DNA of 39,571 nt from a virus (Duplodnaviria; Caudoviricetes). Made by a program: the position numbers and the translations under genes. Positions 1 to 39,571 of the stretch are shown one piece after another (the first letter of the stretch is position 1; each line of letters begins with the position of its first letter). The DNA lies in IMG/VR virus record IMGVR_UViG_3300033559_000079, positions 1 through 39,571 of that record, one strand, 5' to 3'. A model generated the notes under the pieces. It was not told the origin of the DNA. It did not search any database and worked only from the letters and a program-made list of their open reading frames with translations.

Positions 1-258
1 GCAGAGATTTTCTGTGAAGAGTACACTAAGGCGTTCCCGGATCGCAAGCTCCGTTCAGATCTTGAAGACGGTGATCGTGACCGCGAGGCGAGTTTCTACG
101 TTCTCAACAAGACAGCAATGCCTGCTGTTCTCACCGAGAACTTCTTCATGGATACCGAGGAAGAGTGCCGAGCTATCCTCATGTCTCCAGAAGGACGCAA
201 GAAAGTAATCGATGTTCATGTGAAAGCTATCAAGAGGGCGATCAATGAACTCAAGTAA
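1..258 (+). CDS. N-acetylmuramoyl-L-alanine amidase (Amidase_3) endolysin, C-terminal part, 5' truncated
   Basis: Not in the ORF track. Frame +1 from base 1 reads AEIFCEEYTKAFPDRKLRSDLEDGDRDREASFYVLNKTAMPAVLTENFFMDTEEECRAILMSPEGRKKVIDVHVKAIKRAINELK*. FYVL..T.MPAVLTENFFMD is the Amidase_3 catalytic-Glu motif. Confidence 0.88.
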   Translation, partial: AEIFCEEYTKAFPDRKLRSDLEDGDRDREASFYVLNKTAMPAVLTENFFMDTEEECRAILMSPEGRKKVIDVHVKAIKRAINELK

Positions 259-886
259 AGCTGTTATCATAGTGCTCGTTGTAGTGCTTGTGATTACCGT
301 TCTTACTTATGAAAATCGTACAAAAATCTTGGGGAGCGACATTTCAGCTCTCCAAGATTCTACTACTCACTTCGTAAATAAAGACGGTGTCCGCGTTGCT
401 GAAATCGCAGCTCTTCAAGGGAAGCTCAAAGACGTGAGTGCAGAGCTTAGCTCGACTGTAAAAGAGCTTGAAATCAAGAACGCCCAGAACGTATCAACGG
501 TGAAGATTTCCGGCGGAACAAAGATCTATGTTAGCCCTCCAAAGAAGTCTGTTGACACGGTAGTTGTGAAAGATACTACATTCACAACGATTATCGTAAG
601 AGACAGCTCCGGAGCGATTGAAGCTGACTTCAAGGTTAGTTTGAAGCTCGACATAGGTACCGGTACGAAGCGCAAGAATATCTTCAGCAAGACAGAGCTT
701 GTAACAGTAGCTAAGGTGAGCGACTCTCGCTTCAATGTAACAGATATCAAGAGCTGGAACAAAGCTCACGAAGGTCCGAAATTACTCGCAGGACCAGCAG
801 TCATCGCAGGTATTGGATACGATGCAATTGATAAAGATTTTGCAGCAATGGTCGGTATTGGAATAGCTATCCAGAGGTGGAAATGA
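245..886 (+). CDS. Putative spanin-like lysis protein (N-terminal TM helix, coiled coil, C-terminal amphipathic beta strands)
   Basis: TM segment AVIIVLVVVLVITVL, coiled coil EIAALQGKLKDVSAELSSTVKELEIK, C-terminus GPAVIAGIGYD...AMVGIGIAIQRWK. It overlaps the amidase stop codon. Confidence 0.55.
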   Translation: MNSSKAVIIVLVVVLVITVLTYENRTKILGSDISALQDSTTHFVNKDGVRVAEIAALQGKLKDVSAELSSTVKELEIKNAQNVSTVKISGGTKIYVSPPKKSVDTVVVKDTTFTTIIVRDSSGAIEADFKVSLKLDIGTGTKRKNIFSKTELVTVAKVSDSRFNVTDIKSWNKAHEGPKLLAGPAVIAGIGYDAIDKDFAAMVGIGIAIQRWK

Positions 887-1746
887 AAACTATCGTAATT
901 TTGGCAGACGGAACTTCAAAGACTCTCAAGAGTATGACGAACGTTGCGAAACTAGCGTCGTCATTTGATGATGATGTTGTGGTGTATTATGATGATGGAG
1001 TTGGGACAGAACCGGGTAATGTGATTCTTGGATCTCTTGTAGGCACTCAGGTTGACAGCAATGCTCTTCAGTGCTATGAGTTTCTCGCACTTAACTACAA
1101 AGCTGGAGATAAGGTTGTGCTCATCGGATACAGCCGCGGAGCTTACACGGTTAGAAGTCTGGCTGGACTTATCTATAACTCAGGACTACCTCGCAAGGAG
1201 AATATTCACCGCATCAACGAGGCTATGGATGCATACAGAAGTCATCACAAGCCAAGTTCTGATATGATGCACCAGTTCCGAGCAAACTTTGGCGAAAGAA
1301 TCAAGATCGACCTTATGCTATTGTTTGACACAGTAGGGTCAATCGTTGGTCAGAAATTCCACGACACTGTTATCAATAGCGATGTAAGAAGAGCTGTTCA
1401 GTTCGCTGCGTACGATGAAGACCGCAGAGTGTTCAGTCTTGTGCCGATAACAAAAATGAGCAACACTGAAACTATTTGGTACAAAGGTGACCACGGGTGT
1501 GTCGGTGGAGGGTACAAGGCAGAGCTTGACCCGCTGTCAAACATCCCGCTCGGAAAAGCTATAGAGGAGCTCAACTTTGCAGGTGTGAATACCAACTTCA
1601 AACTGTTCAAGGTTGATCCTAAGGCTAAGTTCTCGAAGGCGTACAGCGGAGTTAGATTCTTCACCTCTATGTTCGGCAGGAAGAAAAGGGTTCCAGGAGA
1701 CTGGGATTCTTACGACGATAGTGTTATTTACAGATCGATCTTGTAA
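883..1746 (+). CDS. DUF2235 / Tle1-like alpha/beta hydrolase (phospholipase-like)
   Basis: Motifs DGT, TNV, YDDGVGT, GYSRGAYTVRSLAG (GxSxG), LFDTV, AYDEDRRVF and GDHGCVGGG. Confidence 0.88.
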   Translation: MKTIVILADGTSKTLKSMTNVAKLASSFDDDVVVYYDDGVGTEPGNVILGSLVGTQVDSNALQCYEFLALNYKAGDKVVLIGYSRGAYTVRSLAGLIYNSGLPRKENIHRINEAMDAYRSHHKPSSDMMHQFRANFGERIKIDLMLLFDTVGSIVGQKFHDTVINSDVRRAVQFAAYDEDRRVFSLVPITKMSNTETIWYKGDHGCVGGGYKAELDPLSNIPLGKAIEELNFAGVNTNFKLFKVDPKAKFSKAYSGVRFFTSMFGRKKRVPGDWDSYDDSVIYRSIL

Positions 1747-1753
1747 TAACTAT
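1743..1753 (+). promoter_or_regulatory. Recurrent motif GTAATAACTAT, copy 1 (candidate phage promoter)
   Basis: Identical 11-mer at 1743, 6595 and 19782, each at the end of a gene or terminator and upstream of an AGGAGG RBS. Confidence 0.55.
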
Positions 1754-1769
1754 AGTGAAGGAGGATTTT

Positions 1770-1928
1770 ATGGTTCATGGATTCTATTTTTCACCAAATG
1801 AGTTCCGCGTCGTTAACCCTAACAACGGTCATCTCATTAAAAAGTTCGAGTCAATGGAGGCGGCGCAAGCTGAGTATCCAGTTATAAAAGACACAGGGTC
1901 GCTCAAAGATTTTGAGACAACCCTGTGA
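1770..1928 (+). CDS. Small hypothetical protein, 52 aa (MVHGFYFSPNEFRVVNPNNGHLIKKFESMEAAQAEYPVIKDTGSLKDFETTL)
   Basis: Below the ORF-track cut-off. Strong AAGGAGG RBS just upstream; fills the gap before the DUF2829 gene. Confidence 0.7.
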   Translation: MVHGFYFSPNEFRVVNPNNGHLIKKFESMEAAQAEYPVIKDTGSLKDFETTL

Positions 1929-1971
1929 CCCCTTAGGAGGATTCCTAAAAATACATTAAAAGGAGATCGAT

Positions 1972-2220
1972 ATGTTCGATTTTAGTGATGCTCTGAAAGC
2001 TGCAAAAGAAGGCAAGTCAATTCGACGGTCTGGTTGGAATGGTCGTGGAATTTTCGTTAAGGCTCAGTTTCCTGATGAAAATTCAAAGATGAACTCTCCA
2101 TACCTGTACATCGATACGACTGGTCTTCAGAGCGAAAACTCTGCCGCTCCACGAGTATGTACTCCTTGGGTTCCGTCCCAAACAGATATTATGGCTGAAG
2201 ACTGGGAAGTTGTAGTCTAA
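1972..2220 (+). CDS. tad2: DUF2829 / Tad2-like anti-defence signalling-molecule sponge
   Basis: FSDALKAAKEGKSIRRSGWNG...PYLYI...PWVPSQTDIMAEDWEVV is the DUF2829 signature. AAGGAG RBS. Confidence 0.85.
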   Translation: MFDFSDALKAAKEGKSIRRSGWNGRGIFVKAQFPDENSKMNSPYLYIDTTGLQSENSAAPRVCTPWVPSQTDIMAEDWEVVV

Positions 2221-3620
2221 AAGATTTAGTGCTGATGAAGTATGCTCGGTTGTTTCGACTGAGTTCGATTTGAGTCTGCGAGAGTATATCTCAGGATTCC
2301 GCTTCTGGCTTCCGCTTACCGCGGCAGCAGTCGGTCCGGCCTTGAGCCGGCCCCAGACCCGCTGCCGCGGATAGCGACGCCAGAACTACATCCTGAGCTA
2401 TCCCAGTAGCACTTAGAGCACTGTCGTGTTGATGAAGTGACGAAGGAGTGCTTCGCTCTTTCTCCTGTTGAAGCTTGCGTAGTTTGCAAGCCTCTGGCTT
2501 TATGAGCTAGCGACGGCGGCACCAAGGTGCAGCCGTCGTAACTCACACGCCCAAGGCGTGCATGCCTCTCGAGCATGTAGAACACGTTGACGAGATTGCG
2601 TAGGTGTTTCGCCTTCGCCGTATTTTATTGATGAGTGACACAAACTCCGGGTACGTCACGTTCGCCATCGGTAAGTATCCGGGTCGCCCTACGGTCGACC
2701 GAGGATACTGACCATGGCGTACCAGACTCACCCGGAATTCGGGTCCCGATCATGTAGAACGTGAGACGCTGAAGAATTGTGCCGGTGTGTTTCGCACTGG
2801 TTCTTTCCAAGATGTCGAGACACACGCCTGCGACACTATCATCCCGCAGCCTGCTTTCTCCAGCTTTGCAGCTGGTGTGAATACCACCAAGCTTCCGGCT
2901 GGAGACTGCATCGCTGCGTTGATGACGTTGTCGCTAGCGAGCGTCCAAAGCAATTAGAGCGTCGCTGATGAAAGAATGCTTGTGTGACTCGCACAAGTTA
3001 TCTAATGGCTCCTCCCACAAAAGTCTGCGCTCTGCGCTGCACTGCGTTTGCTGGAGCTACGATTTTGCGCTCGTCGCCAGTCGAATTGACTTCTTGACTC
3101 TTCGAGTCTTCGAAGCAATCCGACCGATTTTCGAGCGTGTAGAGTGATGCGTCTTGATGAGAATGCGCGGGTGTCTCGCTCGCGCCATTTTCGATTTAGG
3201 TGGTTTGTGAGATCCAGATTTTTACCACGTCCTGATGTCCTTCTTTGAAGTACATCAGGACGATGCTAAACATCTGGATCCCCCAAGTCTGTATCGTTTA
3301 GAAGATGCTATTGATGAATGAGTGCAAGAGCGTTTCGCTCTTGTTCAAAATGAGTTGCTGATGAGGCAGTTCAGCACACCGGCCTCGGCGGATGCGGCCC
3401 ACTGTCAGGATCTCCCTGGATGGAATCCAGGGAGGGTCTCCCCTTGTTGGGTTCGACCAAATCCTGAAGTGCAGCCGCTACCGCCACGCCTCAGTGCTGC
3501 ACCACCCAGGACGCATTTAGAATAGCGCTGAAGTGGATACCGGTGCGTCTCGCGCCGGTGCTTTAATGTGATTGCGACTATCCAGACACCCCGGTCTGGA
3601 TATGTCAGTATCGTGTAGAG
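2221..3620 (+). ncRNA. Tandem array of 8 structured RNA-like units, unassigned family
   Basis: No credible ORF. Units start at about 2221, 2414, 2578, 2755, 2955, 3140, 3299 and 3518, with a final TAGA at 3616. Each has YTGANG(A), an 8-bp stem with a GNYTC loop and a long hairpin. G-T wobble pairs favour the + strand. Confidence 0.8.
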
Positions 3621-3623
3621 CGT

Positions 3624-3656
3624 AGGCGTCTGGGTAAAACCAGACGTCTTTTTTTT
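3624..3656 (+). terminator. Rho-independent terminator closing the array
   Basis: AGGCGTCTGG-gtaaaa-CCAGACGTCT followed by a T run. Confidence 0.85.
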
Positions 3657-3674
3657 ATCTATTATGGAGGATTT

Positions 3675-3923
3675 ATGAAGGTTGAGGTTGTTGTTTATTA
3701 TGCCGACTGGTGTGGCCCTTGCCACATTCACAGGAAAGCGCTCGAGGATTTCGACTATGTGCTTGAGGTGAATGTTAATGATGCTCAAGACGACGGAGTA
3801 TCAAGAGTTCCGTTTACAGTGTTGAGAGTTGATGATAGGGTTGTTAAGCGACATGAAGGCGCCATGACTACTGAGCAGTTTAAAGATTGGATGGGTGAGT
3901 ATGATCCGGAAAAGAGTTTGTAA
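3675..3923 (+). CDS. Thioredoxin
   Basis: YYADWCGPC active site and the cis-Pro motif GVSRVP. GGAGG RBS. Confidence 0.9.
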   Translation: MKVEVVVYYADWCGPCHIHRKALEDFDYVLEVNVNDAQDDGVSRVPFTVLRVDDRVVKRHEGAMTTEQFKDWMGEYDPEKSL

Positions 3924-4770
3924 GAAGTTTGGTGAGACAAGTCTGTCTGTCAAGCCTTATGGTGGGCATGTGATTAAGTTCGAGCCTATGAAGAGGATAA
4001 CTGTAAGAATTGAATTCAAGCCAGAGATCAAATTCTTTCAGGGTATCAGTATCGAAGGTATTGTATCTATTATTTCAGGGCTTGGGCTTGAGACAAGGTG
4101 GGGGAAGCCTAATGTTCTCTACGTGACAGCGTTTGAAAAGCGCTGGAAGGAATTGAACATGGCTTACTTCAACGGGCTTGGTGTCGATACCATTGTTAAA
4201 AGACTATTCGTCTATTACATGGTTGGGTGTATCAAAGGAATGGATCCTGTGTGCTCTCAGTTCGAATCGATAGGAGACCTGTCTCATGTGTGTAAATCAG
4301 TAAATGTTGCTTCGACTAAGTCCCTGAAAGGGTCAAAGTCGGAATCTATCTATCTTTACTTTACACATCCATCAGAAACTTCAATCAAGAGGCACATGGA
4401 AGGTATTCAGTATCAGCAGTTCTCAATTGGAGAGACGCTTCTCCCTGTGTCGTTGGTTGCGTTCGAAAGCGACCTTGACGGTGATATTGTAAGCACGGCT
4501 TCTCATGATGTGAATGCAGTTCAAAAATGGATTGAGTTCGAACGTGCGAGAGATATATTTAACACCTCGCTCGCCGAAATGGGCCTCGGTCATAACGCTT
4601 GTGAATCAAGCATAACTGTAACAATCATATCTTCAAGCGTAGAGGCTATTGTTAATACGGCTAAAAAGATGATCGATTCAGAAAACGATGAACTATTTCT
4701 ATTGGGTATCAAAATAAAGGAGGTTGTTAATGATTCGTCTGACAGAAGCGCAGATCGAGAAGAAGGTTGA
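3895..4770 (+). CDS. Hypothetical protein, 291 aa (possibly a degenerate ThyX-like fold)
   Basis: Long ORF overlapping both the thioredoxin gene and nrdD. Only weak ThyX-like motifs. Confidence 0.6.
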   Translation: MSMIRKRVCKKFGETSLSVKPYGGHVIKFEPMKRITVRIEFKPEIKFFQGISIEGIVSIISGLGLETRWGKPNVLYVTAFEKRWKELNMAYFNGLGVDTIVKRLFVYYMVGCIKGMDPVCSQFESIGDLSHVCKSVNVASTKSLKGSKSESIYLYFTHPSETSIKRHMEGIQYQQFSIGETLLPVSLVAFESDLDGDIVSTASHDVNAVQKWIEFERARDIFNTSLAEMGLGHNACESSITVTIISSSVEAIVNTAKKMIDSENDELFLLGIKIKEVVNDSSDRSADREEG

Positions 4771-6556
4771 GTTCTTTCACCATTACGTAGAAGCTGAGAA
4801 TGCAGCGACAGGAAGTACGCTCGATGCAAATGCAAACGTATCTTCCAAGAATATCGCCACATACTCTGCTGAGGACGGCAAGGGTGAAAAGGTTCAGCTC
4901 AACAGAGCTCTTATCTGCGAACGTCTTCGGACAATGTACGGTCAGGATGTGGCTAACCAGTACATCGAAGACCTTGAGTCTCATCTGATTTATACTCATG
5001 ACGAAACCTCTTTGATGCCTTACTGTGTAAGCATTTCAATGTACCCGTACCTGATTCACGGGCTAACTCAGCTCGGAGGAGAGTCGGTTGCTCCGAAGCA
5101 TCTTATCGCATTCTGCGGAAGCTTCACTAACTTGATTTTTGCAATCAGCAGTCAGTTCGCTGGAGCTGTTGCAAGTGTTGAGTTCCTTATGATTTTCGAC
5201 TACTTTGCCCGGAAAGATTACGGAGAAGACTATCTTGATAAAATGCCTAAGTTCGTTGACCAGATGCTTCAGCAGGTTGTATTCACTATGAACGAACCGG
5301 CTGGGGCACGCGGATTCCAGAGCTGCTTCTGGAACATCTCTACGTTCGATAAGGATTTCTTCGACGAGATGTTCGGTAAGTTTGTCTTCCCTGACGGCGG
5401 AACGCCTAATTGGGAGACTCTTGATAAGCTGCAGAAGTTCTACCACTCTTGGTTCAGAGAGAACCGCGAACGAGCTCTTCTTACATTCCCGGTTGTTACT
5501 CACAACTCGGTAACAACAGAAGCTGCTCCAAGCGCGACTGCTGAGTGGAAATCTCAGGACTGGTTTGATTTCGTTGCTGAAGAGTTCTCAAAAGGTAGTC
5601 AGTTCTTTATCTACACGTCCGACACTGTTGACTCTTTGTCATCGTGTTGTCGTTTACGAAATGCACTTACTACGAATGAATTCTCGTTCTCTCTCGGCGC
5701 CGGCGGTGTTATGACTGGATCGAAGAACGTGATCTCAATTAATGCAAACAGACTTACTCAGTCTGAGCATGAACTTGAAGATGTCGTTCGTCGTGTTCAT
5801 AAATACCAGACTGCTTTCGAAGCTCATTACCAGTACTTGTTCGAAAAGAACATGCTCCCTGTATACACGGCTGGGTTCGTAACTCTTGAAAAGCAGTATC
5901 TGACAATCGGTATCAATGGTCTCATGGAGTCTGCGGAATACCTTGGATACACTCCGGGTTACAATGAAGATTACATGGCTTACACAGCACAGTTCCTCGG
6001 AACAATTAAGAAGCTCAACGCCGAAGCGAAGGCTACGTATGGAGGGCTTTGGAATACTGAGCTTGTTCCTGCTGAAAGTCTCGGCGTGAAGAATGCGAAG
6101 TGGGACTCTGCTGACGGACTCTGGGTACCGCGCGAGTGTTACAACTCATATTTGTACCCTGTTGAAGATAGCGACATCGACGTGTTCGACAAGATGCGTA
6201 TGCACGGTGTTGAGAACATGAGAAACCTTGACGGTGGATCAGCGTTCCATGACAACCAAGATGAGCTTCTGAGCATTGATCAGTACAAGACGATTCTCAG
6301 ATCTCTTGCTCGGTTTGGGTGTAATTACTACGGGCATAACGTGCCGCGTACACAGTGTAAAGATTGTGGGTACATTAATCCGAACAATCGCAAGGTGTGT
6401 ACGAAGTGTGGGAGTGATCGAGTTCGGTATGCAACTCGCGTGATCGGATATCTCAAGTTTGTTGACAGCTTCAGCAGACCTCGGAAAGATGAACATGCGA
6501 AGCGCGTGTATCGACAGAAGCAGCCGAAGATAGTTCCACCGCTTACTTGCGGATAA
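4730..6556 (+). CDS. nrdD: Anaerobic (class III) ribonucleoside-triphosphate reductase
   Basis: IYTHDE, PYCVS, LTFPV, SSCCRL finger loop, TIGINGL, ELVPAESL, Zn site CKDC...CTKC and glycyl-radical motif TRVIGYL. Confidence 0.95.
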   Translation: MIRLTEAQIEKKVEFFHHYVEAENAATGSTLDANANVSSKNIATYSAEDGKGEKVQLNRALICERLRTMYGQDVANQYIEDLESHLIYTHDETSLMPYCVSISMYPYLIHGLTQLGGESVAPKHLIAFCGSFTNLIFAISSQFAGAVASVEFLMIFDYFARKDYGEDYLDKMPKFVDQMLQQVVFTMNEPAGARGFQSCFWNISTFDKDFFDEMFGKFVFPDGGTPNWETLDKLQKFYHSWFRENRERALLTFPVVTHNSVTTEAAPSATAEWKSQDWFDFVAEEFSKGSQFFIYTSDTVDSLSSCCRLRNALTTNEFSFSLGAGGVMTGSKNVISINANRLTQSEHELEDVVRRVHKYQTAFEAHYQYLFEKNMLPVYTAGFVTLEKQYLTIGINGLMESAEYLGYTPGYNEDYMAYTAQFLGTIKKLNAEAKATYGGLWNTELVPAESLGVKNAKWDSADGLWVPRECYNSYLYPVEDSDIDVFDKMRMHGVENMRNLDGGSAFHDNQDELLSIDQYKTILRSLARFGCNYYGHNVPRTQCKDCGYINPNNRKVCTKCGSDRVRYATRVIGYLKFVDSFSRPRKDEHAKRVYRQKQPKIVPPLTCG

Positions 6557-6566
6557 GGATTGAAAG

Positions 6567-6592
6567 AAGGGGTGTGAGAGCGCCCCTTTTTT
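6567..6592 (+). terminator. Intrinsic terminator after nrdD
   Basis: AAGGGGTG-tgagag-CGCCCCTT followed by a T run. Confidence 0.75.
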
Positions 6593-6594
6593 AT

Positions 6595-6605
6595 GTAATA
6601 ACTAT
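6595..6605 (+). promoter_or_regulatory. GTAATAACTAT, copy 2
   Basis: Lies directly after the terminator and before the AGGAGG RBS of the 6624 ORF. Confidence 0.55.
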
Positions 6606-6623
6606 CATGAATAGGAGGCTTTT

Positions 6624-6965
6624 ATGATAGGAAAAACATTTCCATTTGGGTTGTTAGAGACGGCTGTTGTGACAAGAGAAGGAGTTCCTCAGAAGGGTGA
6701 TATCTTCATAAGCGGAAACCCACCAACTGCGTATGAAGCTTACGCCGACATGTCGCCGAGGGTTTGTTGGTTGGCGGAGAAGGTTGATAGGAAGAGATTC
6801 TCTCCTGAGGATATCAAGAATTGCAGGTGCTTGCCACAGTCTCCGAAAATTGACCTCCTTGAGGTTAGGCTTTCAGAGTTCATAACAAACAACTGCGAAG
6901 GAATGAACAAGGCGGAGGTAGTGACTTCCGTTTCAAATTTACTTAAAAAGATTGAGGCGTTATGA
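6624..6965 (+). CDS. Hypothetical protein
   Basis: AGGAGG RBS; ATGA overlap with the next gene. Confidence 0.7.
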   Translation: MIGKTFPFGLLETAVVTREGVPQKGDIFISGNPPTAYEAYADMSPRVCWLAEKVDRKRFSPEDIKNCRCLPQSPKIDLLEVRLSEFITNNCEGMNKAEVVTSVSNLLKKIEAL

Positions 6966-7597
6966 ACGGCGAGAGAAAAACGCACGAGTCGTATGGTAAG
7001 ATTAAAATCGGGCACTACACAAGTACTCGTGAAGAGTTTTACGGATCAGAAGTTATTCACCACGGCGGCGTTTCGATTGAGATATCCGAGTCTGTTTTCG
7101 AAAGAGACCTTGCGAGTAACTGGTATCATGCCGGAGACTCGATAGTAGGCGTGAAGATGTCGGCGAATCAGTTCGCTGAACTTATCACTATGGGTATGAA
7201 CACCGACGGTGTACCATGCACTATATTGCACGCCAACGGAAAACGAAGAGCCAGATTTGAGATGGAGAGTGTTGAAGATGTGTTCAACAAAGACTTCGAA
7301 GCTCGCATTGATAAGGCTGCCGAAACTCTTGACTTGGCAATGAAGCGCCTTACGTTCTTAATGGGTGAGAAGACTATCAAAAAGTCTGATGCAGAAGGGC
7401 TGTTGAAGGAGCTGCATAATGCCAGAATGCAGATGACTCAGAACGCTCCGTTTGTAAAGAAGCAGTTCGACGAGTACATGACAAATGCATTCACCGAGTT
7501 GAAGACTGACGCTGAGCACTACATCGAAACTGGGCTTAAAAGACTTGGGCTTGATTCATTAAAGGACAGTATTGGTAATGAAAAACGAATTGGCTAA
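6962..7597 (+). CDS. Phage hypothetical protein, 211 aa (beta N-domain plus coiled coil)
   Basis: HESYG...MSANQFAELITMGMNTDGVPCTI pattern; GAGG RBS; coupled overlap. Confidence 0.75.
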   Translation: MNGERKTHESYGKIKIGHYTSTREEFYGSEVIHHGGVSIEISESVFERDLASNWYHAGDSIVGVKMSANQFAELITMGMNTDGVPCTILHANGKRRARFEMESVEDVFNKDFEARIDKAAETLDLAMKRLTFLMGEKTIKKSDAEGLLKELHNARMQMTQNAPFVKKQFDEYMTNAFTELKTDAEHYIETGLKRLGLDSLKDSIGNEKRIG

Positions 7598-7832
7598 GTT
7601 CGCTAAAGGCGCCAAGCCAATGTCTTTCTGCGTAAGGTGCAAAACTTTCGTTGATAAAGATGGAATGCACTATCACGATGTTTGCAAAGACTGCTTGACT
7701 GATGTTGAGAAGGCTCGTGAGGAGCGTCGAATAGCTAATGAAAAGCAGAGGCACGAGCTCTACTTAAGGAGGCTCGGTGAAAGAAAAAAGGTTAAGAACA
7801 ACAGGAATTTCAAAAAGGGTAGGAAGCCATGA
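7578..7832 (+). CDS. Small basic protein with two CxxC pairs (possible Zn finger)
   Basis: CVRC...CKDC and a Lys/Arg-rich tail; coupled to its neighbours. Confidence 0.6.
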   Translation: MKNELAKFAKGAKPMSFCVRCKTFVDKDGMHYHDVCKDCLTDVEKAREERRIANEKQRHELYLRRLGERKKVKNNRNFKKGRKP

Positions 7833-8242
7833 AAAAAGTTAATTTGATCGAAGTTAGAATGTGGGATGATCTTGTCAAAAAGACGTACGGAAAGCCGTAC
7901 AGTTTCCAGCAGCAGGATGACTGTAAGCCTCGTGGTATATTCAAGTTTTCAGTGCCATCTAAATGGAAGCCTGACGACTTCGAAAATGACGAAATCCCAA
8001 TGGTTGTTAACGGTTCTGAAATGGGTGTATCATTCAAAGCTTGGCTTGAAAAAGATCCTTCGCTTCCAGTAAAAGTAAGCGCATTCGATGGTAGCGACAC
8101 TATTGTTGACACAGACTCTCAGTCAGACAAGGCTATCGTTTGGGAAAGAAATTTCTACCCTAACGCAAGTATGATTATTGAAGACCTCGCTAAAAAAGGT
8201 CTTCTTGAAGATGGTGATTACATAATTGAGATTGACTGGTAG
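7829..8242 (+). CDS. Hypothetical protein
   Basis: 137-aa ORF with an ATGA overlap. Confidence 0.7.
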   Translation: MKKVNLIEVRMWDDLVKKTYGKPYSFQQQDDCKPRGIFKFSVPSKWKPDDFENDEIPMVVNGSEMGVSFKAWLEKDPSLPVKVSAFDGSDTIVDTDSQSDKAIVWERNFYPNASMIIEDLAKKGLLEDGDYIIEIDW

Positions 8243-8248
8243 ACTTGT

Positions 8249-8428
8249 ATGGCCTCAAAAGAGATCGAGGATTTGATAAAAGTTCTTATGAATTCTGGCG
8301 CAAAAAGCGTCAGAGTGTTTGATTGTAAGTACGAAGACTTCTTTGAAGTAAAGAATGTTTTCGTGACAGAAGATACCATTGACCTTGTAATTGATATGGA
8401 GTATAAAAATGCCAGTAGTAATGTTTGA
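8249..8428 (+). CDS. Small hypothetical protein, 59 aa (MASKEIEDLIKVLMNSG...)
   Basis: Below the track cut-off; fills the gap in the co-directional gene run. Confidence 0.55.
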   Translation: MASKEIEDLIKVLMNSGAKSVRVFDCKYEDFFEVKNVFVTEDTIDLVIDMEYKNASSNV

Positions 8429-8978
8429 TATTGATGACACCCTCGTTAACAATACTGTTATCGAGAACGTTCTTAAAAAATTCGGGTGCGAAGACACTCG
8501 TATCCAGTTCGACTACTTCAGCATGGATATCCCTGCCGAAGCGAAGGATCTGATAACTGCGAAGTTCGTTTGCAATGACACGGTGAGCAGCTTTGAGCCT
8601 AACCCTGGAATGAAAGAGCTTGTTCAGAAGCTTCATGAAAAAGGGTTCAAGTTGATAAGTATTACTGCTCGACCCGAGTATGTGAGAACTGGAACTATGG
8701 TGATGATGCGCAAGCATTTCCCGCAGATCCAGAACGTGTTCTTTGCCGGCAGCTTCAACAAGATTGAGTTCATCAAGGCTCAAGGCGTTACTCATATCTT
8801 CGACGACTCTGCAAAGGTTATGTCTGACTGCCAGGGTCTCGGGTTGAAACTGTTCATGATCAGCAATGATATGACCAAGCACAACCACGAGTTCGTTTCC
8901 GCCGGTGGATTTGAAGCGATCGTTATTGATAAGATCGGCGATGCTGATGCGTTCATAGCGGAGCACTTCGAATGCTGA
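8409..8978 (+). CDS. HAD-superfamily phosphatase (5'(3')-deoxynucleotidase-like)
   Basis: Motif I FDIDDTL, motif II ITAR, motif III K and motif IV IFDD. Confidence 0.85.
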   Translation: MPVVMFDIDDTLVNNTVIENVLKKFGCEDTRIQFDYFSMDIPAEAKDLITAKFVCNDTVSSFEPNPGMKELVQKLHEKGFKLISITARPEYVRTGTMVMMRKHFPQIQNVFFAGSFNKIEFIKAQGVTHIFDDSAKVMSDCQGLGLKLFMISNDMTKHNHEFVSAGGFEAIVIDKIGDADAFIAEHFEC

Positions 8979-9292
8979 TTGAAGACATTTTACCGGGGCT
9001 TCGTGCCGGAAAGATGTACAAGGGTACGTTCAGGGTTGGTGGTAAATTCCAGACTGACCGCTACTACTTCATGATGCCGAATGGTATCCCTATGTTCTTG
9101 GAGATGGATTTCCCATCTCCTCTGGTAGGGCACATTATGGCTGACGAGTTTTCGAACGACTCGTGGGTTGAGGTTAATTTCGAACTCGTTACTTCTACGT
9201 GGATGGGTATCCATGGTACTGAAAAAGAAGATCGTTACTTTAAAGGAAGGGATTTTAAATATGTATCCGATGACAATAATAATCAGCGATGA
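8972..9292 (+). CDS. Hypothetical protein
   Basis: Coupled ORF with a GGAG RBS. Confidence 0.6.
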   Translation: MLIEDILPGLRAGKMYKGTFRVGGKFQTDRYYFMMPNGIPMFLEMDFPSPLVGHIMADEFSNDSWVEVNFELVTSTWMGIHGTEKEDRYFKGRDFKYVSDDNNNQR

Positions 9293-9632
9293 GAAAGATC
9301 TCATCGAAGCAAGAGATAAGCTTGAGTACCTATCTAACGAAGAGGTGTACAAGAAGCTTGGTGCTGAGATAATCCAGAACTACCCTGAGTATTCAAGCGA
9401 GCATATTAGCTGCTGCAGATGGTCAGAAGATACGTACGAATTCTTAGTAGAAAACCCTGACACTGAATCGCATGAAAAAATGAGTGTAACCGGCGCTGAT
9501 ATTGCTCATGCAATACCAGGGTTCATCAGCAATTACAGAACTCGGCCATATCTCGACGCATGTGCTTGGGATAGTGAGGACACTGACATGCTGATGCAGC
9601 TTCACTTCTACGGAGAGGTTGTATTCGGATGA
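9261..9632 (+). CDS. Hypothetical protein
   Basis: Acidic ORF ending DMLMQLHFYGEVVFG; start chosen at the ATG after AAGGAAGG. Confidence 0.65.
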   Translation: MYPMTIIISDEKDLIEARDKLEYLSNEEVYKKLGAEIIQNYPEYSSEHISCCRWSEDTYEFLVENPDTESHEKMSVTGADIAHAIPGFISNYRTRPYLDACAWDSEDTDMLMQLHFYGEVVFG

Positions 9633-9967
9633 CAATTGCGGATGAGTTTGTCAGGCTATCGCAAGAGGCTTGTGAACCGTTCAGAATGAGTAAGATCGAC
9701 AATAAGACCGTGCATCTAGTCCAGAGGGCGATCTATGAATCGACGAAGGGCTTGATACCCGGTCTTGATTATAGCCCTGAAATGATTATTGTAAGCTTTG
9801 ACGGTAGCAGCATGTCTACCGTTATGAGCAAAGAATTCTTCAGTAAAAGTAACAAGAAGAAATTTCATAGAAGGAGGATCGAATGGAATATTGTCTCACG
9901 AAAGATGGGAAGTGCTTCGAGGGAAGTGCCGCCGACATCGTTAACGCCGTCTGTGAAATTACTCTGA
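9629..9967 (+). CDS. Hypothetical protein
   Basis: ATGA overlap with the previous gene. Confidence 0.55.
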   Translation: MTIADEFVRLSQEACEPFRMSKIDNKTVHLVQRAIYESTKGLIPGLDYSPEMIIVSFDGSSMSTVMSKEFFSKSNKKKFHRRRIEWNIVSRKMGSASREVPPTSLTPSVKLL

Positions 9968-10149
9968 TTGACAGAAGGCTCGTAGTTAGGTTTTCAAAGA
10001 ACAAGGCGTCGAGCTGGAACGAGCCGAGAGAGTTTCACTCTTACGGGGACAGTTGGACTGTCGATGAGATGTGTCGCGATGCTTATCAATTTGTACTTGA
10101 AAGATTGACGAGGGATTATGGCTACAGAATTTATTTCAGTACACAATGA
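9883..10149 (+). CDS. Hypothetical protein
   Basis: AAGGAGG RBS. Confidence 0.6.
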   Translation: MEYCLTKDGKCFEGSAADIVNAVCEITLIDRRLVVRFSKNKASSWNEPREFHSYGDSWTVDEMCRDAYQFVLERLTRDYGYRIYFSTQ

Positions 10150-10381
10150 CGAACTTCGCCGGTCTGTGTTTATCTCCGGAATGTTCAAGGTCGTAGTGGA
10201 AGATATGAGTACTCCGTTCAAAGCGAGAACTGTGCATACTTATTCGTTTATAAGGTCTGGAGATAAGTGGGATAGGTGTGAGCTTGCTGAAGTAGGCGCC
10301 CCAACTCTTCTCAAGTGCAATGTAAAATTCTGGGAGTATTTCTTTTTGAGATCTCCTATATCACCAAAGGTTAAAAAATGA
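10118..10381 (+). CDS. Hypothetical protein
   Basis: GAGG RBS; coupled to its neighbours. Confidence 0.55.
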   Translation: MATEFISVHNDELRRSVFISGMFKVVVEDMSTPFKARTVHTYSFIRSGDKWDRCELAEVGAPTLLKCNVKFWEYFFLRSPISPKVKK

Positions 10382-10791
10382 AAGTCTATAAAATTTGCCG
10401 CGATTTCCGCGGAGCTTACGTTTACAGAGCCAATGAAAATGGCGCTATCGTAAGCGAGAGTCACCTCAAAGTTGATCCGGGCCTTGATAGGTGGGATAGG
10501 GAAGCAACTGTCCTTGAATGGCTCATGGAGTTTGGGTTCGAAGTAAGCGAAGAGAGTAAGATTCATACTGTGATTGGCGTCTACGCAGACGGCAGCCATG
10601 TTATCAATGGTGTTCCCACAAAGAACCTTAGGGATAATATTGCGTACAATAAATCAGCCAGACCTGGTAGAGCGATCATCGTTGATGGCAGATGTATATA
10701 CAAAGGCTCTGTGTCCGGAAACGTGATAATCAAAGTAAATCTCGAGCGTTGCAATGTCAAGATGGCCAAAGATACTCAACCTTACAAGTAG
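10378..10791 (+). CDS. Hypothetical protein
   Basis: ATGA overlap. Confidence 0.6.
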   Translation: MKVYKICRDFRGAYVYRANENGAIVSESHLKVDPGLDRWDREATVLEWLMEFGFEVSEESKIHTVIGVYADGSHVINGVPTKNLRDNIAYNKSARPGRAIIVDGRCIYKGSVSGNVIIKVNLERCNVKMAKDTQPYK

Positions 10792-10797
10792 GCAAGA

Positions 10798-11019
10798 ATG
10801 TCAAGTTTGATTCCTTGTTTCGATTGCAACGGAGTAGGTTGCACCATCTGCTGTGACGGATGGATTGTTGTTGATCACCCTTACCCGAAGGAGGATAGTC
10901 CTCTTGGGTTTGTTGTGGAGAATGGACCAGCTGAGTATGCTATGCTCGGCGTCGTCGTAGCGGCAGTAATATTATTCTTCTCAGTATTAATAGTATCGCT
11001 GGTCACATGCCAGGCATGA
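10798..11019 (+). CDS. Small membrane protein with a Cys cluster
   Basis: CFDCNGVGCTICC and a C-terminal TM segment MLGVVVAAVILFFSVLIVSLV. Confidence 0.6.
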   Translation: MSSLIPCFDCNGVGCTICCDGWIVVDHPYPKEDSPLGFVVENGPAEYAMLGVVVAAVILFFSVLIVSLVTCQA

Positions 11020-11291
11020 TGAGCGCAGTATGCGATGTGTGTGGTGAAATTGGATTTGTTGAGCACCATTACAAGCAGTATGAGTTCTCGTGTGAATGTC
11101 ATGGAAAAAACCATTTCCAGATATGCACATGCTGCTCAAACTGCGTACCGGTGTTCAAGCAATTTCACCCGGTAGATATTGACTCGGAATGTTTCATCTT
11201 CGAAGGTGAGACCATGATTAAACGAATGGATAGCTGGAAGGAGTGTGTGGATGAAATTAACAGAAGAGCAAAGATCGATTGTACACCATAG
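11016..11291 (+). CDS. Cys-rich hypothetical protein
   Basis: CDVC...CECH...CTCCSNC; ATGA overlap. Confidence 0.55.
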   Translation: MMSAVCDVCGEIGFVEHHYKQYEFSCECHGKNHFQICTCCSNCVPVFKQFHPVDIDSECFIFEGETMIKRMDSWKECVDEINRRAKIDCTP

Positions 11292-12672
11292 AGGTGACCT
11301 AAAAATAAATGCAGTCGCCGGAAGCGGCAAAACTTCTACTCTTATCGAGCTTGTGAGAGCAAGGCCTGATGACAGGTTTCTGTATATCGTGTTCAACAAG
11401 ACCGCCGCCGACGACGCTAAGAGGCGATTTGAGAAGCAGGGCCTTGGAAAGGTGCATGTAACAACTGCTCATGCTTATGCGAAGGCAGCTGTTGCCGGGA
11501 ATAAGTCAGGATATGTCCTCGCAAACTACAATTCAGATGCGATTAAATTTGCATCGAAAATTGTTGAAGGAGGAAACAAGTATCAAGCTGCATCAAAAGC
11601 TCTCAGACTTCTTGATGAATACTTCAACTCTCCATTCCGGAAGTTTGAAGAGTTCGTCGAAGAGGAGAACGTTAACACGAAGAATGCGTACATAATTCTT
11701 CGCGCTATGTTCAAGAAAGAGATGCCGATTACCCATGGATTTTACATGAAGCTTTACCAAGTTTCAAACCCACAGATAACTGGGTTCAGCGCTATCTTGT
11801 ACGATGAATTTCAAGATGCGAACGCTCCTATGGCAGACGTGTTCTTGAATCAAAGTTGCGAGAAAATCTGTGTTGGAGATACGCATCAGTCAATTTACCA
11901 ATGGCGCGGGGCGAGCAACTCTCTTGAGTCTGTTGATTTTCCAGAGCTCAACCTTACAACATCTTTCAGATTTGGGGAAGATATTGCCAAGAAAGCTACT
12001 GAAATTCTCGGAATGAAGAAGTTGATCGGCGGAAGAGGTTTGCAGATTAAAGGGGCTGGTGTTCATACTCACGCTCCGAAATCTTATGCGGTTATTGGCA
12101 GAACAAATGCAGCCTTGATCGAGTACGCTCTGGATTGTATTGACTCTGGGTCTACGAACGTTTTCTTCGAAGGCGGTATCGACAACTACACCTTCATGGA
12201 GCAAGGCATGCTTATGGATATGCACCACATGTTCAATGGCGACCGCAGTATGATTGAGTCCCCTCTTATTAGCAGTTTCGAGTGCAAGGAAGAATTAATG
12301 GTGTACGCTGCTGACAACGGTGAGACTGAGATCTCTTCGTTCTGCAACATGTTTTCGAAGTTCGGTAGAAAGACTCTTAATACCATGGACAGGTTGAGAT
12401 TGATTTGCAACAGCACTGATCGTGACGATGCTGAGGCAATCTTTACAACTACGCATAGATCAAAGGGTCTTGAGTACGACACTGTCTCGGTCTTGAGCGA
12501 CTTCATAAAGTTGAGCGATGTTGAGAAGTACAAGGAAGTGACAAGCCTGAACCTAAAACCTTCTGAAGAGAAGAAAATGCTTGGTAAGTTCAACAGGGAA
12601 AATATTAACGAGGAGATCAATCTCCGGTACGTAGCCTGCACCAGAGGGCTTCAGAAAGTGTATTTACTATGA
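11251..12672 (+). CDS. Superfamily 1 (UvrD/Rep-like) DNA helicase
   Basis: Q motif LTEEQ, Walker A AVAGSGKT, VFN, DEFQD, VGDTHQSIYQWRGA, LTTSFRF, TTHRSKGLEYD and YVACTR. Confidence 0.93.
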   Translation: MKLTEEQRSIVHHRGDLKINAVAGSGKTSTLIELVRARPDDRFLYIVFNKTAADDAKRRFEKQGLGKVHVTTAHAYAKAAVAGNKSGYVLANYNSDAIKFASKIVEGGNKYQAASKALRLLDEYFNSPFRKFEEFVEEENVNTKNAYIILRAMFKKEMPITHGFYMKLYQVSNPQITGFSAILYDEFQDANAPMADVFLNQSCEKICVGDTHQSIYQWRGASNSLESVDFPELNLTTSFRFGEDIAKKATEILGMKKLIGGRGLQIKGAGVHTHAPKSYAVIGRTNAALIEYALDCIDSGSTNVFFEGGIDNYTFMEQGMLMDMHHMFNGDRSMIESPLISSFECKEELMVYAADNGETEISSFCNMFSKFGRKTLNTMDRLRLICNSTDRDDAEAIFTTTHRSKGLEYDTVSVLSDFIKLSDVEKYKEVTSLNLKPSEEKKMLGKFNRENINEEINLRYVACTRGLQKVYLL

Positions 12673-13397
12673 TTCATTTCGTAAAACAACCAGATGAATT
12701 TTCTTGTGTCGCAGCGTGTGTGGCGATGGTTTCAGGAGCTCCAGTCAATGACATTCTCAAACTCTTCCCTGATTCAAAGGGGTGGAGTAAAAAGGAGGAG
12801 CTTGAAGCTCTCGAAACTCTCGGGTGTAAAAGTATGCAGGAGGAGTTTAATCAGCTCCACTTTGGGTTCACCTACATCGCGACAGCCCCTTCTCTTAACA
12901 TTGAAGGAGGAATGCATTGTATTGTGATCGATGCGACCGGAGAAGGAGACCCTGTAGTTTATGATCCTCTCAAAGATACTGGTCTGAAGTTCTATGATGA
13001 CTACAGGTCGCTGAGCTGGGGGAGCCTTACTCGGATCACGGGTTACTCTGAAGATCTCGACGATTCGTTCGACCTGCTGTTCGATCTGAAAAGTACGTGG
13101 GAGATCGGACTTTACGCTGCCGGAGTGTGGAAGACTGACAGGTTCGAAATCGGTGATCTTCGAGACCTGTTCATATCCCACAAGCTCCCTCTTCCGAAGT
13201 GCCTTACTGATCGAGAGCACGTTACATCCACAAGTAGGATTGACACTCTTAAAAGTGAGCTTCGCCGGAAGAATAATGACATCGATCGGATAATTGGAAA
13301 GCTCTCGGCAGTTCAGGAAGTTTTCTTGAAAGGTGAGATTCTGATTAAAAACAAGGCGACACTTCAACTTTTATCGGAGCTTTTTGATGAAGTATGA
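12669..13397 (+). CDS. Peptidase C39-like (papain-fold) domain protein with a C-terminal extension
   Basis: KQPDEFSCVAACVAMV, HCIVI and VYDP give the Q-C-H-D catalytic pattern. Confidence 0.7.
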   Translation: MIHFVKQPDEFSCVAACVAMVSGAPVNDILKLFPDSKGWSKKEELEALETLGCKSMQEEFNQLHFGFTYIATAPSLNIEGGMHCIVIDATGEGDPVVYDPLKDTGLKFYDDYRSLSWGSLTRITGYSEDLDDSFDLLFDLKSTWEIGLYAAGVWKTDRFEIGDLRDLFISHKLPLPKCLTDREHVTSTSRIDTLKSELRRKNNDIDRIIGKLSAVQEVFLKGEILIKNKATLQLLSELFDEV

Positions 13398-13620
13398 AGT
13401 ACTTGTAAGCTCATACTCGTCAATGTCTAAGGAGTTAATTTCTGACCTTGGTTTACATGTTGACGATAATGGAGATACTGTGTGGCCATGTGAATATGAT
13501 TATATTCCAGCTTTCGTTGAGATTAACAGTTTGGAGGAACTGCATGAGTTTATCGGAAAATATGGACGAGTCGTGCTCACTGAAAGCACTATCGAAATTT
13601 ACAACGGATACCGAGAGTAG
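13387..13620 (+). CDS. Hypothetical protein
   Basis: GGAG RBS; ends IEIYNGYRE. Confidence 0.65.
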   Translation: MKYEVLVSSYSSMSKELISDLGLHVDDNGDTVWPCEYDYIPAFVEINSLEELHEFIGKYGRVVLTESTIEIYNGYRE

Positions 13621-13636
13621 TCGTGCGGTAAGTGTT

Positions 13637-13891
13637 ATGCTTGACGAGTGTCACCACTTATCTATACCAATTGCGTCTCTCGAGGTAAATAAAAACATGA
13701 CTGCGTATGGAGAGTGCTGTAGGGTTGAGTTCACTGAAGTTGATGCTATTGATATGAGAAGGGCTATTGAAAGGTCAAAACTCATTCCTTCGTTTTTCAA
13801 GTATCGGCCGTTCGAGATGCCGAAACCACTCGTTTCTACGTGTCAAATAGTTACACCTTTTCCACTGGCGGTATTCATTGTTAACCCCTGA
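13637..13891 (+). CDS. Hypothetical protein
   Basis: Fills a gap; start uncertain. Confidence 0.4.
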   Translation: MLDECHHLSIPIASLEVNKNMTAYGECCRVEFTEVDAIDMRRAIERSKLIPSFFKYRPFEMPKPLVSTCQIVTPFPLAVFIVNP

Positions 13892-14246
13892 AGAAATAAT
13901 GGAAAACCTCGCTAAGATCCCGGAAGAAATTCTCGAGAGAGTAGTGAGGAAATCGCTCGGTAAAGCGAGAGATCTCGGATTCGGATTTAGAAAGTGTGTG
14001 TCATACTCTGATAGAGGTGCTGCGTGCGTTGTGACTAACAAGGATAGCACAACCTGCCTTGCTCGTTACGACTCGAAGCTTGACAAGAAGTCTCACATGA
14101 TCCTACTGCTGGAAGTGTGCGAAGTGTCGATGACAAGCGTGCATGAGCACAACAAGAAGAAGCGTGACGAATATATGCAGCTCGTCTACGAATCGAAAAG
14201 AGATCTGGACCGGATACTTGATATTGCTGCAGAAGAAATGGAATAA
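13878..14246 (+). CDS. Hypothetical protein
   Basis: 122-aa ORF with a TTG start. Confidence 0.55.
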   Translation: MLTPEEIMENLAKIPEEILERVVRKSLGKARDLGFGFRKCVSYSDRGAACVVTNKDSTTCLARYDSKLDKKSHMILLLEVCEVSMTSVHEHNKKKRDEYMQLVYESKRDLDRILDIAAEEME

Positions 14247-14251
14247 ATATT

Positions 14252-14791
14252 ATGAAGGCTATTTTATTCATACTCCTAATAGTTGCGCACCTTGAGTGCT
14301 CAAAGCCGATAGAGTACGTCCGAATCTCTGGCTCTATCTCGTCAAAAAAAGATGAGAAAAAAGACTTTGATTTCGACGAGTATGCAAGAAGAATATCTTC
14401 CCACGAAAGCTCTGACAACCCTACTGCCATTAGCCCGTCCGGGCTATACATGGGTAAGTATCAGATAGGGGAGCTTGCCCTGAAGGATATTGGTTGGAAA
14501 GGCGTAACAGTTCAAAAGTTCCGCAGAGACCCGTCGATATTTGATGAGCATGATCAGAGAAAAGCTCTTGAGATGATAGCGGCGAAGAACCGTGTTTATC
14601 TTTCTAAGTACATCATATCTTGCTCTGGCAAGGAGATGTACGGGATCAAGATAACTACTGCCGGGATGCTCGCCGCTGCTCATCACATAGGAGCAAGAAA
14701 AGTGAAAGACTTCCTTAGAACCGGTAAGGTTGCTAAGGATGGTAATGGGATCAAAATGACACTATTCCTTAGGAGGATGAATGACTTGTGA
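14252..14791 (+). CDS. Lysozyme-like / lytic transglycosylase-fold protein with an N-terminal signal or TM segment
   Basis: MKAILFILLIVAHLECS leader, catalytic HESS, GKYQIG and MLAAAHHIG. Confidence 0.75.
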   Translation: MKAILFILLIVAHLECSKPIEYVRISGSISSKKDEKKDFDFDEYARRISSHESSDNPTAISPSGLYMGKYQIGELALKDIGWKGVTVQKFRRDPSIFDEHDQRKALEMIAAKNRVYLSKYIISCSGKEMYGIKITTAGMLAAAHHIGARKVKDFLRTGKVAKDGNGIKMTLFLRRMNDL

Positions 14792-15131
14792 TTTTTGTGA
14801 TTGCGGGACGAATGAAGTTGTTACGATAGGCGAAGACTCTCACGCCTGTACCAACTGCTTCGCTGAAAAAATACTTCCGTTGATGACGCCAAGAGGTCAA
14901 GAGAGTTACTCGAAGCCAATTGTTGATGTAGCCGTGCTTTACGACGGAGGAGAATCTTGCAAGAAAAGGATCGATGATTTCGTTACTATATCTCCTGATT
15001 GCAGAATTAGGACGGATAGAACTAATCAGAGACTAACTGTTGGCGATGTCGTTTTCTTACATAACGACACAGTCATGGTTCTCCCTAAGATTGATTTCCT
15101 TAAGGAGTTCAAATGTCTGGATCGACTGTAA
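14781..15131 (+). CDS. Hypothetical protein with two CxxC pairs
   Basis: CDFC...CTNC; AGGAGG RBS. Confidence 0.6.
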   Translation: MTCDFCDCGTNEVVTIGEDSHACTNCFAEKILPLMTPRGQESYSKPIVDVAVLYDGGESCKKRIDDFVTISPDCRIRTDRTNQRLTVGDVVFLHNDTVMVLPKIDFLKEFKCLDRL

Positions 15132-15592
15132 GAAAACCTATTGAGTGGATCGAGTACGACGGCGACAGGGATAAGGTTCTACATGATATCAAACTTCATG
15201 ATGGAACTATAATCCCAGCATGTTACCCGAATAGTATCGCGTGGAATCCGCTTGCAACTCACGATCGTCGTCATGAGGACAGTGAAGTTGCGTTCATAAA
15301 TGTCTGTGGGTTTCACATGCTGGATCTTCACGAGTCAGAGGATTTGATACGCGATCATTTCAAGGCGCTTGGTGTTGACTACGAAAGGCGTGAAGAGATG
15401 TTTCAGAACAATCGATCTGAGATAGAGCTTGTGCCTGCAATGAGGATTGCTAAGCGAGGATTCGCCGCGTATCAGCTTCAGGACTCTGTGTATTTGCCGG
15501 ACTCTCCTAACTGGACTCCTGTTAAGTCTGATCCGGAGAGATTGAAGCTGAAGCCGAAGAAGCCGTACGTTTACAAGCGAGGTAGGAAGTGA
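15113..15592 (+). CDS. Hypothetical protein
   Basis: AAGGAG RBS. Confidence 0.65.
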   Translation: MSGSTVRKPIEWIEYDGDRDKVLHDIKLHDGTIIPACYPNSIAWNPLATHDRRHEDSEVAFINVCGFHMLDLHESEDLIRDHFKALGVDYERREEMFQNNRSEIELVPAMRIAKRGFAAYQLQDSVYLPDSPNWTPVKSDPERLKLKPKKPYVYKRGRK

Positions 15593-15816
15593 TGCACTAC
15601 AAGGTAACTCCATTCACATCAAACTTGCTAACGAACGGTCAAATAACCCACGCGGGACCTCTTTGTCTAAACGGAAGTTTCCACGCCAAGACTACGAGCG
15701 ATCTCGCAAGTGTTACGTGTGAAGCTTGCGCTGAAGCAACGAGGTACTTCGGTGTCCCAATAACAAATCCAGTGAAGGAGTATCGTGAAAAAGGTATTAA
15801 GATACGACAACGTTAG
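15589..15816 (+). CDS. Hypothetical protein
   Basis: GTGA overlap; H..C..CxxC pattern. Confidence 0.5.
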   Translation: MMHYKVTPFTSNLLTNGQITHAGPLCLNGSFHAKTTSDLASVTCEACAEATRYFGVPITNPVKEYREKGIKIRQR

Positions 15817-16444
15817 CACTCCAGCCGGCGTTGTCAATATCCAGATCAAGTTTGAGATTACAAGCTGCTTCACTTACAGCGTTAGCGTGCTGGATACAGC
15901 ATACGGCTTGGATCCGCGGCTTTCGTTTACAAACAAGGAGTTGGTTTCATTTGCGAACAAGAGTCTTGTGAGGTTTACAAAGTGGCAGCACACTGACATC
16001 TACGGCGTCCCAATGTACTACTTCGAGAACACGGCTCACCACGCAAGCAGAACCGCCATCACCGGATGGTTCGTGTATTGCAAGAAGCCGTGGTTCGAGA
16101 ATAGAGTTCTCGTCGAGTACACAGGTAGTGAGAGTCGGAAAAACGAGATCGAAGCACTTAATGATCCAGACATCATTATCGAGGTCGAAGAGCGGATGAT
16201 CAGCGAGCCGAATCTTGAGTATGCGAGGGCTACTGCAATCTGGGAAGACGCTACGTTAGAACAGCTTAGATCAGAAGAGTGCTTGAAGAAGCACCTTATT
16301 GATCTTCAGGTTGAATTTTACCAAGACATGAATTTTTTATTCCCGGGATGGAGAGGTCCAGATGTCAGTTCTCACCCAAGAGGAGCGCGACGCAGTGATT
16401 GCGGAAGCGGAGAAGAAGAAGGAAAAGGCAATAGTCGAAGCTGA
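15785..16444 (+). CDS. Hypothetical protein
   Basis: AAGGAG RBS with a GTG start; 219 aa. Confidence 0.65.
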   Translation: MKKVLRYDNVSTPAGVVNIQIKFEITSCFTYSVSVLDTAYGLDPRLSFTNKELVSFANKSLVRFTKWQHTDIYGVPMYYFENTAHHASRTAITGWFVYCKKPWFENRVLVEYTGSESRKNEIEALNDPDIIIEVEERMISEPNLEYARATAIWEDATLEQLRSEECLKKHLIDLQVEFYQDMNFLFPGWRGPDVSSHPRGARRSDCGSGEEEGKGNSRS

Positions 16445-16895
16445 GCTTGTAAAGCGAGCTGTCGAACTAGATGTTCCTTGTGTAAAGATAACTCGGATGG
16501 GTGTGTGTGGATTCGTCTACGGAACCACCGATGACTGGAAGAGCCTTGTTGACTGGGCGGTTGATAACGCAGATGTCGTTAGACATGTGTATAATGCGAA
16601 TGGTGAGTTTTATGACTGCGCTATTCACATGAAGCATGACTACGGAAGTGCTTATGTAAAGCTGACTGTAAAAGGTATCATGCTTTGGATAACATGCACA
16701 AATCCTCCAAAAATGCGCGTTGAGATGAGTGCTTGTGGTAAGACTTACGATCCTCGGAATGAGAGATATCTCATCGGGCGATGCATGTCTGGCGTGCAGT
16801 GTGACAAGAATGTTAAGTACATGGCTCCGAGCAACAAGTCTCCAAACTCGTTCTGCTTGATGTGGAAGAAGAACGATCGAGCTCCGACGGTGTAG
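16362..16895 (+). CDS. Hypothetical protein
   Basis: GAGG RBS; 177 aa. Confidence 0.65.
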   Translation: MSVLTQEERDAVIAEAEKKKEKAIVEAELVKRAVELDVPCVKITRMGVCGFVYGTTDDWKSLVDWAVDNADVVRHVYNANGEFYDCAIHMKHDYGSAYVKLTVKGIMLWITCTNPPKMRVEMSACGKTYDPRNERYLIGRCMSGVQCDKNVKYMAPSNKSPNSFCLMWKKNDRAPTV

Positions 16896-16913
16896 CGCGT
16901 GATTTTTGATAAC

Positions 16914-16944
16914 GGGTCTGCAAAGGATGCAGATCCAATTTTTT
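16914..16944 (+). terminator. Probable intrinsic terminator
   Basis: GGGTCTGCA-aagga-TGCAGATCC-aa-TTTTTT. Confidence 0.6.
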
Positions 16945-16967
16945 CTATTAATAAAAAGGAGTTTGCT

Positions 16968-17849
16968 GTGTCAAACGAAAAAGAATTTGATGATGTTGAT
17001 GCTACTCAGACGGCTATTGAAGAAGTCGGTGTTGTAGAAGTTCCTACGCTTAAGGAGTATTACGCTGGTGTAAAGACGAATGTTCGCCCTTCGTTCAAGA
17101 AGAACGCGATGAACAGGCGTATGACTGAAGACTCTATTACTTCTGATGAGATTATTGATTTCATCAAAAGCAGAAAACACATCAGTACTGTTGAAGACAA
17201 AAGCAAAGCTGACGATCTCAGATTTGTCTTTGGGGCTATCAGCACTATGGGGTACTGCACTACTGCAACAATTCCAGAATTTGAAGGGATGCCAGCCCCT
17301 AAGTATTGGAAGGTTTCAGAAACAAAGTATTCTGAAGTTGTGAAGAGTGGAAGCGCTGTTGACTTGTCGAAACTTCTTGACATCAATCTCGATGATGCTA
17401 AGAGAGTTTTGTACAGATCTCTCACAAAGAAATCTGGAGCATTCAATCTTGCTCTTGGAGACAGCGATACCGGTGATGATGTTATGGATTTTGTTGCAAA
17501 GACTCTTTCGAACAGACAAGGTGTCTACACGTATGGAGTTCTTTCAACCAAGTTTAAAGCTCTTACTGATGTCCTTAAGTCGGTCAAGTTCCTTAGCGAG
17601 TTTGAAGACACTTCTGATATCGACTACGCAACCAAGCCGGTAGTCGATAAAGCTGATGAGCCAGAGCCGGAGACTCCTTCGTGTGACAGTTGTGAGCGCG
17701 TGTATTTCGTCAACAGATCAGTAGCTAAGATCCTCGGCGAAGTGTCAGTACTTCTCGGTGACAACGTTCCAGTTGAAGCGTATCAGCCTCGCATGGAGTC
17801 TCTGCTTTTGAAAATCGCAGAGGATCTTGCCGACTTCAACAGAATTTAA
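16968..17849 (+). CDS. Hypothetical acidic protein, about 293 aa
   Basis: Start placed at the GTG after the AAAGGAG RBS and downstream of the terminator; in frame with track ORF 16899. Confidence 0.75.
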   Translation: MSNEKEFDDVDATQTAIEEVGVVEVPTLKEYYAGVKTNVRPSFKKNAMNRRMTEDSITSDEIIDFIKSRKHISTVEDKSKADDLRFVFGAISTMGYCTTATIPEFEGMPAPKYWKVSETKYSEVVKSGSAVDLSKLLDINLDDAKRVLYRSLTKKSGAFNLALGDSDTGDDVMDFVAKTLSNRQGVYTYGVLSTKFKALTDVLKSVKFLSEFEDTSDIDYATKPVVDKADEPEPETPSCDSCERVYFVNRSVAKILGEVSVLLGDNVPVEAYQPRMESLLLKIAEDLADFNRI

Positions 17850-17900
17850 TTCTTCGGGGCCTCTAAACTGAATTATATTTCAGCCCTTCGGAGGTCAAAA

Positions 17901-18386
17901 ATGAGTGTTTTCTACACAGGTTCTAAGGTAACTTTCACAGAATATCCCGGTAAGACTACCCTGACATTTCAGATATCAGGGTGCCCTTTCCGGTGTGATG
18001 GTTGCCATAGTGCCGAACTTAGAGAGAAGGTTGGCAAAGAGCTGACTCCTGATGTTGTGTGGTCCGAAATAGCCAGAGCAAATGTCGTCGGTCAACTCGA
18101 CGCCGTTTGCTTCCTTGGCTGCGGAGGAGCTTACAAACATCTCGGAGAACTGTTCAAGGTTGTAAAAAAACATCGTCTTGAGACGGTTCTGTACACCGGG
18201 AACAGTCACAAGTTCTTAGAGTCAGCCCATGTTTCAAACTGGCGCAAGACAGGTCTTATCGATGCGATAAAGACTGGGCCTTGGGTTGAGAAGCTTGGGG
18301 GGCTTGACAGCCCTATAACCAACCAGAAATTTATCCATTTCAAACATGGAGATCTAACCCATAAATTTCGCAGGAGGAATTCGTGA
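17901..18386 (+). CDS. nrdG: Anaerobic RNR activating enzyme (radical SAM)
   Basis: EYPG..TL...ISGCPFRCDGCHS (CxxxCxxC), LYTG and KTGPW...LGGLDSPITNQK. Confidence 0.92.
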   Translation: MSVFYTGSKVTFTEYPGKTTLTFQISGCPFRCDGCHSAELREKVGKELTPDVVWSEIARANVVGQLDAVCFLGCGGAYKHLGELFKVVKKHRLETVLYTGNSHKFLESAHVSNWRKTGLIDAIKTGPWVEKLGGLDSPITNQKFIHFKHGDLTHKFRRRNS

Positions 18387-18748
18387 TTGCGATTATTAAT
18401 CCAGGAGAGGCCTTGTCATGCCACAGTGTCAACTATCTTAAAAACCGTAAGATACGAACTGATGGCATGAATACAGGTATCTATCCGTATGAGTACAGTA
18501 TTGAAGATGAGTTATTCTTCAGCGGAGACACCTTGAAGTCGTTCAGGGAAGCTGAGATCAATGGCCATTGGCAATACATTGGGTTTAAACCGTTCCGGTT
18601 TTTATTCAAGAAGTTCGTAATTGCGAACTACCTTGCAAACAAGGGCGTTGAAATCGAGATGAGAAAGGGCGGAATCTATGCGCGTTGCACAGGAAGTAAG
18701 CCTTACCTCATGTATGTTGGTGATGAAATTATGAAGGAGAAGCAATGA
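18383..18748 (+). CDS. Hypothetical protein
   Basis: AGGAGG RBS; GTGA overlap. Confidence 0.6.
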   Translation: MIAIINPGEALSCHSVNYLKNRKIRTDGMNTGIYPYEYSIEDELFFSGDTLKSFREAEINGHWQYIGFKPFRFLFKKFVIANYLANKGVEIEMRKGGIYARCTGSKPYLMYVGDEIMKEKQ

Positions 18749-19095
18749 CTATCGACGATAAGATTTTCGAGCTTAACAAGCTTGGGTTCATGTATCCTGA
18801 GGTCGAGTTTAGTAACGAATGCCCTTCTAACAGGGTTCCTTGGGAATTTGAAACTCGTTACAAGCAGTATTGCATATTGTGGTTCAACCTAATCAGAGAG
18901 ATCTGGGAAGAGGTTGATGCGGAGTCGCTTGTGTCATCTGATGACATCAGGTCTGCAATGTTCAAGCGTCTGTATGTCGACGAGGTTATCAAGCAGCACG
19001 GAAGATGGTTCTTCGGTGACAAAACAAACAAAATCGCCTATGGCGAAAAGTTCTACAATTTTGTAAAGGGTGTGTATGAAAGTTCAATTGCTTAA
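18745..19095 (+). CDS. Hypothetical protein
   Basis: AAGGAG RBS; ATGA overlap. Confidence 0.6.
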
Positions 19096-19495
19096 AGGTT
19101 CTCCCGAGCCGAAGTATGCTACAAAAGGTTCCGCTGGTGCAGATATCAAATGTCTCAACGAAGTAATCCTCGCGCCAGGCCAGAGAGCTCTCGTTCCGAC
19201 CGGAATCTTCGTTGCCATTCCTGAAAACTACGAGATCCAAGTTCGACCTCGCAGTGGACTTGCTTTGAAGAAAGGGATCACAGTTCTCAATACCCCGGGA
19301 ACTATCGATTCTGACTACCGCGACCAGGTTGGAGTAGTTCTGATTAACCATAGCCAAGAGACTCAGACCCTCGAAGTCGGCGAGAGAATTGCTCAGCTTG
19401 TTCTGTGTAAGGTTGAAATTGCCGAGTACGAATATGTTGATGAGCTCGAAAGTACAGATCGCTCTGGCGGCTTCGGAAGCACCGGTACTCATTAA
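19076..19495 (+). CDS. dut: Trimeric dUTPase
   Basis: All five motifs are present: [26 protein letters not shown] and RSGGFGSTG. Confidence 0.96.
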
Positions 19496-19785
19496 TGGTT
19501 ACAGTGGCAGAGAAAGACGGATACAACGTCCTCTCTGTCGCCTTCGACGGTGACAGGAGTGCTCATGTCAAGTTTGAGAAGATCAAGGCTAATGGTGTCA
19601 GGATCCAATCAGAAAAGTACGGCATAAGCACTGAGGCGTACATAAAGTACAAAGGGAAGCCGACTCCTTTAAAAGGGTTTGTGTCTCTTGCGAAGGTTGT
19701 TAAAAACAACTGGGGTGATGACATTCTGAATCTCATGCTTGATGAGATGAAAAAGTTCGATGTTACATTGAAAGTTATTTGGTAA
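19495..19785 (+). CDS. Hypothetical protein
   Basis: TAATG overlap with dut. Confidence 0.6.
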   Translation: MVTVAEKDGYNVLSVAFDGDRSAHVKFEKIKANGVRIQSEKYGISTEAYIKYKGKPTPLKGFVSLAKVVKNNWGDDILNLMLDEMKKFDVTLKVIW

Positions 19786-19792
19786 TAACTAT
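19782..19792 (+). promoter_or_regulatory. GTAATAACTAT, copy 3
   Basis: Overlaps the stop codon of the 19495 ORF, upstream of the exonuclease RBS. Confidence 0.5.
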
Positions 19793-19876
19793 ATTGAAGT
19801 CGAACAGAGTGCAATCCCACTACCCGGTCAGGGCAATAAACTATACACGAAGACTACGATTTCTTTAGGAGGAAAC

Positions 19877-20494
19877 ATGTCGAGAAAGATTCTGGCGTTT
19901 GACACAGAAACAACTGACAAAGAAAAGACCACATGTGGTCTTGTTACTTTGTCCGGAGCTGTTATTATCGATGATGAAGTGAAGGAGTACTTTGACTTCC
20001 GGTGCTGCCCACAGGACGGCGTAACTGTAAGCAAGGGTGCCTTCGAAGTAACCGGCATTGACATTGGCGAGTGCTATACTTGGATGTCAACAGAAGACAT
20101 GATTACCAAGCACTTCCACCCGATGCTTCTCAAGTATGTTGGTAAGTACAGTAAGGGAGACAAGTTCTTCCCTCTCGCTTACAATGGCAACTTCGACCTC
20201 GAAGTAATGGCCGGAACGTATCGTCGCATGGGTGACAAATACGGTTTTGGTACCTATCAGAACTGGACTCTTCTCGATCCGGTTATCGCTATTAACAGTA
20301 TGGTTGCAAACGGCGATCTCGTGGTTGAGAATCGCCAACTCGGAACGATCTGTAAAGCATGGGGAATCGATATTGAAGCCCACAACTCTCTTTCAGATAT
20401 TCAGGCTACGCTCCGCGTTGCTATGAAGACGATGAAAGTTGCAAAGAATTTTACTAACCTTGAGTGCGAATTGGTGACAAGAAACTATGAGTAA
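19877..20494 (+). CDS. DEDDh 3'-5' exonuclease (DnaQ/epsilon-like)
   Basis: ExoI FDTETT, ExoII AYNGNFD and ExoIII AHNSLSD. Confidence 0.9.
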   Translation: MSRKILAFDTETTDKEKTTCGLVTLSGAVIIDDEVKEYFDFRCCPQDGVTVSKGAFEVTGIDIGECYTWMSTEDMITKHFHPMLLKYVGKYSKGDKFFPLAYNGNFDLEVMAGTYRRMGDKYGFGTYQNWTLLDPVIAINSMVANGDLVVENRQLGTICKAWGIDIEAHNSLSDIQATLRVAMKTMKVAKNFTNLECELVTRNYE

Positions 20495-20930
20495 TAACGA
20501 AGATTCAATTGAAATGGGAAAGCTCCCAACTGAAGCTGATGTGTTCACAGCTGCTACTGCCCCTGAAGTGTCGCAGACAGCTTACGTAAAGCGTACTGTC
20601 GGAGTAGACGAACCGAGTGCAGGCGGCGGGATTACTCCTACTGGTAAAAATGCAAACCCTATTTCGAACACTGGTAACCAAACCGTAAGCATGAAGGGTA
20701 AGTATGTCCTGTCTGGATTCTGCGTGACTTCTGAAAGCGGAATCTACTTGCCGATCGTTGATCACGGAGCCACTGAAGAAGCTCTGAAGAAACGGTTCGT
20801 TGGCGGTGAGTTCTTTGCTAAGATGCCTGATGGAGGTGTTGAAGCGTGTGCAATCACCGACGGTTTCCCGGTAATCTCGAAAGACGGAGCTCGCGTATGT
20901 CGAATGATAAACGGAGAATGGTGCGTGTAA
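20487..20930 (+). CDS. Hypothetical protein
   Basis: Coupled ORF of 147 aa. Confidence 0.65.
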   Translation: MSNNEDSIEMGKLPTEADVFTAATAPEVSQTAYVKRTVGVDEPSAGGGITPTGKNANPISNTGNQTVSMKGKYVLSGFCVTSESGIYLPIVDHGATEEALKKRFVGGEFFAKMPDGGVEACAITDGFPVISKDGARVCRMINGEWCV

Positions 20931-21058
20931 CTATTGATGTTGATAGAGAGGTGTATGAGAGATTCGTACACCTTTTGCACAACTTCAATGCAATAAAAAA
21001 CGCTGGTGATCCACAAGTGAAAACCAGCGTTGTAAGTGTAAAAGGAGAGGTCAAGTGA
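20918..21058 (+). CDS. Small protein, possible ribbon-helix-helix
   Basis: MVRVTIDVDREVYERF strand-helix pattern; GGAG RBS. Confidence 0.45.
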   Translation: MVRVTIDVDREVYERFVHLLHNFNAIKNAGDPQVKTSVVSVKGEVK

Positions 21059-21072
21059 CCTCTCCTTTTTTT
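21040..21072. terminator. Bidirectional intrinsic terminator between the convergent arms
   Basis: AAAAGGAGAGGTC-aagt-GACCTCTCCTTTT(TTTT), with an A run on the left and a T run on the right. Confidence 0.88.
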
Positions 21073-21749
21073 TAGCCAATAGAAGAAGGTTCTCCGGTAA
21101 CTTCAATAGGAACAATGCGGCGGAACATTACCGAAGCGCCTTCCTGAATGATGTTAGCCTGAGCATTGATTGAGAACTGATGAGAGTTAATCATACAGTC
21201 TTCGAAGTAGATCGTTGCAACTTCTCCACCACTCTGATCCTTGAACATGAAACAAAGTCCATGCGGCTGGTCAAAGTAGGAAGATGCAAGATTCGCTGCA
21301 AATCTACCAGATGTAGACTTAGAGGTCTCTGCAGCGGTCATTCCAGTAGCAAGTTTTTGCTCTGTAATACTGAAGTTGTTAGACCCAGCATACATCGCCT
21401 TCATCAGAGAATCTCCATCGAAGAACACGCGACCAAGCTGAAGTTGTCCCATTGTACGACCAGGAACGATATGAGCAAGCTTCGAACCAATCTCAAAGAT
21501 CTGCTGAACATTTTTCTGCTGCGAAACAGAAACATTGTCAAGCATGCCGATAGGAATAAGTTGCGCGGTTAATCCAGCAAGGTCTTCAACTCTCGCAGGA
21601 CCTGAAAGAATGAGGGTTGTTCCACCCTCAATGAAGTCACCAGGTTTAAGTTCAGATGGAGTGGTGCCGGCAGCTTCTTCAGAGCTTCCGAGGACCCCAA
21701 TGTTCTGCGTGTCCCATTTCCAATCTTCGATTTTTTTAGTCATAGCCAT
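21072..21749 (-). CDS. Tail tube protein
   Basis: Directly follows the sheath gene; beta-rich pattern IGMLDNVSVSQQKNVQQIFEIGS...VPGR...IYFEDCMINSHQFSI. Confidence 0.72.
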   Translation of the reverse strand: MAMTKKIEDWKWDTQNIGVLGSSEEAAGTTPSELKPGDFIEGGTTLILSGPARVEDLAGLTAQLIPIGMLDNVSVSQQKNVQQIFEIGSKLAHIVPGRTMGQLQLGRVFFDGDSLMKAMYAGSNNFSITEQKLATGMTAAETSKSTSGRFAANLASSYFDQPHGLCFMFKDQSGGEVATIYFEDCMINSHQFSINAQANIIQEGASVMFRRIVPIEVTGEPSSIG

Positions 21750-21752
21750 TTA

Positions 21753-24146
21753 TTACGCTCCAACGTTAATGTTAATGTCGTAGTAGTTACCAGCGATAAA
21801 CACGGTCTGTTTAACACCGATTACAACTTTGTCAGCAACCTCTTTACTACGCTCAACAGACACAATAGTAATGGCGAACGTCACACCTGAATCAACAAGA
21901 GCTTTTGCAGCAATTCGAAGATCACGAGTAACAGTGTCAAGAAGAGGTTTAGTGATGTTGTATTTACCAACATACTTTTTCGCAGTTTTACGAAGAGTCT
22001 TCGAAGTAATGTCAACCTGCTTTGTTACACTCCACTCACGAGTAAGAATGTCGAACATGTCAGTAGACAGGTCGTGGCGAGACATGATCGCATTAGAAAC
22101 CTGAAGTCCATCCTGAATAAGGATGTCAATACCGGCTTCTCCGATAATATCGAGATCATCGACGCTGAAGTACGTATCAGTTTTAAGGCTGATGTTGGTG
22201 ATACCAGGAGCCTGGCCAAAGTTGGTGTGAGACTGAGAAACAACCAAGCCATCGTCGAGACCTGCGTAGTACGCGGTAAGGAAGTATGGAGGGATGTTTG
22301 CAATGTCTGTACCATCAATTGTCCCGGCGAAGTGTCCAGGACACACGATTTTCATGCGGCGGCTATCAACAGATGCAAGAGCAGCGATCTGCATTGCCTG
22401 TTTGTATTTGCTGCCAGCGAGAATCGCTCCAGAGTTTACAGTGCCTGCGACATTGTCAGCAGCGTTGATTGCAGTAGCTGATGGAGTTGCTGTAAGAGTC
22501 GTGCGAATGGTTTCAACGCCATCCGTATAACCAACAAACACGTCACCAATACCACACCCAGCAGCAAGAGCTCCTGCGATAGTTACAGACTTGGTTCCAG
22601 TTGCAGTCGCTACGATTTTACGAAGCATTGTGTATGCAGAGTCTGCATCGTAAGTCACTCGAGCAATACGCTCGTGAGCACGATATTTTTCAGACTGCTG
22701 ATTACAATAAGAAGAAATTCCACCAACGATCGAGAAGTCCGTAGTACCAAATGCATGAGAGTAAACGTCAAACATTTTAAGATCTTCGAGAGCTGCTGAG
22801 TATCCGCTTGAGATATCTGCAAGTTTTGGACTAACATTGCGAGCGTAAACGACTTTTCCACCGTTTCCACGACGAGCCTGAGCGATCATGAACGCAAGTT
22901 CGTTGTACGGAGAGATCCGGCCAAAGTACTTAACGATGTCATCTTCGCCAGTGATACGCTGAACAGCTTCTACAGGCGCAATGTTGATTGCACGGAATGT
23001 AGCGCGAACAGTCGCTTTGGTTACTGGTCGGAACGCAAAGATAGTAGTTCCGGCAGCAGCGCCGTCTACAAAGATTTCTGTATTAGTGCCGCCAACAACA
23101 ACGCCAGTTACGTTGTAGTAAGTAGCTCCACCTGCTCCAGCTTTAATAACATCTCCGATTCCGAGACCTGCGAAAGATGCGCTGAACGCAGTATTTGCAA
23201 CTGTGAATTTACTTGTAGGAGAAGTAGATGGCGTGGCTGTTACGCCTGTAGATGTGAAACTCTTTGCAAAAGCAACAAATCTCTTAATACTTACAGCTGT
23301 AACTCCAGAAGTAAACCCTCCAGAAACAGCTTCGAACGACTCGATGTTTTTAATATCGAGATACCCGGTGTCTACAGTTGGTTTTGTACTTGTGAATATC
23401 TCAACAGATTTTCCATTATCGAAGATACGGATGATGGATGCCTTGTAAGAAGCATCAGCGCCTGTAACTTTTGATTTGAACGCGACGATATCGCCAACAC
23501 GAACACCTGAGAGCGGACTCTGGAATGTGATTGTGTTTGCAATCGTATTGAGAGCAACCGAAGCCACACCAATAACGACAGTGTCTCCAGAAGTTACCGC
23601 GGTTGTAGCGATAGCAGACTCGAGAGTGATAACCATACCATCAGAACTGATGCTTGCGATTACATGTACTGCTGATCCGATAGTAACAGTCTGACCAGCG
23701 ATAATCCCGTAGTTGCGGAGGTCGGTGGCTACCGCTACAGTCTTAAGACCGATCGCAGATCCTGCAGACGCAGTTGTTTTACACATTGGCATTGACGCTG
23801 TGTCAGCCGATGTGATTTCGTAAGTTGGTTTTTCTTTTACGTCAAAACCAAGCGCAGTGGCTGTGGCTTCGATCTCAAATGTTTTTCCGCCAACAGATAC
23901 TTCTACTTTTGGTTTGTAGAAGTCGTAGGCTTGCTTTCCTGCAACTGTTTCATTGAAGATAACGCCTTTCGTGGTTCCGTATCCGAGAGTAACGGCACTA
24001 GCTGTTTTCAGCTCTCCGATAACCGAATTCGAGAATACCTCAAAAGAAGATCCAACGATAGCCGTAGGAAGTCCTTCTACCGCAACAGCGCCAGGAGCAG
24101 ACTCGAAAGTCTGCGTTACCGCTACGTGTGGTCCTTGATAACTCAT
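21753..24146 (-). CDS. Tail sheath protein (contractile tail)
   Basis: N-terminus MSYQGPHVAVTQTF, PPYFLTAYYAGL...QSHTN, C-terminal REWSVTKQVD...KKYVGKYNI...AGNYYDININV; 797 aa; position before the tube gene. Confidence 0.82.
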   Translation of the reverse strand: MSYQGPHVAVTQTFESAPGAVAVEGLPTAIVGSSFEVFSNSVIGELKTASAVTLGYGTTKGVIFNETVAGKQAYDFYKPKVEVSVGGKTFEIEATATALGFDVKEKPTYEITSADTASMPMCKTTASAGSAIGLKTVAVATDLRNYGIIAGQTVTIGSAVHVIASISSDGMVITLESAIATTAVTSGDTVVIGVASVALNTIANTITFQSPLSGVRVGDIVAFKSKVTGADASYKASIIRIFDNGKSVEIFTSTKPTVDTGYLDIKNIESFEAVSGGFTSGVTAVSIKRFVAFAKSFTSTGVTATPSTSPTSKFTVANTAFSASFAGLGIGDVIKAGAGGATYYNVTGVVVGGTNTEIFVDGAAAGTTIFAFRPVTKATVRATFRAINIAPVEAVQRITGEDDIVKYFGRISPYNELAFMIAQARRGNGGKVVYARNVSPKLADISSGYSAALEDLKMFDVYSHAFGTTDFSIVGGISSYCNQQSEKYRAHERIARVTYDADSAYTMLRKIVATATGTKSVTIAGALAAGCGIGDVFVGYTDGVETIRTTLTATPSATAINAADNVAGTVNSGAILAGSKYKQAMQIAALASVDSRRMKIVCPGHFAGTIDGTDIANIPPYFLTAYYAGLDDGLVVSQSHTNFGQAPGITNISLKTDTYFSVDDLDIIGEAGIDILIQDGLQVSNAIMSRHDLSTDMFDILTREWSVTKQVDITSKTLRKTAKKYVGKYNITKPLLDTVTRDLRIAAKALVDSGVTFAITIVSVERSKEVADKVVIGVKQTVFIAGNYYDININVGA

Positions 24147-24159
24147 ACGTTCTCCTTTG

Positions 24160-24993
24160 TTAACAACCAGTGTTTATCCCACTGGAATTCCAAATAATTG
24201 AATAATCAACCGTCTTATTTAATGAGCATCCAATGATCCCGATGTTGTGTTCATCAACGATCGTTCCTATCTGAAAAGGCTCTCCGTTGAGCATTGCGTA
24301 ATACTCGCCAGAGTCTATTCTTACCTGCTCAAGGAAGTAGTCGTAGGTGTTATCTATACCTACAGTCTTACTTCCGATATTCAACACTCCTGAAGCCACG
24401 TCTCCTTTAGATTCTCCTGATCTCCAGTCAATTCCAAGGATGTCGGTAATGTTGAATGGGCCTTCTTGGAGGACCGACACTTCATTCAAGCAGATTGTTT
24501 CCGCCATTATTGATATCGTCACCTCAGCCCTGTGAACCATAGAGTCAACAACCTTCGGCGTCTCTGGACCAACGCCCATAACCTGAAAATTCCTGAGCAT
24601 TCCGCTCTTCGAGATTATCTGACCTCTATCGACTTGCATATACTCGGCTATGAAATGAGCTATATTCGAAGCTTCTATAGTAGTTCTTGCACCAACTGTT
24701 ATCGAAATCCCGCCTCCAAGGAAATCTCCCTTGGTAACTTTATTCTCAAGAGCATCACCTTCTATGAAGTTCGCGATAGCTACCTTCTGGTAGTTCATCC
24801 CGCCGCGTTGCACAGTTATGTAAGGGTTGCTGAGTGGTTTTTGTACGTCTATTACAAACGCAGAGCTGATTCTAATCTTGGTCAATTTCTGATCCTGATT
24901 CCACAAATACATTGCTCCAACCTTGTTGACTTTCGAAAACAAGAACTGCAAATAGCTTATGAGAGCACTTGTGAGTTTGGCAGCAGGCATCAT
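24160..24993 (-). CDS. Putative tail completion/terminator protein
   Basis: Position between the neck genes and the sheath; KIRISSAF...PYITVQRG pattern. Confidence 0.5.
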   Translation of the reverse strand: MMPAAKLTSALISYLQFLFSKVNKVGAMYLWNQDQKLTKIRISSAFVIDVQKPLSNPYITVQRGGMNYQKVAIANFIEGDALENKVTKGDFLGGGISITVGARTTIEASNIAHFIAEYMQVDRGQIISKSGMLRNFQVMGVGPETPKVVDSMVHRAEVTISIMAETICLNEVSVLQEGPFNITDILGIDWRSGESKGDVASGVLNIGSKTVGIDNTYDYFLEQVRIDSGEYYAMLNGEPFQIGTIVDEHNIGIIGCSLNKTVDYSIIWNSSGINTGC

Positions 24994-25101
24994 ACTTCGA
25001 CCTCATTTCGTGTTAAAAATATATGATGCGCACTATGATCTGAGCTTGTCCATTTAGATTTCTCCGAAGTCTAAGATGTCATTTTTGTCTTCGATATTGT
25101 A

Positions 25102-25890
25102 TCAGGAAATTTCATTAGGACTATGAATGGTGTCGAACTCAACAGGAATGTTGTAGTAGGCATGATCTCTAGGAAGCTCTCTCAGAGACATCATCTGGCT
25201 TACAACATGGCTGTGAGTAGTCCCGTTTTTGCTTCGAGCCATTGCGGGTATTTTTGTCTTGCTTATTTCACCGACAGCTACATACCGAACATTGTCGCTT
25301 TTGCTTACGAAAATATCACCGGTATCTATCAGTGGGTAGTTCGACATTCTTGCGCTGAGTACTCCGCCTTTTTCTTCGCCTTCTGGAAGAAGAGAGCTTG
25401 TAGTTGACTTCGAAGCGATTGACACGAATGCGTCCATCTTATCGTACGTCCCCTGCTCCCACCCAGTACTGTTGCACACAGGGCAGTCGTGGAACATAGC
25501 TTCGTCTCTGAATTTATCCCAGCAGTTAGGGCATCTGCTTCCAGACTTCTTTGCCTTTAGGATGTAAAACGGGTCGCCTTGGTAATACTTATTGAGAATC
25601 TTCTCGGTGTACTTCATAGTATCGATGACACCGTCGTAACCGTCTTTGATGAAAACAATCTTTGAGTCATCAGGTCCGCAAACAATGCGGTAGTAAGCGA
25701 CTCGGTTCGGGTCGAAATTCTTATCAGTATCTTCCCATGTCGTTGAAACACCATCAGACGTGAACGCTTTAGTGAATCCACTCTCAGGCGCGAAGCTTTT
25801 CATCACATCAACAGCTCCGAGCGCGTTAGACCATGACACCATTAAGGTGCCATGGCTTGTAGCGACTACGTCTGCGCTAATTGACCGCAT
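25102..25890 (-). CDS. Putative neck/head-closure protein with a Zn finger
   Basis: Start re-placed at MRSISADV, because the track N-terminus overlaps the upstream gene. CPNCWD...CPVCNSTG; position in the module. Confidence 0.55.
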   Translation of the reverse strand: MRSISADVVATSHGTLMVSWSNALGAVDVMKSFAPESGFTKAFTSDGVSTTWEDTDKNFDPNRVAYYRIVCGPDDSKIVFIKDGYDGVIDTMKYTEKILNKYYQGDPFYILKAKKSGSRCPNCWDKFRDEAMFHDCPVCNSTGWEQGTYDKMDAFVSIASKSTTSSLLPEGEEKGGVLSARMSNYPLIDTGDIFVSKSDNVRYVAVGEISKTKIPAMARSKNGTTHSHVVSQMMSLRELPRDHAYYNIPVEFDTIHSPNEIS

Positions 25891-26398
25891 TCTTGTTCTT
25901 AAGAAGTTCGAGCACTTCTTCAGCTGAATACGTTTTGTTCGGATCGATTCCAAGAGAAGCATACTCGTCATCCTGCCCGTCCTCAACAGGAACTTCAGAA
26001 GTCTGAGCAGGAGAAATCTGGTCTGCAACAGCTTGTTCAGCAGCAGGGTTGCTTGCTGGAGCGGCAGGAGCAACAGGAGCGGCAGGAGCCTGCCCCATAG
26101 CTGGGTCTACAACCTCTTCTTCAGCAGGCTGACTTCCACCGAACATTCTCTGCGCAATTGCAGCAGCTGTCTCAGCGATAAGCGTAATAGCCGGACCAAC
26201 TCCCTGAGCAGCAGCATCCATTACGTCTGACCCAAGAATCTCTTCGATCATACCCATTGTCTGAGACTGCATAGGTTCTTCTTGAATCGGCTCTTCACCC
26301 TGAGGAATTTCTTCCTGCTGAGCTTCTTCAGGAATTGGCTCATCAAACTGTTCTGCAGCCTGTTTCACAAGCAAAGCAAAATTAATACGTGGACTCAT
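25877..26398 (-). CDS. Acidic Pro/Ala/Glu-rich hypothetical virion protein
   Basis: Low-complexity ORF in the structural operon; N-terminal VKQAA. Confidence 0.65.
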   Translation of the reverse strand: MSPRINFALLVKQAAEQFDEPIPEEAQQEEIPQGEEPIQEEPMQSQTMGMIEEILGSDVMDAAAQGVGPAITLIAETAAAIAQRMFGGSQPAEEEVVDPAMGQAPAAPVAPAAPASNPAAEQAVADQISPAQTSEVPVEDGQDDEYASLGIDPNKTYSAEEVLELLKNKNAVN

Positions 26399-26400
26399 TT

Positions 26401-26856
26401 TCAACACCCTCTATCATGCAATGCAGCGTAAGGCGAACTGTTTCCGCCGAAGAAGCCCATTGCGTTGATGCTAATTTTTTCTTTTCTGAACTCTTCTTTC
26501 ATAGTCGCAACGATCTGCTGAAAGTATTGAATCTGCCTCAGGTACTTACTTCCGTCAGGCACAGTTACTGTGATCCCTCCGTTGTTATACGTGAGTTGAT
26601 TCCTCTCGTAGCTTACGTTGCAAGATAAAAGACAGTGAATAACACCATTGAGTATTACAAGTACCGGGTTCTTAAACTCAGAAAGGCTGAACGTAATATT
26701 CGATGGAGCCATTCCGTTTAACTCTCCGAGTGACACCTGTATGTACAACTCAAGCTGTAGGTCGCTGCTTTCCTGTTCGAACTCGAGGAGCCTGTTCAGG
26801 AAGTCGAAGTCCTTCAGATACTTCCTCAGGTTCTCCACATACTCCGGCATCTCCAT
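26401..26856 (-). CDS. Putative head-tail adaptor/neck protein
   Basis: Helical protein after the capsid genes; NQLTYNNGGITV hairpin; GGAGG RBS. Confidence 0.55.
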   Translation of the reverse strand: MEMPEYVENLRKYLKDFDFLNRLLEFEQESSDLQLELYIQVSLGELNGMAPSNITFSLSEFKNPVLVILNGVIHCLLSCNVSYERNQLTYNNGGITVTVPDGSKYLRQIQYFQQIVATMKEEFRKEKISINAMGFFGGNSSPYAALHDRGC

Positions 26857-27007
26857 CAACGGCCTCCGTTACAACATCATTGTAATTCTCAAGGAAGAAA
26901 GAGGCCTCGTCTTCAGAGACCTCATTGATTCCAGGATAAATTGTCGAGAGATGTTCATTAACGATAGCTTCCTTCTGTCCGCCGTTGTTAATAATTCTCT
27001 TTGTCAT
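26750..27007 (-). CDS. Hypothetical protein; its 3' end overlaps the next gene by about 105 nt
   Basis: TAATG coupling to the upstream gene. Confidence 0.45.
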   Translation of the reverse strand: MTKRIINNGGQKEAIVNEHLSTIYPGINEVSEDEASFFLENYNDVVTEAVDGDAGVCGEPEEVSEGLRLPEQAPRVRTGKQRPTA

Positions 27008-27417
27008 TATTTATCCCCATCTTTTTTCGCAGTAGCTTTAGCGGCTGCAGCTTCTGCTTTTTTAGCAGCTTCTTCAGCAGCTTTTGCTTCAGCGGCGTCA
27101 GCTTCAGCTTTTGCAGCGGCAGCTTTCGCTTCTTCTTCAGCAGCTTTAGCAGCAGCTTCTTCAGCAGCAAGTTTGGCGTCAGCTTCAGCTTTTGCAGCAG
27201 CAGCTTCCTGCTCTTCAGTCAGCTTGATCGGTTCTTCCGAATCTTCGATAACGTCTTCTGTAACCGGTGCTTCCTGAGAGAAGTAAACCATCGAGTGAAT
27301 ATTGAGTGACATGTCGCTTTTGGAGAGGTAAATACCATCTCCCGGTTTAACTGTTTCACGCATACCCCCGGAGATTACAACGCGAGGTTCATCTGAAATA
27401 TTGTACACACTTGGCAT
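27007..27417 (-). CDS. Ala/Glu/Lys-rich repeat protein
   Basis: AAAKAEADA/AAEEAA repeats; AAAGGA RBS. Confidence 0.7.
   Translation of the reverse strand: MPSVYNISDEPRVVISGGMRETVKPGDGIYLSKSDMSLNIHSMVYFSQEAPVTEDVIEDSEEPIKLTEEQEAAAAKAEADAKLAAEEAAAKAAEEEAKAAAAKAEADAAEAKAAEEAAKKAEAAAAKATAKKDGDK
27030..27205 (-). repeat. Coding low-complexity tandem repeats (GCAGCTTCTTCAGCAGC-type)
   Basis: Imperfect repeats encoding AAEEAAAKA units. Confidence 0.7.
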
Positions 27418-27493
27418 AGGAAAAATCCTTTTTTAAAAGTAAAGGCCCAACCATAATATATGATTGAGCCCCTTAGGTTCGCAAGGAGCTTAA

Positions 27494-28522
27494 TTACAGC
27501 TCGAGGCCTGCGTAGTAAGAAGAGATGGCAGATGGCACAGTACCAGTTGTTGCACACTCAAGGTCGGTTGATCCCATTACAGAACCATCCATTGTGAGGA
27601 GAGCAGCAGCAGTAATGTTACCGATACCATAACCGAGAGACATACGAGTTTCCCATTCAATGAGACCGAAGCGCTTGTTGATCTCGAAGCGAGTTTCACC
27701 AAGAGAGAACGCATGACCAAGGAAATCTTCTGATGTGAACGCGAATACGTGTCCACGAGGAAGAATATTCGATTTGATCGTACGAATTACGTTTGTACCG
27801 TAAAGAGTTTCAGTCTGAACACCGTTGATGATTCGGTCTTTACCGAAATCGTCACCGACGTTAGGAAGAAGTGTTACAGTTTCGAAATCTTCCTGAGTCA
27901 TCAGGAGAGTCGCAACTTCTTTGCGTTTGTCGTCAGATCCACCGATACCAGAAGCAAGGATGTTCTTAAGGTTGATCATGTCACGAGCGTCGATTTCGAG
28001 AGGCTGTGCATTTGTACCTTTAACGATTTTTGCTTTACCAGTACCAAGGAGAGCAGTCTGACCAGCGATTGCAGCACCAACGAGACGAAGGAAGTACTTG
28101 TCTTCAAGCTTGTGAAGAATAGGTACAGATTTTTCCTGAATACGTTTGGTCAGCGGGTGGCGGTACGCACGAAGGTCGTCTTCAGTGATCTGGAAGCGGT
28201 CGGTTACAAAGTTCACGATTGGAATCATGTAACGAGCACCCTTGATGTAACGACCGTTAGGTGTACCAAGGTTATCCACAGCGATCGCAGCAGCATCAGA
28301 TTCGATTTCACGAACCACATACAGAGAGTTGTCGGTAAGGTTTACCTGGCACTCAGCAGTAGTGATTGGAATAGGTTTCAGGATTGAACGAGCAAACGAA
28401 CCTTCCAAGAGTTCCGTGTGGAGGTATTCGCGAATACCTTCTGAAACGTCAGAAGCGTTCTTTTCGATCATGTCCGCAAGGTTGTTGTTAAAACCGATTG
28501 GATCGTTAGCATTGAGACTCAT
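27494..28522 (-). CDS. Major capsid protein (probable HK97 fold)
   Basis: 342 aa after the scaffold and decoration genes; EGSFARSIL, KLEDKYFL spine helix, LYGTNVIRTIK and GYGIGN; AAGGAG RBS. Confidence 0.78.
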   Translation of the reverse strand: MSLNANDPIGFNNNLADMIEKNASDVSEGIREYLHTELLEGSFARSILKPIPITTAECQVNLTDNSLYVVREIESDAAAIAVDNLGTPNGRYIKGARYMIPIVNFVTDRFQITEDDLRAYRHPLTKRIQEKSVPILHKLEDKYFLRLVGAAIAGQTALLGTGKAKIVKGTNAQPLEIDARDMINLKNILASGIGGSDDKRKEVATLLMTQEDFETVTLLPNVGDDFGKDRIINGVQTETLYGTNVIRTIKSNILPRGHVFAFTSEDFLGHAFSLGETRFEINKRFGLIEWETRMSLGYGIGNITAAALLTMDGSVMGSTDLECATTGTVPSAISSYYAGLEL

Positions 28523-28556
28523 CTCAAACTCCTTATTGTTAATTAAGATTTCATTA

Positions 28557-28572
28557 GGAGGCCGAAGCCTCC
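28557..28572 (-). promoter_or_regulatory. UUCG-tetraloop hairpin upstream of the capsid gene
   Basis: Minus strand reads GGAGGC-TTCG-GCCTCC in the intergenic gap. Confidence 0.55.
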
Positions 28573-28580
28573 ATTAAGTA

Positions 28581-29027
28581 TTAAGCAAACTTGTACGGAG
28601 AAATCGTTTTGATTTCGTAGTCAGTACCGTTTACAGCCGTACAGCTAGCTACAGCGATGTCGCCAGCAACTGCTTTTTTCAGTTTACCTGATTTGGTAGC
28701 GTCACCAGTTACAACAGAGAGAACATCTCCACCTGCAACAGCAACAGTTGTATCAATAACGTCAGTTGAAACAACAGAGCGAACTCCGTAAGATTCAATA
28801 ACGGTGATACGACCGGCTTTGGTGTCGTGACCTTCGTATGTGTTACCAGACACACCGGTGCGACACATAACAGCAGCAACAGAAGCTGCTCCGATTTTTA
28901 CTACCTTACCAGTAGCGTTGACTTCAACGAACTGACCAGGTTTAATTGTGAATCCAGCCAAGTCTGCAATGAGACGTGAAGACTGGTCAACGAGTGAAAT
29001 AGGCGTCTGAATGTTCACCTGATTCAT
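28581..29027 (-). CDS. Capsid decoration/cement protein
   Basis: 148 aa, beta-rich (IKPGQFV...GRITVI...GDVLSV...GKLKKA), immediately upstream of the capsid gene. Confidence 0.6.
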   Translation of the reverse strand: MNQVNIQTPISLVDQSSRLIADLAGFTIKPGQFVEVNATGKVVKIGAASVAAVMCRTGVSGNTYEGHDTKAGRITVIESYGVRSVVSTDVIDTTVAVAGGDVLSVVTGDATKSGKLKKAVAGDIAVASCTAVNGTDYEIKTISPYKFA

Positions 29028-29426
29028 TTAAGACCTCACTTTTGAATTAATACATTCTTCCATAGTTTTTTTACGAGAACCAGCTCCATGCTCACCTTGG
29101 AACATCGGGCTAATTTCTTGAGCAACCTTTGTAGCGTAACCGAGAGACTCTCCCGACTCTTCGGACAGGGAAGAAGCGTGCTTCTTAATTTCAGACTCGT
29201 CAATAGCGCCACGATTATAGAGGTCAGTTACGACCTCTGTAATCTTTGCAGTCTTTTCAAGCTCTGAAACCCTGTAGGCAAGAGCACGGATCGCCTCGGA
29301 AGCTGTTTTACTCATAACACTTTGGTCTCTATCGAGAGCCTCAATGATAGATTTAGTATGAGCTAGGCTGCTTGCAACCTTACTCATACCAACGCTCGAG
29401 TTAACGATTCGTGCAACATTGATCAT
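29028..29426 (-). CDS. Hypothetical head-assembly protein
   Basis: Coiled coil with several K-x-A motifs; position in the head module. Confidence 0.6.
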   Translation of the reverse strand: MINVARIVNSSVGMSKVASSLAHTKSIIEALDRDQSVMSKTASEAIRALAYRVSELEKTAKITEVVTDLYNRGAIDESEIKKHASSLSEESGESLGYATKVAQEISPMFQGEHGAGSRKKTMEECINSKVRS

Positions 29427-30364
29427 TAGTTGCCGTACTTTTTCGCAAGAGCAACGAAATCAGGATCAGCCATGAGCTGAGCCATGTCAACGTTTCCGCC
29501 AGTCTGAGCAGCAGCTTCTTCAGCGCCAAGACGGTATGCAGCTTCAATCGCATCTTCGATTGACGCAGCGTCATCTTCAGCTTCTTCTTCAGCTTCGATC
29601 TCAGCGGCAAGCTTTTCAACGTCAGCGTAAGCCTGAGCTTCACCAGCGAGTTCAGCTTCAGCGATTTCTTCAGCGAGTTTATCGAACTCAGCAGCTGCAA
29701 GCACGAGCTGATCAGCTGTTGGGTTCTGGAGTTCGCCAGAAGCAATTTTCGTAAGGGTGTCACCAGGGATGTAGTTATCATCAGCTTCTTTCGAGAAGAA
29801 AGGAGTGAGGTTAACAGATGCATGGATCATACCGTATGCAGCAAGTTTTTCGATTGCACCGGGAAGAGCTTCTTCAGTTGCGATCTTCTGCATTTCTGCA
29901 TAGAAAACGCGAGCTTCAGCAGCGACTTTCACAGTTTCTTCCGGAGTGAGACAACACTCAGAAGAGAGGTGCATTGTAGCTTTGTCCTGAGTAGAACCGT
30001 TATCCATTGTGCCATAAGCATTGGTGTCGGTTGTCAAAGGAGCCTGAACTGGTGTAGCAGCCTGTGCTACAAGGTCAGGACGACCACCTGCGGCAGCAGA
30101 AGCTGCGTCAATTACAGGCTGAGTCTGAGAGATTGCAGTCGCAGCATCAGGAAGAGCTGTAGGAACTGCAGTACCAGGAATCGGTGCAGGTGTTGGAGCA
30201 TTCTGCTCTGGAGCCATTTCACCGCCAAGTTCCTGATCAATTTCCGCTGCGAGTTTCGCAAGGAAGTCTTCAGACACTGGAGCCGCAAAATTATCTCCTG
30301 CGGTCTTCGTAGAGCCGCTCATCCTTCCAGCCATAAAGCTGGTAAGATCTTTTCCATTGGACAT
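29426..30364 (-). CDS. Putative scaffolding protein
   Basis: Very acidic and Ala/Glu-rich; lies between the protease and capsid genes. Confidence 0.6.
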   Translation of the reverse strand: MSNGKDLTSFMAGRMSGSTKTAGDNFAAPVSEDFLAKLAAEIDQELGGEMAPEQNAPTPAPIPGTAVPTALPDAATAISQTQPVIDAASAAAGGRPDLVAQAATPVQAPLTTDTNAYGTMDNGSTQDKATMHLSSECCLTPEETVKVAAEARVFYAEMQKIATEEALPGAIEKLAAYGMIHASVNLTPFFSKEADDNYIPGDTLTKIASGELQNPTADQLVLAAAEFDKLAEEIAEAELAGEAQAYADVEKLAAEIEAEEEAEDDAASIEDAIEAAYRLGAEEAAAQTGGNVDMAQLMADPDFVALAKKYGN

Positions 30365-30422
30365 AAGTAACCTCTTACTTAAAGATAATTGGGTCGTTTC
30401 GTATCAAATATAAATACTGCCA

Positions 30423-32195
30423 TTAAAACACAGCATTCATAATTTTATTCTTGGCAATGCCAGTGGCAAGGGCTCCTGTCGCAGTTACAACCGGAACAGC
30501 CTTCTGGTTTTCAAGATTCGCATTCACTTGTCGCTCACCTTTTGCTTTCGCTTTCGTGTTGTAAGATTTAACCGCCCCTGCGAGAGGTATTCCTATTACG
30601 CCAGCGAGAACTGTGTTTCCAGCGAGACTCTCAGCAGCTCCGGCAGTCTTAACAAGATTGATCTTAGGAAGAGCTCCTTCGTAGTGACTCGCAGGAACAT
30701 TCATAACACCAACACTTGAGTTCGACATGTTCGTGTACATCTTAGCGAGAAGTCCTCCGCCGATCATTGTCATGATAGCAGGATTCCTTGTTACAGCCGT
30801 TGCGATCTGGTTCATAGTAAGTCCAGACGCCTTCATTTTCAACCCTTGATACATCGCAGCAATTGCCCCAAGTATCATGAGTGGGTCGTGGTAGTTCGGC
30901 ATCTTATCTACAGATCCAGTCGCTCTCTCCATTGAAGCCTTCTTAATCATAACTGAAGGATGTATTCTTCCGAATACGAACGGTGGCAAGAACGACCGTT
31001 CCTTCAAGATATTGGCAACTTCATTCGCGATGTAACTCTTGATTGCAACTTCGAAATTCATCGGGGCGACTTCTTCAGACTCTCTGAAAACAACGCCTCT
31101 CGATTCAAGTCTGTTTGCAAGATCAGGCTCACCCATATTCACGAGAACGATGCGCTGAAACTCTCTTGGCTGGAGGTGAACTCCAAGGCCGAGAAGTGAA
31201 GCAAGAGTGTCCTTCAACTTATATCCGCCGAGACGGTTGAGGACTTCATTGGGGATACCGGGAGAGTTGATAATGTCATCCTCAACAGCAGCTTCGACGG
31301 ATTCTTTAATCTGATTTACAGGTATCATAGCACCATCGTGATCTCCGATATCTCCGCCGATCTCTTTGTCGATCTCAGCAAGCTTATCGATATCCTCGTC
31401 TGTGATTCCGTACACGTCAGCCATGTCAACAGAGGAAATCACTTCTTCAGAAGCAACTTTTCCGAGAATGAATGCAGTGCGGTCAGCTCCGATACGAACC
31501 TTTGAGATATCAAAGAATCTCGGCATCGGGTTGATGGCGTGAACCTTCTCACCAATAAACACTTGTCTTCCAAGCTCTTTGGTCCACAAAGACGCAAGCT
31601 CTGGAGTAACAACTTGTCTGAGGTGCCCTTTGAGGTGCTTGCAATACTCGTTGCGAGTTCTCGCTTTATTTCCGCAGATAGAGCAAACATCATAAGGCTG
31701 TTTGCTTCCCATGCTCACGGCAACAGGCGAACCCTCCTCAAGAGCCAGAACAATATCGCTGCCGGACACAGTATCAACAGCAACAACAAGCTCAACGCGC
31801 TCCATTTCACCATTCCAATACGCATATAAAACTTCTCCAAAATGGGGGTGGTACGGTTTATTTGCGTGATGTTTAAACAGTTTTCCGTAGTACTCGAAGG
31901 TCTTGTATCCGTAGTCTTTTGAACTACCCATATCACTTCTCATACTGAAATTGTTGAGTGATGCACGAGGGAAACTGTCACCATTGTTGTTTGCCCCCCA
32001 CACCTCGAACGACCCAACAGCATCGATCACTACGTAGTAACGATTCGGTTTTCTCTCCATAGTGTCGATGAACGACATGATCTCTGAAGAGTATCCGGCA
32101 GTCGCCGTCTTTGTGACATCGTTAAGACTGTTGACAGATCTGATTCTCTGCCCACGGTTGCTGTCATACGAGTCAACGTCAAAATACTTAATCAT
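30423..32195 (-). CDS. Putative prohead maturation protease with a C-terminal extension
   Basis: NNNGDSF, FKHHANK, AVSMG (candidate catalytic Ser), Zn insert CSICGN...CKH and FFDISKV..GAD; position upstream of the scaffold. Confidence 0.65.
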   Translation of the reverse strand: MIKYFDVDSYDSNRGQRIRSVNSLNDVTKTATAGYSSEIMSFIDTMERKPNRYYVVIDAVGSFEVWGANNNGDSFPRASLNNFSMRSDMGSSKDYGYKTFEYYGKLFKHHANKPYHPHFGEVLYAYWNGEMERVELVVAVDTVSGSDIVLALEEGSPVAVSMGSKQPYDVCSICGNKARTRNEYCKHLKGHLRQVVTPELASLWTKELGRQVFIGEKVHAINPMPRFFDISKVRIGADRTAFILGKVASEEVISSVDMADVYGITDEDIDKLAEIDKEIGGDIGDHDGAMIPVNQIKESVEAAVEDDIINSPGIPNEVLNRLGGYKLKDTLASLLGLGVHLQPREFQRIVLVNMGEPDLANRLESRGVVFRESEEVAPMNFEVAIKSYIANEVANILKERSFLPPFVFGRIHPSVMIKKASMERATGSVDKMPNYHDPLMILGAIAAMYQGLKMKASGLTMNQIATAVTRNPAIMTMIGGGLLAKMYTNMSNSSVGVMNVPASHYEGALPKINLVKTAGAAESLAGNTVLAGVIGIPLAGAVKSYNTKAKAKGERQVNANLENQKAVPVVTATGALATGIAKNKIMNAVF

Positions 32196-32577
32196 GGTTA
32201 AACGCCCTGTCAGTTAGAAGAGCTCCTGCAGCAAGCGCAGCAGGAGTAGTGATCATCCTCGCAGTTTTATTTTTCAACAGGAGAGCGGCAGCTCCGGCAG
32301 CAGAAAGTCCTCCGACAGTTCCGGGTACGAACGCTCTCGCCGCACTACCTTCAATTCCGTTCTTCTCATCAACGATGAATCTTCCGTATCGATTCCCAAG
32401 CATAAGTCCTCCGGCAGCAGCCGAAAGACCTAAGGTTGCGTTTCTTGATACAAGGCCTGATAAAACCCCGGACATTGCGCCAATAATAGACGGTGCTACT
32501 ACGGCTGTACTATCCTTGATCCCACCACGCCTGTGGATTTCATCAGCTGCTGCTGTGTAAGCTGCCGTGTCAATCAT
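32188..32577 (-). CDS. Gly/Ala-rich hydrophobic (multi-TM-like) protein
   Basis: Four glycine-zipper-like hydrophobic segments. Confidence 0.65.
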   Translation of the reverse strand: MIDTAAYTAAADEIHRRGGIKDSTAVVAPSIIGAMSGVLSGLVSRNATLGLSAAAGGLMLGNRYGRFIVDEKNGIEGSAARAFVPGTVGGLSAAGAAALLLKNKTARMITTPAALAAGALLTDRAFNHD

Positions 32578-33167
32578 TAAATCACACTCAGAGTGTTTCC
32601 AACAGGCATAATACCAGTGATACTTGCAGCCCCGCTTCCAAGGTATGCATTACCAGTATCAATCATCTGCTCTGTCTGAGCATAAGGATTGAACTGGCCG
32701 ATTGCAGAACCGGTTGCAGTAGCCATAGCCACGCCAGCCTTATTTTCCTGAGACTTAATATTGGTCATCGCAGCAACCATGTTAGGATCAACTCCGCCGA
32801 ACTCTTTCATACGGTTAACCATGGTAGCGGCAACAATAGGGTTGGTCGCGGCAAGTGGAGAGAAAGTTCTAACTACATTGAAGTAGTCCTGAGTCTCTTT
32901 GTTGTCTTCAAGACCACGCTCAGCAACCATGTTCTTGTACGCTTTCTTCTGCTTAGATCTCTCAATAGCAGGGTCAAGCATCGCTTTACCCATAAGAGCT
33001 GTTCCGCCAAGAAGGAGAGCAGGAGCTGTTACTGTTTTGATGATGTTCGTAGCGTCGGCAGAGCCTTGCAGAACAACATTACTTGTTGCAGTGGCTGCGT
33101 TGGCAACGCCAGCTCTTGCACGATTTACGCCTGCTATAAACTTGGCGCCGAATCCATTAAAATTCAT
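32577..33167 (-). CDS. Hypothetical virion protein with a hydrophobic segment
   Basis: AGGAG RBS; APALLLGGTALMG. Confidence 0.7.
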   Translation of the reverse strand: MNFNGFGAKFIAGVNRARAGVANAATATSNVVLQGSADATNIIKTVTAPALLLGGTALMGKAMLDPAIERSKQKKAYKNMVAERGLEDNKETQDYFNVVRTFSPLAATNPIVAATMVNRMKEFGGVDPNMVAAMTNIKSQENKAGVAMATATGSAIGQFNPYAQTEQMIDTGNAYLGSGAASITGIMPVGNTLSVI

Positions 33168-33176
33168 ACTGTTCTC

Positions 33177-33743
33177 CTAAAAGAAAGATGGTTGTTTCAT
33201 TCCTGTGACCTGCGGAGGATTCGCTTTTGGAAGCTTGGCCTGCGCAGTGTATTTAGCCTTGGTATCCTTGTACCCCATGAACTCTAGGCCAGCCATAGCC
33301 GATCCGACAAGGAGTGCGTTCGCCGCTTTTTCCATAGTCTCTTTTCGAGGTTTATCATGGAAAGTCGAACTAAATCTCTGATTGAGTTTAGAGTAATCAT
33401 TTTCTCCCAATTCATCTGGTCTAAATTGACCTGTACTGACTCCGTTCGCTACCGTAGCCGAATATCCGTTGCGATTGAATCGCTCAGAAGTTCCTCCGAA
33501 TGTAGTGCGGTCTCTGGCTATTGCTTCTCCAGCTTTCGCTGACAACGCTGTAGCTCCGAGCACTCCGCCAACAAGGAGAGACCCTTTTGTTGCGAGACCC
33601 CAAGTGCGCTCACCGATGGTTCCGCCGGTGCCGTGAGAGAGTCCTCCTACGTAAGTCTTGATGCCTTTTCCGATTGCTTTTCCAGCTGTACCGACAGCTT
33701 TCGCAGCTCCGAACAGACCGTTAAATGCTTTTGGTAGAGGCAT
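33177..33743 (-). CDS. Gly/Ala-rich basic protein with hydrophobic segments
   Basis: GSLLVGGVLGATALSA and ALLVGSAMAGL. Confidence 0.7.
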   Translation of the reverse strand: MPLPKAFNGLFGAAKAVGTAGKAIGKGIKTYVGGLSHGTGGTIGERTWGLATKGSLLVGGVLGATALSAKAGEAIARDRTTFGGTSERFNRNGYSATVANGVSTGQFRPDELGENDYSKLNQRFSSTFHDKPRKETMEKAANALLVGSAMAGLEFMGYKDTKAKYTAQAKLPKANPPQVTGMKQPSFF

Positions 33744-34497
33744 CTTTCAGTTCCTTTGAGAATGATGAAGCTTCTGCTGCCATAGTCAAGTACGCAGCTG
33801 ATTTTACCATCTCTCTCGAAAACTCTGCAACTGCTGAAGCGAACGGGCTTCTTGCATCTACATCAAATACGCCGGCTGTCTTCGACATCTCGACCTTGAG
33901 GCCTCTTTTTGAGAAGTCTTCAGCAATCTTCATAATGAATGTAGGAACTTCCATAGCAACAGTCTTGTCACTCACTTCGTTCAGAGCCACTACGCTTGCA
34001 ATCTTACAAAGATCTGGAACCGAGTATCCATCAGTGATGAATCCGTTAACCATTTTCGCAATCTTTGTTATCCCGTCAACACACTTCTTTTCGCAAAGAA
34101 GGTGCTCGTTATCAGCCTGAGCTGCGAACTTGTCGAGAGATGTCGAGAAGTGATTCGCTTCCCTCGAGTAGTCGAGATCAGACGCAGTTTTCTCTACGAG
34201 AAGCGTCGGAACTTCTCTCTTTGGGGCCACGGCGTAGTCGCCAAGGCCTGTGTTTGTAGAACCCATAATTTTCTCCGGGGAAGCAAAGTTGAATTTGACT
34301 GTGCCGTTCGGTTGAGTATCTTGAAGCATCGCCAGCTTAACTTGCTTATTTGCCTCTTCACACACACGCTTCAGCACTTCAGTATTCTCTATCACACCAT
34401 TGAGGAACGGTGCTTTAATAGACTCGTTTAAGTCAACGCCTTGGTTGATGAATGCGCTTGCAGCTTCATAGGCCAGTTTATCAATAAGTTCGTTCAC
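33721..34497 (-). CDS. Hypothetical head-region protein with many K-x-A motifs
   Basis: AAGGAGG RBS with a GTG start; helical. Confidence 0.75.
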   Translation of the reverse strand: MNELIDKLAYEAASAFINQGVDLNESIKAPFLNGVIENTEVLKRVCEEANKQVKLAMLQDTQPNGTVKFNFASPEKIMGSTNTGLGDYAVAPKREVPTLLVEKTASDLDYSREANHFSTSLDKFAAQADNEHLLCEKKCVDGITKIAKMVNGFITDGYSVPDLCKIASVVALNEVSDKTVAMEVPTFIMKIAEDFSKRGLKVEMSKTAGVFDVDARSPFASAVAEFSREMVKSAAYLTMAAEASSFSKELKDASTKSI

Positions 34498-34554
34498 TGG
34501 TTCCTCCTTTTTTCCAAATATATATTAGGCGGTAAAATTACTGGAGGGGTTCTA

Positions 34555-34920
34555 ATGGATAGTAAAATCATTGAGGTTAAAAACTCTGTCAACGCAGCCT
34601 ACAAGAAGAGTAGTCGCAAGGATCTGTTCGTCAAATCAGCGTTCAAAACAGTGATGACAGAGCTCTGGATATTCTACATCAGAAAAAGTAAAGCCGGCGG
34701 ACGTATGGAGTTCGACGCTCTTGAAGATATGAAGGTAACTGTAATTTGTGGGTTCAGGTCTGCAAGTCTTGATGTTGACCAAGAGTCTGAAGCTACTTAC
34801 GAGAAGTGGTTCGATGAAGAAGTTCGACACATGCTCGAATTCGCAGGGTCTCGCAACGGGGGTGGAAATACCATTTCAAAAGGCGAAACTATTATGCACC
34901 AATCAAATGGAAAACTCTAA
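34555..34920 (+). CDS. Hypothetical protein, inverted within the structural module
   Basis: Start MDSKIIEV after a GGAGG RBS. Confidence 0.65.
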   Translation: MDSKIIEVKNSVNAAYKKSSRKDLFVKSAFKTVMTELWIFYIRKSKAGGRMEFDALEDMKVTVICGFRSASLDVDQESEATYEKWFDEEVRHMLEFAGSRNGGGNTISKGETIMHQSNGKL

Positions 34921-35396
34921 TGCTAAATGCTATTTACGACTATAAAACTGTCGGCGATGAAACTAACATCTACTCAGATGGGAAGCTGCTTCACAAGATC
35001 AAGGATAAAAAAGAGTACATGTTCAAGAGAGCTTGCTTGAAGATCGTGTGTGACAAGCTTGAAATCCCGTATGCTCCAGAAGTCAATCTTCGGTTCAAGA
35101 ACTCAACGTACTGTATATTCGATGGAAATCTTGAAAATGGATTCATAGAAGGTTGTACTGACGTGTGGACTGTTAATCAAGACTCAGACGGCCTGACAAG
35201 CGTTCTGCTCCAGGTGTACTTCCTGATCAATAAAGAGATAGAGATCCCAACGCTTACCATAAAAGGCAAGACAGTTGGTTCGAATACTCTTGCAGAGCTG
35301 TTTGCTCTTGAGATGGTTGATGCAGAAAAATGGCTCCGGAGACAAATATCACCGAAGCCAAAGAAGAAATCGATACTCGGAGAGTTCGTTAATTAG
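34920..35396 (+). CDS. Hypothetical protein, inverted within the structural module
   Basis: TAATG coupling to the upstream gene. Confidence 0.65.
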   Translation: MLNAIYDYKTVGDETNIYSDGKLLHKIKDKKEYMFKRACLKIVCDKLEIPYAPEVNLRFKNSTYCIFDGNLENGFIEGCTDVWTVNQDSDGLTSVLLQVYFLINKEIEIPTLTIKGKTVGSNTLAELFALEMVDAEKWLRRQISPKPKKKSILGEFVN

Positions 35397-35608
35397 TATC
35401 CACACCTCATCAGTAACATTTCAGCGGCAACTTTCTCAACATTCTTATTCACATTTACAATCCCTTTGTGGGATGCAGTGAGTGCGTTTCTGTGAGATGT
35501 CTCAGTACCACCTTTGAGGTGCCGGTTCTTTGCAGAAGCGATTGCTTCGAACAGCTTGTCGCTTTCTTTTTTTACTGGTGTGTTTGCGTTATCGAAAAGC
35601 TTGTTCAT
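35393..35608 (-). CDS. Small hypothetical protein
   Basis: GAGG RBS; EKVAA near the C-terminus. Confidence 0.55.
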   Translation of the reverse strand: MNKLFDNANTPVKKESDKLFEAIASAKNRHLKGGTETSHRNALTASHKGIVNVNKNVEKVAAEMLLMRCGY

Positions 35609-35660
35609 TTTCTACCTCGTATACAATTCTGTGTTTTGTTAAAAATGATTATTGTCTAAA

Positions 35661-36542
35661 TTACCCGTCAGGTCTCTGCTGATATGTTTTAGGAGTATTT
35701 CCATTTACTATCTTCATGTTTTCCATCCGCCTTATACCTTCTGCTTTCAGATACCCAGATATATCTTTATCCATCTCAACGCCCATGTGTTTATTAAGAT
35801 GATCAGCATTTACAGTTCCTGTTAACACTCCTGGCCTATCATAGCCTCTTCTAACACCGGCCTCTATATCTTTCGCCGAGTAGAACGACTTAGCGGGTAC
35901 ACCTGTCATTCCATGTGTAACCTGAATTCCGTCAAATTTTACACTACGATCTACCATAACCCTGTTGTCTACAATACCAGGGTTAGCTCCTGCCTGGAGT
36001 CTTTTAAGGTAGTTATATCCACCGTGATGCTTCACGTTGACATTAACGCCGCGCCCATGAGTAGTTTCTCTAAGCAATGTTTTTTGCAGATGATTTGGCG
36101 CCCACTTTTCAAGAATTTCCTCAGAAGGTTTAACTCCATACAAAACATCAGGCTTATCTCCGTCTTCTATTTGCTTTCTGAGTCTCTTGTTTCTAAAAAC
36201 AGGATTTTTACTATTTTGCCAAGTGTCAAACTCGTAGCCTTCAGCACGACTTCTCCGCACGTCAACAGAAGGCTTATTAAGAAGAGAATCTCCAGTGTCA
36301 GTAACGTGACTCCTTATCATCGCCCTAGCCCTGTCAGTTGTAATCTCGCCTTTCCTAACTTTTTTGGCAAGATCCATCATTCCAGGATTAGCTCTTCTAA
36401 CATCGTTAACATTGTTGTCATGGACCAGCTGAGATAGCAGATCCCTCCTCTTTGCTGTCGACAGGCTTTTATAATACTTGTCAAGCCTGCTCGCAGCTTC
36501 TTTAACCATAGCTGCCGCTGCTATATAATGATTATCAGTCAT
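35661..36542 (-). CDS. Hypothetical basic protein, possible ADP-ribosyltransferase-like C-domain
   Basis: 293 aa, coupled to terL; KHHGG...GIQVT...FYSA...PGVLTGTV pattern. Confidence 0.6.
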   Translation of the reverse strand: MTDNHYIAAAAMVKEAASRLDKYYKSLSTAKRRDLLSQLVHDNNVNDVRRANPGMMDLAKKVRKGEITTDRARAMIRSHVTDTGDSLLNKPSVDVRRSRAEGYEFDTWQNSKNPVFRNKRLRKQIEDGDKPDVLYGVKPSEEILEKWAPNHLQKTLLRETTHGRGVNVNVKHHGGYNYLKRLQAGANPGIVDNRVMVDRSVKFDGIQVTHGMTGVPAKSFYSAKDIEAGVRRGYDRPGVLTGTVNADHLNKHMGVEMDKDISGYLKAEGIRRMENMKIVNGNTPKTYQQRPDG

Positions 36543-38244
36543 ACATAGACCCCTCTACATTGTAATCTGTTACACCAAAGTCAATGACGTCATCCATATT
36601 CTGATAGTTAGATGACCCACCAAGATATGTATCGTACTCGCCTCTTAATATACCTGCTGCGATTCTCGAGTACATATAAGAATGGAATGCATCGTCAGGT
36701 ACATTGTGGTCATACTGAGTAAGTCGAGTCTTCTCACTGTAGTCGGTAAAGATACCGGTGAAGTCAGGCGAGAAGCTCGCGAACTCTTCCCATCTGAAGA
36801 ACCGTACCTGCTGACGAGTGATCTCCATAAGAAGATTTGTCATCATCTGAGTTCTTGAAAGCACATACTTACCAGTTTGAGTATCCCATTTGAGCGGAGC
36901 TTTCAAGTTCCCACTCTCATAAATCTCACAGAACCGCTGAGGCCCAAGAGCCTTAACAAGGTGAGCATTTGAAGTTCTACCGTCACCGGTATCAGCGATA
37001 ACCATCTTGCATCCGAACCGGTTCACGAGTCTTATCATATCCTGAAGCTGGAAGATTGCCTCTGAGTTTTGGCGGCCAGAGTATCTCTTCATCAGAAGTA
37101 CCGTGTACACGCCTTTCACAACTGCACCAATAGTCAGAACGCTGTAAGAGGTACCTGAGCAAATATCTCCCTTACCCCAGTCAATCCCGGCAACAGTTAC
37201 TACCTGGCGCGTCGACAACCCGACACTCTCAAGCCCGTGTTCCTCGCTTGCGCAACTAAGGTCACTGATGCAACACTTTCTTATGTCAGCCTCTTCGACA
37301 GGGTGCTTGGCGTTAGCATAAGGAAGCGCCAAGACCTCGTTGTAGTATTTCTCGACTGAGTATTGATACTGTGTATTGATTACGTTGATCTTCCACGAGT
37401 CGGGATTGTTCGGGTTGTTGATCCACGGAAGAACGATCTGTGGAAGCCTAAACCCAAGGATATGGCCATTAGGATTCGTCTGAACCCACTTGCCGTTTTG
37501 GTACCATATCGGGCGGTGGCAAACTCGGCATTCGAGCTGAGTCGGCCCGATGTTCTGCTCATCAATGTAGTTGAGCTTGTTGCAGTGCGTGCATCGAATG
37601 AGGAATTCATTCTGCGAACTTCTTGCCCATTGGAAAGTGAGCGTATTCTCCATTGTTTTTGGAGTGCCTGCGTATGTTGTGTTGTTGAACAAGCCAATCG
37701 GGATGTTCGGGTGGTGCTTCTGGAGAGTTGCTCCGTGCTGCATCGAGTGCCCCATACACTGACGGATAACCGGGATGTTGTCGCGGATGATATCCTGAAC
37801 CTCGTCAAACATTACGTGGTCGGCAGAGATACCTCGAATCGAGTCCGCGTTACGGAAGGCAGATCTCAAGTAGATCTTTGATCCGTTCTTCAGCTCCTTG
37901 TACCCGACCTGATCAGCATAATGCGGCCCGGTGTAGTTCTTCTCGATAATAGGTGACCCGTAGATTGTTCCGTTTAGCTTATCGTTCGAGAACACAGAAG
38001 CCTGAAGAGCTGTTGGTGCAACGTACAGTGATCGGTAACTTGGGATCATAAGAGCAGGGAGAACAAGCTTGTTCCCCACTGTGGTTGACTTGTGCGTCTG
38101 CCTACCGAACATCAACAACATCTCAGGAGCTGTCGTGTTGTAGATGGGAAGCAGGTGGCGCATCTCGTCGTAAGGAAGAGATATCGGATTCCCGTCAAGA
38201 TAGAACAGGTTCTCGATTAAACTAAATGGGGTTGCTTGTTGCAT
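36535..38244 (-). CDS. terL: Terminase large subunit (lambda GpA-like architecture)
   Basis: Walker A-like FGRQTHKST, YVAPT, IRGISAD, Walker B FDEVQD, GTPKT, Zn finger CTHC...CRVC, nuclease GIDWG and DDAFHS. Confidence 0.9.
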   Translation of the reverse strand: MQQATPFSLIENLFYLDGNPISLPYDEMRHLLPIYNTTAPEMLLMFGRQTHKSTTVGNKLVLPALMIPSYRSLYVAPTALQASVFSNDKLNGTIYGSPIIEKNYTGPHYADQVGYKELKNGSKIYLRSAFRNADSIRGISADHVMFDEVQDIIRDNIPVIRQCMGHSMQHGATLQKHHPNIPIGLFNNTTYAGTPKTMENTLTFQWARSSQNEFLIRCTHCNKLNYIDEQNIGPTQLECRVCHRPIWYQNGKWVQTNPNGHILGFRLPQIVLPWINNPNNPDSWKINVINTQYQYSVEKYYNEVLALPYANAKHPVEEADIRKCCISDLSCASEEHGLESVGLSTRQVVTVAGIDWGKGDICSGTSYSVLTIGAVVKGVYTVLLMKRYSGRQNSEAIFQLQDMIRLVNRFGCKMVIADTGDGRTSNAHLVKALGPQRFCEIYESGNLKAPLKWDTQTGKYVLSRTQMMTNLLMEITRQQVRFFRWEEFASFSPDFTGIFTDYSEKTRLTQYDHNVPDDAFHSYMYSRIAAGILRGEYDTYLGGSSNYQNMDDVIDFGVTDYNVEGSMYD

Positions 38245-38530
38245 TCAATGCTCTTTCATACCCGCGTCTGTAAGCTTCTTCAGTAAGAGCTTCTGTAGAT
38301 GGATTGTATGCTCTCTTCACAACTCCGAGACCGATTGTTCCGAGTCCAAGAGTCGCCAACATTATCCCGAGGTTTTTTCTCGGTATTGCCATTTTTGGAA
38401 TCACAAATGGCTGACCCGCATCTTTCAGGATGTTGGCAGCTTTTATCTTAGCGTTGAGATCAGAAAGGATTCCAACTCCAGCTGTTGACGCTACTGTACC
38501 GCCAATCATAAGCGCATTTTCATTTATCAT
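38222..38530 (-). CDS. Small protein with two hydrophobic segments
   Basis: ALMIGGTVASTAGVGIL and LGIMLATLGLGTIGLGVV. Confidence 0.65.
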   Translation of the reverse strand: MINENALMIGGTVASTAGVGILSDLNAKIKAANILKDAGQPFVIPKMAIPRKNLGIMLATLGLGTIGLGVVKRAYNPSTEALTEEAYRRGYERALNATSNPI

Positions 38531-39516
38531 TTAACCATCTCCTCAAGAAGCGAAGTTGCTTCATCACCGGTTACAATTTTGTCTTTGTCATCGAGCACGT
38601 ATGAGATGCTGATCTGCTGAATCTTCTCAAAGAACGCATCGGATTCCGTAGTGGTTTTCTCTTCAGGAAGAGCTTTGTCTGCTTTAATAAACAAGTCAAC
38701 CGCCTTCTTCATCGTTCCGAGCTTAGCCTGTGTGACGTTACCGTAGCTCCATGTTGTGTTGTCGATGTTTACCGGGTTGCCGTCTTCATCAACATTATTT
38801 CCTTCTGAATGGCTTCTTGTAACACTTCTGGTCATCAGCTTAGCTTCTTCATACATGTGCATGCTGTCGGCTTTCACCTGATTCAAGAAGTCTTTAGAGG
38901 TCGGAATCTTCACCTCTTTATAACCAATCTTCCACTTAATATACTCATTGTCGCGGAAGATGATAGCTTCTTCAATTCCGTCATGTGTCTCGTCAAGATC
39001 CGGCATTACAACAAGCGAGTTGCTACCGAAGTGTTTGTACGATCTAACCGCTTCGATTCCAGATATGTTCGACGTGTCCCAGAACAAAGACTTATGCATC
39101 TCGATAGCTTTTTGGGACATGTTCTTTCGGTACTTGAACTTGATTACGGCTGCTACAGATTTTGGATCCTCGTCATTGTAGAGCAGCGCGTTTACGAGTG
39201 TGCATACGATGGCATCGTTGTGTATCCAAAGGACGTTATCGAAAGCGTCTTGGTGATTCTTTTCTTCGACATACTCCATATATTCGAGGATGCCGTAGTG
39301 CTTAAACCACCCCTCACCCTCTGCGATTGTGACGGGCCTCGCTGCGTTGAGCGGTTCGAGTATCGACTCTGGAGCGATGCTTTTTATATCGGAAAAAATA
39401 TCTGCAATTTCATTATTAGTAGCGACATAGCCAAACTTTCTCAGCTTAGCATTAATCTCTTCAGGTTGACGCCCGAGAAAGAACTGGGCTATCACGAACC
39501 TTCTGAACGGAATCAT
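38527..39516 (-). CDS. Hypothetical protein, possible terminase small subunit or HTH protein
   Basis: 329 aa, upstream of terL, with two helix-turn-helix-like segments; GAAGGGGG RBS. Confidence 0.6.
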   Translation of the reverse strand: MIPFRRFVIAQFFLGRQPEEINAKLRKFGYVATNNEIADIFSDIKSIAPESILEPLNAARPVTIAEGEGWFKHYGILEYMEYVEEKNHQDAFDNVLWIHNDAIVCTLVNALLYNDEDPKSVAAVIKFKYRKNMSQKAIEMHKSLFWDTSNISGIEAVRSYKHFGSNSLVVMPDLDETHDGIEEAIIFRDNEYIKWKIGYKEVKIPTSKDFLNQVKADSMHMYEEAKLMTRSVTRSHSEGNNVDEDGNPVNIDNTTWSYGNVTQAKLGTMKKAVDLFIKADKALPEEKTTTESDAFFEKIQQISISYVLDDKDKIVTGDEATSLLEEMVK

Positions 39517-39571
39517 GTCGACCCCCTTCCATCATATATATTAACAAAATATATATCAAGGGAGTAATGTA

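Follow-up and report, generated by a model that had tools for sequence, protein, structure and literature searches.

Tandem stem-closed RNA modules with a conserved junction and hairpin in two related uncultured phages

In phages and mitochondria, tRNAs act as punctuation in transcripts. The tRNA-like RNA arrays found among the early and middle genes of large phages consist of head-to-tail, stem-closed, independently folding small RNAs with differing inner sequences, which are co-transcribed with mRNAs and, where this is known, excised by host RNases. The RNAs of type III toxin-antitoxin systems (ToxI-like) are tandem, near-identical repeats of about 34-45 nt located beside an endoribonuclease toxin gene. 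CRISPR repeats and retron msr stems present a short hairpin of fixed shape that recurs along one transcript. Clusters of hammerheads cutting phage polycistronic RNAs have been described in prophage transcripts (PMC3088659). The guide arrays TIGR and VIPR have a period of 18 nt (TIGR) or 5 nt and are accompanied by Tas or Vipr proteins (bioRxiv 10.64898/2026.10.21.760802). Here, we describe a tandem RNA array in a window of 39,571 nt (the whole stretch of DNA analysed, IMG/VR record IMGVR_UViG_3300033559_000079), which represents only about 22% of its phage genome. The presence of peptidoglycan hydrolases, HU and a sigma-like gene places the array in a bacterial phage context.

The first-pass annotation had reported eight hairpins with an 8-bp stem and a pentaloop, and all of them were borne out together with the claimed stems and loops (GTTTC at 2244, 2598, 2781 and 3324, GCTTC at 2442, GACTC at 2978, GTCTC at 3165 and 3539), as was the lone T-T mismatch in the hairpin at 2598. 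A hairpin scan (8-bp stem, G-T allowed, at most one mismatch, GNYTC loop) returned eight matches in the region 2221-3674, compared to an average of 0.10 (at most 2) in 2000 dinucleotide shuffles of that region. The same scan of the whole window gave nine matches on the + strand and one on the − strand; the ninth + strand match (at 1764, one mismatch) lies within an ORF and was taken as chance. In the alignment of the eight window units (A1), 63 of 64 hairpin stem cells were paired (98.4% versus 71.8% in shuffles); this level was reached by 0/500 shuffles, and slid controls gave 30-48%. The stem had been called fully covarying, which is an overstatement: two-sided changes were found at six of the eight pairs, whereas those at the outermost pair and at the closing Y-G pair were one-sided only. 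Pairs 2 and 7 were nearly fixed in the window (C-G and G-C, respectively, each in 7/8 hairpins). The G-U pairs claimed for the + strand were present, 15 of them in the eight stems.

This hairpin (hairpin A) is one arm of a larger stem-closed unit, the closing stem and two junction boxes of which had been missed by the first-pass annotation. Eight such units of 99-222 nt each are arranged head to tail on the + strand in a gene-free stretch at 2227-3623 (Table 1). Each unit is composed of a covarying closing stem of 5-6 bp (P1), invariant junction strands, the fixed hairpin and a long hypervariable arm. The junction strands read Y-UGA-N-G on the box 1 side and C-R-N-N-UAGA-R on the box 2 side, with the outermost Y and R paired in P1. 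Within their own units, the window P1 strands form 6, 5, 5, 5, 7, 6, 6 and 4 contiguous pairs, as against a cross-unit mean of 1.7, and the true strand assignment was the single best among 40320 permutations.

Table 1. Coordinates of the array units and their neighbours in the window
Feature	Position	Strand	Length (nt)	P1 (5′/3′ strand)	Box 1	Hairpin A	Box 2 (UAGA)	Remarks
Tad2-like (Thoeris anti-defence 2) ORF	1972-2220	+						stop codon 7 nt ahead of W1 P1
W1	2227-2423	+	197	UAGUGC/GCACUG	UGAUGAAG at 2233	2244-2264	2414-2417	variable arm
W2	2425-2586	+	162	CGUGU/ACACG	2430	2442-2462	2578-2581	multi-hairpin arm
W3	2583-2763	+	181	CACGU/ACGUG	UGACGAG at 2588	2598-2618	2755-2758	one U-U mismatch in hairpin A; P1 5′ strand shares 4 nt with W2 P1 3′ strand
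W4	2765-2963	+	199	GACGC/GCGUC	UGAAGAA at 2770	2781-2801	2955-2958	
W5	2959-3150	+	192	GCGUCGC/GUGAUGC	2966	2978-2998	3140-3143	loop GACUC
W6	3149-3308	+	160	GCGUCU/AGAUGC	3155	3165-3185	3299-3302	single long arm hairpin
W7	3306-3527	+	222	UGCUAU/AUAGCG	3312	3324-3344	3518-3521	
W8	3525-3623	+	99	GCGC/GCGU	UGAAGU at 3529	3539-3559	3616-3619	shortest unit; deviant box 1
Intrinsic-terminator-like hairpin	3624-3657	+						10 pairs, then T run; predicted end of array transcript
Thioredoxin ORF	3675-3923	+						directly after terminator

With covariance model R1, a second array of 11 units was identified at the syntenic locus of a related phage, G002, whose terminase is 69% identical to that of the window phage. 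The family so far thus comprises 19 units of 99-239 nt in two genomes. The thioredoxin gene and the ORFs at 6624-6965, 8391-8978, 14252-14791 and 14781-15131 lie on one side of both arrays, and the thioredoxin homologue of G002 (39% identical) lies inside its array. All 11 units of G002 have a P1 of at least 5 contiguous pairs, and P1 pairs 1-4 are each paired in 19/19 units. In the alignment of all 19 units (A5), 252 of 266 stem cells were paired (94.7% versus 61.2% in shuffles, with 0/500 shuffles matching this level and slid controls at 32-43%), and double-sided changes were found at 14/14 pairs. RNAalifold on its own finds both helices. P1 and hairpin A together contain 40 G.U or U.G pairs and no A.C or C.A pairs across the 19 units, which identifies the + sense as the folded strand. 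P1, the 8-bp hairpin and the modules are kept by compensatory change on that strand. The earlier proposal of selection on a single-stranded + sense fold therefore stands, based on the covariation and the excess of G.U over A.C, whereas its picture of a free-standing, CRISPR- or retron-like repeat does not, as the hairpin is one arm of a larger module.

The letters UGA, UAGA, the C at −4 and the loop G, U and C are invariant in 19/19 units, and the G at +4 is present in 18/19; in total, about 17 invariant or near-invariant letters cluster in the junction strands and the one fixed-length hairpin. Box 1 has the form Y-UGA-N-G-W in all 19 units (G in 18, A in 15) and reads UGAUGA in 9/19, and its spacing to the hairpin is 10-12 nt in 17/19. 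The mean column identity of the junction alignment was 61%. The junction letters, the loop letters (G..UC) and the box 1-hairpin spacing are conserved between the two phages even though their terminases share just 69% identity. The stem length and loop described as fixed are kept in the second phage too, in the case of the loop with a wider consensus, since the GNYUC of the window becomes GNNUC once the G002 units are added. The supposedly fixed Y-G closing pair is U.G or C-G in 17/19 units across both phages.

The arm that links the hairpin to box 2 varies extremely in both sequence and length (49-185 nt), yet is far more stable than shuffled sequence (mean z −4.8, below −3 in 17/19 units). 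Neither a shared terminal-loop motif in the arms nor antisense matches to phage genes beyond chance matches of 11-18 nt were found. Besides P1 and hairpin A, no further helix near the junction was supported against cross-unit controls, so the third arm in the drawing as a three-way junction is taken from energy folds. The candidates that performed no better than these controls were a pairing of the box 1 tail with the U-rich segment downstream of the hairpin, a pairing of that segment with UAGA, and a helix via the invariant C at −4; a UYUR-UAGA pairing is possible in several window units and, as judged by eye, not in those of G002. A tertiary contact of the third loop position with the R at −3 (pairable in 16/19 units, nominal P 0.002-0.012) fails correction for about 3000 screened column pairs and is a hint only. 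At four of the seven window junctions, the linkers are 6, 7, 9 and 7 nt, below the 10 nt needed by two 5-bp P1 strands. Adjoining closing stems therefore cannot both be whole there, a constraint at odds with simple excision as well as with simultaneous folding.

Further members of the family were sought in several collections. The covariance model found no unit in 41 other related records, nor was one present in Salmonella phage Arash, which has the closest cultured terminase (28.5%). A DNA similarity search of 50,697 phage records gave no match, single-protein searches with ORF 3895-4770 and NrdD revealed no related loci, and tblastn of ORF 3895-4770 against phages found none. Scans of viral_contigs for the junction pattern (29, 84 and 25 loci) returned single chance matches without stems or arrays, except for G002, which alone among the 84 loci had several pattern matches. 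The 22 loci from metagenome_contigs were chance matches, the sole one with a hairpin lying inside an ORF of a G+C-rich contig, and the 12 loci from bacterial genome_contigs were likewise chance matches (best 21 bits). The scan patterns demand exact box letters and would miss diverged relatives. Among sequencing runs, the array stretch matched one DNA run only, perhaps the source sample, and no RNA run.

The units were also compared with catalogued RNA families. Rfam 15 gave no match at gathering score in the whole window; at E up to 10, seven weak matches in 1900-3800 and eight in the G002 array were obtained, none near gathering score and mostly from miRNA-precursor models on the long arm hairpins. 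The first-pass annotation had likened the hairpins to repeats read by Cas6 or to retron msr stems, and as class memberships both analogies fail. Tandem Repeats Finder shows no direct repeats in 2221-3674 save a 15-nt run of a 7-mer x2, and no Cas domain (Pfam) was found among the scanned window ORFs or 203 of the 204 ORFs of G002. A reverse transcriptase (RVT) domain is absent from the window, and the only RVT_1 protein of G002 lies at ~70.3-71.5 kb, ~51 kb from the array. The recurrence of a short fixed-shape hairpin along one transcript is shared with CRISPR repeats and msr stems; here, however, the stem sequence differs in every unit and the hairpin forms part of a larger module.

The genomic position of the window array suggests how it is expressed. 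Since the stop codon of the Tad2-like ORF immediately precedes the first unit, the array lies in the 3′ untranslated region of this gene and is probably co-transcribed with it. We tentatively favour the reading that both arrays consist of tandem, stem-closed three-way-junction RNA modules, and that a protein factor, likely recognising the junction and hairpin loop, cuts out or stabilises each of them; this is a real possibility rather than a firm conclusion. The likely outcome is a series of small, stable RNAs freed from the array. One polycistronic transcript would carry the mRNA and the modules, and the conserved junction and hairpin loop would offer a handle for a candidate processing or binding factor. 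By analogy with punctuating tRNAs, the closing stem would mark the ends of each released RNA, and the variable arms may be the payload. Judging from the location of the array, in a variable early region where it adjoins an anti-defence gene, this payload may be directed at the host. For a protein that reads the hairpin, as proposed in the first-pass annotation, or that processes the modules, no candidate was found among the ORFs of the window (~22% of the genome) or 203 of the 204 ORFs of G002. The lysozyme-like ORF 14252-14791, which is 71% identical to its G002 counterpart, was weighed as a possible partner and rejected, as its homologues carry an SLT domain (PF01464); a search for its relatives in viral_contigs added G002 only.

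The main rivals to processed small RNAs are self-cleavage and cis-acting punctuation of the transcript. As cis-acting mRNA parts, the units would be blocks in 3′ untranslated or intergenic regions that shield the mRNAs of the Tad2 operon and thioredoxin from exonucleases or separate translation and decay. This would agree with the start of both arrays 7-8 nt after a stop codon, with the terminator that follows the last unit in both phages, and with the tight bracketing of thioredoxin in G002, where one unit ends right before the ribosome-binding site of the gene and the next begins 3 nt past its stop codon. It is nevertheless unlikely, as one or two hairpins suffice for such a role, which 1.4-2 kb of 8-11 modules with an invariant core exceeds, and as the core is kept while the unit number and the gene position within the array differ between the phages. 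Rather unlikely, too, is an undescribed class of self-cleaving ribozymes, in which the junction would be the catalytic core and cleavage near P1 would free unit-length RNAs; their 5′-OH and cyclic-phosphate ends would be held by P1, and RtcB ligase could join or circularise them. The clustering of near-invariant letters in a junction and a fixed-length hairpin recalls small ribozymes, the units are stem-closed and tandem, and G002 encodes RtcB (Pfam E 3.9e-88). The published phage hammerhead clusters (PMC3088659) also place several conserved-core small RNAs on one phage transcript, flanking genes, and box 1 (Y-UGA-N-G-A) resembles the hammerhead CUGANGA; the present units, however, abut each other, apart from thioredoxin in G002. 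The resemblance to CUGANGA was found in 19/19 units as Y-UGA-N-G-W, but the Y is not free, being paired in P1 with the R after UAGA, and 3-8 more letters precede the hairpin. The GAAA expected after stem II of a hammerhead is not conserved after hairpin A, and the UH site before stem I is absent, UAGA preceded by C-R-N-N lying before P1. No Rfam ribozyme family, the hammerhead models included, matches either array at E up to 10. RtcB was rejected as an array-linked gene, since it is also present in the array-less G008; it is missing from the array-less G004 and G015 and was not found in the window. A bolder version, a new self-processing RNA class whose UGA/UAGA junction and docked GNNUC hairpin would form the catalytic core, appears distinctly unlikely; its stem-closed monomers, possibly circularised by RtcB, would be 8-11 nuclease-resistant hairpin RNAs acting on the host, e.g., as decoys for RNA-sensing defences.

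The remaining explanations dispense with processing or with RNA altogether. It seems quite improbable that the units are RNA-only ligand binders (aptamers) forming a tandem sponge for a small molecule, e.g., an immune signalling nucleotide, beside a Tad2-like protein sponge. Invariant unpaired junction letters between covarying helices are the usual build of riboswitch aptamers, and the window array is directly downstream of the Tad2-like gene; in G002, however, HU and RNase H are encoded upstream, and tblastn found no match to Tad2. No riboswitch family matched, known aptamers offer nothing comparable to arms of 49-185 nt, and no ligand can be named. A box C/D-like kink-turn bound by an L7Ae-type protein, as the scaffold of a possibly RNA-guided RNA-protein particle, is very improbable. 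In box C/D RNAs, too, a terminal stem brings together a 5′-proximal box of the UGAUGA type and a 3′-proximal box ending in GA. Box 1 most often reads UGAUGA, the final GA of box 2 lies beside the closing stem so that tandem sheared G.A pairs can be drawn, and two weak Rfam matches were to C/D families (E 4.8 and 5.9). Box 1 fits RUGAUGA only in part, though, and box 2 is UAGA in 19/19 units and never CUGA. Covariation fixes the P1 register such that a single unpaired U precedes GA instead of the three-nucleotide bulge, and the variable part is self-paired and not a free guide. L7Ae, Nop and fibrillarin domains (Pfam) were absent from the window (~22% of the genome) and from G002. The 18-nt period of TIGR arrays (bioRxiv 10.64898/2026.10.21.760802) also argues against an RNA-guided particle of this kind. 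Finally, a DNA-level function, either as single-stranded DNA hairpins (attC-like sites, hairpin promoters) or as promoter/terminator cassettes, is extremely improbable. With the preceding T, box 1 reads TTGAYG, similar to a −35 hexamer, but no −10 element is found at the right distance and the spacing between such boxes ranges from 6 to 15 nt. Hairpin A with its U-rich stretch was called terminator-like in three units only (2, 6 and 8), and the true terminator follows the array. Such cassettes do not account for the long-range covariation of P1, whose pairing across 99-239 nt with 9 G.U pairs would not be conserved by a duplex-DNA signal, and no integrase is located nearby.

If the favoured reading of processed small RNAs is true, large uncultured phages devote 1.4-2 kb to 8-11 structured RNAs built on one uncatalogued core. 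The array occupies a variable early region, where it adjoins an anti-defence gene in one phage and surrounds thioredoxin in the other, which makes it a candidate for RNA-based host handling or transcript organisation beyond tRNAs. The 19 members and their strong covariation suffice for designing probing, cleavage and pull-down work. With regard to described systems, the arrays do not resemble type III toxin-antitoxin RNAs, as their units are 99-239 nt long and differ in sequence, and a search of the window ORFs gave no toxin domain of this kind. The unit length likewise sets them apart from TIGR and VIPR arrays, and neither the window nor G002 yielded a protein with a Nop domain. The Y RNA-like RNAs that go with Ro60 and RtcB are also stem-closed, small and sometimes tandem, in genomes that also encode RtcB; no Rfam match to Y RNA and no TROVE/Ro60 domain was found in the window or G002. 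The tRNA-like phage arrays share with the present units the head-to-tail order, the closing stem, independent folding, the differing inner sequences and a location amid the early or middle genes of large phages, and excision from a common transcript, known from described cases of those arrays, is what we infer here. ARAGORN detected no tRNA or tmRNA gene in the window or in G002, and the units are without a cloverleaf, T loop or CCA, their core being the UGA/UAGA junction and the 8-bp GNNUC hairpin. This core and the module as a whole have no analogue, whereas the layout of tandem stem-closed small RNAs does.

The eight 8-bp hairpins with a GNYTC loop (hairpin A) that the first-pass annotation had placed at 2244..3559 of the window were all present in the sequence as described. 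A pattern scan allowing G-T pairs and at most one mismatch returned 8 such matches in the ORF-free gap 2221-3674 (mean 0.10 and maximum 2 in 2000 dinucleotide shuffles of the gap), and 9 on the + strand and 1 on the - strand of the entire window. When the eight window junction regions were aligned, 63/64 stem cells were paired, versus 71.8% for shuffled partners and 30-48% for slid partners. The description of the stem as fully covarying proved slightly overstated: 6/8 pairs had changed on both sides, with two pairs nearly fixed and two changed on one side only. The G-U pairing noted on the + strand was recovered as 15 G.U pairs across the eight stems.

A box UGA-N-G (box 1) is located 10-12 nt 5' of each window hairpin A, and a box UAGA (box 2) is present in every subsequent junction. 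The bases immediately 5' of UGA pair with those immediately 3' of UAGA, 99-222 nt downstream, forming a closing stem, P1, of 6, 5, 5, 5, 7, 6, 6 and 4 contiguous pairs in the successive units (between-unit mean 1.7). Since the P1 strands pair within units, and their true assignment was the sole best among 40320 permutations, the region 2227-3623 was resolved into eight stem-closed units, each consisting of the P1 5' strand, box 1, hairpin A, a long variable arm, C-R-N-N-UAGA and the P1 3' strand. Window linkers between units measure 6-12 nt; at 4/7 junctions two P1 strands of 5 nt each do not fit into the linker, so that adjacent P1 stems have letters in common and compete.

No relative was found among cultured phages at the DNA level. 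The terminase belongs to a large uncultured clade with contigs of up to ~208 kb (69% identity to one subgroup, at most 58% to the remainder); the closest cultured phage by terminase, Salmonella phage Arash (28.5%), contains no unit. R1, a covariance model built on the junction module, scored 58-67 bits on the eight window units. Among 28 related records, the only one with clustered matches (n=7) was the 152.7-kb contig G002, whose terminase is 69% identical; G013 and G014 had one weak match each (19.7 bits). Rebuilt from both arrays as R2, the model identified 10 G002 units (25-58 bits) and no unit in 41 other records, 5 complete genomes among these; junction-pattern scans of sequence collections returned G002 and chance matches only. 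As so far known, the family is carried by two genomes only. The G002 array comprises 11 units of the same anatomy, with at least 5 contiguous P1 pairs in 11/11, box 1 as UGA-N-K, UAGA preceded by C-R-A-W, and a hairpin A of 8 pairs with 0-2 mismatches and a GNNUC loop; its linkers, unlike those of the window, are mostly 10-15 nt and do not overlap. The array encloses a thioredoxin gene: unit 3 runs up to the ribosome-binding site of this gene, and unit 4 begins 3 nt past its stop codon. HU and RNase H genes are located upstream of the array, and a terminator follows the last unit. According to tblastn, both arrays lie on the same side of a common gene set. The shortest unit in each phage adjoins thioredoxin upstream and spans 99 nt from one end of P1 to the other, and its box 1 departs from the consensus (UGAAGU in the window, UGAAUA in the relative); these two may be the only orthologous unit pair.

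All 19 units were aligned whole with MAFFT, the unit ends being aligned without gaps. P1 and hairpin A were paired in 252/266 cells (94.7%), versus 61.2% in shuffles (0/500 as high) and 32-43% for slid partners, and double-sided changes occurred in 14/14 pairs. P1 is 5-6 bp long, since, outward from the junction, pairs 1-5 were nearly complete (94/95 cells formed), pair 6 formed in 14/19 units and pairs 7-8 were at chance level; in its first and third pairs the pyrimidine is invariably contributed by the 5' strand. RNAalifold recovered both helices from the alignment alone and added two invariant pairs, a U-A (U of UGA with the last A of UAGA) and a G-C across the loop. The 40 G.U/U.G cells against 0 A.C/C.A cells identify the folded strand as the window + strand, in agreement with the + sense structure proposed in the first-pass annotation, and this fold is maintained by selection. 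UGA, UAGA, the C at -4 and the loop G, U and C were invariant (19/19), and the G at +4 and R at -3 nearly so (18/19). The conserved core amounts to about 17 letters; the hairpin is fixed, as is its distance, and the arms are hypervariable yet stable.

The variable arms (49-185 nt) folded with a mean z of -4.8 versus shuffled sequence, 17/19 falling below -3. They lacked a common loop motif across the 19 units, and their complementarity to either phage genome was no better than chance. In guide arrays described to date the period is 5, 18 or 60-79 nt (bioRxiv 10.64898/2026.10.21.760802), and a guide role for the variable part is unlikely here because that part is self-paired. Three further helices (two involving the U-rich stretch 3' of hairpin A, paired either with the purine-rich box 1 tail or with UAGA, and one through the C at -4) paired no better within than between units, so the third arm of the junction, as drawn, is a prediction from energy folds. 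A candidate tertiary pair between loop position 3 and the R at -3 was pairable in 16/19 units (8/8 in the window), but its significance (nominal P 0.002-0.012) was lost after correction for the column pairs screened.

The window, an IMG/VR virus record, is estimated to be 22% complete. Of the sequencing runs in which the stretch occurs, none is recorded as RNA. The array begins 7 nt past the stop codon of the Tad2-like ORF, leaving no room for a fitting promoter before the first unit, and the two are therefore probably co-transcribed; the units, packed in tandem, would thus share a transcription unit with genes. The Tad2-array pairing is not conserved, as the Tad2-like ORF had no tblastn match in G002, and the Tle1-like ORF was unmatched in the four related genomes compared. 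Thioredoxin, a 291-aa ORF without assigned function and NrdD follow the array in that order. NrdD, an NrdG-like ORF 11 kb apart, thioredoxin and a dUTPase form a nucleotide-metabolism set, a gene content pointing to an anaerobic or facultative host.

Coordinates of features in the window and in G002 (L numbers: stretches of G002)
Feature	Location	Strand	Remarks
Tle1-like (T6SS, DUF2235) hydrolase catalytic domain, 289-aa ORF	window 877-1746	+	Pfam E 1.8e-46; phage early region, 5' of Tad2-like ORF
Tad2-like (Thoeris anti-defence 2) ORF	window 1972-2220	+	Pfam PF11195, E 6e-22; directly 5' of array
P1-overlapping linkers	window 2582-2587, 2959-2965, 3303-3311, 3522-3528		6-9 nt; 3' strand of one P1 is 5' strand of next
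Shortest unit, window	window 3525-3623		
Terminator-like hairpin	window 3624-3657		strong, with T run; array end
NrdD, anaerobic ribonucleotide reductase	window 4724-6556	+	
Small radical-SAM (NrdG-like) ORF	window 17901-18386	+	
dUTPase	window 19070-19495		
Syntenic thioredoxin			39% identity (tblastn)
Syntenic ORF	window 6624-6965		35% identity (tblastn)
Syntenic ORF	window 8391-8978		48% identity (tblastn)
Syntenic ORF	window 14252-14791		71% identity (tblastn)
Syntenic ORF	window 14781-15131		35% identity (tblastn)
Second array	G002:C1:122326-124360	-	
Shortest unit, relative	L107 3486-3586	-	
RtcB RNA ligase	L109:7934-9034	-	G002; E 4e-88
Fused RNA polymerase, Rpb2-like (beta) and Rpb1-like (beta') domains, 2065-aa ORF	L110:13068-19265 (G002 53068-59265)	+	
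Reverse transcriptase RVT_1	L111:10345-11472	-	G002, ~51 kb from array; E 2e-18
Sigma-70 region-3-like ORF	L114:14122-14814		G002 domain scan

Pfam and PHROGs scans of the scanned window ORFs and 203/204 G002 ORFs (>=70 aa) revealed no Ro60/TROVE, L7Ae, Nop, Cas6 or RNase III domain. Of the orphans common to both phages, the one conserved best (14252-14791) was set aside as lysozyme-like, judged from its homologues. G002 encodes RtcB and a reverse transcriptase, together with a sigma-like protein and an RNA polymerase in which beta and beta' are fused; judging by the last two, phages of this clade seem to carry transcription machinery of their own. No tRNA gene is present in G002, and RtcB is also encoded (39% identity) by the related G008, which has no array. 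In G004, a complete 175-kb related phage, ARAGORN called a tmRNA at 147732-148131 (-), beside tRNA-Pro and tRNA-Gln.

We consider it most likely, with confidence somewhat short of even, that a factor uses the junction and the hairpin A loop as a handle and cuts out or stabilises each unit, whose ends would be set by P1 and whose arms would be the payload. That the units act in cis, punctuating or shielding the mRNA, appears unlikely. A self-cleaving ribozyme of a class not yet described is quite unlikely: box 1 is similar to CUGANGA, and prophage transcripts with clustered hammerheads are on record (PMC3088659), but the remaining hammerhead features are missing and no Rfam ribozyme model matched. 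An RNA-only ligand sponge would be an improbable role. A box C/D-like kink-turn particle is very improbable, given a bulge of one nucleotide, UAGA where CUGA is expected and missing partner proteins, and an array of DNA-level signals is scarcely credible.

The array was unmatched by Tandem Repeats Finder, ARAGORN and Rfam, and none of the catalogued families accommodates its units, whether judged by sequence, by structure model or by defining features. The T4 RNAs RNAC and RNAD still await an assigned function (PMC9697503). Taken in its entirety the module is new, whereas the layout of stem-closed RNAs in tandem already has analogues, the nearest being the tRNA clusters of phages and the stable RNAs that accompany them.
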